DNA of 64,000 nucleotides from positions 928,001 to 992,000 of the forward strand of contig OY759316.1 of assembly GCA_963662275.1 (NCBI GenBank), in the 5' to 3' direction. The DNA comes from Candidatus Cloacimonadales bacterium. GTDB lineage: Bacteria > Cloacimonadota > Cloacimonadia > Cloacimonadales > DAONDQ01. Numbering within the stretch: position 1 is the stretch's first letter; the number at the start of each line of letters is the position of its first letter. This document shows positions 1 through 64,000 of the stretch, one piece after another. Below the pieces are notes generated by a model. It was not told the origin of the DNA. It saw only the letters and a list, made by a program, of their open reading frames with translations, and made no database searches. Both the position numbers and the translations under genes were made by a program.

Positions 1-386
1 TCAATAATCTGCTTTCTGAAAAAGGCGACAAGCTGAGAAAGCAAAGAGGCATCGAACCGGAGGCTGTATTTGCTTTCATGAAGTGGAACAGGAAGTTTGA
101 GAGATTTACTGTCCGTTCATTGAGAAAATGCAAGGAACAGTTATCCCTCCTCTTTTTAGGACATAATATAGGGAAAATGTTTCTGCACTTACAAAATACT
201 GAAGGAAAAGCCTGATGAAGACTCTTCCTACCAGAATTCAAACATGAATTAGGTAAATATTACTCCGTTTTTCCTTGTCTTTGCATCGCTTTTCGGAAAC
301 TATTGAGTAATTTAGTTTGCCTGTAAAAACAATCACATATTTTACAACAGAAGAAAATAAAATCATGCTAGTTTCGGGACATCTCC
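1..386 (+). mobile_element. 3' end of IS1182-family insertion sequence (transposase C-terminus plus probable right end)
   Basis: Frame 3 from base 3 reads NNLLSEKGDKLRKQRGIEPEAVFAFMKWNRKFERFTVRSLRKCKEQLSLLFLGHNIGK...KA* (stop 213-215), matching the RxxxEPVFxxxKxNxxFxRFxxRxLxKxxxExxLxxxxHNxxK pattern of IS1182 DDE transposases; GTTTCGGGACATCTCC at 371-386 resembles an IS1182 terminal inverted repeat. Confidence 0.75.
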
Positions 387-478
387 TCGGATTGCAGAAT
401 GTAAGATTGGCAGAAGGTGACAGGTAACAGCTAACAGCTTACAGGTTCAAGAAGAAGATTTGGAAGAAGGAGGATTAA

Positions 479-880
479 ATGTTTAAGGATTTAACAAATT
501 CAAATATCGACCGGCAGAATATTCTAAATAACCAGTATGCGTTATCAGAGATTCAGAAAGCGATTAATATGCAGGGAATTATCTTTGAACAAAAGATAGT
601 ATTCATCAAAGAGCAGGTTGCAGATTTCTTTGAAGTTACACCGAGAACCATAGATACATACATAGCAAATCATGAAAATGAGCTAAAGCAAAACGGTTAT
701 GAGGTTTTACGGGGTAAACGCTTATCAGCATTTAAGTTAATTGCAAAATCAATGGATGTTAACGAAATTGGTATCATTAACATCAATACCACACAATTAG
801 GAATATTTGACTTCAGGTCATTTCTCAATCTTATAATTCAAAATTCATTAACTCTATGGAAAATATCAGTTATCATGTAG
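479..880 (+). pseudogene. Truncated DNA-binding protein of a family often found in restriction-modification loci
   Basis: N-terminus KDLTNSxIDRQNILNN...KEQVADFFEVTPRTID...NGYEVLRGKRL...LGIFDFRSFLNL resembles a longer conserved family; recognisable similarity stops at FLNL (~830) and a different frame stays open from ~832 to 997. Confidence 0.5.
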
Positions 881-1083
881 CAGCAGGGCATATAGGGAAA
901 GAACTTTTACGGGAGATTATAACAGCAATCATTGAGAATAATGAAGAAAATGAAGAGCTCAAACTCAAGATATGGAATGCTATCCAAGATAGATAATTGA
1001 AATCAAGAAACTATTCGAAAATATCGAATAGTTCAAAGTGAAGTTAAAAGGCAAGTTACACGTTTGGTTGATAAGGAGAAGAC

Positions 1084-3786
1084 ATGAATCGCTTGGTAAA
1101 TACTATTTCAAACCGTATGAGCCTTCGTTCTCCTCAAAGGAAATCCCTGGAAATCCTTGATCGCATTACAGAGATCATCAAACTTGGCAAGAATACGGAT
1201 CTGCAACAGGATTTAGCAACAATTGAAAGAGAATTTCCATCTGTTTCAGATTTTGAAAGAGACTTTCCCTCCATGTGTTTTGCTTTGGCAACAGGTGTTG
1301 GCAAAACTCGGCTGATGGGAGCATTCATCAGCTATATGTATCTTGTGCATGGTAAAAGCAATTTCATGGTATTGGCTCCCAACCTGACTATTTACAACAA
1401 ACTGATTGCTGACTTTACTCCGAATACTCCTAAATATGTGTTCGCTGGTATAGCAGAATTTGCCCAGGAACCTCCTCTAATTATCACAGGTGACAATTAC
1501 GAAGACGGGGTTGGTGTTCGTGATGATTATAACTATTCTGTACAAGGCATTGGAACAGACTTAGTAGGTCAAACAGTCGCCTTCAGGGATGTGGGAGCCG
1601 TTCATATCAATATTTTCAATATTTCCAAGATAAATTCTGAAGTACGCGGGGGTAAATCTCCACGTATAAAAAGATTCAAAGAATACATTGGGCAAAGTTA
1701 TTTTGAATACTTGTCTAATGTAGGTGATCTTGTTCTGATTATGGATGAATCACATCGTTATAGAGCAACTGCAGGTTTAAAGTCAATTAATGAATTAAAA
1801 CCAATCTTGGGCTTGGAATTGACCGCAACACCGTATGTTGAGACTGGCAAGGGTCCGGTTGCTTTTCGGAATATCATTTATGAATACAATTTAGCTAAGG
1901 CAATGGAAGATGGTTTTGTGAAAGAACCTGCGGTAGCTACTCAAAGGAACTTCATTGCTCATAATTTCTCCAAAGACCAGTTAGAAGAAATCAAACTCAA
2001 AGACGGTATTCGACTTCATGAAAATACCAAAGTGGAGCTTGCCACCTATCATCATGAAACAGGACAACCATTAGTAAAACCGTTCATGCTGATTATTGCC
2101 AGGGATACAACCCATGCAGGGCAATTGATTAAGAAGATTCACTCCGATGATTTCTTTGAAGGGCAGTACAAAGATAAAGTGATACAAGTGGATTCAAGTA
2201 AATCCGGCGCTGAGGAAGATGAAATGATTACCCGGCTGCTTGCAGTGGAAAGAACAGATGAACCAACAGAGATTGTAATTCATGTCAATATGCTGAAAGA
2301 AGGATGGGACGTTACCAATCTCTATACGATTGTGCCCCTGAGAGCTGCAAATGCACGTGTCCTGATTGAGCAATCCATTGGCAGGGGATTACGCCTTCCT
2401 TACGGCAAACGCACTGGCATTAGCGCCATAGACAGGCTGAGTATTGTGGCACATGATAAGTTCCAGGAGATCATTGATGAAGCGAATCGTGCTGATTCAC
2501 CGGTACACCTGACTCAAATTTACTTGGACAATAAAACGAACCTGGCAAAGACAAAGACAGTTATCTCTCCTTCCAATGTAGCCAGGCTGCTTCAGTCACC
2601 TGTATTTGGTCTTCCGGCAGATAACACGATGTTCACCAAAGAATCAGAAAAGGCAATTGCGAAGATCGTCTATAAAGTGATTATCGAAAACGAGAAACTT
2701 CCCAATTCACGTAAATTGATGGATGTTGCTGTTCAAGTGAAAATTGCAGAAAAAGTGCAAGAGTATCTGATGCCTTCCCAATTGGAGATTCCCGGTCTGG
2801 AAGCAATAGCAGATATTAAAAAGATAGTAAAACAAGCTACGGAGATTTACGTAGATCAGATTATCGATATTCCGCGTATTGTCGTGATGCCTAAAGGTGA
2901 AGTGAAGGTTGGTTATCATCAGTTTAAGCTTGATTGCTCTTCTGTGCATTATCAACCTGTGGAACGAGATATACTCTTGCAGCATTTACGTACGCAAAAG
3001 CGGGAAGTGATAGGTTATATCAATAGCGGATACCAGGAAAACAGATTAGAAGACTACCTGATTCGCGGATTGATGAACTTTAATGATATTTGCTATGATG
3101 AACAGTCAGAACTGCTATATGACTTAGCCGGACAGATGGTGAAGCATTTGGGCAGTTACCTAAATGATAAGGATGATATCAGCAATGTGATTCAATATTA
3201 CCAGAAGCAACTCGTGGAATTGATACATTCCCAAATGCAACAACAGCAATGGGAAAAGGCTTCTGATTATGAAGTCACTGTGACAAAAGGGTTCACAGAA
3301 TTGAAACAGAGTGCATACACTGTCCGAGAAGATGAAGCGGTTCTTGATTTCCACCAGGCAGTGAAAGATAAGAATCGGATAGGTCAGATGCTGTTTGGCA
3401 ACTTCAAGCATTGTTTATATGAAGTTCAGAAGTTTGATTCAGACCCCGAACGTAAACTGGCTGTCATTCTTGATAGAGAAACCTTGAAGTGGTTCAGACC
3501 TGCCAAAGGACAGTTCCAGATATTCTACAAGACAGGTTTAGATCCGCAAGAGTATATACCTGATTTCGTTGCTGAAACTGATGATTGCATCCTTATGCTG
3601 GAACCAAAGGCAAGTAACCAGATGGAAACACCAGAGGTTTTGGCAAAGAAAGAGGCCGCTGAAACATGGTGTAAAAATGCTTCAGAACATAATCAAAAAA
3701 ATGGTGGAAAGCCATGGGAATATATGCTGATTAGCCATGATGTGATTTCGGATAGTATGACGCTGGAAGGAATCCGAAGAATTTAA
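1084..3786 (+). CDS. res: Type III restriction enzyme Res subunit (SF2 helicase plus PD-(D/E)xK nuclease)
   Basis: ATGVGKT (Walker A), DESH, LTATP, MLKEGWD, EQSIGRGLR, C-terminal YIPDFV...LEPK; 900 aa; AAGGAG RBS. Confidence 0.9.
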   Translation: MNRLVNTISNRMSLRSPQRKSLEILDRITEIIKLGKNTDLQQDLATIEREFPSVSDFERDFPSMCFALATGVGKTRLMGAFISYMYLVHGKSNFMVLAPNLTIYNKLIADFTPNTPKYVFAGIAEFAQEPPLIITGDNYEDGVGVRDDYNYSVQGIGTDLVGQTVAFRDVGAVHINIFNISKINSEVRGGKSPRIKRFKEYIGQSYFEYLSNVGDLVLIMDESHRYRATAGLKSINELKPILGLELTATPYVETGKGPVAFRNIIYEYNLAKAMEDGFVKEPAVATQRNFIAHNFSKDQLEEIKLKDGIRLHENTKVELATYHHETGQPLVKPFMLIIARDTTHAGQLIKKIHSDDFFEGQYKDKVIQVDSSKSGAEEDEMITRLLAVERTDEPTEIVIHVNMLKEGWDVTNLYTIVPLRAANARVLIEQSIGRGLRLPYGKRTGISAIDRLSIVAHDKFQEIIDEANRADSPVHLTQIYLDNKTNLAKTKTVISPSNVARLLQSPVFGLPADNTMFTKESEKAIAKIVYKVIIENEKLPNSRKLMDVAVQVKIAEKVQEYLMPSQLEIPGLEAIADIKKIVKQATEIYVDQIIDIPRIVVMPKGEVKVGYHQFKLDCSSVHYQPVERDILLQHLRTQKREVIGYINSGYQENRLEDYLIRGLMNFNDICYDEQSELLYDLAGQMVKHLGSYLNDKDDISNVIQYYQKQLVELIHSQMQQQQWEKASDYEVTVTKGFTELKQSAYTVREDEAVLDFHQAVKDKNRIGQMLFGNFKHCLYEVQKFDSDPERKLAVILDRETLKWFRPAKGQFQIFYKTGLDPQEYIPDFVAETDDCILMLEPKASNQMETPEVLAKKEAAETWCKNASEHNQKNGGKPWEYMLISHDVISDSMTLEGIRRI

Positions 3787-4300
3787 GATTTAAGATTGAA
3801 GATTGGCAGAGCAGAGGAACGCCTCACCCCGTGAGGTGGCATTACGCACCCCGTGCGTTCTTTGGAAGTGCGAAGTCCGAAGTACGAAGTTGCAGAGCAT
3901 AGCCGTTTGAAAACAGCGTTCCGGCATAATGTGTCACCCTTGCCAGGGTTCTAAAGGTTTTTGGGGATCGCTTACCCATAGCTGACGCTATGGGCTATTA
4001 TATTGCATCCTTACAGGATTTGCAGAGCAGATTTAGCAAGATCGGCGTCTTGCTGCACGCTTTGCAGAAGCTTGTAGGTTCTAGCTTGTAGTTTGTAGGA
4101 GAAGAGCAGACAGTAGGATCGGCATCCTACTCCACGTAGGCAGTGCTACAAAATCACAAAACTTGACTATAACAAACACTCAATTTCAATGACATAATTC
4201 GAAGTTCGATGTTCGAAATGCGAAGTACGAAAAGAAGAGAAGATAGATTCTCGCATTTTCAAGAATAACAAAAGTGAAGTTCGAAGTATGAATCAGTAAA
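3784..4300. repeat. Intergenic mosaic of heptamer runs and small hairpins punctuated by GCAGAGCAGA-like motifs
   Basis: TAAGATT, GAAGTNC and CTTGTAG 7-mer runs; hairpins at ~3821-3860, 3975-3994, 4035-4054, 4112-4131; motif at 3806, 3892, 4022, 4101, 4234. Confidence 0.75.
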
Positions 4301-4505
4301 TCGGTTTTGAACTTCCCTGAAAAGGAATTTCGCTACCGATGATGAAAGGTCGGGTTTGAAGTCCGAATGCCCTTTTAATCAGGTATTCAATAATAATTTG
4401 TTTAGGGCATTTGAACTCCAAATCATCAGCTTTCATGTGAAGTCCAAATTTCCTATTAGTTGAGAAGTCGTAGTAGATTCGATGGAAATTTGAACTCCAA
4501 AATCT
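4300..4505 (+). repeat. ~200-bp dispersed structured repeat (leader plus two ~60-bp hairpin units), copy A
   Basis: Reverse complement aligns with 63345-63550; partial copies at 47551-47710 and 32989-33155. Confidence 0.85.
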
Positions 4506-4535
4506 AGAAATGCGAAGTACGAAAGGAAGTAAAGA

Positions 4536-5156
4536 ATGAAAAATATTATCATCATGGGTGTCCAGGGAAGCGGAAAGGGGACACAGGCTGACTTGCTATG
4601 TACTAAATTGAATATCAAACACATTACGACGGGAGAAATCTTTCGTCATCATTTAAAGATGCAGACTGAACTCGGTAAGAAGGCTCAGGTTTTTATCGAC
4701 CAGGGTAATCTCGTACCGGATGATCTAGTCTTCGAAATTGTAGCTTCTGAAATGCAGACAAGTCCTGACGGATTTCTTCTTGATGGATTCCCCCGTACGA
4801 TAGCCCAAGCAGAATATTTAATGTCTCAATATGAGATCGGCTATGTTTTTTACCTGAATTTAACGGATGAGATTGCGATAGAAAGAATCGGGAGCCGACG
4901 CATATGCAAATCATGTGGAGCCAACTATAACCTTCTAACTCAAAAACCACAAGTGGATGGAATCTGTGATCTTTGTGGAGGAGAAATCATAACCCGCAGT
5001 GATGATACGCCAGATGCAATTGCGAAGAGAATCGAAAAATTTCATGAAGAAACAGATCATCTTACATCTTTTTTTGCAGAATTGGGTATACTTCATCGTA
5101 TCAATGCAAATCAGGGCATTGAAGAAGTCCAGAAAGAGATACTAACGTACCTGTAG
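4536..5156 (+). CDS. adk: Adenylate kinase
   Basis: GVQGSGKGTQA P-loop, LDGFPRT, Zn-lid CxxC...CxxC, RSDD. Confidence 0.95.
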   Translation: MKNIIIMGVQGSGKGTQADLLCTKLNIKHITTGEIFRHHLKMQTELGKKAQVFIDQGNLVPDDLVFEIVASEMQTSPDGFLLDGFPRTIAQAEYLMSQYEIGYVFYLNLTDEIAIERIGSRRICKSCGANYNLLTQKPQVDGICDLCGGEIITRSDDTPDAIAKRIEKFHEETDHLTSFFAELGILHRINANQGIEEVQKEILTYL

Positions 5157-5163
5157 AAAACAG

Positions 5164-6876
5164 ATGGGCATCTTTAAATTTGCTTCAAAGCTAAATACAA
5201 CATTCACAATGTTGTTTAGGTTGTTTTTGAATATATTTGCCCTCATTAATTTCATTATTCTTTTCTTTTCATCCATATTAACATCCTATATACCGAATCA
5301 AAGAGTGATTGAAGATTATTCACTATTTCTCATCGGCTTCTATGCAGTTTTTGTTTTCCATTCATATTGGGGAAAACTGCATTATGAGAGGCAAATAAGT
5401 GATTTTATTGTGAATTTTATGATCCTTTTGGTTGGCATTCTCTCGCTTGTTGCGGCACCGAATCTTTTCCTGATGATAATTCTATTCCGACAAACATTTG
5501 TACTCCTGAAGCATTTAGTCATCAATGCTTATGAAGGGAATATCTACAAACAATTGACCCAAAACCCGGCAGTTACACTCATGCTGAGTTTCGTAATGAC
5601 CATATTAACCGGGACAATTCTGCTCATGCTGCCTTCCTCGTCTGTGCAGGGACAGTTTACCAGTTTCATAGATGCCCTTTTTACTTCCACATCAGCAGTA
5701 TGTGTAACAGGTCTGACCGTTCTTGATACAGGTACACATTTTTCTGTATTTGGACAACTCATCATTCTAATGCTGATCCAGGTAGGCGGACTGGGAATCA
5801 TGACAATATCCACGGCATTTGCGATTATCATCGGGCAACGCATGTCAGTGGGCGTTGAACATCTGATGCAGAATGTAGTGGGAGAAAATACACGGCTGGA
5901 TATGTTCAAGCTGGTCAAAAACATTGTCATCCTGACTGCTTTTGTAGAACTGGCAGGTGCATTTTTTCTATTTTTTACATTTCGAAATTATACACAATCT
6001 ACGATACAGGCAATTTACTATTCCATATTTCATTCAATATCAGCGTTTTGTAATGCCGGATTTGGTTTATGGAGTGATAATCTGATGCAATTTCTAGGTA
6101 ATTGGAATGTAAACCTGGTTATCACAGGATTAATTATTACAGGTGGTATTGGTTTCACTGTTCTAACGGATGTAAGAACGACCTTAGCAAGCAAGATTTC
6201 ATTTAGCAGGTTGAGTTTACATACAAAGTTAGTTCTGATAACTACACTTACTTTGATTATCGTTGGTGCTATTCTATTTTTTATCGCTGAATATTATACA
6301 ACAATGGCTGGATTCAGTTTGAAAGAAAGAGCACTAGCTTCATATTTTCAATCTGTTACTAGTCGTACAGCAGGTTTTAATACGATTGATGAAACCAAGC
6401 TGACCAATGCTTCGGCATTGATATCCATGATCTTAATGTATATTGGTGCCTCCCCTGGCTCCACAGGTGGTGGTATCAAGACAACTACTTTTGCCATTTT
6501 AATTCTTGCCATCTTTTCCATGATCCAGGGAAGTAACGATGTAACAGCTTTTAGAAGGAAGATTTCAGAACAACATATTAAGACAGTTCTAAGCTTGATC
6601 GGGATTTCGTTATTATTTATAGCTTCACTCATATTTATCCTGATGCTGATAGAGCCTTTTTCTTTTGTAAAAACTGTATTTGAAGCCCTTTCCGCTTTCG
6701 GGACAGTAGGTCTGTCCATGGGAATAACACCTTACTTATCTTCTGCCGGGAAAGCGATAGTAGTGATCTTAATGTATATTGGTCGTATTGGTCCATTAAC
6801 ACTGATTTACGCCTTATCCCAGAGGAAACGTAAATTTCATTTGGAATATACGGAAGAAAAAATCGGGATTGGGTAA
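5164..6876 (+). CDS. ktrB: Trk/Ktr potassium uptake membrane subunit with N-terminal hydrophobic extension
   Basis: Four pore loops SAVCVTGL, SAFCNAGF, RTAGF, SAFGTVGLS; GASPGSTGGGIK; GRIGPLT. Confidence 0.92.
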   Translation: MGIFKFASKLNTTFTMLFRLFLNIFALINFIILFFSSILTSYIPNQRVIEDYSLFLIGFYAVFVFHSYWGKLHYERQISDFIVNFMILLVGILSLVAAPNLFLMIILFRQTFVLLKHLVINAYEGNIYKQLTQNPAVTLMLSFVMTILTGTILLMLPSSSVQGQFTSFIDALFTSTSAVCVTGLTVLDTGTHFSVFGQLIILMLIQVGGLGIMTISTAFAIIIGQRMSVGVEHLMQNVVGENTRLDMFKLVKNIVILTAFVELAGAFFLFFTFRNYTQSTIQAIYYSIFHSISAFCNAGFGLWSDNLMQFLGNWNVNLVITGLIITGGIGFTVLTDVRTTLASKISFSRLSLHTKLVLITTLTLIIVGAILFFIAEYYTTMAGFSLKERALASYFQSVTSRTAGFNTIDETKLTNASALISMILMYIGASPGSTGGGIKTTTFAILILAIFSMIQGSNDVTAFRRKISEQHIKTVLSLIGISLLFIASLIFILMLIEPFSFVKTVFEALSAFGTVGLSMGITPYLSSAGKAIVVILMYIGRIGPLTLIYALSQRKRKFHLEYTEEKIGIG

Positions 6877-6900
6877 TATATTGATAAATGAGGTAAAATC

Positions 6901-7605
6901 ATGAGCAAATTTGCCGTGATCGGTTTAGGGAAATTTGGGACAACAGTGGCAACCACTCTTTTTGAAAATGGAGTTGAAGTCTTGGTCATCGATAAAGATG
7001 AAAGAGCTGTCGAGGAAATCAAGGATCGTGTGACGGCTGCTATCATCATGGATTCAACCGATGAATATTCAGTTAAACAACTGGGTTTGGAAAATATGGA
7101 CGCTGTAATTCTTGCCCTCGGGAGTAACATCCAGGAAAGTATTCTTACCAGTGCGATACTTAAGAAACTGGGTGTCGGTAAGATCTATGCCAAGGTCGAA
7201 ACCCATTTACATGGTCGTATCCTGGAGTTGATAGGAGTGCAGAATATCCTGTTTCCTGAAGAAATGGTTGGTGTTCAGTTGGCAAAGACTCTTCTTTCGC
7301 GTAATATTTTGGAATATGTGAACTTGTCATCGGGACATATCATGCTGGAAATGGTGGCTCCGCGGAGTTTTGTAGGTCAGAATTTACAGGATTTGGCATT
7401 ACCTATGAAACGAGGCATTAATGTAATTGCCATTAAATATAATAAACTTGCTGTCACCGAAGATGGTAAAAATGTCATAGAAAGGAAAATGAATGATATG
7501 CCTGGAGCTAGTGATATCATAAATGAGGGAGATGTTCTGATTTTATTGGGACCCCAGGCTAAGATTAATCAATTGATCAATGAAACATCCAAGGAAAGGG
7601 ACTAA
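6901..7605 (+). CDS. ktrA: Trk/Ktr NAD-binding RCK regulatory subunit
   Basis: VIGLGKFG Rossmann motif, RCK_N and RCK_C layout, directly after ktrB. Confidence 0.92.
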   Translation: MSKFAVIGLGKFGTTVATTLFENGVEVLVIDKDERAVEEIKDRVTAAIIMDSTDEYSVKQLGLENMDAVILALGSNIQESILTSAILKKLGVGKIYAKVETHLHGRILELIGVQNILFPEEMVGVQLAKTLLSRNILEYVNLSSGHIMLEMVAPRSFVGQNLQDLALPMKRGINVIAIKYNKLAVTEDGKNVIERKMNDMPGASDIINEGDVLILLGPQAKINQLINETSKERD

Positions 7606-7608
7606 ATT

Positions 7609-8382
7609 ATGTGGAAGGATTCCTTTACTTCCAGGTTACGGATATTTTTGGCATTATTCATGCTTCTTATCATCGTTGAGGCAGGCTTAATCATATCTAC
7701 TGCTAATAGCTCCAGTAACATAATTCAACTTACAAATGACATCCAGAATCTTGTGTATATATTTCTGTTTCTGATTTTTCTGTTTACCGTCATGTTGTTT
7801 TTCTATATTCCATTGTTGCTGCATCGGAAATTGAAAGAGATTCATTATTTGTTAAGGGAAATTACGGAAGGAAATTATCATCCTGAAATTGATTTGAAGA
7901 AATTCGACCAAGACAAAGAATTCCTGGAATTTGTAGTGGCTATTAGGAAAATGCTGCAAGTGGTAGTAAAATTCGATCAGTTAAAAGCTGAAAAAATTAC
8001 GGAACATAACAACCGTATCCTGGGATTATTAAATCTTGCATCGAACGGATTTATGATTATTGCTGAATCTGGAGATGTAATCTATGCAAATGATCTGATC
8101 AAAAATAATTATGTTGAATTTAAGGCGAATCAGAATTTTTTCGATGATATCTTTTCAAGTGATATCGAAACTTCAATCAAACCTTATGTGATTGAAATAT
8201 TACGTTCCGGTTCAAAAGGAAAGGATTTAGTTATTCATTCTGAGATAAAGAATCTGGAAATCTCCGTGAAAAGCTATATTGTACGTGATGAGGCTGGTGA
8301 GCCAATGGGCACAGTCGTAGCACTCTACGGGCTTCCAGAAATTCATGAAAAAGCAAAAGAAAAACCACGGAATCAGATGTGA
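7609..8382 (+). CDS. Membrane protein with two TM helices, HAMP-like and PAS-like domains, no output domain
   Basis: Two hydrophobic segments; LKEIHYLLREITEGNY...DKEFLEFVVAIRKM (HAMP-like); GFMII...GDVIYAN...IVRDEAGEPMGTVV (PAS-like). Confidence 0.65.
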   Translation: MWKDSFTSRLRIFLALFMLLIIVEAGLIISTANSSSNIIQLTNDIQNLVYIFLFLIFLFTVMLFFYIPLLLHRKLKEIHYLLREITEGNYHPEIDLKKFDQDKEFLEFVVAIRKMLQVVVKFDQLKAEKITEHNNRILGLLNLASNGFMIIAESGDVIYANDLIKNNYVEFKANQNFFDDIFSSDIETSIKPYVIEILRSGSKGKDLVIHSEIKNLEISVKSYIVRDEAGEPMGTVVALYGLPEIHEKAKEKPRNQM

Positions 8383-9347
8383 TCATTCGATATGAATTGG
8401 ATCGAGCGGAAAGGATCGATAAATATCTTTATTCCTTAGGATTAGAGGAATTTTATTCCCGAATGCAAATTCAACGATTGTTAGATGAGAAACGTATTCT
8501 CGTTAATGGAAATCCTATCAAAAAGAGCTATTTACTAGATTTTGAAGATAGTATAGAAATCATCTTTCCTGAACCTCGTTCTGTTGAACTGGAGCCGGAG
8601 GATATTCCCATAGAAGTTATCTTTGAGGATCAATATTTAGCGATTATCAATAAACAAGCCGGATTAGTTGTTCATCCAGGTCATGGGAATGAATCTCATA
8701 CTTTGGTAAATGCCTTAATTCATCATTTCCATGAAAACCTTTCTGCCGGCAGTCACCCTGCCCGTCCTGGTATTGTCCATCGGCTTGATGTAGGGACATC
8801 CGGTTTACTTATCATAGCCAAGGACGACTCCACACATGTACGTCTGTCACATATGTTTCAGCAGCATCAAGTACAAAAGCATTACCTGGCAATTGTGGTG
8901 GGAACACCTGACCCTCTAAAGGGAACGATAGAAAGTTTTCTTCACCGTTCTCCCAAGAATCCGATAAAAATGGAAATAGGTCTATCAGGTAGATGGTCGG
9001 TTACGGGCTACGAAGTTTCATCCATCTTCCAGCATTTTGCTGTGGTGAATGTTTTTCCCTCTACAGGGCGGATGCACCAGATACGAGTACATCTAGCCTG
9101 GAAACATCATCCCATATTAGGTGATCCCTTATATGGCGGTACAGATGCCTTGCTGTCTTATTTATCCCATGAGATGCATCGTAAAGTGAAAGCGCTGTAT
9201 CATCATCTTGGTCGACAAGCACTTCATGCATATCGGCTTGAATTCATACATCCCTGTACAGGAGAGAAGATGGTCTTCGAAGCTCCTGTTCCAGCAGATA
9301 TGGCATACTGCCTCGATTGGTTGACATTAAATGATAATCTTTGTTGA
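8379..9347 (+). CDS. rluD: RluA/RluD-family pseudouridine synthase with S4 domain
   Basis: RIDKYL S4 domain, NKQAGLVVHPG, GIVHRLD catalytic motif, TGRMHQIRVH, QALHA. Confidence 0.9.
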   Translation: MIIRYELDRAERIDKYLYSLGLEEFYSRMQIQRLLDEKRILVNGNPIKKSYLLDFEDSIEIIFPEPRSVELEPEDIPIEVIFEDQYLAIINKQAGLVVHPGHGNESHTLVNALIHHFHENLSAGSHPARPGIVHRLDVGTSGLLIIAKDDSTHVRLSHMFQQHQVQKHYLAIVVGTPDPLKGTIESFLHRSPKNPIKMEIGLSGRWSVTGYEVSSIFQHFAVVNVFPSTGRMHQIRVHLAWKHHPILGDPLYGGTDALLSYLSHEMHRKVKALYHHLGRQALHAYRLEFIHPCTGEKMVFEAPVPADMAYCLDWLTLNDNLC

Positions 9348-9398
9348 CAGGAACACTGGATTGTGCATATTCAAGAAAAACATTAACAGGATATTAGG

Positions 9399-10607
9399 AT
9401 GAATAACAAATTTGCCTCGATAGAACAAGCGATTGATGATATTCGTAACGGTAAGATAATCTTGGTGGTTGATGATGAAAATCGTGAGAATGAAGGTGAT
9501 TTTTTAACAGCAGCAGATCTCATTACACCTGAGAAGATCAATTTTATGATTACCTATGGCAAGGGTCTGGTTTGTGTGCCTATGCAAGCGGAGAGATTGG
9601 AAGCCTTAAATATCTCCCTGATGACAGATGATATCACCGAAAGACATGGTACAAAATTCACAATTTCTGTAGATGCAAAAAAAGGTACTACTACCGGTAT
9701 TTCTGCCAAAGATAGGTCATTAACCATTAAAAAGCTTGCAGATCCAACGAGTACACAAGCTGACTTTATGAAACCGGGTCATATATTTCCTTTAATTGCA
9801 GAAAAAGGTGGTGTTTTAAGACGTGCCGGACATACGGAAGCAACTATTGACCTGGTTACTATGGCTGGTTTGAATCCTATCGGAGTCATCTGTGAAGTCA
9901 TCAAGGATGATGGTGAAATGGCACGATTATCGGAGTTAGAAGAAATTGCAGATAAATTCGATATTCATATCATTTCCATTGAGCAATTGATTCAATTTAG
10001 GCAGCATAGGGAGAAATTAGTAGAAATGGTAACCGAAGCTGAGCTTCCTACAGAATTTGGAGAATTCAAAATTTATACTTATCAAAGCAAAGTATCAGAT
10101 GAATTCCACATTGCTTTAGTATTAGGAGATATCCGGAAGCAGGAGAGTGTCTTGGTTCGGGTTCATTCGGAATGTTTGACAGGTGATGCCTTGTTTTCAC
10201 GCAGATGTGATTGTGGTTCTCAGTTATATTGTTCTTTTGAAATGATTTCGGATGAAGGAGTGGGTGTCATTCTTTATATGAAGCAAGAGGGCAGAGGCAT
10301 TGGTTTGCTAAATAAGATACGTGCTTATCATCTCCAGGATCATGGTCGGGATACCGTACAGGCAAATCTGGAATTGGGTTTATCCGAAGACCTGCGCGAT
10401 TATGGTATTGGTGCCCAAATATTGAAAGATTTGGGACTGCATAAGATCAGACTGCTGACTAATAATCCCAAGAAGATTGTCGGTTTGCAAGGTTATGGAC
10501 TGGAAATTGTGGGAAGAGTTCCCATAGAAATAGAACCGAATGACGTAAATCGTTTCTACCTTGAAACCAAGAAGAAAAAAATGGGGCATATACTTGATGA
10601 AGTATAA
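9399..10607 (+). CDS. ribBA: Bifunctional DHBP synthase / GTP cyclohydrolase II
   Basis: [46 protein letters not shown]. Confidence 0.96.
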
Positions 10608-11343
10608 AATCATATTTCTTTTGTTATTTGTAAGCTGTTTCTTATATTTATCAGCAGCAGATTTTCCCAAACCAACAGGTTGGGTAAATGACTTTTCAGG
10701 TAAGCTTTCTACCCAATTGATTGATGACCTAACAAGTAAGATAACTGAATTAAAAGAAAAGACGAATGTAGAAATTGCCGTGGCAATTCTACCTGATATT
10801 GGCGGTAGAGATTATAATGAAGCTGCTGTTAAATTATTCAGGGAATGGGGCGTTGGGAATAAGGACAATGAAGGCGTTCTTATCTTAGTTGCAGTCCAGG
10901 AACGAAAAATCAAGATTGAAGTAGGCTATGGCTCTGAAGGCTATGTTACAGATCTTATTTCCAACCAGGTCTACCAGTTAGTTGCTCAAAGCCTGAGCAC
11001 AGGTGCTTATGATACAGGGATATCGAATGGAGTTAATGCTTTGCTTTCAGTGATAGCAACTGAAAAAGGAGTATCTCTTGAAGGTGTATCAGCATACAAC
11101 GCAAATCAGGGAAAAGATAGAACCAGAAACTCCAAGTATGGTTCAATCCTTTTATTAATTATTTTTATTTTTCTCATGATCATTACTCGGGGAAGAATCC
11201 TCATCTGGTTACTGCTATTCTCCAACTTTGGAGGTGGCGGACGTCGAGGTGGTGGTTTTGGTGACGGAAGCGGAGGTTTTGGTGGCTTCGGTGGATTTGG
11301 TGGAGGCAGCTCTGGTGGCGGTGGTGCAGGAGGAGGTTTCTAA
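10597..11343 (+). CDS. TPM-domain (YgcG-like) membrane protein with Gly-rich tail
   Basis: Signal peptide, WVND, WGVG...NEGVLILVA...[29 protein letters not shown] tail; ATG at 10597 preferred over the track start. Confidence 0.88.
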
Positions 11344-11933
11344 TGACTTTTCTGTTTATTTTTTTAAAAGGATTGCTTTTCATCGTTTGCAACATGTTGG
11401 TTGCATTTATCCTAGTTTATGCATTTAAAATGATTCTCTTCAGACCTAAACCCATTAAATTCTTTGGGAAGAAAATTCCAATAACGCAAGGTTATCTTGT
11501 TCGGAAGAGAAATTGGGTGTTTTACAAACTGAGATTACTGTTGAATGATTATCTTCACCAAGCCCAGGATGAATCTTATCCTGATGGCTATCTGAAACGA
11601 TGGGAGCAGAACATTCATGATGCTGTCATGGATAAGATCATTAGCATGGGAGAATTGAACTTCCTTCCCCGCAAGTGGCGGGATAAACTATCAAATCTCA
11701 TTGCCAATGCTGTTTTAAATCTTGTGAAGCAGTTCTTACATAAATTTGTCCCTTTTGTCATTTCAACATATCATCTGCATTCTTATATTGATCTCCTGGA
11801 TAAAAAGCTTGATATTGATATTCTGATTCATTATTTCAATAGATTTATTTATAAGCCTGTATTGTATATATTCTTGGCGATCTCATTCCTGATTGGTTTA
11901 GGAAATATGATTCTCTTCTGGATACTTGCATGA
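11343..11933 (+). CDS. Hypothetical membrane protein (possibly DUF445-like)
   Basis: Terminal TM segments, MILFRP...IPITQG motif, translationally coupled on both sides. Confidence 0.6.
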   Translation: MTFLFIFLKGLLFIVCNMLVAFILVYAFKMILFRPKPIKFFGKKIPITQGYLVRKRNWVFYKLRLLLNDYLHQAQDESYPDGYLKRWEQNIHDAVMDKIISMGELNFLPRKWRDKLSNLIANAVLNLVKQFLHKFVPFVISTYHLHSYIDLLDKKLDIDILIHYFNRFIYKPVLYIFLAISFLIGLGNMILFWILA

Positions 11934-13338
11934 TAATAGAATAAACATGAGTGTCGTAAGAGATTTAACGAAAGGACCAATTCTATCTGAATTATTGTAC
12001 CTTTCTTTCCCGATCATGCTCACGATGTTCATCCAGATGATGTATAATTTTACGGATATGATCTGGATCGGCAGGCTTGGCAGCGGACCTGTTGCTGCAG
12101 TTGGCACAGCAGGATTCTTTCTCTGGTTTTGTAATGCTATCATGTACACCACTAAAACCGGTGCGGAAGTGGGAGTATCTCAATCTGCAGGTAAAAAAGA
12201 TATAGAAGGAGAAAAAGCCTTTTCTCGAAATTCAGTACGGCTTGCTTTCTATCTTGCAGTATTCTTTGGAATTTGTCTTTATGTCTTTGCAAAGCCATTG
12301 CTGGGTTTCTTTCATCTCGGATTATCAGAGAACGGTTATAATGCTACAACAAATGGGATCAAGTATTTAAGGATTGTATCGACAGGTACGATCTTCCTTT
12401 TTCTCAATCCTACATTTTCAGGCATATTTAATGCCCTTGGTAATAGCAAACTGCCTTTTCAATATAATGTGACTGGACTGATTATCAATGCAGTTCTCGA
12501 TCCTCTTCTCATTTATGGTATTGGTCCTTTTCCCCGTTTAGAGGTCGGTGGGGCAGCTATTGCTACCGTATTTGCTCAATTTGTTGTGTTTATTCTTTTC
12601 TATTTGCGATTTCATGGTAAGAAATCACCTTTACATTTTGGTTTCTTCATAGGTAGATTGCAAAAAAAGTATGTTCGTACCATACTCAAGTTTGGAAGTC
12701 CTGTAGCGATTCAGAGTGCACTTTTTGCTTTCATAGCCATGATCATAGCTCGCATTCTTTCTTCATGGGGTCCTATACCTATTGCTGTGCAACGGGTAGG
12801 TTCACAAATCGAAGCAATTTCTTGGATGACTGCCGGTGGATTTGCAACTGCTTTATCAGCCTTTACAGGTCAGAATTATGGAGCAAGTGAATATAAACGA
12901 ATTCGTAAGGGATACATGGCTGCCATGGGCGTTATGGGAATTGTTGGATTATTAGCTAGTATTGCGCTCATCGTGTTCCCAAGATTTATCTTCCATATCT
13001 TCATCCAGGAAGAACAGACAGTGAAACTGGGGATTGATTATCTGCGTATCCTGGGCTATTCACAGCTTTTCATGTGCATTGAAATCACTTCTGGTGGTGC
13101 TTTCAACGGTTTAGGTAAAGCTTATATCCCTGCCATTGTCAGCATTTCATTGAATACTCTCAGAATACCATTAGCGATAATTCTTTCAGCAAAAACCTTA
13201 CTGGGCTTGAATGGCATTTGGTGGAGCGTGAGTTCCACCAGTATCGTGAAAGGTGTTCTGCTATTTGTGTGGTTTGGTATCTTCTTGAAAGCATTTACGT
13301 TGAGAAAGCAGAGAAGCGCAGTACATCTTTCCTGCTGA
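11926..13338 (+). CDS. MATE family efflux transporter
   Basis: DLTKGPI, DMIWIGRLG, NAVLDPLLIYG, GAAIATV, GQNYGA; ~12 TM; true start may be 11947. Confidence 0.92.
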   Translation: MHDNRINMSVVRDLTKGPILSELLYLSFPIMLTMFIQMMYNFTDMIWIGRLGSGPVAAVGTAGFFLWFCNAIMYTTKTGAEVGVSQSAGKKDIEGEKAFSRNSVRLAFYLAVFFGICLYVFAKPLLGFFHLGLSENGYNATTNGIKYLRIVSTGTIFLFLNPTFSGIFNALGNSKLPFQYNVTGLIINAVLDPLLIYGIGPFPRLEVGGAAIATVFAQFVVFILFYLRFHGKKSPLHFGFFIGRLQKKYVRTILKFGSPVAIQSALFAFIAMIIARILSSWGPIPIAVQRVGSQIEAISWMTAGGFATALSAFTGQNYGASEYKRIRKGYMAAMGVMGIVGLLASIALIVFPRFIFHIFIQEEQTVKLGIDYLRILGYSQLFMCIEITSGGAFNGLGKAYIPAIVSISLNTLRIPLAIILSAKTLLGLNGIWWSVSSTSIVKGVLLFVWFGIFLKAFTLRKQRSAVHLSC

Positions 13339-13356
13339 TCTGTGTTTTCATGAAAA

Positions 13357-13575
13357 GTAGGGGACCGCGTCAGCAGACCCATTTTCTTTTCATAAGTACT
13401 TCGACCTTCGCGCTTTCAGGAAAGGTTCTGCTGACGCAGACCCATTTTCTTTTCATAAGTACTTCGACCTTCGCGCTTTCAGGAAAGGGTCTGCTGACGC
13501 GGACCTATTTTCTTTTCATAAGTACTTCGACCTTCGCGCTTTCAGGAAAGGGTCTGCTGACGCGGACCCCTACTT
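13357..13575. repeat. REPIN-like element: inverted GTAG-type palindromes enclosing three tandem 63-bp copies
   Basis: AGTAGGGGACCGCGTCAGCAGACCC (13357) is inverted to GGGTCTGCTGACGCGGACCCCTACT (to 13574); units start at 13381, 13444, 13507. Confidence 0.9.
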
Positions 13576-15323
13576 GGATAAAACTGGTTCATTAAGTCAA
13601 GTTTGTGCAATTTATGAAGAGCTTCCATTACATATTTTTTATTATCCGGCATAAACCACTGAGCAAGAGCTTTTTGCAATCTGATTTCACGTCCTTTAGG
13701 TACATGCATAGGTTTCCCTGTATCCCAATCCAGTCCGGTATAATACATGCACGTGCTTAAAGTCATCGGAGTTGGCGTAAATTCCTGTATCTGTTCCAGT
13801 CGAATCTCATGATTCATGAGATAGAGAGCCAGATCAAGTCCTTCTTTCAGTCCAGAACCCGGATGCCCCACGATGATATAGGGAATCACCACTTGGTTCT
13901 TATTTTGCTTCTTAGCAGCTTGATGGAACTTTTCACAAAACGACTCATATACAGAGATATCAGGCTTACCCATAGCTTTCAGAACATCCGGATGACTATG
14001 CTCAGGTGCAAGTTTTAGGTGTCCGCCCACATAAGAGGAAGCTAAATCGGCGATATACTCATCTTCAGATAAGGAAAGATCAAAGCGGATTCCGGATGCA
14101 ATGAAAAGATGCTTCACATGTGGATTGGATTTGGCTGCAAGAATCATATTCTGTTGGGCTGTGTGATTCTTATTCAACAAAGAGCAGATATCGGGGTAAA
14201 GACAGGAGTCACGTTTGCAGCTTCGTTCTATGTGCTTCGTACAATACATCCCATACATATTGGCAGACGGACCGCCAACATCACTCACCGTTCCCTTAAA
14301 GTAAGCGTGCTTAGAAATTCCATCAATTTCATGAAGAATTGAGTTCTTTGATCGTGACTGTATTTGTTTTCCCTGGTGATAACCTATCGTACAGAATCGA
14401 CAACTGCCAAAACAACCCCGATGGGAAGTAATCGAATCACATATCTGGACAAATGCCGGTATCTTAGCTTTACCATAGGATGGATGAGGTTTTCTTAGGA
14501 AAGGAAGTGCGTAGATTGTATCTATCTCCATTTCTGTAAGGGGTTCTGGAGGAGGATTGTGTTTCAGGAAACGACCGGCAAAAGGTTGATAGATAGCTTT
14601 TTGCTGATAGTTTTCATGAAAGAGCTTAGACATTTCATAGAATCCAACGGGTTCGATCACACTATCTAGAGGCGGTAATAAAATTGAAACGTCACTATCT
14701 ATTTCTTTAACTGTTATGACTGTTCCGGCTATATTAGATAACTCGCTGCACTTTTTACCTGCATCAAGTCCATAGGCTATCTCATGAATCGGTTTTTCCC
14801 CCATGCCATAGACAAGAATATCAGCTTTTGAATCGAGAAGTATGGAATTACGAACCTTGTCTGACCAATAGTCATAATGAGGTATACGTCTCATGGATGC
14901 TTCTATTCCACCTAGTATTACAGGGACTGATTTGAATAGTCTTTTCAGTATCTGAGTATAGATAATATCAGCTCTATCCGGACGAAGTCCCATTTTTCCA
15001 TCGGGTGAATAGGCATCATGGGATCTGATCTTTTTTTGAGCTGTGTAATGGTTGATCATCGAATCCATATTACCGGATGTTACGCCAAAGAATAGGCGAG
15101 GAGTACCACATTTCTGAAAATCAGTGTCTGATTTCCAATCAGGTTGCGCAATTACTCCAACTTTCAAGCCTAAAGATTCCAAATATCTGCCAATGATGGC
15201 AGTTCCAAAGCTTGGATGATCCACATAGGCATCACCGGAAACAAGTATAATATCGCATTGTTTCCAACCAAGCTGTTTCATTTCATCAGCGTTCATGGGT
15301 AAAAAGCAAGTGCTAGTTTTCAT
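13542..15323 (-). CDS. ygiQ: YgiQ-family radical SAM protein
   Basis: GDAYVDHPSFG, GNMDSMINHYT, GGIEASMRR, HRGCFGSCRFC, DVGGPSANMY, LKLAPEH, FTPTPMT. Confidence 0.93.
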   Translation of the reverse strand: MKTSTCFLPMNADEMKQLGWKQCDIILVSGDAYVDHPSFGTAIIGRYLESLGLKVGVIAQPDWKSDTDFQKCGTPRLFFGVTSGNMDSMINHYTAQKKIRSHDAYSPDGKMGLRPDRADIIYTQILKRLFKSVPVILGGIEASMRRIPHYDYWSDKVRNSILLDSKADILVYGMGEKPIHEIAYGLDAGKKCSELSNIAGTVITVKEIDSDVSILLPPLDSVIEPVGFYEMSKLFHENYQQKAIYQPFAGRFLKHNPPPEPLTEMEIDTIYALPFLRKPHPSYGKAKIPAFVQICDSITSHRGCFGSCRFCTIGYHQGKQIQSRSKNSILHEIDGISKHAYFKGTVSDVGGPSANMYGMYCTKHIERSCKRDSCLYPDICSLLNKNHTAQQNMILAAKSNPHVKHLFIASGIRFDLSLSEDEYIADLASSYVGGHLKLAPEHSHPDVLKAMGKPDISVYESFCEKFHQAAKKQNKNQVVIPYIIVGHPGSGLKEGLDLALYLMNHEIRLEQIQEFTPTPMTLSTCMYYTGLDWDTGKPMHVPKGREIRLQKALAQWFMPDNKKYVMEALHKLHKLDLMNQFYPSRGPRQQTLS

Positions 15324-15346
15324 ATATGATACCTAAATTGGATAAT

Positions 15347-15378
15347 AAAAAAAGGTAAAGAAAAAACTCTTTACCTTT
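15347..15378 (-). terminator. Intrinsic terminator downstream of cold-shock gene
   Basis: AAAGGTAAAGA/TCTTTACCTTT stem with A-run on the plus strand (U-run on minus). Confidence 0.6.
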
Positions 15379-15397
15379 CAAAATTTTATCTAACAAA

Positions 15398-15619
15398 TTA
15401 ATTCTGATTTGGTATCCTCATTACGTTGATGGCTTGTACACCTTTATCGGTTTGTAATAAATCGAATTGAACTTCTTCATCCTGTTCGAGTACTTTCAGA
15501 TCCATGGGTGAACTTGTTACGATTGATTTCCAATGAACAAAGTATTCCAAATTATCATCTGTAACTATGAACCCATAACCTTTGTTGGTATTAAACCATT
15601 TAACTGTTCCTTTCATCAT
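15398..15619 (-). CDS. Cold-shock domain protein
   Basis: KGTVKWFN..KGYGFI...YFVHW RNP motifs, KGVQAINV; GAGG RBS before ATG at 15619/15616. Confidence 0.92.
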   Translation of the reverse strand: MMKGTVKWFNTNKGYGFIVTDDNLEYFVHWKSIVTSSPMDLKVLEQDEEVQFDLLQTDKGVQAINVMRIPNQN

Positions 15620-15706
15620 ACCTCTTCTTTTTTCTGATCTCTGATTAATCATATATGTCAATTTTGTTATACTACTTACTTCGTCAATATAATACTTGGA
15701 ACTTAA

Positions 15707-15782
15707 GTAGAGACGCCCAGGTTGGGCATCTTCACATGCCTGTGTTGGTTTTTTTCTAGACGCCCAGGTTGGGCGTCTCTAC
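15707..15782. repeat. Pair of GTAG-type REP palindromes (GTAGAGACGCCC-N-GGGCGTCTCTAC family)
   Basis: Copies at 15707-15735 and 15756-15782; further members at 21442, 33270, 57248, 62295. Confidence 0.8.
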
Positions 15783-15802
15783 TCCTATTAATTGACACCA
15801 AG

Positions 15803-15900
15803 TTCATTCCTGTTTCAATCCTGTTTCATTCCTGTTTCATTCCTGTTTCATTCCTGTTTGGAGAAATTGGAATGAGACTGGTTTGGACTTGGTTTGGACT
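15803..15900. repeat. 11-bp tandem repeat (ATTCCTGTTTC) followed by degenerate complementary arm
   Basis: About five copies, then GAAATTGGAATGAGACTGGTTTGG...; a similar arrangement is at 36717-36836. Confidence 0.8.
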
Positions 15901-15986
15901 TGCTATTATTTTGGTAGAAATAAGGGGGAATCAGAGAGACCCCCCTATACTTCGACTTCGCTCCCTTCTCAAGGGGGGGATTGCAT

Positions 15987-16154
15987 CTGTACGCTGTACG
16001 CTGTACCCTGTACGCTGTACGCTGTACGCTGTATCCTGTACCCTGTACGCTGTACCCTGTACGCTGTACGCTGTACGCTGTACCCTGTACGCTGTACGCT
16101 GTACCCTGTACGCTGTACGCTGTACTCTGTACCCTGTACCCTGTACGCTGTACG
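15987..16154. repeat. Heptamer tandem repeat (CTGTACG/CTGTACC) x24
   Basis: 168 bp of 7-bp periodicity upstream of the giant surface-protein gene. Confidence 0.95.
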
Positions 16155-16326
16155 CTATTTTTTACTGAGATAAGAAAAAAAATTATTGACACACTAACAA
16201 GCAAAACCGAAAATCAGTAATCAGTAGTTGACCCAGCGAAATATTCTTGAAATGATGTGATAGATAATGATTTACTCTACATATCATAAATAGAGACAAA
16301 AAAAACTCAAAGAAAGAGGGGGTACA

Positions 16327-19300
16327 ATGAAACGCAACGCTTTAGTTTTTCTAATTCTCATGCTTCTTATCTCCATTTCAGCATGGGCTGACCAAGTAAT
16401 CATTGGTACAGGAGTATTAACCCAACGACAACCTCTAGGCTGTTATTGGGGTTATGAACGTTCTGCTTCCATTTATACTTCGGCAGAGATTGGCACAACA
16501 GGAGATATATCAATTTTAGAATGGTATCCGACAGTAGCACAAACTGTCACTGTCCCTGTAAAAGTATATTTAATGACCACAACAGCATCAACTTTGACTG
16601 CTGATACTTGGGCAAATGCGATTGCCGGTGCAACATTGGTTTATAATGGCAATTTTTCTAACCCAGGAACCACTTGGTTTCCTATCAACTTAACAACTCC
16701 TTTTAGTTATGGTGGAGGAGCGAATAATTTAATCGTGCTGGTGGAAACCAATTATGGCGGAACTGGTGTTTCACCTTCCACTTCTTCTTCATGTGCATAT
16801 TCAACTGCAACTAGCCAAAATGAATATTGGTATGCGGACAATAATCCACCACTTACTTCGGGAGCTGTGAGTGCAACCCGACCCAATATTCGTATTACAA
16901 TTTCAAATCCCATTCCAATGACATTTACTTCTTGCACGACTTCACAAAATACTACCGCTGTCTGGGCTGGAGATACACAACAGCAGGTCATTGGGATACA
17001 AGTCGTCATGACAGGTTCACTCACGCCACTGAATTTGACGCAATTTACATTGAAAGCAACCGGAACTACATCTGTTTCCGAAATTTCCAATGCAAAGATT
17101 TTCTACACAGGTGCAAATTCCACTTTCTCGGCAACAAGCCAATTCGGTTCAACTGTAGCAGCACCGACCCTAGCGAATTACACAGTAAGCGGAACTCAAA
17201 CACTAGGATCGGGAAACAACTATTTTTGGCTGACTTATGATGTTTCAGCCTCATCTGTTTCTGGTCATGTTATTGATGCTGAATGCCCATCCTTGACGAT
17301 CGACGGTGTGGCACATGTACCAACGATTACAGCACCAACAGGCAGTAGAACCATTAATGTGCCTCTCACCGGAACCAAGACTGTCGGTACGGGTATGACT
17401 TATACTACGATGACAGCAGCAATTAACGCTCTGAATACACTCGGGGTAGGGGCTGGCGGTGTAATATTTAGTCTGACATCGGGAGCCATATTTACTGAAG
17501 ACTTACCTGTTATTACTGCAACCGGTGCTGCTGACAGAACGATCCTCTTCACAACATCTGCTGCCGGTCATGCCACCATTAAGCCTACTTTTACTTCGGG
17601 TGGAGGCAGTGATGCGGGTATTGCCATCAATGGCGGTGATTACATCACATTCAATGGTATTGATGTTATCATTGTATCAGGCGGTAATGCAGTTGAATAT
17701 GGTTACTACTTGTATGGCGGTGCTCAGCATTGTACAATACAAAATACAACGATTACCTTATTGGAAACGAATACGAGTACTAAAGCAATTTATTCCTATT
17801 CAACAGCGACAACTGCCGCAACAGCGAATAGCTATAACCACTTCTATAACATTACATCAACTCATACATATAACGGTGTTTATCTTTCCGGCTCTTCAAC
17901 ATCCGGTGCAGAAGACACAGATAATGAAGTGGGAATATCAGGAGGAACTACTTCGATTGGAACAATCGGCTCCTCAACAGCGTCAACATCAGTATATGGT
18001 ATCTATGCATATTATCAGAAGAATGCCAAGATTTTCAATTTGACTGTTATTACTGCAGCATCAACAACAGGTTCAATTTATGGTATCTATACTTCTGGAT
18101 CTGCGAGCACTATCGACATCTATAATTGTCAAATACGCGCATTAGCCAGTACTTCTTCCGGGTATGTATATGGTATCTATGTTACAAGCGGAACCACTGC
18201 GAATATTTACTCGAATACTCTTCGTACACTTTCTAGTGCGGGTGCTTCTGTTTATGGAATATATACATACGGTGGAACGACAAACAATATCTACAAAAAT
18301 TATGTTTATGACGTAACATATTCAGGAACTGGTTCCTACAGTGCCAATGGTATCTATCTGGCTGGTGGTTCAACAAACAATGTATATAACAATATGATCA
18401 GGACTATCAATGCGGTCGCCAGTACTGCAACACCTGGTTCTGCTGGTATATATCTGAGTTCCGGAACCACTGAAAATATCTACTACAACAGTATTCTACT
18501 CAGCGAAACAGGAACTGTCGCAAGTACGTTTTCTGCTGCTTTATATGCTTCTTCAACACCAACAACCATAGACATGCGTAATAATAGTTTTGTTAACAAA
18601 TCTACAACAGGTACCAGCAGCACTGGAAGAGCTGTAGCATTTTGGAAGAGTACAGCAAGCTATACGAATATCGCTGCGGTAACCAATAACAATGCGTATT
18701 ATGCAGGAACACCGAGTGCCACAAATCCTATCCATTATGATGGAACAAATACTTATAATACGCTTGCCTTATATAAAGCTGCAATCGCAACTAAGGATCA
18801 ATCATCCATTACAGAAAATGTTCCTTACATTAGTACAACGAACCTGCATCTCTCCGCTTCTACAGCAACTCAGCTTGAAAGTGGCGGAATACCAATAACG
18901 ACCCCAATTGCTATCACTGGTGATTATGATGGTGATACTGGCGTGGATCATCTCAGGTCAGCAACAACTCCTGATATTGGTGCTGATGAAGGTGTCTTTG
19001 TCATTAACGATCTAAATCCTCCCACAATTTCCTATACAGCTTTGGTAAATACATCCTCTGCAAGTTCACGTACACTGAGTGCTGTATCGATAGTTGATCC
19101 ATCTAATGTGAACGTAACTGCAGGAACTAAACCAAGGATTTACTTTAAGAAGAAAACAGATGCAAATGCATTCGGTGTTGCAAATAATTCAACAGGGGAT
19201 GGCTGGAAGTGGACTGAAACTGCAGGAGGAGCTACCCCATTCGACTTGATTATTGATGTTATAAAGTTACGGAGTGTACCTGTGGGTGGTGATTCAATCC

Positions 19301-21423
19301 AGTATTTTGTGGTAGCACAAGATCTGGCAACTACTCCGAATGTTGGTGCTCAACCTGGCAATGGATTTGTGGGAACTTCTGTAGCAGCGATTACAACTGC
19401 TCCTACTACTCCCAACAGTTATCTCATAATCCCTTCAATTAGCGGTGTTAAAACGATTGGCTCTGGAGGTGTGTATTCAACGATTACAGAAGCTCTTACA
19501 GTTCTCAATTCCGCTGAACTTGTAGGTTGGGTTGAATATCATTTTCTTGATTCCGACTATTCAACTCGCGAGACTTTCCCGCTTACAATCAATGCAATTG
19601 CTGGTTCAAGTGTAACGAACACGATTACTTTCAAACCTGCTACAGGAGTAAGTACTACAATTACTGGTTCGAATTCTACTGCAATATGGAATCTGAATGG
19701 TGCTATATATGTAACAATCGATGGTTCCAATAACGGTACTACAAGTAAAGACTTGACTATCATTAACAATAGTACGACTGCTCCTACAATTAATTTTGCC
19801 GGAGCTTCAGCTTCGAATACGATTAAGAATTGTAACATAAACGGAGCTAATTCATCTTCTTCCAGTGCAATTGTATATATAACCACAACAACGGCTGGAA
19901 ATAGCAATTCAATTCTTTCATGCGACTTAGGTTCGGGTGATACTTCTCCGGCTATAGGTGTTTATTTTACTGGAAGTTTTACTGGCGGACAGGTTGTTCA
20001 GGATTGTTCTATTAGAGGCATGACCTCTTATGGTATGTATGTTAGCAATTCATTGTCAAATGGCATCCTGTTACAAACAAACTCGATCCGTGATTTTGGA
20101 AGTTATGGCATATATTTAGCCGCTGGAAGCAATGTAGTTGTAAATAATTGCGAAATTTTTGGCTCTTCGACATCCACTTTGGTGGGTGGTATTTATCTCG
20201 GTAACAATCCTGGTGCTATTATAAAGAAGAACAAAATTCATGATATACAGGGTTCTACTAGCGCTACCCTTGTAGGTATCTATATTTATGGATACAGTGG
20301 AGCTGTCATGAATCAGCAAGTGATTAACAACGAAATCTACCTGGAAACAGGAGTAGCATCAACGACAGGTAGTGTAAAAGGAATTGATTACTACGCTTTT
20401 TCAGCAAATTCCTGTGAAATATACTACAATTCTGTCTTCATTGGCGGGACAGGCGTTACAGGTTCAACTGTTAGTTATGCCTTCCATAAACGTGATGCGG
20501 CGACTACTTTCAAAGTGGAGAATAATATCTTCGTGAATGCTCGCAGTAACAGTACAGGTACTGCTAAACATTATGCTATCGGTATAACAGGGGGAGGTAC
20601 CACTACGACAACGCTAGTACTGGATCGAAACGATTACCTTGCCAGCGGAACCGGTGGTGTTCTTGGTGTTCAGGGTACGACAGATGCCAGCAATATTGCA
20701 GCCTGGAGATTGTTATCACTGCAGGATGCTAATTCAATAGCGACAGAACCGTATTACAATTATGGAAGCCCTTATTTGCAGCCATATAATATATCCCCTG
20801 TATTTGGGGCTGGTACACCAATTACCGGAATTACTGATGATAAGCTCGATGTCGTTCGTAATGTTACAACTCCAGCAATGGGTGCATTCGAAACGGGTCT
20901 TGCTCTCGTAGTTCCCAATCCTGCAACACCGCTTTCTCCATCAAATGGAGCTACAGGTCAAGCACTGGGTGTGACTTTATATTGGACAAATGATGGTGGA
21001 TATCCCTCAACATGTCTTCTCAATTTCGGAACTAACCTCGCAGCCAACAATCTCATGTCAGGAGTAGATATTGGGTTGGTTACATCCTATTCTCCTTCTT
21101 CATTAGCAGGAGGACAGACATATTACTGGCAAGTCGTACCAAAGAATAGTGCCGGTGGCGCGGTAGGTTGTCCTATTTGGCATTTTACCACGATCAGCTC
21201 TGTCACACCTCCTATTAATGTCTCAATTACTCAATCTGGAGCAACAGCTATTATTGGTTGGAGTCCCGTTTCCGGGGCAACTGGTTACAAAGTCTATTGG
21301 GCAACATCTCCAACGGCAGCAGATCTGGATTGGCATTTTCTGGCATCGCCTACAACAAATACTTATACTGCTACTGATTTAACGAATGATCTTCGTTTTT
21401 ATAAGGTGACTGCAACCCAATAA
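16327..21423 (+). CDS. Giant secreted/surface protein (1698 aa) with beta-helix repeats, BNR-associated-like module and FN3-like C-terminus
   Basis: Signal peptide (SAWA-D), NYFWLTYDV, many YGIY/NIYNN parallel beta-helix repeats, TPDIGADEG, TYYWQVVP, terminal RFYKVTA. Confidence 0.8.
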   Translation: MKRNALVFLILMLLISISAWADQVIIGTGVLTQRQPLGCYWGYERSASIYTSAEIGTTGDISILEWYPTVAQTVTVPVKVYLMTTTASTLTADTWANAIAGATLVYNGNFSNPGTTWFPINLTTPFSYGGGANNLIVLVETNYGGTGVSPSTSSSCAYSTATSQNEYWYADNNPPLTSGAVSATRPNIRITISNPIPMTFTSCTTSQNTTAVWAGDTQQQVIGIQVVMTGSLTPLNLTQFTLKATGTTSVSEISNAKIFYTGANSTFSATSQFGSTVAAPTLANYTVSGTQTLGSGNNYFWLTYDVSASSVSGHVIDAECPSLTIDGVAHVPTITAPTGSRTINVPLTGTKTVGTGMTYTTMTAAINALNTLGVGAGGVIFSLTSGAIFTEDLPVITATGAADRTILFTTSAAGHATIKPTFTSGGGSDAGIAINGGDYITFNGIDVIIVSGGNAVEYGYYLYGGAQHCTIQNTTITLLETNTSTKAIYSYSTATTAATANSYNHFYNITSTHTYNGVYLSGSSTSGAEDTDNEVGISGGTTSIGTIGSSTASTSVYGIYAYYQKNAKIFNLTVITAASTTGSIYGIYTSGSASTIDIYNCQIRALASTSSGYVYGIYVTSGTTANIYSNTLRTLSSAGASVYGIYTYGGTTNNIYKNYVYDVTYSGTGSYSANGIYLAGGSTNNVYNNMIRTINAVASTATPGSAGIYLSSGTTENIYYNSILLSETGTVASTFSAALYASSTPTTIDMRNNSFVNKSTTGTSSTGRAVAFWKSTASYTNIAAVTNNNAYYAGTPSATNPIHYDGTNTYNTLALYKAAIATKDQSSITENVPYISTTNLHLSASTATQLESGGIPITTPIAITGDYDGDTGVDHLRSATTPDIGADEGVFVINDLNPPTISYTALVNTSSASSRTLSAVSIVDPSNVNVTAGTKPRIYFKKKTDANAFGVANNSTGDGWKWTETAGGATPFDLIIDVIKLRSVPVGGDSIQYFVVAQDLATTPNVGAQPGNGFVGTSVAAITTAPTTPNSYLIIPSISGVKTIGSGGVYSTITEALTVLNSAELVGWVEYHFLDSDYSTRETFPLTINAIAGSSVTNTITFKPATGVSTTITGSNSTAIWNLNGAIYVTIDGSNNGTTSKDLTIINNSTTAPTINFAGASASNTIKNCNINGANSSSSSAIVYITTTTAGNSNSILSCDLGSGDTSPAIGVYFTGSFTGGQVVQDCSIRGMTSYGMYVSNSLSNGILLQTNSIRDFGSYGIYLAAGSNVVVNNCEIFGSSTSTLVGGIYLGNNPGAIIKKNKIHDIQGSTSATLVGIYIYGYSGAVMNQQVINNEIYLETGVASTTGSVKGIDYYAFSANSCEIYYNSVFIGGTGVTGSTVSYAFHKRDAATTFKVENNIFVNARSNSTGTAKHYAIGITGGGTTTTTLVLDRNDYLASGTGGVLGVQGTTDASNIAAWRLLSLQDANSIATEPYYNYGSPYLQPYNISPVFGAGTPITGITDDKLDVVRNVTTPAMGAFETGLALVVPNPATPLSPSNGATGQALGVTLYWTNDGGYPSTCLLNFGTNLAANNLMSGVDIGLVTSYSPSSLAGGQTYYWQVVPKNSAGGAVGCPIWHFTTISSVTPPINVSITQSGATAIIGWSPVSGATGYKVYWATSPTAADLDWHFLASPTTNTYTATDLTNDLRFYKVTATQ

Positions 21424-21441
21424 AGAATAATTATCCGATTC

Positions 21442-21472
21442 GTAGAGACGCCCTATATGGGCGTCTCTTTTA
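21442..21472 (+). terminator. REP palindrome probably acting as terminator
   Basis: AGAGACGCCC-TATAT-GGGCGTCTCT followed by T-run, just after the stop codon. Confidence 0.7.
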
Positions 21473-21744
21473 TTTTGTGAAAGAATATCCGAGTGTATTT
21501 TGTATTTCACAGTAGTAGAGCTTTTAAATCCTTATTCAAGAGTATCTTGAAAAGTTGCTGGTTTTGCAAAGATAGCAATAAAAATACAAAATATGGAAAG
21601 ATTAATGCAATGATTTAGGTTTTAGTAATAATGTATGTGTTTGGTTATTTGTCTGTGTTTTTGGTCTTCATCTTGATTTTCCGTCAGTATCAGAAGTTGT
21701 TAACAGGTAAGGGGAATATCCTTAAATCCAAATTTGGAGGAAAG

Positions 21745-23826
21745 ATGAATAGATCCTGCAAAATAGCAATGACTTTTGCTCTCAGCTTTGTTTTATCAGC
21801 TTTATGGGCTATCACTATTTCGGATGCTCAGTCTATAAAAAATACGGAATCAGTTCAATCTGGTGGGATAAACGAAGTTAATATTGGCTTCGGAACAAGC
21901 ACGATGAGTACAATTCCCATCAACATTCAGTTCAACACACCTTATCAATACCAGGATGGTAAGCTGGTGATCATGGCATTGAGTCATATGAATACTCAAT
22001 TATATGAGGAATCAGCCAACGAATTCTATATTACAGAAGGATTAGAAAATTATAGTAATGACCTTTTAGAGCCTGATCCTACAAACCTTCCTTTAGAAAT
22101 GCAGGTAGCGAATGATTATCCAAATATTCCGTTGCATTTCCGTGACCTTGTTACTGTTTACGGTCGGGTTGTTTCCATCTTTCCTTCTACAATAGGCATC
22201 GAAGGTGCCATTATTACTTTAGCAAACATTCAAACATATTCTGTGTCTACAAACGCTAATGGGGAGTTTACAATACTTGGAGTTGTTTCAGATCAGACCT
22301 ATAACTATACTATTACTTCTGCTGGTTACCAGCCAGTATCGGGTACGATTGCAATTGCTTCTAATAATTCTGACATGGGTACTATCGTAATGACACAGAT
22401 GCTCGATCCTGTAACCAATGTAGTCGCAACTATAGCTAATAGTAATGTTTTATTAACTTGGGAAGCACCAGGAAACCAGTCTATGTCAGACACAGCAGAT
22501 GATAGACGCCCCGTACAATATAAAGTATATCGCTTACTTGTCGGACAAGAAAATAACCAAGCAATTTGGACATCACTGACTGCTTCTGCAATCCAAACGT
22601 TATCATATTCTGATTCCAGTTGGTCTATACTGCCACAGGGAGAGTATGTCTGGGCTGTTGTCGCTGAATATTCAGAGGGTATGTTATCTGCACCTACCTT
22701 CTCCAATCAGATGATACGGGAGATAAATGGAACTATATCAGGAACCGTGGCTAATTGGAATTCTCCAATTTCTGGGGCAAGAGTTTCAGCCGGAATGTAT
22801 TATTCTTTCACTAATGCTTCCGGCATATATACAATGACAGTTCCTACTGGCATATATTCAGTTACATGCTATCATTATAGTTATGTTCAGAGTTCACAAA
22901 ACAATGTAGAGGTTAATGCCATTCCGGAAGTTACGACAGTTAACTTTACTATGAATTACGCTAATAATCTTTTTGAAGATAGTTTTGATTACTATCCTGA
23001 TTTCGCATTAGAATTCGGTTCCTGGACAGTGAGAGATATTGATATGCAAAATCCTTATGTCATACCAGGTCACAGTTGGCTAAATGCAACAGAACATCAA
23101 GCTTTTATTATCTTCAATCCCACAGCTACTATTCCTCCACTAGTAGAAGCTGAACCACATACCGGTACGAAATATGCTGCTTGCTTTGATTCAGCTTATC
23201 CTAATAACGACTGGTTGATAACCACACGTTTTTTCTTGGATTCCTGGAGCGATTGCCATTCATTTTCATTCTGGGCAAAGTCTTATACTGCACAATATGG
23301 TTTGGAACGTATAAAAGTTGGTGTTTCAACAACGGGCAATCTCCCTGCAGATTTTATATTTATCAGTGAGGAACCATATGTTGAAGTTCCAACAACTTGG
23401 ACTCAATATTCATATAGCATAGTGGCATATCAGAATCAGTATATCTATCTTACAATTCAATGTGTATCTAATAACGCAATGATGCTGATGATCGATGATG
23501 TTGTTCTAAGTTCCGCAGTATCCAATCAAGATCCTCTAAACATGACGATAGTAAACAGCTTACACGGTAACTACCCTAACCCGTTCAACCCAAACACTAC
23601 CATTAAGTATTCGGTTAAGAAGGCATCACCTGTATCCATTACTATTTACAACCTCAAAGGACAGCTAGTTAAAACCTTAGTGGATGAAATTATGAATGCA
23701 GGTGAGTATAATGTTCTTTGGAATGGCACTGATGACAGCAATCGTTCCGTGACTAGCGGTGTATATTTCTGTAACATGAAAGCAGGACAATATACCTCTA
23801 CGAGGAAGATGATATTGCTGAAATAA
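21745..23826 (+). CDS. Secreted protein with carboxypeptidase-regulatory-like, FN3-like, cleaved-adhesin-like and FlgD-Ig/CTD domains
   Basis: GGAGG RBS before ATG 21745; NNDWLIT...FSFWAKSY...IDDV; GNYPNPFNPNTTIKYSV...IYNLKGQLVKTL...WNGTDD...SGVYF...KMILLK. Confidence 0.85.
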   Translation: MNRSCKIAMTFALSFVLSALWAITISDAQSIKNTESVQSGGINEVNIGFGTSTMSTIPINIQFNTPYQYQDGKLVIMALSHMNTQLYEESANEFYITEGLENYSNDLLEPDPTNLPLEMQVANDYPNIPLHFRDLVTVYGRVVSIFPSTIGIEGAIITLANIQTYSVSTNANGEFTILGVVSDQTYNYTITSAGYQPVSGTIAIASNNSDMGTIVMTQMLDPVTNVVATIANSNVLLTWEAPGNQSMSDTADDRRPVQYKVYRLLVGQENNQAIWTSLTASAIQTLSYSDSSWSILPQGEYVWAVVAEYSEGMLSAPTFSNQMIREINGTISGTVANWNSPISGARVSAGMYYSFTNASGIYTMTVPTGIYSVTCYHYSYVQSSQNNVEVNAIPEVTTVNFTMNYANNLFEDSFDYYPDFALEFGSWTVRDIDMQNPYVIPGHSWLNATEHQAFIIFNPTATIPPLVEAEPHTGTKYAACFDSAYPNNDWLITTRFFLDSWSDCHSFSFWAKSYTAQYGLERIKVGVSTTGNLPADFIFISEEPYVEVPTTWTQYSYSIVAYQNQYIYLTIQCVSNNAMMLMIDDVVLSSAVSNQDPLNMTIVNSLHGNYPNPFNPNTTIKYSVKKASPVSITIYNLKGQLVKTLVDEIMNAGEYNVLWNGTDDSNRSVTSGVYFCNMKAGQYTSTRKMILLK

Positions 23827-24221
23827 TACAGCAGATCTTTTAAACGAAATAAAGGCAGTGACTGGTGGCAGGTACTGCCATCAATGTCTGATTACTATTC
23901 TGATTTTATTCCTATTCATTGTCCCACAATCAACCCTGAAAATTGAATACGCAGATATTTGCAAATCGATATTATCATACAGAATGTTACAGAAAATGTA
24001 CAGACTTTAAAGAATATATTGCTGGAATGCTTTGTATACATATATATCGATAGACTAATTAAAATCAACTCTAATTAATTTTTGGGAATATCACGCAAAT
24101 TATGATACAATACGAATAATTTAGTTGACATATTTACAAGTAGTACAACAAAATAAGATAGTATCAAAAATCGTTCAAACTATAATTCAAAGACATATGC
24201 GAAAAATATCTAGGAGGATAT

Positions 24222-27200
24222 ATGACCAAGATTATTTCCATTTTTATATTTTTTATGCTGCTATCGGTCACAGCTATTTGTTCCGTTGGTACAGTCACGA
24301 TTGGAACAGGGACTTCTGTACAGCGTAGTCCACTAGGCAGTGTATCTGGTTATGAACGTTCTGTACAATTATATACCGCTGCTGAAATGAGTAATACTGG
24401 CGTCATCACAAAAATCGAGTTTTATACGATGACTGCTGAAGCAGTGACAGTTCCATGTAAAATGTACTTGAAAGAGACAACTGCTACAACGCTCACTTCT
24501 ACAACCTGGGCTACCCAGACTACCGGAGCTACCCTTGTGTACGACAGCAGTTTCACTGGTACGATCGCTGGTGGTTGGAATGAATTCTTAACCAATAATT
24601 ACTTCACTCTTACATCAGGAAAGAATTTGCTGGTCCTTGTGGAGACTAATTATGGAGGTACTGGTTCAGGACAAGGTTCCACCAGTCCTGATTGCAGGTT
24701 TTCAACCTTGGCAAACACCCAGGAACGTTGGGCTCAGAATACTACACCCCCTACAGGAAGCGGTGCTGTCCATTCAACCCGACCCAATGTCAGACTGACT
24801 TTTAATAATGCAATGACCTATACTTCATCGACAACAACACAATTTACAGGTACTGTCGTGGCAGGAACAAACCAGCAGCCTGTTTTGGGGGTTCAAATTG
24901 TGATAGGAGGAAGCGGTGTTCCGTTATATTTGTCGATGCTTTCATTTGCTTCCAACGGCACATCCTTACTAAGTGATGTTGCCAATGCCAGATGTTACTA
25001 TACAGGTACAAGCAGTACATTCTCCACAGCTACCCAGTATGGATCAACATTCAGTTCAGTTTTTGAAACTTATTATTTTGAAGGAAATCAAACACTTGCA
25101 GCAGGGACGAATTACTTTTGGCTCACTTACGATGTTTCATCAACGGCAGGTCACGGGAACCATATCGATTCTGAGTGTCCACAGGTCTATTTAGATGGAA
25201 CAGGACTAGTGCAGTATACGCCGACAGTTACAGCTCCGTCTGGCTATTTGACTATCCGTACTCCTCTATCAGGTACCAAGACAATAGGACCTGGTGGAAC
25301 ATATACTACTTTCGCGAGTGCTATCACAGATTTAAATGATCATGGAGTTAAAAGTCCAGGTTTGACTTTTAACGTAACTTCAGGAACTGTATTTACTGAA
25401 GGGTCACTTACGATAACGGCAACAGGGACTGCTTCGAGTCCCATCATCTTCCAGAAGTCTTCCACTGCACATGCCACTGTAAAGCCAACTTTAAACACTT
25501 CATGTTTTGATATCACAAGCAGTGATTACATCACCTTCAACGGTATTGATGTTGTCATTAATTCAGGAAGCTATGTAAAATATGCTTTTTACTTACATGG
25601 AACTGCAACTGATGGGGCGCAGCACAATACGATCAAGAATTGTTCGATCACTTTAAATAAAACCAATACAGATTCAAAAGGTATCTATTCAAATTCAACT
25701 GCCACTTCGAGTGGAGGTTCCAACAGTTATAATCACTTTTACAATGTAACGATCAGTAATGTTTATAGCGGTATCTATTTAGCAGGATCATCCACTTCAG
25801 GGTGTTATGACTCTGGAAATGAAATAGGAAGCGAAACGGTTGATCATTTTAGTATCACAAATTTTGGAGGCGATACTTCTGCTTCTTATGGTGTGTATGC
25901 AACGAATCAATTGAGTGCAAAAGTCTTTGAGACTGAAATCAATGATTCAGCTTGTACTACATCATCTGCAAGTCTATTTGGCATATACTTTTTGGGTACG
26001 AATTCAACCGCAGATATCTACAACAATATTGTACAATCTCTACAAACCAGTTCAACAGGATATGGAGTATATATAGGAGCAGGAAATACGGTGAATTTTT
26101 ATTCTAATCAGATTAACGGTGTCTATAGTACCTCAAGCAGCTCCTATGGTTTGTATATTTCTTCAACTACATATTCAAATATGTATAAAAATAATATCTC
26201 CTACATCTCGACAGATGGGGTCTCATCCAAGGCGATCGGAATATATAGTTTTTCCGGAACAACACACAATATTTACAATAATATGATCAGTCACATCAAC
26301 TCTCCCAATAGCACAAGCGCACCATCAGCAGCAGGTATGTCTCTGAATTCAGTAACTACCTATGGTATCTATTACAACACGGTTAAATTAGAATGTACTG
26401 CTTCAATAACTGATTTGTATACTGCAGCCTTTCGTTCAACACATGCACCTGATTCTATAGATATTCGGAATAATATCTTCATCAATAAATCGGCAACAGG
26501 TTCAGGTACTTCCGGAAAAGCAGTTGTTTTATGGCGAAGTACAAATCCATCATATCGGGTCGCAGCATCCACCAACAACAACTTATATTATGCAGGTACA
26601 CCGGGAAGTAAAAACCTGATCTTCTATGATGGATCAAATGTCTGTGAAACCCTTAGCTCTTACAAACTGCTTGCTGAAACTATAGATCAACAGTCATTTA
26701 CTGAAGATGTTCCTTTTGTCAGTTCAACAGACCTTCATATTTCTTTATCAATACCTACCCAGGTTGAAAGTGGTGGTTTACCGATAACGACACCATTTGT
26801 TTTAAATACAGATTATGATGGAATCACAAGATCAGCAATTACACCTGATATCGGTGCAGATGAAGGGACGTTCATTTTGGCTGAATATAATCCGCCTGTG
26901 ATAACCTATAGTCCTTTTGGTTACACGTATTCCACGAGTTCACAAACTCTCAGTAATGTCGTCATTACAGATGGCTCAGGTTTGAATGTAACATCAACCT
27001 ATAAGCCTCGTGTTTATTTCAAGAAAAATACGGAGACAAATTCATTCGGTGCCAACAATTCAGGTACAAACGGCTGGAAGTGGACTCAAACTACTTCTTC
27101 ATCATCACCCTTCGAGTTTTTATTGGATTATTCGTTACTAAACAGTGCCGTAGTTCCCGGTGATACAATCCAGTATTTCGTTGTTGCCCAGGATTCCTTT

Positions 27201-29840
27201 TCAACACCCAATGTAGGTTCACAACCTTACGACGGATTTGCAGCAACTTCTGTCATAGCTGTTAGCTCTGCCCCAACCACTCCCAATAGCTATTATATAA
27301 CTCCGTTAAGCGGTACCAGGACTGTGGGACCAGGAGGCGATTATCCTACTTTAGCAAGTGCTATAGCCATGTTAAATGCTTGTCTGATGGATGGACCTAC
27401 TGTTTTCCAATTAATTGATCATGATTATTCAACGAATGAGACTTTTCCTTTAACGATCATGTTGACTAGAGGTGCCAGCGCTACAAATACGATTACGTTT
27501 GCACCTGCTCCTGGAATGACAGATGTTGGCATAACCTGTGCAGGTTCCGCTAGTGTATTGAGTTTTGATGGCGCAGAATATGTTACCTTCGATGGAGATT
27601 ATTATCTTGAAAGTTCCACTCTTACGATGATAGGTAATGGCTCTTCTTCTGCTGCTGTTAACATTGGCGGTACATCTGCAAATAATACAATACGGAATTG
27701 CATTATCAAAGGATGTTCAACAAACATTTTTTCAGGTGTCCTTAAAATTAACACAACAACGTCAGGAAATGGGAATCAGATTATTTCCTGTGATATCGGT
27801 AATGGGAGTATAAAACCTCGATTTGGGATATATCTCTCTAGTTCTGCTAATGGTAGCCAGACGATCAGGGAATGCAATATACATGGAATTTCCAGCAATG
27901 GCATTCAAATCTATAGTTCCTCATCCAATGGTGTACAAATTCTGAATAATGTATTCTCCGATTTTGGGGCGACAGCAATTTTCTTACGGGAAAGCAACAA
28001 TACCACGATTGAGGGGTGCGAAATCTCTTCAACAAATCCGACATCTTCAGATTTAAGTGGAATTTCTATTGCAAATGCGCCCGGTACTGTGATAAGAAAT
28101 TGCAGGATTCATAATCTTGTTGGTTCTTCAACAGCCAGTTTGGAAGGTATCTCGATTTCTGGCAGTTATGGTGTCTCCATGACACCGAAAATCTATAACA
28201 ATGAGATTTACCTTGAGACTGGAGCTTCAACAACTACCGGTGATGTTAAAGGAATAGAATATAATGGGTTTGATACTAACTCTTGTGAAATCTATTATAA
28301 CTCTGTTTATCTAGGTGGTACTGGAGTGACAGCAGGGAATAGTTATGCGTTTTTAAAGCAAAATGCATGTTCGAATCTGACTATTGAGGATAATATCTTC
28401 ATGAATGCCCGTAGTAATGGAACAGGTACGGGTAAACACTGTGCAATTGGTTATACGAATACTTCTACTACTGCACTTACTTTAGATAGAAACGACTATT
28501 ATGCCAGTGGTACTGGAGGTGTTCTCGGTATTTGGAATACTACAGAAGCAACTTCATTAGCAAATTGGAAGTCATTATCTTCTCGCGATCTATTCTCTAT
28601 TTCTGCAAATCCTGTTTTTGGATTCAGTACACTTGATTATCTGAGACCATACACGATTTCGCCTGTTTTCCATGCAGGTGTACCAATCACAGGTATTGTA
28701 GATGATATTCAAGCGGTATTGAGAAGTGAAACAGCTCCTGCTATAGGTGCATATGAAACAGGTATAGCCATGACAATTCCCAATTCTGCTGTTCTTGTTT
28801 CTCCTGGTGATACAGTAACCAATCAAAGTACTACTGTCAGCATGAATTGGGCGGATGGTGGTGGTTTGCCTTCTGCGTATGTGATGAACTTCGGAACAAA
28901 TGATCCGCCAACCAACATTCTTCATAATTATTACCTTGGTAATGTCTTAACATATTCTCATGAAGAGCCATTAATATATGGAACAACATATTATTGGCAG
29001 ATCATACCTGTGAATAGCGAGGGAGATGCTGAAGATTGTCCCATCTGGTCATTTACAGTGATGATCGATCCCAGGATTCATGATTTTCCTTATACCGAGA
29101 ACTTCGATACCACATTTCCTCCAACCGGCTGGACTGTTGTTACATCATTTGATCCAGATTCCAATTGGAGACAAAACACCGAAGTTGAACTCAATCATAA
29201 TACCAGTACAGGTTCTGCAGCAGTGGGCTATGGCTATGATTATCTTCATTACAATTACTGGCTGATCACACCACCTATACTTGTGGATGCGAATACGCTA
29301 AGATTCTGGGCAAGAGATTACTTATCGACTGAATTATGGGATTATCCGGATGAATATACCTGGATTCGAATATCGACAACCACGCCGGATACATCTTCTT
29401 TTACAACAACCATTGGAGCTTTGGATTACCTGGATACTGGTGAAACATATAAACAATATGCAGTTGATTTAGCTCCATGGGTTGGTCAGACAATTTATAT
29501 AGCTTTTATTCGTCATGGAACTGGTGGAAATTACTTCTTTTTAGATGATTTGAGTATCCAGGAAGAAAGTCTAAATCAACCAGTTGTCATTCTTACTCAG
29601 ACTGAATCAGGCGTTCAACTTGATTGGATGGAAGATACATATAGTCTGGGATACAAAATTTTCGAAGCATCCACTCTAGATGGTCCTTGGACATATCTAA
29701 CGACTACCTCAACAAATACGTACATTGATACTAACGTTACCGAAAAGAAATTCTACAAAGTAGTGACTACCAATATCAATGTAACGAGTGAATCGAAATC
29801 TTATCCGGAAATGAGGCATAGATCTTTGCCAAAGAAATAA
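24222..29840 (+). CDS. Giant secreted/surface protein (1872 aa), paralogue of 16327..21423 with extra cleaved-adhesin-like domain
   Basis: Signal peptide; shares GYERS, NYFWLTYDVS, TPDIGADEG, KPR(V/I)YFKK..GWKWT, IQYFVVAQD, LDRNDY..SGTGGVLG with the upstream paralogue; NYWLITP..LRFWA..LDDL module; KFYKV near the C-terminus. Confidence 0.8.
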   Translation: MTKIISIFIFFMLLSVTAICSVGTVTIGTGTSVQRSPLGSVSGYERSVQLYTAAEMSNTGVITKIEFYTMTAEAVTVPCKMYLKETTATTLTSTTWATQTTGATLVYDSSFTGTIAGGWNEFLTNNYFTLTSGKNLLVLVETNYGGTGSGQGSTSPDCRFSTLANTQERWAQNTTPPTGSGAVHSTRPNVRLTFNNAMTYTSSTTTQFTGTVVAGTNQQPVLGVQIVIGGSGVPLYLSMLSFASNGTSLLSDVANARCYYTGTSSTFSTATQYGSTFSSVFETYYFEGNQTLAAGTNYFWLTYDVSSTAGHGNHIDSECPQVYLDGTGLVQYTPTVTAPSGYLTIRTPLSGTKTIGPGGTYTTFASAITDLNDHGVKSPGLTFNVTSGTVFTEGSLTITATGTASSPIIFQKSSTAHATVKPTLNTSCFDITSSDYITFNGIDVVINSGSYVKYAFYLHGTATDGAQHNTIKNCSITLNKTNTDSKGIYSNSTATSSGGSNSYNHFYNVTISNVYSGIYLAGSSTSGCYDSGNEIGSETVDHFSITNFGGDTSASYGVYATNQLSAKVFETEINDSACTTSSASLFGIYFLGTNSTADIYNNIVQSLQTSSTGYGVYIGAGNTVNFYSNQINGVYSTSSSSYGLYISSTTYSNMYKNNISYISTDGVSSKAIGIYSFSGTTHNIYNNMISHINSPNSTSAPSAAGMSLNSVTTYGIYYNTVKLECTASITDLYTAAFRSTHAPDSIDIRNNIFINKSATGSGTSGKAVVLWRSTNPSYRVAASTNNNLYYAGTPGSKNLIFYDGSNVCETLSSYKLLAETIDQQSFTEDVPFVSSTDLHISLSIPTQVESGGLPITTPFVLNTDYDGITRSAITPDIGADEGTFILAEYNPPVITYSPFGYTYSTSSQTLSNVVITDGSGLNVTSTYKPRVYFKKNTETNSFGANNSGTNGWKWTQTTSSSSPFEFLLDYSLLNSAVVPGDTIQYFVVAQDSFSTPNVGSQPYDGFAATSVIAVSSAPTTPNSYYITPLSGTRTVGPGGDYPTLASAIAMLNACLMDGPTVFQLIDHDYSTNETFPLTIMLTRGASATNTITFAPAPGMTDVGITCAGSASVLSFDGAEYVTFDGDYYLESSTLTMIGNGSSSAAVNIGGTSANNTIRNCIIKGCSTNIFSGVLKINTTTSGNGNQIISCDIGNGSIKPRFGIYLSSSANGSQTIRECNIHGISSNGIQIYSSSSNGVQILNNVFSDFGATAIFLRESNNTTIEGCEISSTNPTSSDLSGISIANAPGTVIRNCRIHNLVGSSTASLEGISISGSYGVSMTPKIYNNEIYLETGASTTTGDVKGIEYNGFDTNSCEIYYNSVYLGGTGVTAGNSYAFLKQNACSNLTIEDNIFMNARSNGTGTGKHCAIGYTNTSTTALTLDRNDYYASGTGGVLGIWNTTEATSLANWKSLSSRDLFSISANPVFGFSTLDYLRPYTISPVFHAGVPITGIVDDIQAVLRSETAPAIGAYETGIAMTIPNSAVLVSPGDTVTNQSTTVSMNWADGGGLPSAYVMNFGTNDPPTNILHNYYLGNVLTYSHEEPLIYGTTYYWQIIPVNSEGDAEDCPIWSFTVMIDPRIHDFPYTENFDTTFPPTGWTVVTSFDPDSNWRQNTEVELNHNTSTGSAAVGYGYDYLHYNYWLITPPILVDANTLRFWARDYLSTELWDYPDEYTWIRISTTTPDTSSFTTTIGALDYLDTGETYKQYAVDLAPWVGQTIYIAFIRHGTGGNYFFLDDLSIQEESLNQPVVILTQTESGVQLDWMEDTYSLGYKIFEASTLDGPWTYLTTTSTNTYIDTNVTEKKFYKVVTTNINVTSESKSYPEMRHRSLPKK

Positions 29841-29858
29841 TATCTTTTATTCTCCTTC

Positions 29859-29888
29859 AAACCGCTCTTTGCCAGAGCGGTTTTTTTT
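29859..29888 (+). terminator. Intrinsic terminator
   Basis: ACCGCTCT-TTGCC-AGAGCGGT followed by T-run. Confidence 0.85.
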
Positions 29889-30050
29889 ATTCTTCAAACC
29901 GGCATTGGCATTGTATTTTTGAATAGCAATTATTGTTTGACAGCGTTCTGGCTTGGGAATTTGTTGCATTTTAGAGATTTTACACCAGATTATCTGATAT
30001 AAATCCTATTCAAAATTAAAAAAAATAAGATAAAAGAAATTGGAGGAAAA

Positions 30051-32783
30051 ATGGATACCAAAAAACGTGTATATCTGTTTGGTAACGGAAAAGCTGAAGG
30101 CGGAGCTGAAATGAAGAATCTCCTTGGCGGAAAAGGTGCAAACCTGGCTGAGATGAATCTTATCGGCGTTCCGGTACCACCAGGTTTTACTATTTCAACC
30201 GAAGTCTGTACTGAGTTTAACTCGATTGGACCAGATAAAGTGAAAGAAATTCTTACAGATGACATACGCAAATCAATTGAAAATATCGAAAACATGACTG
30301 GGACGAAATTCGGTTCCAATCAAAACCCCTTACTCGTTTCTGTACGCTCAGGTGCTCGTGCATCGATGCCCGGTATGATGGATACTATTCTTAATCTAGG
30401 TCTAAATGACCTGGCTGTTGAAGGTCTTGTTGCAAAATCAAACAATCCACGTTTCGTTTGGGATTCATACCGCCGTTTCGTACAAATGTACGGTGACGTT
30501 GTTCTTGGTCTGAAACCTGCCTCTAAAGAAGAGATCGATCCCTTTGAAGAAATCATCGACAAGGTGAAAGAAGAAAAGGGTGTCATAAATGACCTTGATT
30601 TAACTACTGAAGATTTGAAAGAACTAGTCGTTCGTTTCAAGAAAGCTGTGAAGCAGCATACAGGCAATGATTTCCCTGACAATCCTTGGGATCAGTTATG
30701 GGGTGCCGTGTTTGCCGTATTCAGCAGTTGGATGAATGACAGAGCCATCTATTATCGTCAATTGAACAACATCCCAGCAGAATGGGGAACCGCTGTCAAT
30801 GTCCAGGCTATGGTGTTTGGCAATATGGGTGAAAACAGTGCAACTGGTGTAGCCTTTACGCGCGATGCCGGAACAGGCGAAGCTTGTTTCAATGGTGAAT
30901 ACCTGATCAATGCGCAGGGTGAAGACGTTGTTGCCGGTATTCGTACGCCACAAGTCATCACAATCGAAGGTTCACGCAGATGGGCTGAGCTTGCCGGCGT
31001 TAATGAAGCTGACAGAAAGGCAAAGTATCCTTCATTGGAAGAAACTATGCCGGTCGTATATGCTGAATTATTCACCATTCAAAAGAAACTTGAAAATCAT
31101 TATAAAGACATGCAGGACATAGAATTCACCATCCAGGACGGAAAGCTCTGGCTGCTCCAGACCCGTAATGGTAAACGCACTGGTGCTGCTATGATGAAAA
31201 TCGCGATGGATTTATATCGTGAAAACGTCATTGATGAAAAGACAGCCATGATGCGTCTTGAACCTCAAAAGCTAGATGAATTGCTTCATCCTGTATTCAT
31301 GCGTGATGCAATGAAGAATGCTGAAGTCATTTCCAAAGGTTTACCTGCTTCACCTGGTGCAGCAACAGGGCAGATCGTGTTCTTTGCTGATGATGCAGAA
31401 GCTTGGGTTGCAGGCAATAAGAAAGTCATTCTTGTTCGTACTGAAACCTCTCCTGAAGACTTACGCGGTATGCATGTTGCTGAAGGTATCCTCACTGCTC
31501 GTGGCGGTATGACTTCTCATGCTGCTGTTGTGGCTCGCGGAATGGGTAAATGCTGCGTTTCCGGTGCTGGTTCAATCGTTATTGATTACAAAGCCCGTAC
31601 TATGACTGCTGCCGGTGTGAAATTTGTGGAAGGTGACTGGATCTCATTAAATGGTTCTACCGGTGAAGTTTATAAGGGTAAAGTGGAAACACAAGATCCT
31701 GAACTCGATGCTGATTTCCAGAAAGTCATGGATATTGCTGATAAATATACTCGCATGTATGTTCGTACAAATGCAGACACACCACATGATGCACGTGTTG
31801 CTATTGAATTCGGTGCCAAGGGTATCGGTCTTTGCCGCACAGAGCACATGTTCTTTGAAGGAACTCGTATCATGCCTATGCGTGAGATGATCCTTGCAGA
31901 AGACGAAGCTGGACGCCGTGCTGCCTTAGCAAAACTGCTTCCTATCCAACGTGGTGATTTTGAAGGTATTTTCGAAGCCATGAATAACCTGCCTGTGACT
32001 ATTCGTCTCTTAGATCCTCCATTGCACGAGTTCTTACCTCATGAAGCTAAGAACCAGCAGGAAATGGCGAATGATATGGGTATCAGTTTAGAAACAGTCA
32101 AAGCGAAAGTGGAAGCTTTAGCTGAATTCAATCCCATGCTCGGTCTTCGTGGCTGCCGTTTGGGCATCACTTTCCCTGAAATCACAGAGATGCAGGCAAG
32201 AGCCATCATTGAAGCTGCTTTGAACATGAAAGCCAAGGGCATCATCGTCCTTCCTGAAATCATGATCCCGCTCGTTGGCACAGTCAACGAATTCAATATG
32301 CAGGAAGATGTCGTCAGAAAGGTGGCAGAACAGGTATTTGCAGAACGGAACGACCGCATTGAATACCTCGTCGGTACAATGATCGAAATTCCCCGTGCAA
32401 CACTTGTTGCTGACAAAATTGCTGAAAGAGCTGAATTCTTCTCTTTTGGAACCAACGACTTAACCCAGATGACTTTCGGATACTCTCGTGATGATGCCGG
32501 TAGATTCTTACCTGTTTATCTCAACCAGGGCGTACTGAAACAGGATCCTTTCCAGGTTCTTGACCGTGAAGGTGTTGGACAGTTGGTAAAGTTAGGAACT
32601 GAACGAGGAAGAATGACCAAGAAAGACCTGAAAGTCGGTATCTGCGGTGAGCATGGTGGCGAACCAAGTTCTGTGGAATTCTGCCATATGGTTGGAATGA
32701 ACTATGTGAGCTGTTCTCCTTACCGTGTACCAATCGCAAGATTAGCAGCAGCACAAGCCGCTGTCACATATCCGCAAAAATAA
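30051..32783 (+). CDS. ppdK: Pyruvate, phosphate dikinase
   Basis: LLGGKGANLAEM, VSVRSGARASMPGMMDT, GGMTSHAAVVARG, GIGLCRTEHMF, SFGTNDLTQ, GICGEHGG. Confidence 0.98.
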   Translation: MDTKKRVYLFGNGKAEGGAEMKNLLGGKGANLAEMNLIGVPVPPGFTISTEVCTEFNSIGPDKVKEILTDDIRKSIENIENMTGTKFGSNQNPLLVSVRSGARASMPGMMDTILNLGLNDLAVEGLVAKSNNPRFVWDSYRRFVQMYGDVVLGLKPASKEEIDPFEEIIDKVKEEKGVINDLDLTTEDLKELVVRFKKAVKQHTGNDFPDNPWDQLWGAVFAVFSSWMNDRAIYYRQLNNIPAEWGTAVNVQAMVFGNMGENSATGVAFTRDAGTGEACFNGEYLINAQGEDVVAGIRTPQVITIEGSRRWAELAGVNEADRKAKYPSLEETMPVVYAELFTIQKKLENHYKDMQDIEFTIQDGKLWLLQTRNGKRTGAAMMKIAMDLYRENVIDEKTAMMRLEPQKLDELLHPVFMRDAMKNAEVISKGLPASPGAATGQIVFFADDAEAWVAGNKKVILVRTETSPEDLRGMHVAEGILTARGGMTSHAAVVARGMGKCCVSGAGSIVIDYKARTMTAAGVKFVEGDWISLNGSTGEVYKGKVETQDPELDADFQKVMDIADKYTRMYVRTNADTPHDARVAIEFGAKGIGLCRTEHMFFEGTRIMPMREMILAEDEAGRRAALAKLLPIQRGDFEGIFEAMNNLPVTIRLLDPPLHEFLPHEAKNQQEMANDMGISLETVKAKVEALAEFNPMLGLRGCRLGITFPEITEMQARAIIEAALNMKAKGIIVLPEIMIPLVGTVNEFNMQEDVVRKVAEQVFAERNDRIEYLVGTMIEIPRATLVADKIAERAEFFSFGTNDLTQMTFGYSRDDAGRFLPVYLNQGVLKQDPFQVLDREGVGQLVKLGTERGRMTKKDLKVGICGEHGGEPSSVEFCHMVGMNYVSCSPYRVPIARLAAAQAAVTYPQK

Positions 32784-33560
32784 GCTAACAGCTTACAGCT
32801 AACAGGTTCAGAGAAAGAGACCGTTTGATGTGAGTCGAGAAGCAAAATATACAAAGGGCGTCGCAAGACGCCCTTTTCAATTGTAGCTCCGGGTTCAGGC
32901 GGTTCTGTCCCCCTCCCATTTGTAAAGGGAGGGGTTAGGGGAGAGCTAGTTCTGCTCTGAAAATTTGGAGTTCATATCGCCTATCTCTGGAGTCCAAAAC
33001 ACATATAAGATTTTAGTGTATATGAGACTACAAGGCGTTGCGGACTTCAGAGCTGGCTGTGTTTGATTGAATTTTGAAGTCCACACATCCTATAGATTGA
33101 AATAAATAAATGTCTCGAAGGATGTTTGAACTCCAAAATCTCAGCTTTCGTATAAACTACTGAAACTGCTTCAATGTTGCCAGAGAAACATGAAGCAGAA
33201 ATGAACCTGCCATTAACGAGAACGCTCTCGATTAAGTCTCGGTCATCATATAGGAACGAAGTACGGGCAGTAGAGACTACCTATAAGGGCGTCTCACTTA
33301 TCACCTTCAGCGGGTATTCCGTAGCAACACCGTAGCAACAACTTCAGTCGTTGGATCAACTGCTTCAGCAGTTATAATGTTTTAACATTTTCTGACATCC
33401 GGAGATTCCCCCATTGAAATGGGCTGATTTGATGTATTTCGACTTCGCTCAATAACCATTAATCAACCAACGAATAAATTCGTTGCAACGTTCAGCGTCG
33501 TATTCGTTCATTGAGCGAAGTCGAAATGCCGGTGAGGGCTTTGGTCATGGAGACGCCTAC
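32784..33560. repeat. Intergenic mosaic of several repeat families
   Basis: CTAACAG/CTTACAG 7-mers; CCCCTCCC..GGGAGGGG palindrome (~32908-32945); 60-bp hairpin units (32989-33048, 33076-33134); GTAG REP (33270); CCGTAGCAACA 11-mers; 18-bp inverted repeat ATTTCGACTTCGCTCAAT (33436-33453 / 33510-33527). Confidence 0.8.
32853..32877 (+). terminator. Intrinsic terminator of ppdK
   Basis: AAAGGGCGTC-GCAA-GACGCCCTTTT. Confidence 0.85.
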
Positions 33561-33562
33561 TT

Positions 33563-34050
33563 GTGGATAGGAGGCATTCTCATGAACGGAGTCCCGATCT
33601 CAACCTGACACCAACACTGAACGATAACAATAAGATGTTTGGTTTCTGCCTGACCATGAGCGATTACAATGGAGATGGCTGCTGCGATGTTGCCATTTCT
33701 GCGCCTTTTGATTACTCAGGTTCTCCTTATCCGGGTAGAGTATTTGTTTATGCTGGAAATACACAACTGGATGACCCAACCCCCAATGCTGATGAAACAA
33801 ATACTCCAGCAATCTCCAAACTGCAGTTGTATCCGAATCCGCTGCAGTCTTGGAATTCTGAACTTAATGTCAGATTCACTGTTGACCCCCCTACCCCCCT
33901 TCCCAAGGGGGGAGCTTCAACTTTCGAAATTTATAATATCCGGAGACAAAAAGTCAAGTCGTTTACTATGAATGCAGAACAGACTAAATTCCGGTTCTGC
34001 GATTTACAATTTAAATGATCTTTCATCATGGGTTTATGTGTATGTGATAC
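33563..34050 (+). pseudogene. 3' remnant of FG-GAP repeat protein with CTD-like tail
   Basis: FGFCL..SDYNGDGCCDVAISAP...GRVFVYAG (FG-GAP), LYPNP, FEIYNI..QKVK; no signal peptide or N-terminus; continues in another frame as SGSAIYNLNDLSSWVYV after ~33988. Confidence 0.7.
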
Positions 34051-34167
34051 CGAACTGCATAGCCGTTTGAAAACAGCGTTCCGAAAAGCAAGGTGAACCA
34101 TGTTGCCACGATTCCTGAAGTAATCACCACTGGTGCAACGGCACAGCAACGCCTCATCTTTCTTCTC

Positions 34168-36522
34168 TCAAAATTCCCTGATTTCTCCTTTTGAATAGAG
34201 ATAGCTTGCACCTTTATAATCTACAGTGACAAAAGGTGTATTGATCTTATCAATTTTCGCCTGCTGAGCGAATTCACGATACTTGTATTCCGCATCGCTC
34301 ATATGCATAGGAAATACATACTTAGGATATAGCTTTTCAATTGCGTAATAGGCACCTTGCTTCAAAGCAGTTAAATCAGAAAAGCCACAGCCTGCAACAG
34401 GGAAAAAAGCAAAATCAAATTTCTCATTTCGCAGAGCAATTTTATCAATAATGCGGGTATATTCATTGGGTACAGTCTGTGATTTATTTACGGTATCCCC
34501 AGGATGGAAGAGATTGATTCCATCAAAAGATACGGTGAATCCGATACCGGCATCATTAGACCGAAATGACCTGATCACAACACCATCAATTGTCAATATA
34601 GAATCAGGGGCTAAATAAGTATATTCAGGTACGGGCTGCAGGATATCGTGATATTGATTATCTTCTTCCGGTTTGAAACCCATGACATACTTGATATTAG
34701 GATTTGATTTTCTCCATTCAAAGATTCCCGGGATAAAGTGATCCGAATGACCATGACTTGCGATTACAACCACATTCTGATCTTTCAACTCCGCTGGGTT
34801 GATAGAGCCATTCAATATACTTAATTGATCAGCTTGAGCTCCCGATTCATAATAATCAACAATTACCAGATGATTCCTGGTTTTAAACGCCCAACCGCTG
34901 TGTCCCAGGTACCATATCTTTACTGTTTTAGCTTCCATTTGGGCATTCAGAACATCCGCTGCGCTCTTAGCCTGATGTTTCTTAGATATCTTCTCTACAA
35001 TCAACTGATTACCATTATGAATGGCATAATCCAGTGGTGTTTTTCCATAGATGTCTTTGATATCTTTCTTTGCCCCGGATTCGATCAGTAATTCTGCAGG
35101 TTTCACAAAACCTTTCTGACAGGCAATGTGAAGGGGTGTCATTCCTTGATTATCTATAGTGTTCGGATTTGCACCAGCTTTCAGCAATTTCTTCATATAT
35201 ATTTGTTTACTGGAATATACTGCTTTGTGAAGAATCGTTTGTCCTTGAATGTTCTGATGATTTACATCTATACTTTTTTGCATTAAAACATCAAAACTGC
35301 TCAGGCTATCTTGCCACACTGTATTGAAGATAGGTGTTTCACCCAGATTATTCTCCATATTCGGATTTCCACCCTTTTCCAGGATATAAGATAAAATGTC
35401 TGCATTGAAGGCTGCCGCCATGTGAACGGCAGAAGTTGAATTTGTCGAGCAACCCCATTCCACAGGGCAACTTCGCATTTTCAGGGAAGCACCTTTATCA
35501 ATGAGGAATTTGGCGAGTTCAATATGATCTGCCGATATAGCTAAAGATAGAGGCGTTTCTTTTGTGTTATTCAAAGCATTGATATCAGCACCTCTTTGGA
35601 GGAATAATTCCGTCAATGGAAGATAGCCTCGCAAGGCAGCATAATGTATAGGCTGGGTCCGGTTTTCTGCTAACTGTGTTTTCACATCAGCACCATTGTC
35701 CAATAGCAGTTTAGCAATTTCCACATTACCTTTTAATGCCACCAGGAGAATCGGCTCGTATCCCCATTGATTATGGACGCCATATGTCTTCGCTCCATGC
35801 TCGATGAGAAAGCGAACCATTTCGACCTTCTCTGCCCAAAGGGCTGAAATCAGGGCTGTTGTATTCCATGTATTATTGGTCATATTGACATCATATCCAC
35901 GTTCAAGCAAACGTTGAACAATCTGTGTATTACCACCGGACGCAGCGATAAAGAGAGTCCCGCATGACGGGTCTTGGGGATCTTCAAGTGTTGCTCCCTT
36001 TGCCAAAAGATATTCAAATACATCGCCATGCCCTCTACTGGCTGCCCGAATGATAGGCGTCCATTCTAATCTATCCTCTGTATTTACATCCATATCTTTT
36101 GACTCGCGGAGGTATTTCACCACATCAAGATGTCCGCCATCCGCAGCCCAGGCGAGTGCAGTACTGCTATATTTATTGCACAATTGATTTGGATCAACAC
36201 TATAACTGAGAAGTATTTTTACAACTTCCAACTTGCCTTTCCAAGCTGCAATATGATAAGGATAGAAACCATCATTGTTCGGAATTTCAGTGTTAGCTTT
36301 CTTTTGAAGAAGTACTTTTAGAATAGCTATATTACCATCCTTTGCAGCTAAGAACAGTGGTGTTTCTCCCAAGTTGTTCTGTTGGTCAAGCAAAGCCGGA
36401 TCAGCCTTTAGCAATGAATCAACCTGCGCAGTTTTTCCCAGAATAACGGCTTCATGGATTGTAATTGCCTGGAAATTTGTAAAACAAAGTAAAGCTAAAG
36501 TGAAAAGTATGATTATCTTCAT
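34168..36522 (-). CDS. Secreted ankyrin-repeat protein fused to C-terminal metallo-beta-lactamase-fold domain
   Basis: Signal peptide; many G.TPLH/TPL.A ankyrin repeats; WYLGHSG, SHGHSDH, FHPGD, PMH; GGAGG RBS before ATG 36522. Confidence 0.85.
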   Translation of the reverse strand: MKIIILFTLALLCFTNFQAITIHEAVILGKTAQVDSLLKADPALLDQQNNLGETPLFLAAKDGNIAILKVLLQKKANTEIPNNDGFYPYHIAAWKGKLEVVKILLSYSVDPNQLCNKYSSTALAWAADGGHLDVVKYLRESKDMDVNTEDRLEWTPIIRAASRGHGDVFEYLLAKGATLEDPQDPSCGTLFIAASGGNTQIVQRLLERGYDVNMTNNTWNTTALISALWAEKVEMVRFLIEHGAKTYGVHNQWGYEPILLVALKGNVEIAKLLLDNGADVKTQLAENRTQPIHYAALRGYLPLTELFLQRGADINALNNTKETPLSLAISADHIELAKFLIDKGASLKMRSCPVEWGCSTNSTSAVHMAAAFNADILSYILEKGGNPNMENNLGETPIFNTVWQDSLSSFDVLMQKSIDVNHQNIQGQTILHKAVYSSKQIYMKKLLKAGANPNTIDNQGMTPLHIACQKGFVKPAELLIESGAKKDIKDIYGKTPLDYAIHNGNQLIVEKISKKHQAKSAADVLNAQMEAKTVKIWYLGHSGWAFKTRNHLVIVDYYESGAQADQLSILNGSINPAELKDQNVVVIASHGHSDHFIPGIFEWRKSNPNIKYVMGFKPEEDNQYHDILQPVPEYTYLAPDSILTIDGVVIRSFRSNDAGIGFTVSFDGINLFHPGDTVNKSQTVPNEYTRIIDKIALRNEKFDFAFFPVAGCGFSDLTALKQGAYYAIEKLYPKYVFPMHMSDAEYKYREFAQQAKIDKINTPFVTVDYKGASYLYSKGEIREF

Positions 36523-36716
36523 GAATCCTCCCAATGGACTATCGACAATGCATATGCTTATATCTAATGCACAGTGATGAATCTTGTCAAGTTATTCATC
36601 ATACTTTGCAATGGGTTCTACGAAATTACTACATTACTACATTGAGATTATAGTATTACATTTAAAAATTGTGTCTCCTTATTGTCTAGGGAACCACAAT
36701 AGAACCCCTTAATTTA

Positions 36717-36836
36717 TACCTGTTTCAATCCTGTTTGATACCAGTTTCATTCCTGTTTCATTCCTGTTTCATTCCTGTTTCAGCAAACTGGTTTGAAAGT
36801 AGTATAGGACTGGTATGAGATTGGATTTGGATTGGT
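36717..36836. repeat. Second 11-bp ATTCCTGTTTC tandem array with degenerate complementary arm
   Basis: Same unit and layout as 15803-15900. Confidence 0.8.
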
Positions 36837-36948
36837 AGTATCTTTGGGGAACGATATGTGATTTGTACAAATCGAGAGGCAGGACTTTCATCCTGCCTTT
36901 CATTATTCCGTTTTACCAGTGAATTGATTTTTTTAAAACATGATTTAC

Positions 36949-38316
36949 TTATTTTATGATCACCATTTTTTTAGTGCTGTTGATACTTGGTGAACTGAGC
37001 TTGTAGAAGTATATTCCACTGCCACAAACATCACCATTTTCATCACGACCATTCCACGTAATCTTATATGAACCGGCTTGAAGGACATACTTCATTACTT
37101 TCTGACCAAGAACATTATAGATTGTCAGAGTTGCTGTTTCGCTAGCCTTAACATCCATTTCAATGTTGGTGGATGTGCCCGTCCTGAAAGGATTCGGATA
37201 TACGTTTCTTAATATTGTTGTCGTGGGAATTACTGGTGCCTGGTTGCTGGTATTGACGTTGATATAATTGCTATAGCTGCTTGTACCCTCGAAATTAACC
37301 ATCTCCAGCCAATAATAATATGTGGTTCCATGATCTATTTCATTATCAAAAAAATTGTAACTGTGTGTTGAACTCGTATTTGTTCCACTGATAAATCCAA
37401 TGTTCAATTTACTTGCTGTGGCAATAATACCGGTATCAGAACGTAATACATTGAAACCAAGGTTACTGGTTTCTGATTGTGTAATCCACTGCAGACTGAC
37501 AAACATATCTGATGTAACTGTGGCAGTGAATGATGACAATTCAACTGGAAGTTCTTGATTCACACCACCTGAAAGTTTGGCGACGAATATCTCCGCAGAC
37601 CCACTGCTCGTGATCTGGTGGGTATCAAAGTAGGCTGGCAGATTATGGGAACCACCGCTATAGTAAGTTCCTGTTAAATAGATGTCTCCAGCACCGTCAA
37701 AGCTTATGTGTCCGGGTACGTCATTATCTGCACTACCCGCCTGCTTTACCCACAGGAAGTTGCCATTGCTATCGAGTTTAGTGAGCGCAGTATCAAATTC
37801 ACCTGTGGATGTGAGTTGATGCGAGCCAAACATCACCGTACCCGAGAAAAGACCTGACATGAGGGCATTGTTATTTGAATCGATGTTTAAACCATAACTT
37901 TCATCATCTCCGGTAGAGCCTGCTCTTTTTGCCCAAAGGAAGTTGCCATCAGGGTCTAGTTTGGCTAGAAACATGTCACTTTCACCATTGCTGGTGTATG
38001 CAAAACTGCCAAGCTGTACATCAGTGTCGAAACATCCCGAAACAAAGCAGTTGCCATGACTGTCGAAACAAACACGCATCCCCGTAGCAAGAAATGAAGA
38101 ACCGATTTTTTAGCCCAGAGTCAATTACCGTTACTATCCGTCTTAGCAATAAATCCATTATCGTACCCATTATTTGTCAGCAAAGTGCTACCGATATGAC
38201 AGGTAGAACCACTATATTTACCAGTGGTTAGACTATTTCCTTCGGCATCGACGGCAACTTCATAAGCAAATTCAACTTCAGTAGGATCCCCCCCCTGTGA
38301 AGCCCAAAGGAAATTT
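36949..38316 (-). pseudogene. Decayed beta-propeller (SBBP-like) repeat protein with FlgD-Ig/CTD tail
   Basis: Open part 36949-38079 has AKLD.DGNFLWAK repeats, LPVELSSF, YPNPF, SGIYFY, KKMVIIK; upstream repeat NFLWASQGG...AKTDSNGN*LWAKK has TGA at 38121-38123 and a frameshift in the T6 run at 38106-38111; no signal peptide. Confidence 0.8.
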
Positions 38317-38367
38317 TAGGTAATGGGTACAAACTCATGTATCAAATGAATTGACAAATATATGAGC

Positions 38368-39225
38368 TTATTCTTTTACTTTTATTGGAATGTATATATC
38401 CATTTCACTGCCAGGCTGACCGAATTGGAATCGATCATCATACCATTCAATTTGGTCAGCTTCGGCAAGTTCATAACCTTCAAGTCCGCCACTGAATATC
38501 TTCTCATATGTCTCATGCAGATTATCAAGTGGTCCTTTATGCGTAAACACCGCATATGTAGCAGCAGGAATCTCATGAACTTTCATACCTTTGGGGACAT
38601 CTTCAACCTTTGTCACAGGAAGAGTTGCAATGTACTCAAATTTGTCATCTTCCGTGAAGTTCTCCATCTCCACATACGGACAGATACCTAAGCATAGTCC
38701 TTCTCTTTGAGGATTCTTGATTTCATTGCAAACTTCATTAAATTGACCCCACAATTGTGGGATAGTGTTTTCTTTCATAGTAGTATCACAGGATAATCCG
38801 ATGACTGTCAAGGCATCGAGTTTTGCAATCTTAATCTCCATAGTCACTCCTTTTTTGCTTGTATGATTCATGAGTTTGTATGCCCTTGTATAGATAAAAC
38901 TATTTTTATGCTTCCGAACACTTCCAGGTGTAGCATCGAACTTTTTTTTAAATGCACGTGTAAAAGCTTCCTGCGATTCGAACTGGTACCTTTCGGCAAT
39001 CTCTTTGATTGGATCAAATGTGAATACTAAATCACTTCCAGCTTCTGATAAACGCCTGGTTCGAATATATTCCTTCATTGTCCAGCCGGTGATGTTAGTA
39101 AATATGCGATGAAAATGGAAAAGAGAGAAACTTGCATGATCAGCGATCTCTTCGAGTTGCAGCGGTTTCCTCAAATGAGATTCAATATAGTCCAAAGCAA
39201 GCTGTATAAATCTTGTATAATTCAT
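38368..39225 (-). CDS. AraC-family transcriptional regulator with GyrI-like effector-binding domain (Rob-like)
   Basis: ALDYIESHL, SLFHFHRIF, YIRTRRL, FESQEAFTRAFKK; IPQLW, YAVFTHKG, DIYIPIK. Confidence 0.92.
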   Translation of the reverse strand: MNYTRFIQLALDYIESHLRKPLQLEEIADHASFSLFHFHRIFTNITGWTMKEYIRTRRLSEAGSDLVFTFDPIKEIAERYQFESQEAFTRAFKKKFDATPGSVRKHKNSFIYTRAYKLMNHTSKKGVTMEIKIAKLDALTVIGLSCDTTMKENTIPQLWGQFNEVCNEIKNPQREGLCLGICPYVEMENFTEDDKFEYIATLPVTKVEDVPKGMKVHEIPAATYAVFTHKGPLDNLHETYEKIFSGGLEGYELAEADQIEWYDDRFQFGQPGSEMDIYIPIKVKE

Positions 39226-39520
39226 TTCACCTCTTTTGATATTCCTTGCTGATACAAGAATGGTTTAGAGTTGTCAATTATAAGTTCAAGAATTTGTATT
39301 TTAATATTTAGATTTCTTCTGGAAATGATATTCAGGGCAATTATGTGCTTCGAGTATCCAAATTATCTGCATTTAGTAAGTATATTATAGTTGTATCTTA
39401 TTATAAAGTGTGAATTAATGCTTGACTAATTACACGCTTGTGTAAATACATATCCAATGATCGTTATTTGTTTGTTTCTTGGATGAAGTAACTGAAAACA
39501 AAGTGGAAGGAGAAACGGAT

Positions 39521-41386
39521 ATGAAATACAGATTGAATTTTCTTGTTTTGCTGATCATCTGCATGACATCGATGGGATATGCTGAGAATGATCAACATCA
39601 ATGGAATATCACACATTATAAGCTGTTTCTAAACATTCAACAAACCTCCCAACACTTGGATATAAGAGCTTATCTAGCTCTTGAATTCAAAGGCAAAATA
39701 GATACCCTTAAAATCCAACTTGCAGAAGGATTTCGGGGTACTGCTGCCACGGACTTGCAGGTATTTGATGATGAAAATAATCCTTTGGCATTTACTTATG
39801 CTGATTCCATCATTTCTTTGCATCCTGTGAAACCATGGAAACAAATAGAGATTGATTATACACTGGAAAAAGATCCCAATAATCCTACAGGCAGATATAT
39901 GGAATTCGGTAGAGAATTCAGCGATTCACTGTTTCATATTAATCCCAGCCTCACAAGTACTGATAATTGGTATCCAAGACCCTATGGCAGATTAGCTGAT
40001 CGTTTACCCGGGTACGATTTGTACTTCGATTATCCTGCCAATTTTGAGTTAGTTGCTTCAGGACATATGGTCAATTCGAGTATCAATCAAGGACGTACAT
40101 GCAGTCATTGGGTAAATTATCCTGAAATTACGGATAGGAGTCTCTTTTTCTTTGCCCAGACCAACTGTAAAAGGGTGGTAAAGGAATACGATGATTTTAC
40201 TGTATATCTGTACGTTCCAACGGAAAGCCTCAATAAATCAATCGATTATGTCGCTGATTATACAAATAAATGCTATCATTATTATGAAAACAAATATGGA
40301 AAAGCTACAGGAAAAGAATTCAAAGTTTATGCCTTCCCATATGATTATGCTTCAGGACTGAACTTCTGCTGTGTGCCTATCTCATTTTTTACGAAAGAGA
40401 TAAAGGTGAGCGAAATCGGATATCCCATTCGCACGATGGGACATGAAATATCTCACACTTGGTGGGGAAACGTCATATCCATGATACCTCATGATGATTA
40501 TTGGCTGGCAGAAGGTTTTGCTAAATTCTCTGAAGTGGATGCTATTGATGATGTAATAGGATTACCATCAGAGAAATTCATATTTAGCAGGACACGTACA
40601 GTATCTCTTCCCTATATCGATTTTACTCATTCTATCCAACGAAGTGCTGAAGACCAGGATCCCTTGCTTCCCGTATCTGCTTATTACCAGGGAGCGTTGG
40701 TACTGAATTATATCAGATGGATCATCGGGGAAGATCAATTCAATAGCTTTCTTCATAACTATATTGAAACCTATCGCAATCAATGTATTTCTACCAAAGA
40801 AATGCTCTCCATCCTGGAGAAGCAAACAGATAAACAAACGGCATCTTTAGCCAGTGATTACGTCATGAATCCAGGATTTGCAGGCTATTTAGTGAAAGAA
40901 CCTACTTTCAACAAAAAGAAGAATCTGATAACTTGGGAAATCAGTAATCCCGGAGATAAACCGATTATATCAGATCTTTTTATCAAAACCGATTCTGATT
41001 CATTAAGGAAAAGACTCGATTTACCTAAAGGTGCAAAAACAAGTATATCCTTACATGGAGATATGAAGAAGTCCAAACCGATCTTTAAAATAGATGAGAT
41101 GGATACTTTTCCGATGAAAGAATACAACCTTAAAAGTGTAGGCAGTTTAGTGGCAGCTTGGCCTGATGGCAGTCAACGTTTCAATGCGATCACACCCGGT
41201 TCACCACCCCAAAAAGCAGGTATGAATAGTAACACTGCTGTCCTAAAAATTAATGGGGAAGATGTAACAACTAAAACAATAGAAGAATTAACACAGTTGT
41301 TTCTTCAACCAACGGGTACAAGAATGCATATATTAATTAAAGAATTGGATACAGGCAAGGAGAAAGAGGTTGTCATCAAGTATTAA
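39521..41386 (+). CDS. Secreted M1-family aminopeptidase with C-terminal PDZ-like domain
   Basis: HEISH-x18-E (HEISHTWWG...WLAEGFA), AYYQGALVL; ITPGSPPQKAGM...VLKINGE; AGGAG RBS before ATG 39521. Confidence 0.85.
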   Translation: MKYRLNFLVLLIICMTSMGYAENDQHQWNITHYKLFLNIQQTSQHLDIRAYLALEFKGKIDTLKIQLAEGFRGTAATDLQVFDDENNPLAFTYADSIISLHPVKPWKQIEIDYTLEKDPNNPTGRYMEFGREFSDSLFHINPSLTSTDNWYPRPYGRLADRLPGYDLYFDYPANFELVASGHMVNSSINQGRTCSHWVNYPEITDRSLFFFAQTNCKRVVKEYDDFTVYLYVPTESLNKSIDYVADYTNKCYHYYENKYGKATGKEFKVYAFPYDYASGLNFCCVPISFFTKEIKVSEIGYPIRTMGHEISHTWWGNVISMIPHDDYWLAEGFAKFSEVDAIDDVIGLPSEKFIFSRTRTVSLPYIDFTHSIQRSAEDQDPLLPVSAYYQGALVLNYIRWIIGEDQFNSFLHNYIETYRNQCISTKEMLSILEKQTDKQTASLASDYVMNPGFAGYLVKEPTFNKKKNLITWEISNPGDKPIISDLFIKTDSDSLRKRLDLPKGAKTSISLHGDMKKSKPIFKIDEMDTFPMKEYNLKSVGSLVAAWPDGSQRFNAITPGSPPQKAGMNSNTAVLKINGEDVTTKTIEELTQLFLQPTGTRMHILIKELDTGKEKEVVIKY

Positions 41387-41425
41387 AATTAAAGGTAAAC
41401 CAACTACAAAAATAAGGAGAAAATA

Positions 41426-42748
41426 ATGAAAGCCTACGTGGTTATTTTAATCGCTCTGATCTCATTTGTTGTTTTGGCAGCAGAAGTTACTATGCCCGTT
41501 TTAACGAAAGCAGAAAAAGCCCAAGTAATCGATTCATTATCAACTTCCATGAAAAATCTCTATGTATTCCCCGATATTGGAGAAAAAGTAGCAAAACTCC
41601 TGGAGGAAAACTCCAAAAACGGTGCCTATAACAGCATTACCGACCCTTTCCTGCTATCACAACAACTAACGACAGACTTGCGCTCAGTGAATGGTGATAA
41701 GCATTTAGCATTACAGTATGCCCCCGAGCAAATTGCTCAAAACAAAGGAGTCGCTGCGAACGACGAAACAGCCAAAAAGCAACAAGCTCTCGATTTAGCC
41801 AGGGATAATTATGGTTTCAAAGAAATTAAAATTCTTCCCGGAAATATCGGATATATCAAGTTCAATGAATTTGCAGGTAACCAGGAAGCTTTTAAAACTG
41901 CAATAGGTGCCATGGCATTTCTTGCTAATAGCGATGCCATCATTTTCGATTTGACAGAAAACGGGGGTGGTGATCCAGCCATGATTCAACTTATTACATC
42001 CTACCTTTATCCCGAAGGTGAGACACAACACCTGAATTCCTTTTTCCTGCGTGAAACCGGAGTTACTACTCAAGCTTGGACGTTGCCATTTGTACCGGGG
42101 AAGTGCAATCCGAATGCTGAAGTCTATGTGTTGACCAGTTCATTCACTTTTTCCGGAGCAGAAGAATTTGCTTATAATCTGAAGAACCTCAAGCGGGCAA
42201 CGATCATTGGAGAAATAACTGGAGGAGGTGCTCATCCTGTGAATTTTTATCCGATCAACGATATTTTTATAGCCAAAATCCCTTTTGGAAGAGCAGTGAA
42301 TCCCATCACCAAAACGAATTGGGAAGGTACCGGGGTTGAACCCAATGTAACGGTTCCTTCTAGCAAAGCCTTTGATACTGCATATAAGCTAGCTCTTGGA
42401 AAGCTGGTTACTAAAACGAAAGATGAAACATATAAAAGTAAAATCAGTTGGTTTTTAAAGATGAAGGAAATAGAAGACAACCCATCTAAGCCATCTACTT
42501 CTCAACAAAAAATGTTCACTGGAATCTATGGGCCAAGAGCCATTACCTTGGAAAAAGGCGAATTGTTTTACCAAAGACAACCCGCACCCAAGCTGAAGAT
42601 GATTCCTATAAGCGAGACAATATTCAAATTCAACGAAGTACCATATTTTATGTTAGAAGTAGTTGTGAAGGATGGAAAGGCAGTCAAACTCATCGGTCAT
42701 TACAACGATAACGATGGCAGGACAGACGAAAGTGAGATAACGAAGTAG
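41426..42748 (+). CDS. Secreted S41-family (IRBP-like) peptidase
   Basis: GNIGYIK, IFDLTENGGG, TFSGAEEFAY, IGEITGGGAHP, NWEGTGVEP; signal peptide. Confidence 0.9.
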   Translation: MKAYVVILIALISFVVLAAEVTMPVLTKAEKAQVIDSLSTSMKNLYVFPDIGEKVAKLLEENSKNGAYNSITDPFLLSQQLTTDLRSVNGDKHLALQYAPEQIAQNKGVAANDETAKKQQALDLARDNYGFKEIKILPGNIGYIKFNEFAGNQEAFKTAIGAMAFLANSDAIIFDLTENGGGDPAMIQLITSYLYPEGETQHLNSFFLRETGVTTQAWTLPFVPGKCNPNAEVYVLTSSFTFSGAEEFAYNLKNLKRATIIGEITGGGAHPVNFYPINDIFIAKIPFGRAVNPITKTNWEGTGVEPNVTVPSSKAFDTAYKLALGKLVTKTKDETYKSKISWFLKMKEIEDNPSKPSTSQQKMFTGIYGPRAITLEKGELFYQRQPAPKLKMIPISETIFKFNEVPYFMLEVVVKDGKAVKLIGHYNDNDGRTDESEITK

Positions 42749-42784
42749 TTTACAGAAACAGCCGGAATACTAAACTCCGATTTG

Positions 42785-43906
42785 TCAGTCCTTAGCTGGG
42801 CTAAGTTCTAAATATAACTTTTCTGTTTTTTGAACCATATCTGAAAAAGAAAAGCTCTTTTTATGCGTTTGAAAGGCATTTTCAGCTAAATTGTGACGGA
42901 TTGTTTCATTGTTTAAGAGATAGATGATAGCTTGTGCAAGCTGCGTTTTGTCAGCAATAGGGACAAGAAGACCTGTCCTGTTGTGTTCCACCAATTCGGG
43001 TATGGCATCTACATTCGAAGCAATCACGGGTACTTTCTGACTCATGGCATCCAGGATTGCCAAACCAAAGGATTCGGTAAGGGAAGGGAATACACAGATT
43101 TTCATAAGTTGAATATAAGGATATATATCCGACTGTAGTCCTAAGAAACGTACATTGTTTACTAAACCAAGAGATGAAACCAGATTTTTGATAGACTGCA
43201 TTAATTCACCTTCACCTAATAATAAAAGAATACAATTAGGGAATAGCTTCACGACTTCACTCATTGCGTGGATTAAATAAACATGACCTTTTTGCGTTTT
43301 AAAGGATCCAATCATTCCAATGACTGCAGCATTCTGAGGAATATTGAGTTGCTTCAATGTCTCTGAAGGAAGATTCCGTGTAGTATCGGGGGCTTGGATT
43401 GATAATGGGATGGTACGAATCTTATCAGTATTGCAGTAATGATATTTCATTAAAAACCTGGCTGTATATTCTGAATTTGCAATATACATTGTATTTCTCA
43501 GTGCGGTTATTCGATCAACAGCATGGAAGAAATTACGGATATATTCAGTAGAATGCTGCGTACTAACAATGATTTGCTTTGAAAATAGACATGCAATTCT
43601 GCTATAGATATTGGCTATGGGAAGTTGCGTATGGATGATATCCGGTTTGATACAGTGAATTGCTTTCATTAAGGAAAACAAAATCCTGAAATCATACCTG
43701 GAAGAATAATCAAAACTGGTAATATGAACGTTTTTTAGCTGAGAGAATCTATCATTGAGTTGGTCTCCTTCCAGAAAATTGACAATGTATACTTCGAATT
43801 TGTCCCGATTCAGTAACTCACACAGATGATACAAATAAATTTCAGCTCCCCCTGTGGCAAAAGCCTGTACGACCTGGAGGATTTTAATCTTTCGTAATGG
43901 GGTCAT
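42785..43906 (-). CDS. GT4-family glycosyltransferase
   Basis: GGAE, PDIIHTQ, QKGH, PSLTESFGLAILDAM, PVIASNV; start 43906 avoids a long overlap with the upstream gene. Confidence 0.9.
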   Translation of the reverse strand: MTPLRKIKILQVVQAFATGGAEIYLYHLCELLNRDKFEVYIVNFLEGDQLNDRFSQLKNVHITSFDYSSRYDFRILFSLMKAIHCIKPDIIHTQLPIANIYSRIACLFSKQIIVSTQHSTEYIRNFFHAVDRITALRNTMYIANSEYTARFLMKYHYCNTDKIRTIPLSIQAPDTTRNLPSETLKQLNIPQNAAVIGMIGSFKTQKGHVYLIHAMSEVVKLFPNCILLLLGEGELMQSIKNLVSSLGLVNNVRFLGLQSDIYPYIQLMKICVFPSLTESFGLAILDAMSQKVPVIASNVDAIPELVEHNRTGLLVPIADKTQLAQAIIYLLNNETIRHNLAENAFQTHKKSFSFSDMVQKTEKLYLELSPAKD

Positions 43907-43907
43907 T

Positions 43908-45002
43908 TCAAGATTTTCCCAGCAACGTCTTAGCAATTTGTTCTGCCCTGATTTCCCAAGTATTGGCTGCTTTACATAATCTAATATTCTGACGTATGAT
44001 TTCATAGTCTTCGTAATTCGGTAAGGATTGAATTAACCTCAATAAATCTGTGGAATCATTATTACATATGTAACCAACATGGTTTTCTTCTATGTAATTA
44101 CTAACGGCATTGTTACGATTAGAAATGATAGGTGTTTCATAAGAGATATACTCGTATAATTTATAGGGTACGCCAATTGAATTATATGTATTTTCATGAG
44201 CAAAATACAGCGAGTAACCAGCTAAGTCATATATTTTATTAAGCTCATTACTACGATAATGGACAATCTCGATATTAGGTGTTATTTTATGATGGTAGTT
44301 AGATTTACAATGCGACCATAATTTCTCGGGAAAACTGATAATTAGTTTTAGTTCCGGCATTTGAGAGAAGACATCAAAGAGAGCATCAATATTTCTAAGA
44401 GCAGAACTGATACCACTCACATGGGCAAATACTCTTCGATCTCTTTCTTTAGGACAATCGAATAAATCTGTACCTGGAGGAAGATCGACACATGGGATTG
44501 AAGAATGCAATCCTTTAACATATGGTGTCATCCTTGTACTGGGGAGGAATAAGGCATCTAGAAATTGGTTATACTTGTAGATATCATATTTATGAAAAGC
44601 AGTAGTAATCTGCTCTTTAAGAAAATTGAATTGACGATATTTACCAGGAAATGCCCAGAAAATATCTCGTAGAAACACACCAATAGGGATATTATTCTTC
44701 TTACAAAAGGAAAAAAAAGAGAAATCCAGGAAAGGATGTAACGGATAATGATGGGTTTCTGTTAAGATCGTCGGTAAAGTAGAGGATTCAGAATATAGGA
44801 AATCATACTTCTTCCCATTCTTAATATTACTCTTAATTTGTCTGATAGCGATTGCTCGTTGTTTCGCATGTCCCATCACAACATCCACTTGGTATCCGAT
44901 GTTCTGAAGAGCTTCAATCAGTCTTCTCGGTCTGATTTCTGATGGAACTAAGCATTCATTATTGACTGCCCACGGTGCATGAAAAATGCATGATTTTGAC
45001 AT
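43908..45002 (-). CDS. Glycosyltransferase (GT-B fold, GT4-like)
   Basis: YSESSTLP, RDIFW, VPYKLYEYISYETPII, TWEIRAEQI; lies between flippase and GT4 genes. Confidence 0.75.
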   Translation of the reverse strand: MSKSCIFHAPWAVNNECLVPSEIRPRRLIEALQNIGYQVDVVMGHAKQRAIAIRQIKSNIKNGKKYDFLYSESSTLPTILTETHHYPLHPFLDFSFFSFCKKNNIPIGVFLRDIFWAFPGKYRQFNFLKEQITTAFHKYDIYKYNQFLDALFLPSTRMTPYVKGLHSSIPCVDLPPGTDLFDCPKERDRRVFAHVSGISSALRNIDALFDVFSQMPELKLIISFPEKLWSHCKSNYHHKITPNIEIVHYRSNELNKIYDLAGYSLYFAHENTYNSIGVPYKLYEYISYETPIISNRNNAVSNYIEENHVGYICNNDSTDLLRLIQSLPNYEDYEIIRQNIRLCKAANTWEIRAEQIAKTLLGKS

Positions 45003-45177
45003 TGAAACAAGGCTCCTTATTGATTACTAAAAAAGGATGAATATTTGAAGTAAAAAAATTGTCGAGTCAAATATGTAAAGATTTCCACATTGATGATTAT
45101 GGGAAATCGGTCAAAGTGCGAATAGCAAGAGAATATTGAAACTGGTGGAATCTGTGCTTCTAAGATTTGCATATGGC

Positions 45178-46473
45178 TTAGATTTCTTTCGCTACTTTAG
45201 GAAGATGGCGCCAGATGATGTAATTATACAGAATGACTTGAATAATATCGATAATAACATAAAGATATAAGCCCAGGAACAAATTATTTTGAGTATGTCC
45301 AATATACAATGCCAGAGGGCGATATATAACCTGTGAGATACCAAAAAAGAAAGTCAATTTCTGCATATTGAGAGCTAAGGTCGCACTACTTGTGGGTGAA
45401 CTGATGAATATCCCAAATACCGATGGTGCCATGATTGCCGCAATTCTCCCGGCAGTTGCCCATTGATGTCCGAAAATAAAGGAAAAGATTACTTCTCCAA
45501 AAAGGAAAATTATCGTAATTGGTAGAAATCCAATCACTGCTAAACGTTTCCAGGTCTTTACAAGAAGTGGGCGTCCATCTCTTCCTTCGCGTATTAGTTC
45601 CGAGAAATTCTGATAAAAAACCTGTCCTACAGAACTGCCGATAATTGCCATTGGAAACATCATCATTTGCATGGCATATGAATAGGAGCCAACTGAATCT
45701 TCAGAAAAGAACCTTGATATCAGGATTATGGGAAGTTGCATAGAAAGCACATTGAGAAGTGAATTTGGCATTGTGAAAAAGGGGAAATGGCGATATTTGA
45801 AGGCACAGCTTTTTATCCTCAGCCAATTCGTCTTGATCTGGGATTTTGTCATCATTCTCAGGCAAGCGCTTCTTAAATACAGTATTGGGAAAACCAGGCT
45901 CAGGAATCCACCAGTAACTAAACCTCCGGGACCTGAAAATATAAGACGGTATCCGATATTGATGAATGATTTTGAAATAGAGGCAGAGATTCTGGAAATG
46001 GCAATTTTTTTATAAAACTGCCCTCTTGTTGCCCACGAGTTTGCGATATCATTTGCAGAATAGATAAATAAAGCGATGGGTAAAAACCATAGCCATTCTG
46101 CCAAATCAGGATTTTTCAACATGCCCGAGATTGGATATCGGAAAAAGGCAATAACTATGAAAGATAAAATACAGATTACAGTGAGAAGCCCCATTGATAA
46201 TAAAACGAGGGCATAGCTGTCTTTTTCTTTTTTTGGAAGCATAACAGAGTACTCATAACGACCTGTGGCAATTGCTTGTAATACTGTCTGAACTGAAGTG
46301 AAAAGGGCAAAAACTGCATAATCACGGGGGCTATATAACCTGCTGATAACGGGAATGAGTAAAATAGTCAGTGCTTGGGCGATTGTTGTACCCGAAGCTA
46401 ATATCAGGACTTTTCTGCTATTTGAAGTTTTATTATGTCTGATATGGTGTAAAAAACCTTGCAAACTACTCAT
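45178..46473 (-). CDS. Oligosaccharide flippase (Wzx-like)
   Basis: LASGTTIAQ...PVISRLYSP, TGRYEYSVMLPK, SVGQVFYQ, FIFGHQWATAG; multiple TM. Confidence 0.88.
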   Translation of the reverse strand: MSSLQGFLHHIRHNKTSNSRKVLILASGTTIAQALTILLIPVISRLYSPRDYAVFALFTSVQTVLQAIATGRYEYSVMLPKKEKDSYALVLLSMGLLTVICILSFIVIAFFRYPISGMLKNPDLAEWLWFLPIALFIYSANDIANSWATRGQFYKKIAISRISASISKSFINIGYRLIFSGPGGLVTGGFLSLVFPILYLRSACLRMMTKSQIKTNWLRIKSCAFKYRHFPFFTMPNSLLNVLSMQLPIILISRFFSEDSVGSYSYAMQMMMFPMAIIGSSVGQVFYQNFSELIREGRDGRPLLVKTWKRLAVIGFLPITIIFLFGEVIFSFIFGHQWATAGRIAAIMAPSVFGIFISSPTSSATLALNMQKLTFFFGISQVIYRPLALYIGHTQNNLFLGLYLYVIIDIIQVILYNYIIWRHLPKVAKEI

Positions 46474-46791
46474 TCAATGCTCATATCCATGTGTATTTGA
46501 TTTTCTCCCTTCTATTTTGATTGTCACTTTTTTATTGAACATTTAATTGATAGATAATTAGTTCGTCAATAAATATCGGGGCTAGTCACTAGCTTCTACC
46601 TCTTGTCTCTAGTTCCTAATCTCTTATTCCGACTCCCTTCTGCAAAATTTCCTTTGACATAAAAACAAAGAATTGTATTCTCAGTCTAATAATCGGAGTA
46701 AGAGACAAGTTCATTTAACTTATTAAAATGACCAATGAGAAAGTTTATATCCAGAAAACTATAAGTCGAAAGATTTGTATGGGAGTATGTC

Positions 46792-47532
46792 ATGAAGCTT
46801 GCAGAAGAAAGATTCAAATTGATTGATGCCGGAACCGTGCTTGATGTGGCTACAGGGAGAGGTGAGTTTGCTGCTGTGATAAAAAATGATTTTAAGAGTT
46901 ACGAACATCTTGTTGGTATTGACGTATCTGATCAGGCTGTGAAGCATGCTCAAACGTTGTTTCCCGAGAATAATATTGAAATCTTACGCATGAATGTTGA
47001 GCATATAGAATTTGCTAATGAGCATTTTGATACAGTTTGTATTTCAAATTCAATCCATCATCTGGAGCATAAAAAGAAAGCGTTTGATGAAATGATGCGC
47101 GTGCTGAAGAGTGGTGGCTTGTTTATTTCTACGGAAATGTACAGCGATGGGAAACAGTCAGAAGCACAGAAATCGCATATTCTTATGCATCACTGGTTTG
47201 CCGACGTTGATGAGTTATCGCTTACTTACCATGATCATACTTATCTGAAACAGGAAATCATTGAGATGTTAAGTAAACTGCCTCTATTACGCATAGAAAC
47301 AATAGATTATTATTATCCGACTGATAATCCAAAAGATCCGGTTCTCATAAATAATCTTGTGAAGAATTGTGAGGCAGTGATAAAAAAATTGGGCAAGCAG
47401 TCTAATACCGAAAGTCTCATAGCAGAGGGAGAAGTTCTCATAGAACGTCTAAAAACCATTGGTTTTGCGAGTGCATCCAGGATATTATTCATTGGAAAGA
47501 GAAAGAAACACAACAACAAGACCAAAGCTTGA
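46792..47532 (+). CDS. Class I SAM-dependent methyltransferase
   Basis: VLDVATGRG motif I, GIDVS, FDTV, HHL, RVLKSGG. Confidence 0.88.
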   Translation: MKLAEERFKLIDAGTVLDVATGRGEFAAVIKNDFKSYEHLVGIDVSDQAVKHAQTLFPENNIEILRMNVEHIEFANEHFDTVCISNSIHHLEHKKKAFDEMMRVLKSGGLFISTEMYSDGKQSEAQKSHILMHHWFADVDELSLTYHDHTYLKQEIIEMLSKLPLLRIETIDYYYPTDNPKDPVLINNLVKNCEAVIKKLGKQSNTESLIAEGEVLIERLKTIGFASASRILFIGKRKKHNNKTKA

Positions 47533-47550
47533 ACTTAACATATAACAAGT

Positions 47551-47740
47551 TTTCGCTAACGGTGATGAAAATGTCAATTTTTAAGTCCGAATTTCCTATT
47601 ACTTGAGAAGTCGTAGCAGATTCGATGGGAATTTGAACTCCAAACTCTTAAGTATTCAAAGATAATATTCAGGGTAATTGAACTCCAGAACCTCAGTTTT
47701 CATATAAAGTGCGAAGAACGAAGTTGCAGAGCAGAAGTAG
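47551..47740 (+). repeat. Partial copy of structured repeat plus GAAG heptamers and GCAGAGCAGA
   Basis: Leader TTTCGCTAACGGTGATGAAA; hairpin unit 47582-47641 nearly identical to 4439-4498; half unit and linker to ~47710. Confidence 0.8.
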
Positions 47741-47881
47741 GAGAAATCTAGTACCTGACACATTATTCTGAGGAATGGCTCACAAATTGCACTTAAATAT
47801 GAATTGCAAACTAGATAACGGAATGCCAAATATAATGACCATATCTGGTCCATATTGAGTACCAGTAATAAAGGAGAATTC

Positions 47882-49141
47882 ATGGCAACATTAGAAGATA
47901 TTTTTACGCTAAATGCCACACAACTGAACAAATTAGCCCGTCAGTATGATATCACCGGCTATACCACAATGCCAAGAAATGTATTGATTAATAAAATTCT
48001 AGAGACATCTGCTGCCCAGGAAGGTCTTTCCTTCGTTACGGGCTGCCTGGAAGTCATGGATGATGGATACGGTTTTCTACGCTTTTCAGAAAATAATTAT
48101 AACCCGGGGAGAGATGATGTATATGTTTCTCTCACTCAAATTCGCAGATTTAATCTCAAAAAGGGTCACATGGTTTCAGGTCCTGTACGCTCTCCCAAAG
48201 AAGGTGAAAAATATTATGCCCTGCTGCGTGTGGATGCTGTCAATGCCAACACACCCCAGAATGCAGTAGATTCAAAACAATTTGATGATCTGACTCCGTT
48301 TTATGCAACACAGCGTCTGAACCTCGAATTTGATCCTAAGAATTTCTCAACTCGTATCATGACTTTATTTACACCCATCGGAAAAGGTCAGCGAGGTTTG
48401 ATTGTCGCAGCTCCCCGTACCGGTAAAACAATTCTATTACAAGATATTGCCAATGCCATCCTAACTAATCATCCGGAAGTATATCTGATTGTCTTATTAG
48501 TGGATGAACGCCCGGAAGAAGTCACGGAAATGAAACGTATTCTGAAGCCGGGAAATCGGGAAGTAATTAGTTCGACTTTTGATGAGACCCCCAAGAATCA
48601 TATCAATGTAAGTGAAATGGCACTGGAAAAAGCGAAACGGATGGTGGAATTAGGGCAGGATGTTGTCATTGTTTTAGATAGTATAACTCGTCTTGCACGT
48701 GCCTATAACAACCAGGCACCTTCAAGTGGTAAGGTTCTTTCAGGTGGTATTGATTCTGCCGGTTTAACAAAACCTAAGAAATTCTATGGTTCCGCCCGTA
48801 ATACAGAAGAAGCTGGAAGCCTGACGATTATCGCGACTGCCCTTGTGGATACTGGCAGCAGAATGGATCAAGTCATCTTTGAAGAGTTTAAAGGTACCGG
48901 TAATATGGAATTAGTATTAGATCGTTCCATCAGTGATATGCGTGTTTTCCCTGCGATTGATCTTGTCAAATCCGGCACACGGCGTGAAGAATTATTACTT
49001 ACAACAACGGAGCTGAACCGCATCATAGTTTTACGTAAATTCTTGAAGACGATGAGCCCATTGCAAGGAATTGAAACGTTGCGAAAGAAAATGGAAGCAA
49101 CAGCAACAAACGAAGAATTTCTGCGTTCCTTGAGTAATTAA
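47882..49141 (+). CDS. rho: Transcription termination factor Rho
   Basis: DGYGFLR, PIGKGQRGLIVA.PRTGKT, DERPEEVT, LDSITRLARAYN, FEEFKGTGNME; AAGGAG RBS before ATG 47882. Confidence 0.97.
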   Translation: MATLEDIFTLNATQLNKLARQYDITGYTTMPRNVLINKILETSAAQEGLSFVTGCLEVMDDGYGFLRFSENNYNPGRDDVYVSLTQIRRFNLKKGHMVSGPVRSPKEGEKYYALLRVDAVNANTPQNAVDSKQFDDLTPFYATQRLNLEFDPKNFSTRIMTLFTPIGKGQRGLIVAAPRTGKTILLQDIANAILTNHPEVYLIVLLVDERPEEVTEMKRILKPGNREVISSTFDETPKNHINVSEMALEKAKRMVELGQDVVIVLDSITRLARAYNNQAPSSGKVLSGGIDSAGLTKPKKFYGSARNTEEAGSLTIIATALVDTGSRMDQVIFEEFKGTGNMELVLDRSISDMRVFPAIDLVKSGTRREELLLTTTELNRIIVLRKFLKTMSPLQGIETLRKKMEATATNEEFLRSLSN

Positions 49142-50370
49142 TGGAATTATTGGCTCCTGCCGGTAATCTTGAAAAACTAAAATATGCCATCGCTTATGGT
49201 GCCGATGCTATATATGCCGGGGGCAAGGAATATAGTTTAAGGGCAAAGGCTGATAATTTCTATCCAGCAGAACTTGAAACAGCGAAGCAGTTATGTCTTA
49301 CCATGGGAAAAAAACTCTATATCACAGCTAACATTTTTGCCCATGCCAAAGATATAGAAGAGTTTCCTGAATATCTACGCTTTCTGGATAAGCTCAAAGT
49401 GGATGGTATTATTGCCTCAGATCCGGGTATAATCTCTTTGATTCAAAAGCATACTACTCTTCCAATACATCTCAGTACACAGGCGAATGTAACTTCATCC
49501 GCAAGTGCAAAATTCTGGAAAAGTGTTGGTATCAAGAGAATTATCCTGGCAAGAGAACTCAGTCGAGATGAGATTTGTATTATTCGTGAAGAGAATCCGG
49601 ATATTGAATTGGAGATCTTTGTACATGGAGCTATGTGTATTTCATATTCAGGCAGATGTCTTCTAAGTGCATTTCTAAATCAACGACCAGCTAATAGAGG
49701 TCTTTGTACCCATCCATGCCGTTGGACGTATAGTTTAATGGAAGAAACAAGACCGGGTCAGTTCTTTCCAATTGAGGAAGATGAACATGGTACTTATATC
49801 TTAAATTCTAAAGATCTTTGTCTGCTTGATCAGCTTGCAGATATCAAAGAGATAGGAATTGATAGTGTCAAGATCGAAGGTAGGATGAAAAGCCTATATT
49901 ATGTGGCAAATGTGACTCGCGTATATCGAAAAGCAATAGATCTTATCGACAAAGGTTTACCAATACCGGAGTCAGTACGTATGGAACTTGAGAAACAAAG
50001 TCACAGGCCTTACACGGAAGGTTTTTATCCAGGGACAGGTACACAGGATACACAGACATATGGTAAGGATTCATATGAACGTGATTACCAATATATCGGC
50101 AAGATTATAGATAGAACCGATACAGATATTACGATTGATTGTGGAAGCAAGTTCATTGTCGGGGATGAATTAGAACTGATATTTCCCAAATTAGAAGACG
50201 ATTGTACCGTTAGTATTGAGAAATTTACAGATGAAAACGAAGAAATTGTAAAGATTTCAAAACCAAATCAGCAATTTCATATTCCCATAGATCACCTAGT
50301 ACCTGAAATGGGAATCGTAAGGTTGGCAAAGACGAACACAGAATTTGATAGGAAAACAGAATGCGAATAA
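49141..50370 (+). CDS. U32-family protein (TrhP/PrtC-like, probable tRNA hydroxylation)
   Basis: ELLAPAG, GADAIY, HLSTQAN, HGAMCISYSGRCLLS, NRGLCTHPCR, KIEGRMKS. Confidence 0.9.
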   Translation: MELLAPAGNLEKLKYAIAYGADAIYAGGKEYSLRAKADNFYPAELETAKQLCLTMGKKLYITANIFAHAKDIEEFPEYLRFLDKLKVDGIIASDPGIISLIQKHTTLPIHLSTQANVTSSASAKFWKSVGIKRIILARELSRDEICIIREENPDIELEIFVHGAMCISYSGRCLLSAFLNQRPANRGLCTHPCRWTYSLMEETRPGQFFPIEEDEHGTYILNSKDLCLLDQLADIKEIGIDSVKIEGRMKSLYYVANVTRVYRKAIDLIDKGLPIPESVRMELEKQSHRPYTEGFYPGTGTQDTQTYGKDSYERDYQYIGKIIDRTDTDITIDCGSKFIVGDELELIFPKLEDDCTVSIEKFTDENEEIVKISKPNQQFHIPIDHLVPEMGIVRLAKTNTEFDRKTECE

Positions 50371-51503
50371 AATATAAATTATTGTTATTTATTATGGTGT
50401 CGAATGTTGTCTTGGTAAATGCACTGGCAACATGGAAACCAGAATATACTAATATTGTGAACCAATTTCTACATGTTGATGATATGAATATCCAAGCTCA
50501 ATTAAATGGACTTAAACCAACAACACTTGAAGAAAAGGCATTTGTCGCGTATTATCGGGCAAAACTAGTTTCAGATCCTTTAACAATTACCATTGAGTTG
50601 GGGAAAGTAGCAGATACCTATCCAAAAACGGAATATGGTCAAAGAGCTTACTTAGATTTAGGAATCAGATCATTTCTGCAAAGAGATTTTGATAAATCAT
50701 CCGCATATCTCTTAAAAATTACGTCACCCAATCTAATTGAAAAGGATTATTGGCTTGCTCAGATTTATGAAAAACTAAATGAAAACGAGAAAGCAATCCT
50801 GTCCGGTCAGAATTATTTAAAAACTGCCTCAAATCCTGATCAGATCGAAAATACATATTATATCATCGCAAATGCATATCTCAATCAAGCAAAATATGAG
50901 AATGTTCAGATTGTATTAGCAAAACTGGATAAAATAGAGAATTTACCAAAACATAAGGTCTACTACAACTATCTTCGCGGGTATGCATACGATATGGCAA
51001 ATAATGATGACAAAGCTCTTGAATATTATAAAAGTATTTACACCTTGGATAGGTACAGTCAGTTTGCCTTTTTAACTGAAGACAGATTATTTGCCATGAA
51101 ATCAAGGAAGAAGAATCACCTGGATATCAGTTTTATATATCCTGACAGTGTTTATCATCCTGCACCAGAGCTACCTGATACTACAAATACGGTGGTGGGG
51201 AATCCTGCTCTCACCGGAGATTCACTCCATGTTGAGACGGTTCCTGATTCAATGCAAATGGTAAAAAATACAGGACATGGTATTTTTCTTCAATTAGGAC
51301 GTTTTTCTGCAGAAGTTAATGCTCAGAAACTCATGCTGCAGTTGAAGGAAAATGACTTCAATGCGATGTATTTTCTATCGAAAACAGATGGAAAAGTATC
51401 GTATCGAGTTTTGATGGGTCCATTTACAACTAAAGGTCAAGCAGAAAAAACGAAAGCAAAACTACATGATAAATCCTTCAATGCAATTACCGTGACGAGA
51501 TAG
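50361..51503 (+). CDS. Exported TPR-repeat protein with C-terminal SPOR domain
   Basis: Signal peptide, helical TPR-like repeats, LQLGRFS..NA...YRVLMGPF..K.QA. Confidence 0.8.
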   Translation: MRIKYKLLLFIMVSNVVLVNALATWKPEYTNIVNQFLHVDDMNIQAQLNGLKPTTLEEKAFVAYYRAKLVSDPLTITIELGKVADTYPKTEYGQRAYLDLGIRSFLQRDFDKSSAYLLKITSPNLIEKDYWLAQIYEKLNENEKAILSGQNYLKTASNPDQIENTYYIIANAYLNQAKYENVQIVLAKLDKIENLPKHKVYYNYLRGYAYDMANNDDKALEYYKSIYTLDRYSQFAFLTEDRLFAMKSRKKNHLDISFIYPDSVYHPAPELPDTTNTVVGNPALTGDSLHVETVPDSMQMVKNTGHGIFLQLGRFSAEVNAQKLMLQLKENDFNAMYFLSKTDGKVSYRVLMGPFTTKGQAEKTKAKLHDKSFNAITVTR

Positions 51504-51505
51504 AT

Positions 51506-54133
51506 ATGATTCCTGAAGATACTAAGATTACTCCGATGCTGCAGCAGTACAAAAAAATGAAGGAAGCACATCCAGATAAACTTCTACTGTTTCGAATGGG
51601 TGATTTCTATGAAACATTCTTCGATGATGCCCAGACGATGTCGAAAATACTGGGTATCACGTTAACAGCTCGAAACAAAAGTGATGGAAATCCCATACCT
51701 TTAGCCGGCTTTCCCTACCATGCCATCGATTCATATCTCGATAAGTTGATCAAGGCAGGGTTAAAGGTAGCCATATGCGAACAGGTTGAAGATCCAAAGT
51801 TGGCAAAGGGTTTAGTAAAACGTGAAATCGTGGAAATCATTACCCCAGGTGTCATTCTTGATCAGCAATTAATTGAAGGTTCAAGGAATAATTTCTTCGC
51901 TTGTATTCATCTCGATAATAAGCTGAAGATAGCAGGTCTAGCTTATCTGGATATTTCAACTGGTGATTTTCTGTTTAGTGAAATGGAAATTCAGGATGTA
52001 AAAAATGAAATTCAGCGGATTCATCCTGCAGAGATTATCATCCAGAATCCAGAAATTAAATACTTTATTGATGATCTTAAATTGGATTATACACCGGCTA
52101 TTACCATATATGACAGTTGGTATTTTGATTTGAAGGAATCCACTAAACTGCTAAAAGAACATTTTCATACAACAACCCTGGAAAGCCTCGGCGCTCAAGG
52201 ACATAATGCAGGAGCTATTGCAGCAGGTGCGGCTCTTGCTTATGTTAAGTCCTTGCGAGATGATAATTTATCACATATCACATCATTACATTTTTACTCC
52301 TTGTCTTCATTTATGCAGTTAGATGAAATCACAAGAAGAAACTTAGAACTGATTCGCTCCATGCGTTATGGAAACCGTAGCGGTAGTTTGATTGATGTTC
52401 TTGATAAAACTCAGACTCCTATGGGTTCAAGGCTATTGCATCAATGGATGATGAATCCGCTTCTAGAACAGAGACATATTGAAAAGCGATTAGATATGGT
52501 AGAAGATTTCCTCTCACAATATCCTTTGACGGAAGATCTTCGTCTGATATTAAAGGAAATAGGTGATCTCAGCCGTTTATTAAGTAAAGTGGGAGCGCTA
52601 CGTGTCAATCCCAGGGAAACAATGGCACTAGGTCATTATTTGAGTACAGCACCCGCTATTCATAATCTCTTGAAACGATACGAGTCCTCAGTTTTAGAAT
52701 CAATTTCTCAAGACATTCCTGATTTTGCTCCCATGATTGAATTGATTGATAAAGCAATTTCAGATACTCCACCTATGACTATTATGGAAGGAAATATCTT
52801 CAAAAACGAATATAATGCTGATTTGGATGAACTTCGTTCGATCAGCCGTGATGGGAAAAGCTGGATCGCAAGACTGGAAGCGGAAGAAAGGCAAAAGACA
52901 GGTATCCCATCCCTCAAGATTGGGTATAACAAGGTTTTTGGCTATTATCTTGAAGTGACTTTGGCTCATGTTTCAAAAATACCTGATTATTATATCAGAA
53001 AACAGACATTGGTTAATGGTGAACGATACATATCTCCTCAGTTGAAGGAATATGAAGCGAAAGTATTAGGAGCGGAAGAACGTATCAAAAGTTTAGAATA
53101 TGAGCTTTTTAAAGATATCCGCAATACAATAGCAGATTACATGGGAAGTATGCAGAAATACGTGGAAAAGATTGCAGAACTGGATGTTTTATCCACCTTT
53201 GCCTTCCATGCATATCATAAAAATTATGTTAGACCTGTTTTCACAGATTCGGGAATACTGGAGATGATCGATTGTCGTCATCCGGTGATCGAGCAGATTC
53301 TCTTGGATGAACAATATATCCCAAATGATGTGAATCTTGATGATGAATGTACTAAGATAGCCATTATCACAGGACCGAACATGGCGGGTAAATCTACATA
53401 TTTGAGACAGATCGGTCTGCTGGTGATCATGGCGCAAATGGGTTGTTATATTCCAGCAAAATCAGCTCATTTACCGATTTTTGATAAAGTTTTCACAAGA
53501 GTTGGTGCTTCTGATAATCTAGCTATGGGACAAAGCACATTCCTGGTCGAGATGGTCGAAACTGCTAATATTCTGAATTCGGCAACACCAAGATCACTTA
53601 TTCTACTGGATGAAATCGGAAGAGGAACTAGTACTTTTGATGGTTTAAGTCTTGCCTGGGCGATTGTGGAGTATATTCATAAATTTAAAAAGGCTAAAAC
53701 CCTGTTTGCTACTCATTATCATGAATTAACTGAGTTGGAAAACGTCCTTTCTGGAGTAAAAAACTACAATATTGCAATTAGGGAATGGAATGAGCAAATG
53801 ATATTTCTGAGAAAGATAGAACGTGGTGGCGTTGACCAAAGTTATGGTATCCAGGTGGCACGATTGGCAGGATTACCGGATAAGGTTATTAAAAGGGCAA
53901 AAGATATCCTGCGTAACTTGGAAGAACATGAACTAAGTCCGCAAGGTTTGACTGCAAAGATCAAGAAACAACTTGGTCAGAAAAATGACCAGTTGAGTAT
54001 TTTTGAAGTAATTGTAGAAAAAACAGAAGAAAAAGATAAACTCCTGGCTGAGATCAAGGACCTAGAACTCGATCGTGTATCTCCGATGGAAGCTTGGCAA
54101 AAGTTAAAAGAAATACAAGATAAAATTGAATAA
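51506..54133 (+). CDS. mutS: DNA mismatch repair protein MutS
   Basis: TPMLQQY, FRMGDFYETF, GPNMAGKSTYLRQ, STFLVEM, DEIGRGTST, FATHYHEL, SYGIQVA. Confidence 0.98.
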   Translation: MIPEDTKITPMLQQYKKMKEAHPDKLLLFRMGDFYETFFDDAQTMSKILGITLTARNKSDGNPIPLAGFPYHAIDSYLDKLIKAGLKVAICEQVEDPKLAKGLVKREIVEIITPGVILDQQLIEGSRNNFFACIHLDNKLKIAGLAYLDISTGDFLFSEMEIQDVKNEIQRIHPAEIIIQNPEIKYFIDDLKLDYTPAITIYDSWYFDLKESTKLLKEHFHTTTLESLGAQGHNAGAIAAGAALAYVKSLRDDNLSHITSLHFYSLSSFMQLDEITRRNLELIRSMRYGNRSGSLIDVLDKTQTPMGSRLLHQWMMNPLLEQRHIEKRLDMVEDFLSQYPLTEDLRLILKEIGDLSRLLSKVGALRVNPRETMALGHYLSTAPAIHNLLKRYESSVLESISQDIPDFAPMIELIDKAISDTPPMTIMEGNIFKNEYNADLDELRSISRDGKSWIARLEAEERQKTGIPSLKIGYNKVFGYYLEVTLAHVSKIPDYYIRKQTLVNGERYISPQLKEYEAKVLGAEERIKSLEYELFKDIRNTIADYMGSMQKYVEKIAELDVLSTFAFHAYHKNYVRPVFTDSGILEMIDCRHPVIEQILLDEQYIPNDVNLDDECTKIAIITGPNMAGKSTYLRQIGLLVIMAQMGCYIPAKSAHLPIFDKVFTRVGASDNLAMGQSTFLVEMVETANILNSATPRSLILLDEIGRGTSTFDGLSLAWAIVEYIHKFKKAKTLFATHYHELTELENVLSGVKNYNIAIREWNEQMIFLRKIERGGVDQSYGIQVARLAGLPDKVIKRAKDILRNLEEHELSPQGLTAKIKKQLGQKNDQLSIFEVIVEKTEEKDKLLAEIKDLELDRVSPMEAWQKLKEIQDKIE

Positions 54134-54149
54134 ATTGAGGTGATTACGA

Positions 54150-55919
54150 ATGAAATTTAAACAGCTGTTACTGCTAACCTTACTGTTTTGTTTGCCCTTC
54201 CTGAATTTCGCGCAGAATATTAAATACGCCGGCAAGATAAACGGTCATCTCATCACTGAAAGTGATTTTGCAGAAGCACTTTGGGGACATTACCAGAATT
54301 TCGTTCTTGAGCATGATAGAAAACCAAGTGATGCTGAGTGGCTGAATATCTACGATAAAACTTGGTTAAACAGCACAAAACAGCTAATCTTAATTGATGC
54401 CTATAAAAAATACGGAATCACTGTTACCGAGCAGGAAGTCATGAATGATTTGGAGAATAACATTCCAAACTTCATTAGGGAACACCCATTATTCCAAAAT
54501 GAAGATGGCTTCGAGCAAGAATTGTATATTAAAAGTTTACAAACTGATAAACCCGTTGATTTATCCTGGCTTAGAGAAAATTACTATCTTTATGTTATTC
54601 CGCAGAATAAACTCAAAGAAAAACTGGCAGCCGACATGATGATCACTGAAAAAGAAGTTCGGGATCAATATGCCGTAAATCATGGATCAGCCAAAGCTTC
54701 GATTTTTCCCTTTATCAATATTAGATTTAAACCGTTAATAACAAATGAGAATATCGATAAATACTACAAAGATAACATGGGCAGTTTTGTTCGATCCCCC
54801 CAATGCGATATAGGTGTATCAATTTTTCCGATAGAACCCTCAAAAGAAGATACCTTGTATGCTAAAACCAAGATAGACTCACTTTACCAAAATCTGAAGA
54901 ATGGGGAATCCTTTCAACTCTTAGCTTCTAAGTATTCCATGTCTGTCTCAGCAACAAAAGACGGTGATATCGGATATCTTGAATTGACAACATTACCTGT
55001 AAACGTCCAGGAACAAATTAGAAATATGGAAGTTGGACATTTTTCAAAACCAATTCACATGAAAGATTCCTGGGTTTTATATAAGATCGATGATAAAACT
55101 AAGAATTTGATCAAATTGAGAGAAATCAGGATTTCTGCACAGATTGGAGATAGAACAAAAGAATTACTGCTTAATCATATTATCAAAGTCCGTGATTTAT
55201 CATTCCAATTGGATTTACAGAAAGCTGCAAGTGAATTTGATGTATCCTATGCAATCATTAAGAACCTAACAAAGAACAAACCAAAAAGGAATAATATCTC
55301 TTTTGATACTAATGTTATTGAAAGAGCGATAGCTGCAAAACCAAGTTATCTCTTTGAACCGATTTTCAGACCAGATCTTCATGCCTATTTATTAATCCAG
55401 GTTCTTCAAACACAGCCTTTCCAGGAATTGCCACTCACTGCTGTGCAAGATTCCATCAGGAGTATTCTCACACTACAAACCCAGAAAGTAATGGCAAAAG
55501 AAGCTGCTGATCTGTTTTATGAGAAATACAAGAAACAGGACTTTTCAATATTGAGAATGTCAGGAAATTCAATTCTTGACTTCGAAGAATTGCGGATGTC
55601 TTCGACAATTCCTACAAAAGGATATGAAGCAATAATGGATGCGATTTTACGAATGCAATCGAATAATGCGATAACCAACCCCATTCCAACTATGGATGGA
55701 TATTTTATTGGGTATTGTCAAATTTATCACGCTCCTAGCTGGGATAATTTAGAAACTGAAAAGAAGCAGATCATAGCAGGATTACAAAAGCAGCGGATGA
55801 ATGATTATTTCGTTAACTGGGTAAACAACCAGGTTAAGCATGCGCATATCACAAAATGGTATAAATTCCGGACACTTGGATCAACTCCAGTAGTCCAAGA
55901 CAGAGAAACTTCAAAATAA
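54150..55919 (+). CDS. SurA/PpiD-like periplasmic chaperone with parvulin PPIase domain
   Basis: Signal peptide, SurA-N-like start, GESFQLLASKYS...KDGDIGY...GHFSKPI. Confidence 0.8.
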   Translation: MKFKQLLLLTLLFCLPFLNFAQNIKYAGKINGHLITESDFAEALWGHYQNFVLEHDRKPSDAEWLNIYDKTWLNSTKQLILIDAYKKYGITVTEQEVMNDLENNIPNFIREHPLFQNEDGFEQELYIKSLQTDKPVDLSWLRENYYLYVIPQNKLKEKLAADMMITEKEVRDQYAVNHGSAKASIFPFINIRFKPLITNENIDKYYKDNMGSFVRSPQCDIGVSIFPIEPSKEDTLYAKTKIDSLYQNLKNGESFQLLASKYSMSVSATKDGDIGYLELTTLPVNVQEQIRNMEVGHFSKPIHMKDSWVLYKIDDKTKNLIKLREIRISAQIGDRTKELLLNHIIKVRDLSFQLDLQKAASEFDVSYAIIKNLTKNKPKRNNISFDTNVIERAIAAKPSYLFEPIFRPDLHAYLLIQVLQTQPFQELPLTAVQDSIRSILTLQTQKVMAKEAADLFYEKYKKQDFSILRMSGNSILDFEELRMSSTIPTKGYEAIMDAILRMQSNNAITNPIPTMDGYFIGYCQIYHAPSWDNLETEKKQIIAGLQKQRMNDYFVNWVNNQVKHAHITKWYKFRTLGSTPVVQDRETSK

Positions 55920-55922
55920 TAT

Positions 55923-55950
55923 TTGACATCACAGACAAAGTATACAAAAT
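55923..55950 (+). promoter_or_regulatory. Putative sigma70-type promoter
   Basis: Perfect TTGACA at 55923 with CAAAAT 16 nt downstream, ~100 bp before the ATG at 56025. Confidence 0.45.
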
Positions 55951-56024
55951 GTGTATTGATACCTTATTCTCTGTGAAGTGTGAGTCTAATAGAAATGCAT
56001 AAAGCATTTGTATTTGGAGGAAAC

Positions 56025-56741
56025 ATGAAATATATGTTTTTAATGATAGTTCTTTCCTTTTCTTTAGTATTGGCTGCAACAACGATTTATGATATCCAGT
56101 ACACCTCGAATCCAGGTGTCGATAATACCTATCCTTCTCCCTTGGCGAATCAAAACGTTTCGGTGACAGGGATTGTTACCGCAACTGGATTTCATGCTTC
56201 TTCAGGTCCAAAATTCTTCCTATCTGATCCCATGGGCGGGGCATGGCGTAGTATCTTTATCGATGATGCCAGCCATCCGGTACAGGTCGGCGATTTAGTA
56301 ACAGTAGCGGGAACGGTGAAGGAATATTATGGCATGACAGAAATCCGTCAATGTACGGTAATTAATGTGTTAAGCTCAAATAATGCAATTCCCAATCCTC
56401 TCATTCTGACGAGTGGACAACTAGCTTCCGAAGAGGCATATGAAAGCTGCTTTGTGAAAATTCAGGATATTACCTGCACCATTGCTCCAAATTCACAAAA
56501 TGAATTGTATGTGGATGACGGTTCAGGTTCAGCTAAAATTGACGATGGCTTCTTTTCCGGATCAATTCCATTTCCAATTAATTCTGGTATCGGCATCATT
56601 TATTCTTATCTTATGGGAATTGTTGAATATTCTCATGGTACTTTCTGTTTACAGCCGAGAAATTCATTAGATGTACAAAAAAGAGCCCCCGTTCTGAATT
56701 CACATAAGTCCTGGGGTAAAATCAAATCGATATATAAATAA
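56025..56741 (+). CDS. Secreted OB-fold-type protein ending in SWGKIKSIYK
   Basis: Signal peptide; TIYDIQY...SPL..QNVSVTGIVTA, VGDLVTVAGTVKEYYGMTEI, EAYESCFV, LQPRNSLD as in OB modules of extracellular nucleases; GGAGG RBS. Confidence 0.75.
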   Translation: MKYMFLMIVLSFSLVLAATTIYDIQYTSNPGVDNTYPSPLANQNVSVTGIVTATGFHASSGPKFFLSDPMGGAWRSIFIDDASHPVQVGDLVTVAGTVKEYYGMTEIRQCTVINVLSSNNAIPNPLILTSGQLASEEAYESCFVKIQDITCTIAPNSQNELYVDDGSGSAKIDDGFFSGSIPFPINSGIGIIYSYLMGIVEYSHGTFCLQPRNSLDVQKRAPVLNSHKSWGKIKSIYK

Positions 56742-56764
56742 AGTAATATCTGGAGGATAGAAAC

Positions 56765-57181
56765 ATGAAAAAGTTTTTTAAAAGCCTACTAATATTAGGC
56801 GGAACAGCAGCGGCAGGTTACTTAGGGTTTAAAGCCTATAAAAAAGTCAGCTCGATAGTCCGTTTAAGCAAAGCATTACCGGAATTTCTAAAAAATGTAT
56901 ATGGGGAAATTCCAAAGATTCATATCAACATGGCTTTGAACAAAGTGATCATCAAGACCGGTTTCACCCAAGAGATAATAGACAAACATGAAGATATTGA
57001 ATCAACAGTTCGTGAATATGTGGAAGATTTCTTCCCTTCACTTGGAAATAAAAAACTCAGTATTCATGTTTATGTAAAAGGTGAAGAGGATGAAGAGGAT
57101 GAAGACGAATGCTGTTGCTGCTGTGGTGACGATGATGATGAATGTAACATCGACGAAACTGAAGAAGAACCTAAAAAATAA
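56765..57181 (+). CDS. Hypothetical membrane-anchored protein with acidic poly-Cys tail
   Basis: GGAGG RBS, N-terminal hydrophobic helix, tail EEDEEDEDECCCCCGDDDDECNIDETEEE, terminator follows. Confidence 0.75.
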   Translation: MKKFFKSLLILGGTAAAGYLGFKAYKKVSSIVRLSKALPEFLKNVYGEIPKIHINMALNKVIIKTGFTQEIIDKHEDIESTVREYVEDFFPSLGNKKLSIHVYVKGEEDEEDEDECCCCCGDDDDECNIDETEEEPKK

Positions 57182-57202
57182 CAAAATAACTATACAGTCA
57201 TG

Positions 57203-57233
57203 AATAAAGGTCAGCTAATGCTGACCTTTTATT
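57203..57233. terminator. Probably bidirectional intrinsic terminator
   Basis: AAAGGTCAGC-TAAT-GCTGACCTTT between convergent genes. Confidence 0.8.
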
Positions 57234-57386
57234 TATTTTCTTTAGAAGTGTAGACGTCCAACTTGAGCGCCTCTAGGTCATTTCTCAACTCACTCAACTC
57301 AGACTTCCAATTTTGGCTTCTCTTCTCAACCAGTAATAACCAGATGTAGTTAAATTTTTCTATATGCTTTTGTTGAAAGAGTTTAA

Positions 57387-58313
57387 TCAATCATCTATTC
57401 CAATGATATCACATGCTAATCTATTATTTCGAATAATTGAAGCCAGATCATTCATTTGAATGGAACTTGGTGTCTCTGCATTTGAAAGAAGATACTCCCT
57501 GTTCAAAGATTTGTATTTATTTTTACCAAATGCATGATATGGTAGTAACCTGATCTTAGATATTCCTAAACTTTGAGCAAGCTCACAGACAGCCTCAATG
57601 AATTGCGCATTATCATTGACTAAGGGAATAATCGGCAGGCTGAGTTGAATCTTCTCACTTCCAATGGTCTGGACTAACAATTCCAGATTGTTCAGAATTG
57701 GCTGTAACGAACGACCTGTATAATGAAGATGAGTTGCTTCATCCATCAGTTTGATATCAAAATAAACAAAATCAAAGAGTTTGAGAAATGCTTCACGTTT
57801 TGATAAACGAGCCACGTCGAAGTAACCGCAGGTTTCCAATCCCAGTCCCAAGCCTTCATCTTTTATTCGTTCTGCTAAAGCCACTGCAAAATCCAGTTGA
57901 AACAATGCCTCACCTCCGGAGAAAGTGATTCCTCCACAAGAGTTCTGATAATATAGGCGATTCGATAGAATTCTATCTATCACTTGCTCCACACTATATT
58001 TTCTACCGACAATTTGAATGGCACTTTGGGAACAGGCTGTGGCGCATGATTGTGTTGAGCAAATTGCGCATTTACTGTGATCAATTCTGATCTCATCTTC
58101 CAATCGGATTGCCTGTAATCGGCAACTTTTGATACAGTTTCCACATTTGATGCAATGCTCTGTATGATGCATTGGCTCGAAATAGATGCTTTGACTTTCC
58201 GGATTCGAGCACCATTGACAGTTTAAAGGACAGCCCTTGAAAAACAGAACAGTGCGTATTCCCGGACCATCTTGTGTAGCAAAGTCCGAGATATCAAAGA
58301 GATTACCTGTCAT
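57387..58313 (-). CDS. Glycyl-radical enzyme activating enzyme (radical SAM with ferredoxin-like insert)
   Basis: DGPGIRTVLFFKGCPLNCQWCSNPES; extra CIKCGNCIKSC and CAICSTQSCATAC; GGITFSGGE; LLPYH. Confidence 0.95.
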   Translation of the reverse strand: MTGNLFDISDFATQDGPGIRTVLFFKGCPLNCQWCSNPESQSIYFEPMHHTEHCIKCGNCIKSCRLQAIRLEDEIRIDHSKCAICSTQSCATACSQSAIQIVGRKYSVEQVIDRILSNRLYYQNSCGGITFSGGEALFQLDFAVALAERIKDEGLGLGLETCGYFDVARLSKREAFLKLFDFVYFDIKLMDEATHLHYTGRSLQPILNNLELLVQTIGSEKIQLSLPIIPLVNDNAQFIEAVCELAQSLGISKIRLLPYHAFGKNKYKSLNREYLLSNAETPSSIQMNDLASIIRNNRLACDIIGIDD

Positions 58314-60805
58314 AAGCGATGTTCTGTCCGTGAGATAATCTCATTCTGCATAGAAGCACCCAATTCCACAAAGAAGGCACTAAAACCAGCCACTCTCACA
58401 ATGAGATCACGATATTCTTCAGGCTTTTCCTGGGCTCTTCGCAACATTTGGCTATCCACAATGTTAAATTGTATTTGAAAACCTAAAGTATCGAAGTAGG
58501 TCTTGATTAATTGGATTAGCTTTCGAGAACCTGATTTTCCATGAATACTGGAAGGCAAGAACTTCATATTGTGTAAGCCTCCACGTATTTTTGTGTGATC
58601 AATTTTACCCGCAGAAAGCAGCACTGCCAGTGGACCATTGGTATCAGTTCCCGGATAGGGTGAAGTTACCCCATCAGCAAGAGTCTGACCTGCATGTCTG
58701 CCATCGGGTGTTGCACCGCAGGCTTTTCCAAAAGGAGCATGCGTGCTGATAGCCAGCATGGATGGATCATAAGGTTCACCCAAGAAGTTCTTTTGACTGG
58801 ATACGAACTCACAGTAATGATTGAATAATTCTTCATAGATACCATCAGCACTAGGATCATTATTTCCCCATTTGGGTGAGTGTGTTGCCATTTGCAACAG
58901 CTCACCGTAACCTTCCCAATTATTCTTTAGTGCTTCTCTCAATTTATCCATGCTGATCAGTTTTTTCTCATCTACTAAATCCTGGACGGCTGCCAGACTA
59001 TTCACGACATTCACCATTCCTGTACTAAGAGTCGTAGGACTGCCATTAATAATGGCACCACCATCGTCTAATGATTTACCTCGGGCAATACAATCACGGA
59101 TGAGCATGGAGGAATAGATCAGATTGCAGATATTACGATGGGCTGCCATGACGTAATTCCAATATCTCTGCCAGTTACGAATGCTGATTTTCAAGATATT
59201 CAGATAATTGTCTTTTAATTGTGAAGCAGTTTGGGGGATTTCACAAGCTAACATCGATATACCTGAGACCGGATCTGTGCCACCGTTCAGAGCAAGTTCA
59301 AATATTTTTGCATGATTAATAAAACCTGCTTGTACGACCCCATAGCTCATTCCTTCTAAGGTAGGTTCTGTACATCCACCCATGGCTGCATATTTGCGTA
59401 TTGTTGCCAAAGGAAGGTGACTCTTTTCCAGTTCATGCTGCATATAAATCTTAGTATTAAAAAATGCTGGAAAGCCCACGCCAGTCTTAACACATTCTAT
59501 AGCTTTCATGAGGAATGGGTCACTAAGACGATCATCATACCAGATCGAAAGGGTTGGTTGTGTGGTTTGGCAGTTAATTGCAGACTGCAGAATAAGTATC
59601 GACAGTTCGTTGTCAGCCGGATGTCCATTTTCATCCAAACCGCCAAGCATCATGTTCTGATACAGGTTTCCCGAGCCTAATCCTTCCCAGGAAAAGGAAG
59701 CCATATATTCGATCTCGGTCATCTTGATACGTAGAGCCTCCAGCAGTTCCAAGACTTCCTCGGATGTGATCTTGCCTGATTCCATGTCCTTTTTGAAATA
59801 GGGATACATATATCGATCAAAACGTCCGGGTGAATACCCTAACTGCGCGCCTTCTATATGACCAGCGAGATATATGAACCAAAATGCTTGCATGGCTTCT
59901 CGGAAAGAGCGAGGTGGATTTGCTGGTACATGCTCACAGCAATCTGCAATTTGCAGTAATTCGTTTTTGCGGTCTTTATCGGCTTCAGTAGAAGCCATTT
60001 CACGTGCAATTTTAGCATAGTTTTGTGCCCAGGTGATAGTGCCTTGCAGCACCTTGATGCCCGCACGCCAAAAGAAAAGTTTTTCAGCAGATTCATGATC
60101 GGTGATTTCACAATCATCGATCATTGCCTGAGCTTTAGCGATGATGCCATTCAATCCTATTTTCAATGCAGTCTCAAAGTCCAGGACATATCGACCTTCC
60201 GGTGCAGGATCATGAGGGGCAGTGAAAAGACCGATTTTCCAACCCTTTTCGATATAGGAAGCTTCACCAAAAGAATCCTTCCAAACCCTGTCACTCTCAT
60301 CTTGCATACATTTTCCAGACCAGTACTGTGCCATTTCTTTCAAGTGTTTTTTGTCTTCAGGAGTGATGAGAAACTTCTTTCCAAATACTTCATATTTACC
60401 TTCACGAGCAAGTTTGGCACTTAAGTCAATACCTCCTCCTGTACCAATATCAGTGAATTTGTCCTGTGCCTCATGTTCCTCTTTGTTCATTTCTCTCAGC
60501 ACATATTGGCAGGCATAATTTACATAGGGAATGGCACCTCGTACATATCTTGTCTTGCTGCCGACCAATAATTCATTATCCCGAATACTGGGACTGATAT
60601 GAGCTAAGGCATAAGCATGGCAATACGCTCTTCTTTCCAGGGCGTTATATCCATCACTGGTCTGATGAGTACAAGTATAAAGATCCATATACTCAAGATC
60701 AATATGCATAGCGGAGGTCAAATACACTTGGCGTAATAATGATATTCGCTGTTTTGAAGGCTCAGCTTTTATTTCCCTTAGGTCGAAGCTATCTTGTGAA
60801 CTCAT
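58310..60805 (-). CDS. Glycyl radical enzyme resembling the arylacetate decarboxylase (HPAD/IAD/PhdB) clade, substrate unknown
   Basis: Gly loop LIVRVAGFS, Cys loop MGGCTEP, QPTLSIWYDDRLSDPFLMKAIECVKTGVGFPAF, STHAPFG..ATPDGR; AGGAGG RBS before ATG 60805; 4-nt overlap with the activase gene. Confidence 0.9.
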   Translation of the reverse strand: MSSQDSFDLREIKAEPSKQRISLLRQVYLTSAMHIDLEYMDLYTCTHQTSDGYNALERRAYCHAYALAHISPSIRDNELLVGSKTRYVRGAIPYVNYACQYVLREMNKEEHEAQDKFTDIGTGGGIDLSAKLAREGKYEVFGKKFLITPEDKKHLKEMAQYWSGKCMQDESDRVWKDSFGEASYIEKGWKIGLFTAPHDPAPEGRYVLDFETALKIGLNGIIAKAQAMIDDCEITDHESAEKLFFWRAGIKVLQGTITWAQNYAKIAREMASTEADKDRKNELLQIADCCEHVPANPPRSFREAMQAFWFIYLAGHIEGAQLGYSPGRFDRYMYPYFKKDMESGKITSEEVLELLEALRIKMTEIEYMASFSWEGLGSGNLYQNMMLGGLDENGHPADNELSILILQSAINCQTTQPTLSIWYDDRLSDPFLMKAIECVKTGVGFPAFFNTKIYMQHELEKSHLPLATIRKYAAMGGCTEPTLEGMSYGVVQAGFINHAKIFELALNGGTDPVSGISMLACEIPQTASQLKDNYLNILKISIRNWQRYWNYVMAAHRNICNLIYSSMLIRDCIARGKSLDDGGAIINGSPTTLSTGMVNVVNSLAAVQDLVDEKKLISMDKLREALKNNWEGYGELLQMATHSPKWGNNDPSADGIYEELFNHYCEFVSSQKNFLGEPYDPSMLAISTHAPFGKACGATPDGRHAGQTLADGVTSPYPGTDTNGPLAVLLSAGKIDHTKIRGGLHNMKFLPSSIHGKSGSRKLIQLIKTYFDTLGFQIQFNIVDSQMLRRAQEKPEEYRDLIVRVAGFSAFFVELGASMQNEIISRTEHRL

Positions 60806-60996
60806 GGTTCCTCCTGATTCATTTATTAACAAATATTTATACCATCCCCTATGAGGTATGGATCTAATCAAATCTTATGATATTTATTTTCTTTGTGGTA
60901 TAAAACTGATGTCAAGAAATATGAACAAGAAACTTCTTTTTATATTTTGCTTTGAAATCGCGATTTAGAATCAACATCAATTCCAATCTGAAATAT

Positions 60997-62169
60997 TCAC
61001 TCTGAAAAATCATCAGGCCAGAGCATTTCTGGACTACTTGCCCCATTTGCATATCCAAAACAATAGACATTGTAGAGCTTTGTTGCTATCCGATATATTC
61101 TCGGTTTCATTTTGAACAAGAGCATATAATATAGAGCATCTTTGATGGCATTATATCCAGCCTTTAGAGGTGTCATTCCTTCACTCCTTGCTTGAAAGGT
61201 TTCACCTGTGAAAACTTGCTCCCCTACTTGAGCCATATAATGGAACGTCATCTCATAAGCAGCCTGTTCTAATGCCTCTTGCGACCATGATGTTGTGATG
61301 CACCACTGATCAGAGTGTAATTGATTATATCGGGCTTTGATTGGTGAAGTTATAGGGGCGGGCAAGAGAAGTCGTCTTATTTGTCCATCTGGAACGCTTT
61401 TCCATTTGCGCGATACCCGCCATGTCGAAGGTTCTATGGCAATTTTAATTGGGTCAGGAACTTGAATCTGGCTATCTTTGTAAAAAACTCCTCCAAGTTC
61501 AATTCCTCTTTGAAGACGTTCAATATGCCGATCAATTTGTTGCATTATCCGATTGTTAGAAATGACCATTGATTTCATTTCGATGACAGCATGAATATTG
61601 ATCACTTCTTGATCCAGTTCTCTTGAGCGTGATATTATCAACCCATCTGCACCTTTTGCCCATCGATTATTAGATAGCCTGAGTGATTGATCGGATGCTG
61701 CGATTCGACAAGGTTCTCGAATTGTGTCTCCAAAATATAGTTCATATATCTGAGGAATACAGTTTTCACAGGCTAGTTTCTCTGCAAGACTGATACAATT
61801 ACCTATAGATAATAGTTCAGCAAGTTCTCCCTTGAAACGATTCACCATATGGAAGAAGATAAATCTAATACAGTCAGCACATTCTTCAGGTGATAATTTA
61901 TCCTTGCCATTACTGACAAAAGTGTCTGATTCCTCAATATCGCAAAGACCATAAGCAATTAACCTCTTAAAAAGCTGACCACGAGGATGTTCATTAATAT
62001 CGCGTATAGCAGCATCAAGAGAATATCTAAAGATATCCCATGCTTTTTTTCCAGAGACAAGGTGTACTTTCGAATTACCCAAAGCAACCAATATTACTTT
62101 TTCGATAGCTTTAGCTAATGGTAGACTGCCAATAATCTCCGCTATTTGATAAGCTGATGAGCGACTCAT
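60997..62169 (-). CDS. Hypothetical protein with possible PD-(D/E)xK nuclease fold
   Basis: 390-aa ORF with GAGG RBS; FKGELAE...KGADGLII...AVIEMKS resembles motifs I-III. Confidence 0.55.
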   Translation of the reverse strand: MSRSSAYQIAEIIGSLPLAKAIEKVILVALGNSKVHLVSGKKAWDIFRYSLDAAIRDINEHPRGQLFKRLIAYGLCDIEESDTFVSNGKDKLSPEECADCIRFIFFHMVNRFKGELAELLSIGNCISLAEKLACENCIPQIYELYFGDTIREPCRIAASDQSLRLSNNRWAKGADGLIISRSRELDQEVINIHAVIEMKSMVISNNRIMQQIDRHIERLQRGIELGGVFYKDSQIQVPDPIKIAIEPSTWRVSRKWKSVPDGQIRRLLLPAPITSPIKARYNQLHSDQWCITTSWSQEALEQAAYEMTFHYMAQVGEQVFTGETFQARSEGMTPLKAGYNAIKDALYYMLLFKMKPRIYRIATKLYNVYCFGYANGASSPEMLWPDDFSE

Positions 62170-62384
62170 TTATCTTTCCTCATAATTATCATGGTTCGTT
62201 CCTTTCTGTGATCATATTATTTTGAATTGAAAACAATGAGGAATATCTGTCAAATGATTCGTTTATTTCATGACCTTAGAGAAAGCATAATAATGAGACG
62301 CCCATGTTGGACTTCTCTACTTGTATCTTGACATAATATCATCATTTTGCCGATTTATAGAAAACAGCTTTTAATTGGAGCACC

Positions 62385-63344
62385 ATGTCAAAAAACATCA
62401 GATCCGTATTTCTCTTGCTTCTCACTTCCATGATTTGGGGATTTGCCTTTGTAGCTCAGAGAAAAGGAATGGAATCGCTTGATCCAATGACTTTTAATGG
62501 TATTCGATTTGCCTTGGGAGCTGTGTTTGTGGGGTTGATAATAAGGATGAGACCCCCCGTGATTTTGAAGTGTGAAGTTCGAAGTTCGAAGTTCGAACCT
62601 GTGAATTCGAACTTCGCACTTCGCACTTCGAACTTCCGAGGGTTTCCCTGGTTGCCAGGTATTGTACTGTTTATTGCTGCTTCACTTCAACAGGTTGGAA
62701 TTATCTGGACTACTGCTGGGAATGCAGGATTTATCACAGGATTATATGTAGTATTCGTACCAATATTAGGGATTTATCTTGGTCAAAGCTTGAATATGCG
62801 CCATTATCTTGCTGTATTTTTGTCTTGCTTAGGCATTTACCTGATGAGTGTTAAGCAAGGATTCCAGTTTAATCCGGGTGACTTGATTGTTTTATTGAGT
62901 GCTGTCTTTTGGGCATTGCATGTGCATATTATCAGTAAATATACACGAAAAATGGACAGTTTGTATTTAGCTTTTTCTCAATATGCTGTCTGTGCAATTA
63001 TTAGTTTAGTCTGCGGATTGGTAATCATCATGTGGAAGCATCCGCAATCTATCATGAATCTTTCCCTTTTTACCAACATCTTTCATGCTTCCATTCCCAT
63101 TATGTATGGAGGCTTGTTCTCAGTAGGAATTGCTTATACTTTGCAGATTGAAGGACAGAAAAGAATCGAACCCGCTACAGCATCCATCATTCTCTGCCTG
63201 GAAAGTGTTTTTGCTATGTTCGGCGGATGGCTGCTACTTCATGAAGTTGTTTCCTTAAGGATGTTGATTGGTGCTTTATTACTATTTAGTGCCATGATGA
63301 TCAGCACAATATCGCTATCAAATAAGAATTTGCACGAGAACTAA
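62385..63344 (+). CDS. DMT/EamA family transporter carrying an in-frame palindromic insert
   Basis: IWGFAFVAQ, RFALGA, AGNAGFITGLYVVFVP, GDLIVL, IAYTLQI.GQK, LESVFA. Confidence 0.92.
   Translation: MSKNIRSVFLLLLTSMIWGFAFVAQRKGMESLDPMTFNGIRFALGAVFVGLIIRMRPPVILKCEVRSSKFEPVNSNFALRTSNFRGFPWLPGIVLFIAASLQQVGIIWTTAGNAGFITGLYVVFVPILGIYLGQSLNMRHYLAVFLSCLGIYLMSVKQGFQFNPGDLIVLLSAVFWALHVHIISKYTRKMDSLYLAFSQYAVCAIISLVCGLVIIMWKHPQSIMNLSLFTNIFHASIPIMYGGLFSVGIAYTLQIEGQKRIEPATASIILCLESVFAMFGGWLLLHEVVSLRMLIGALLLFSAMMISTISLSNKNLHEN
62567..62636. repeat. Heptamer-built palindrome inside the EamA coding sequence
   Basis: (GAAGTNN)x4-GAA / CCTGTGAA / TTC-(GNACTTC)x4; 31-bp arms. Confidence 0.9.
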
Positions 63345-63550
63345 GGGTTTTGGAGTTCAATTTCCCAAGCAAAACTATCAATTACCACCTGGCTAAAAGG
63401 GAAATTGGGCTTTACATGAAAGCTAAGAGTTTGGAGTTCAAATGCCCTAAACAAATTATCATTGAATACCTGACTAAAAGGGCATTCGGACTTCAAAATC
63501 GGCCTTTCATCCTCGGTAGTGAAAACCTGTTTTCTGAGAAGTTCAGAAGC
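63345..63550 (-). repeat. ~200-bp dispersed structured repeat, copy B (inverted relative to 4300-4505)
   Basis: Hairpin units at 63352-63413 and 63433-63494, leader at ~63504-63524. Confidence 0.85.
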
Positions 63551-63669
63551 GATATTAGGTTATAAATCAGCTTTTCAAACTCTCCGAAGAAGGGCATACT
63601 ACCGCAAGCCCCTACATCCACCTCTTTATCCAAAGAGAGGAATTGGGAAATTCTCTCCAAGGAATCAAT

Positions 63670-63700
63670 AAAAAAAATCCCCTGAGAAACTCAAGGGATT
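63670..63700 (-). terminator. Intrinsic terminator for the small lipoprotein gene
   Basis: AATCCCCTGAG-AAA-CTCAAGGGATT preceded by an A-run on the plus strand. Confidence 0.7.
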
Positions 63701-63727
63701 ATATTAGAAGGTTGATATCAATTCAAA

Positions 63728-63997
63728 TTACTTGTGACCATGATAGCCATTGTCTTCATGCTGCCTGTGCTGTTTTCTATGTCTGATTTCAGTTTGCCTG
63801 AAAATAACTTCCTGGTGCGTATTCATATCGATATAATAATCCTGGTCATAATACACATCTTCTACCCACACATGACGATGGCGATGATGATTTCCATACG
63901 TATCTGCTTCTGTGACAGTCATGACACAACTTGCTAGAAAGGCACATATCAATAGAATAAATAAACTCGGTAATCGGGATATTTTAAGTGTTTTCAT
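63728..63997 (-). CDS. Small His-rich putative lipoprotein
   Basis: Basic-hydrophobic signal with LASC lipobox; HHRHRH and RHRKQHRQHEDNGYHGHK; followed by terminator. Confidence 0.7.
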   Translation of the reverse strand: MKTLKISRLPSLFILLICAFLASCVMTVTEADTYGNHHRHRHVWVEDVYYDQDYYIDMNTHQEVIFRQTEIRHRKQHRQHEDNGYHGHK

Positions 63998-64000
63998 ATT

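Follow-up and report, generated by a model that had tools for sequence, protein, structure and literature searches.

The window, as the whole 64,000-nucleotide stretch of DNA is called here, carries two intact genes, one for a glycyl radical enzyme (GRE) and one for its radical-SAM activase (Table 1). The reading frame of the GRE is open over 58310-60871 on the minus strand, and the true start is the ATG at 60805, which has the sequence AGGAGG 4 nt upstream; the length of the protein is the same as that of the database copy P0005 (831 aa). The GRE matches PFL-like (PF02901, 4e-156) and Gly_radical (PF01228, 1.3e-29) and shows 53-77% full-length identity to more than 100 relatives. At the gene junction, CTT ATG ACA, the stop codon TGA of the GRE and the ATG of the activase share the sequence ATGA, which gives a 4-nt overlap. 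An earlier interpretation of the letters alone (the sequence-only reading) had described this overlap without an intervening gene and had quoted several GRE motifs; the ATGA junction bears out the former, and every motif is present in the translation. The promoter-like site upstream is the best of 15, and the number of such sites is not above that in shuffled sequences (mean 17.9). The stem-loop beyond the activase is likely a two-way terminator. No Rfam match was found in 56500-62800 at E<=0.1.

Table 1. Positions in the window of the two genes and of their associated features.
Feature	Position	Strand	Description and basis
GRE gene	58310-60805	minus	831 aa + stop; Pfam, relatives, start-site basis
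Radical-SAM GRE activase gene	57387-58313	minus	308 aa; TIGR02494 and ATGA junction
Cys loop GGCTEP	59363-59380 (residues 476-481)	minus	thiyl Cys478, Glu480; invariant in 118/118 family members
Gly loop RVAGFS	58379-58396	minus	radical Gly807
Gln492 codon	59330-59332	minus	position of IAD His514 (Cys+14); MAFFT and BLASTP; Gln in 118/118
Leu593 codon	59027-59029	minus	position of HPAD Glu637 and IAD Leu616; Leu in 118/118
Extension 1 (DIGTGGG region)	60326-60487 (residues about 107-160)	minus	alignment to IAD and HPAD representatives
Radical-SAM cluster motif CPLNCQWC	58209-58232	minus	CX3CX2C, C28/C32/C35; sequence, Fer4_12 match
Ferredoxin-like insert, eight Cys	58032-58154	minus	Cys pattern; Pfam Fer4 and Fer4_7
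Promoter-like site TTGACA-18-GAAAAT	60886-60915	minus	upstream of GRE; consensus match only
G+C-rich stem-loop	57206-57229	no strand	between the convergent activase and 56765-57181 genes

The activase matches the Pfam families Radical_SAM, Fer4_12, Fer4 and Fer4_7 and scores 285 bits against TIGR02494, which is above the cut-off of 174.35. The cysteines of its insert (54, 57, 60, 64, 82, 85, 90 and 94) are predicted from the sequence to hold two auxiliary 4Fe-4S sites. The two extra Cys clusters to which the sequence-only reading had drawn attention are present, but they are not special, since many GRE activases have such a ferredoxin-like insert as standard; the 8-Cys motif is common in this group (PMC6181972), and the activase of indoleacetate decarboxylase (IAD) has the same insert. 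The activase gene lies downstream of the GRE in 34 of 40 related loci and is the only conserved neighbour of the GRE. The 91 neighbour clusters scanned were heterogeneous, and neither a transporter nor an aminotransferase nor any further pathway gene was conserved beside the cassette. PADLOC returned nothing for the three unnamed neighbour genes, and an Atlas search for P0003 gave weak leads only.

No small-subunit gene lies beside the cassette, and the overlapping genes leave nothing between them. A search of the 4.38-Mb genome, which is 99.97% complete, for a homologue of HpdC with NF033716 gave 0 matches at E<=1, in agreement with the sequence-only reading. However, that reading took the missing subunit to be a departure, and it is not one, because the small subunit is normally absent from IAD, AAD and PAD (PMC6181972; 2026 review). 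The GRE is the sole PFL-type GRE of the genome, and a family member is likewise the sole representative of the decarboxylase subclass in 30 of the 30 other carrier genomes searched. The genome also has a gene for IorB, whose 304 bits exceed the cut-off of 222, adjoining an IorA-like gene, whose 548 bits fall short of the cut-off of 651; judged from sequence, this pair would provide a route from arylpyruvates to arylacetyl-CoA and thus a supply of substrate. Clear signs of a recent transfer of the unit were not seen: the GC content (0.427, 85th percentile) and GC3 (0.381, 71st percentile) of the GRE are not atypical among 1699 long ORFs, flanking repeats are only short, and the ORFs contain no hints of a tRNA or an integrase.

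The best curated model for the GRE is that of IAD (NF033718, OsIAD/OuIAD), followed by that of 4-hydroxyphenylacetate decarboxylase (HPAD, NF033715). Both scores fall below the respective cut-offs, at 793 bits against 1100 for IAD (control P0125, 1188) and 545 bits against 1150 for HPAD (control P0142, 1725), and identity by BLASTP is 41% to an IAD scoring above the NCBI cut-off and 34% to an HPAD scoring above its own. Clustering at high identity with a characterised GRE, which the sequence-only reading had named as evidence against itself, was thus not seen. In the careful tree (LG+C20, 30 rows), the decarboxylase subclass is supported at 100/99, the family together with P0128 at 100/99, IAD and HPAD together at 100/100, and the join of these two as sisters at 100/98; a quick tree of 47 rows has the same topology. 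These trees agree with the assignment to a decarboxylase-type GRE but not with the notion of a remodelled member of the HPAD clade, since the nearest known enzyme is IAD and the family is sister to IAD and HPAD together, inside neither clade. The end branches of the family are short in the LG+C20 tree, at 0.1-0.3 versus 0.6-1.3 in the neighbouring clades.

According to PMC13232127, extension 1 is an active-site cap (OuIAD 124-169) that marks the IAD/HPAD subclass, extension 2 is a loop common to IAD and HPAD (OuIAD 651-675), and a long N-terminal extension covers OuIAD 4-41. Extension 1 is present in the query, and outgroup GREs show a gap of about 40 residues there in the alignment. In contrast with IAD and HPAD, extension 2 is missing: a gap of 22 residues stands in the query and in every family row at the place of the loop of P0125, P0130, P0139 and P0142. 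The start of the query aligns to residue 28 of the IAD representative in the sequence alignment, so that only the last part of the N-terminal extension is present, and relative to IAD the 'seatbelt' at the N-terminus lacks about 25 residues. Unlike IAD, the unit has no MFS transporter. HPAD (HpdBC/CsdBC with HpdA; 2Y8N/2YAJ) aligns over its full length (query 24-851) and shares the subclass, extension 1, the equivalents of Cys503 and Glu505 and the Arg of PxGR, whereas its 17-aa Cys-loop insert and its gamma subunit are missing here. The arylacetate decarboxylase AAD (7E7L) and the phenylacetate decarboxylase PhdB/PAD are also GRE decarboxylases without small subunits, but in PMC13232127 they are described as lacking the IAD/HPAD extensions. 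AAD reaches 343 bits in a match confined to residues 170-850, behind glycerol dehydratase and HPAD, and 429 bits with the family profile; the same profile scores higher on the solved dehydratase 1r8w (579 bits) than on HPAD 2y8n (518 bits).

His536 and Ser344 of HPAD contact the substrate, and His164 and Asp447 of glycerol dehydratase bind substrate hydroxyls. Residue equivalences come from three methods of sequence alignment only; those to HPAD and IAD were drawn from two MAFFT alignments and BLASTP, with the numbering anchored on CsdB chain 2y8n. The HPAD positions Ser344, His536 and Glu637, the last being the phenol-end residue according to the 2026 review, correspond to Leu322, Gly494 and Leu593, so all HPAD phenol-end residues are replaced in the query. 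The exchanges of His for Gly and of the second Glu for Leu were correctly called in the sequence-only reading, but the Leu is the very residue that IAD has there (Leu616). In an HMM alignment to 1r8w, the His164 and Asp447 positions of the dehydratase are occupied by Arg205 and Gln492, and the eliminase residues are therefore not kept. In PAD the second residue past the catalytic Cys is a Gln (Gln484), whereas the query has Cys478-Thr-Glu480; the PhdB-like Cys-x-Gln was absent among the distant loci, from Acidobacteriota and others, all of which have Cys-x-Glu.

The correspondence with IAD is much closer. Substitutions of Arg226, Trp392 and Leu616 abolish the activity of OuIAD, and mutagenesis has shown Glu502 and Phe401 to be essential as well; Glu502, Arg226, Trp392, Phe401 and Leu616 are represented in the query by Glu480, Arg205, Trp373, Tyr382 and Leu593. 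Among the residues that papers call catalytic or essential, eight could be mapped, and seven of these (Cys500, Glu502, Arg226, Trp392, Phe401, Phe517 and Leu616) are kept in 118/118 family members, with Tyr or Phe at the Phe401 position (66/52). The exception is His514, which hydrogen-bonds the indole N-H in IAD and whose exchange in OuIAD H514A causes a 66-fold loss of kcat and a 70-fold Km penalty. In the alignments the pocket is IAD-like, save for the invariant change of His514 to Gln. The family also has an invariant signature of its own, consisting of Pro202, Leu322, Gln492, Gly494 and Ala685.

Nyvltova et al. reportedly described p-cresol production in Mastigamoeba in 2017, and the HPAD of this protist is reported to be fused to its activase. 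Papers citing that work state that the p-cresol of Mastigamoeba is made by laterally acquired enzymes, one of them gives the origin of the enzyme as 'Clostridiales', and PMC7762791 cites the p-cresol paper and calls a Trepomonas protein 'most likely' HPAD. Fused GRE-activase members of the family occur in Paratrimastix, Hexamita, Pelomyxa, Rhizomastix and Mastigella; among the carriers of the fused form are three Archamoebae other than Mastigamoeba. These proteins nest within the family core (97/97 in the LG+C20 tree; SH-aLRT 99 in another tree), are 57-62% identical to the query and share all mapped pocket residues; they differ in being one polypeptide of about 1100 aa rather than two overlapping genes, and in some of them the ferredoxin-like insert has been lost. 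We infer that the Mastigamoeba protein belongs to the family. Two of the fusions were named 4-hydroxyphenylacetate decarboxylase by their depositors, which is annotation and not assay, and the enzyme goes unmentioned in the genome papers on Preaxostyla and Pelomyxa. The loci scanned give no proof of a fusion in bacteria; apparent fusions in the Synergistaceae loci L013 and L042 are artefacts of the ORF filter, because only the activase part of them matches.

By analogy with its nearest characterised relatives, the cassette probably encodes a self-contained, small-subunit-independent glycyl radical arylacetate decarboxylase, with p-cresol or skatole as the leading candidate products. Both GRE and activase domains are intact, the IAD and HPAD scores of 793 and 545 bits, extension 1 and the position as sister to IAD and HPAD (100/98) point to this subclass, seven of the eight mapped OuIAD residues are kept, and the protist fusions with the same pocket, the possible substrate supply by IorB/IorA-like proteins and the occurrence as sole such GRE per genome are consistent with it. 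Against this reading stand the failed IAD cut-off (793 versus 1100), the missing His514, the loss of extension 2 and of all HPAD phenol contacts (Ser344, His536, Glu637), the occurrence of Cys-x-Glu in GRE dehydratases as well, the higher family-profile score of 1r8w, and the lack of any pathway gene conserved beside the cassette. The reaction and the roles of individual residues are modelled on IAD and HPAD. The activase 4Fe-4S cluster (C28/C32/C35) and SAM would abstract a hydrogen atom from Gly807, whose radical would generate a thiyl radical on Cys478. An arylacetate from the fermentation of aromatic amino acids would enter through a channel gated by Trp373 and bind with its carboxylate beside Cys478 and its ring in a hydrophobic pocket lined by Arg205 (stacking), Tyr382, Phe495, Leu593, Leu684 and Ile686; Gln492 may hydrogen-bond a ring heteroatom, and Glu480 may serve as a proton relay. 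After the loss of CO2, the benzylic-type radical would regain hydrogen from Cys478 to give the methyl-arene. As substrate, we give 4-hydroxyphenylacetate, which would yield p-cresol, a slight preference over indole-3-acetate, which would yield skatole, and place phenylacetate or another arylacetate after both.

Tentatively, the enzyme may specifically be a p-cresol synthase, that is, an HPAD without the gamma subunit and without the Glu637/His536 contacts, corresponding in bacteria to the HPAD-activase fusions of protists. The fusions in the family core share its pocket, carry the HPAD names, citing papers attribute the p-cresol of Mastigamoeba to laterally acquired enzymes, the three other Archamoebae have the fused form, and Gln492 could hydrogen-bond the phenol OH. 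However, the proposed mechanism of HPAD needs a general base at the phenol end (2026 review), where the query has Leu593, Gly494 and Leu322, and the names are depositors' annotation; the membership of Mastigamoeba is our own deduction, and the origin of its enzyme is given as Clostridiales in one paper. That the GRE is a divergent true IAD forming skatole seems unlikely, even though the best curated model, the seven of eight functional residues (including Leu616, Arg226 and Trp392) and the lack of a small subunit are all those of IAD, and the Gln could take over from His514, through its amide oxygen, as acceptor of the indole N-H bond. The score of 793 versus 1100 bits, the 41% identity, the Gln that replaces His514 in 118/118, the position outside the IAD clade, the missing extension 2 and the 'seatbelt' shorter by about 25 residues argue against it.

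A sharpened form of the sequence-only reading, in which the GRE acts on a substrate outside those of the four known GRE decarboxylases (some other acetate with an aryl, heteroaryl or alkyl group) or carries out an altogether different kind of radical chemistry, seems similarly improbable to us. It would fit the distinctness of the clade and of its invariant signature, the extreme conservation across three domains, which points to a single, fixed function of wide use, the finding that the carriers searched have no other decarboxylase-type GRE, the Cys-x-Glu shared with eliminases and the high profile scores on dehydratases. But the pocket differs little from that of IAD, the His164/Asp447 positions of glycerol dehydratase are Arg205/Gln492, no neighbour gene suggests another pathway, and the eukaryotic members are tied to p-cresol in the literature. 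A non-phenolic substrate, as proposed in the sequence-only reading, may or may not apply; the fused eukaryotic members have the same pocket and bear the name HPAD, which goes back to the reported p-cresol of Mastigamoeba. Uncharacterised radical chemistry is possible, and no test here indicates it.

To our knowledge, only four GRE decarboxylases are known. The reason for their seemingly different mechanisms is unclear (2026 review). In sequence, the family lies between IAD and HPAD, with an IAD-like pocket changed at one invariant His to Gln and with extension 2 and the small subunit shed. Public names for its members are inconsistent (formate acetyltransferase, HPAD large subunit, IAD), and no assay of any prokaryotic member was found in the literature searched, including the 2026 review. 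Because a cultured carrier exists, Anoxybacter fermentans with 70% identity, the question is open to direct testing. Conceivably, though we would not presume it, the family represents a fifth GRE decarboxylase with a mechanism of its own, predominant in anoxic environmental habitats, which either forms p-cresol in an IAD-type pocket without a phenol base or uses an arylacetate outside the known GRE range; on both versions the cassette would have spread as a ready-made two-gene or fused module among bacteria, anaerobic protists and the Asgard and methane-oxidising archaea. The p-cresol version, if true, would contradict the view that 4-hydroxyphenylacetate decarboxylation requires Glu637-assisted proton-coupled oxidation. 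If 4-hydroxyphenylacetate is turned over, the family would be a natural test of the need for the HPAD phenol-end glutamate, and if indoleacetate is turned over, the set of skatole marker genes would be wider. Members of the family are present in Cloacimonadota, Ignavibacteria, anammox bacteria, Asgard archaea, Methanoperedens and anaerobic protists; the carriers include uncultured anaerobes that abound in digesters, sediments and anammox reactors, as well as free-living anaerobic protists, and outside guts the family may therefore be one of the main sources of volatiles of the p-cresol or skatole type.

The cassette formed by the glycyl radical enzyme (GRE) and its activase is real and intact. 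According to the ORF scan, the GRE frame is open beyond the gene itself; its true start codon, ATG, is at 60805, with AGGAGG four bases 5′ of it. The resulting protein is equal in length to its identical database entry P0005, and it contains a complete PFL-like domain (4e-156) and a glycine-radical domain (1.3e-29), with the Cys loop GGC478TE480P and the Gly loop RVAG807FS. The activase scores 285 bits with TIGR02494 (cut-off 174) and carries the CX3CX2C motif as C28/C32/C35 and eight further Cys within a ferredoxin-like insert. The two genes overlap by 4 nt, the sequence ATGA containing both the stop codon of the GRE and the start codon of the activase. The 191-nt gap 5′ of the GRE holds a TTGACA-18-GAAAAT site, and a G+C-rich hairpin follows the activase; both are consensus matches only.

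Features of the window and of related loci, and pocket residues of the query GRE aligned with indoleacetate decarboxylase (OuIAD); positions are window coordinates unless a locus is named
Feature	Position	Strand	OuIAD equivalent	Observation
GRE open frame	58310-60871	-
GRE gene	58310-60805	-		831 aa
Activase gene	57387-58313	-		308 aa
Direct repeat, two copies	57230-57243; 60881-60894			exact, 14 nt, 3651 nt apart
ORF immediately 5′ of GRE	60997-62169	-		390 aa
EamA-family transporter	62385-63344	+		divergent
IorA-like/IorB pair	G000:C1:764530-767000 (locus L088)			~220 kb from cassette
IS200-type transposase (PF01797)	L016:8500-10000			directly 3′ of GRE
IS200-type transposase (PF01797)	L037:2465-2810			directly 3′ of GRE
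Pocket residue	Arg205		Arg226	invariant, 118 members
Pocket residue	Trp373		Trp392	invariant, 118 members
Pocket residue	Tyr382		Phe401	Tyr 66, Phe 52 of 118
Pocket residue	Cys478		Cys500	invariant, 118 members
Pocket residue	Glu480		Glu502	invariant, 118 members
Pocket residue	Gln492		His514	Gln 118/118
Pocket residue	Phe495		Phe517	invariant, 118 members
Pocket residue	Leu593		Leu616	invariant, 118 members
Radical residue	Gly807		radical Gly	invariant, 118 members

The cassette as a whole is flanked by the A+T-rich direct repeat TATTTATTTTCTTT, which is probably a chance occurrence. The 390-aa ORF has no match in Pfam, NCBIfam or PADLOC, no paralogue in the genome and no counterpart at the equivalent place in a same-genus genome; weak Atlas leads point to restriction-endonuclease-like clusters. 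In the EamA transporter, residues ~59-84 are rich in Ser, Asn and Phe and have no alignable counterpart in the same-genus orthologue, to which the remainder is 67-78% identical.

The sequence-only reading had described the query as an HPAD-like GRE (HPAD, 4-hydroxyphenylacetate decarboxylase) with a remodelled active site and no small subunit. The phylogeny supports its placement in the decarboxylase subclass and sets it outside HPAD. In a tree inferred under LG+C20 (30 rows, 844 columns; root placed with ten PFL2-type GREs), the subclass is supported at 100/99. Indoleacetate decarboxylase (IAD), HPAD-like and HPAD sequences group together at 100/100; the family of 53-77% identical relatives groups with the divergent protein P0128 at 100/99, and these two groups are joined at 100/98. 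A quick tree of 47 rows agrees. The family is thus a lineage of its own, the third next to IAD and HPAD, and does not represent a remodelled HPAD. The query is nested among Cloacimonadota sequences, which suggests a Cloacimonadota origin of the window. Four more unassigned lineages of the subclass (P0127, P0129, P0131 and P0132) branch below IAD, HPAD and the family, with thiyl loops that vary among Cys-x-Glu, Cys-x-Asp and Cys-x-Gly.

Residue equivalences were read against two controls picked out when 1.84 billion representatives were searched: P0125 for IAD (1188 bits, NCBI equivalog cut-off 1100) and P0142 for HPAD (1725 bits, cut-off 1150). The 2y8n chain served to number P0142 as CsdB (Cys503, Glu505, His536, Glu637, Ser344). 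Three agreeing alignments (MAFFT of 22 sequences, MAFFT of 127 sequences, and BLASTP) place Gly494, Leu593 and Leu322 of the query where HPAD has His536, Glu637 and Ser344. The proposed replacements of the HPAD His by Gly and of the second Glu by Leu are thus borne out, and so is the missing subunit: the genome, searched as a single 4.38-Mb contig (99.97% complete), contains no HpdC-type small subunit. The earlier observation is therefore confirmed, and its interpretation was right only in part. The query is the sole PFL-type GRE of this genome, and tblastn found no second activase in it. The top curated model for the query is IAD, at 793 bits (cut-off 1100), followed by HPAD at 545 bits (cut-off 1150); the identities are 41% to P0125 and 34% to P0142. 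At 50% clustering, a single representative (66% identical) stands for the entire family, and the next match is at 43%.

The pocket was defined by the OuIAD residues named in passages of the structure preprint (PMC13232127) and the 2026 review. The family alignment comprised the best 120 proteins among the matches, minus the fragments P0059 and P0083 (<780 aa), which left 118, with fused proteins trimmed at residue 900. Compared with IAD, the family keeps the pocket equivalents except at His514, with Tyr or Phe at the Phe401 position; the OuIAD variant H514A has a 66-fold lower kcat and a 70-fold higher Km. The stretch L684-A-I686 of the query aligns near OuIAD Leu730/Ile731, a mapping that is uncertain. 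Among the three subclass marks given in the preprint (an N-terminal extension, an active-site cap termed extension 1 and a loop termed extension 2), extension 1 is present in the family, whereas extension 2 is absent, leaving a 22-residue gap in the alignment, and the N-terminus begins ~25 residues later than that of the IAD control.

When prokaryotic genomes were scanned, one for each species, 40 loci with 53-77% identical proteins emerged, in Cloacimonadota, Ignavibacteria and Kapaibacterium, Brocadiaceae and other Planctomycetota, Synergistaceae, WOR-3, Bacteroidota, Acidobacteriota, four Asgard lineages and Methanoperedens. The cultured Anoxybacter fermentans carries a family member as well (P0013, 70% identity). 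At 34 of the 40 loci, the activase is the next gene 3′ of the GRE; four loci stop at or inside the GRE, and two (L018, L043) have different downstream genes. Eight loci share the 4-nt overlap. No other neighbour is conserved across the loci, including the 390-aa gene and the EamA transporter, and the 91 neighbour clusters have Pfam families unrelated to one another. An IS200-type transposase adjoins the GRE at two loci from Ignavibacteria, and at L016 it stands between GRE and activase. The GRE appears as two ORFs in the metagenome-assembled L036 and L037 (249+709 aa; 345+393 aa); a frameshift, a pseudogene or an assembly error could explain this. Of the 40 loci, 30 had their genomes searched, and none of these genomes encodes a protein above the IAD cut-off; because the family member is the only strong match in each, no canonical IAD or HPAD stands beside it. 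An orthologue, with 72% identity, is present in just one of 40 genomes related to that of the window, and this one is of the same order and a different family. The same-genus genome, which is 99% complete, lacks the gene and keeps both flanks, with the 390-aa gene, GRE and activase following neither. The GRE composition is not atypical for its genome, and therefore any transfer was not recent. Cassettes of bacteria (among them Brocadiaceae, L005, L006, L024 and L027) and of two archaeal phyla (Asgard archaea, L004 and L033-L035; Methanoperedens, L023 and L031) share 64-67% identity, and the phyla mostly form separate clades, one each; this pattern points to old transfers that would have been followed by vertical descent under strong constraint.

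The family also includes fused GRE-activase proteins of ~1100 aa (57-62% identity) in Paratrimastix, Hexamita (four paralogues), Pelomyxa, Rhizomastix and Mastigella; those noted are P0069-P0074, P0087, P0101, P0274 and P0305. They form a single clade within the family core (97/97, LG+C20), and their pocket is that of the prokaryotic family (MAFFT, 22 sequences). In some, the activase part is without the ferredoxin-like insert. Two fusions were named HPAD by their depositors. With reference to Nyvltova et al. 2017, PMC7762791 describes the Trepomonas protein as "most likely" an HPAD, and PMC8136499 attributes bactericidal p-cresol from Mastigamoeba to acquired enzymes "of Clostridiales origin". 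Because the fused form is present in three other Archamoebae, we infer that the Mastigamoeba HPAD may belong to the family. The prokaryotic family goes unmentioned in the main-text passages of the 2026 review, the IAD papers and the full-text literature covered.

A reaction other than decarboxylation is possible, given that Cys-x-Glu is common to the family and the eliminases and that the family profile scores solved dehydratases above HPAD; however, the positions of His164 and Asp447 of GDH are Arg and Gln in the query. An HPAD-type mechanism appears disfavoured, because the phenol end of the pocket is without any base. The genome can make arylacetyl-CoA, because its IorB gene passes its cut-off (304 bits vs 222) and adjoins an IorA-like gene (548 bits, under 651), the two forming an indolepyruvate:ferredoxin oxidoreductase pair. 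The predicted pocket argues for an indole- or phenol-like substrate with one polar contact, Gln492, and the protist literature argues for 4-hydroxyphenylacetate. We believe that the most economical reading of the family is a small-subunit-free arylacetate decarboxylase, which would act as IAD and HPAD do.
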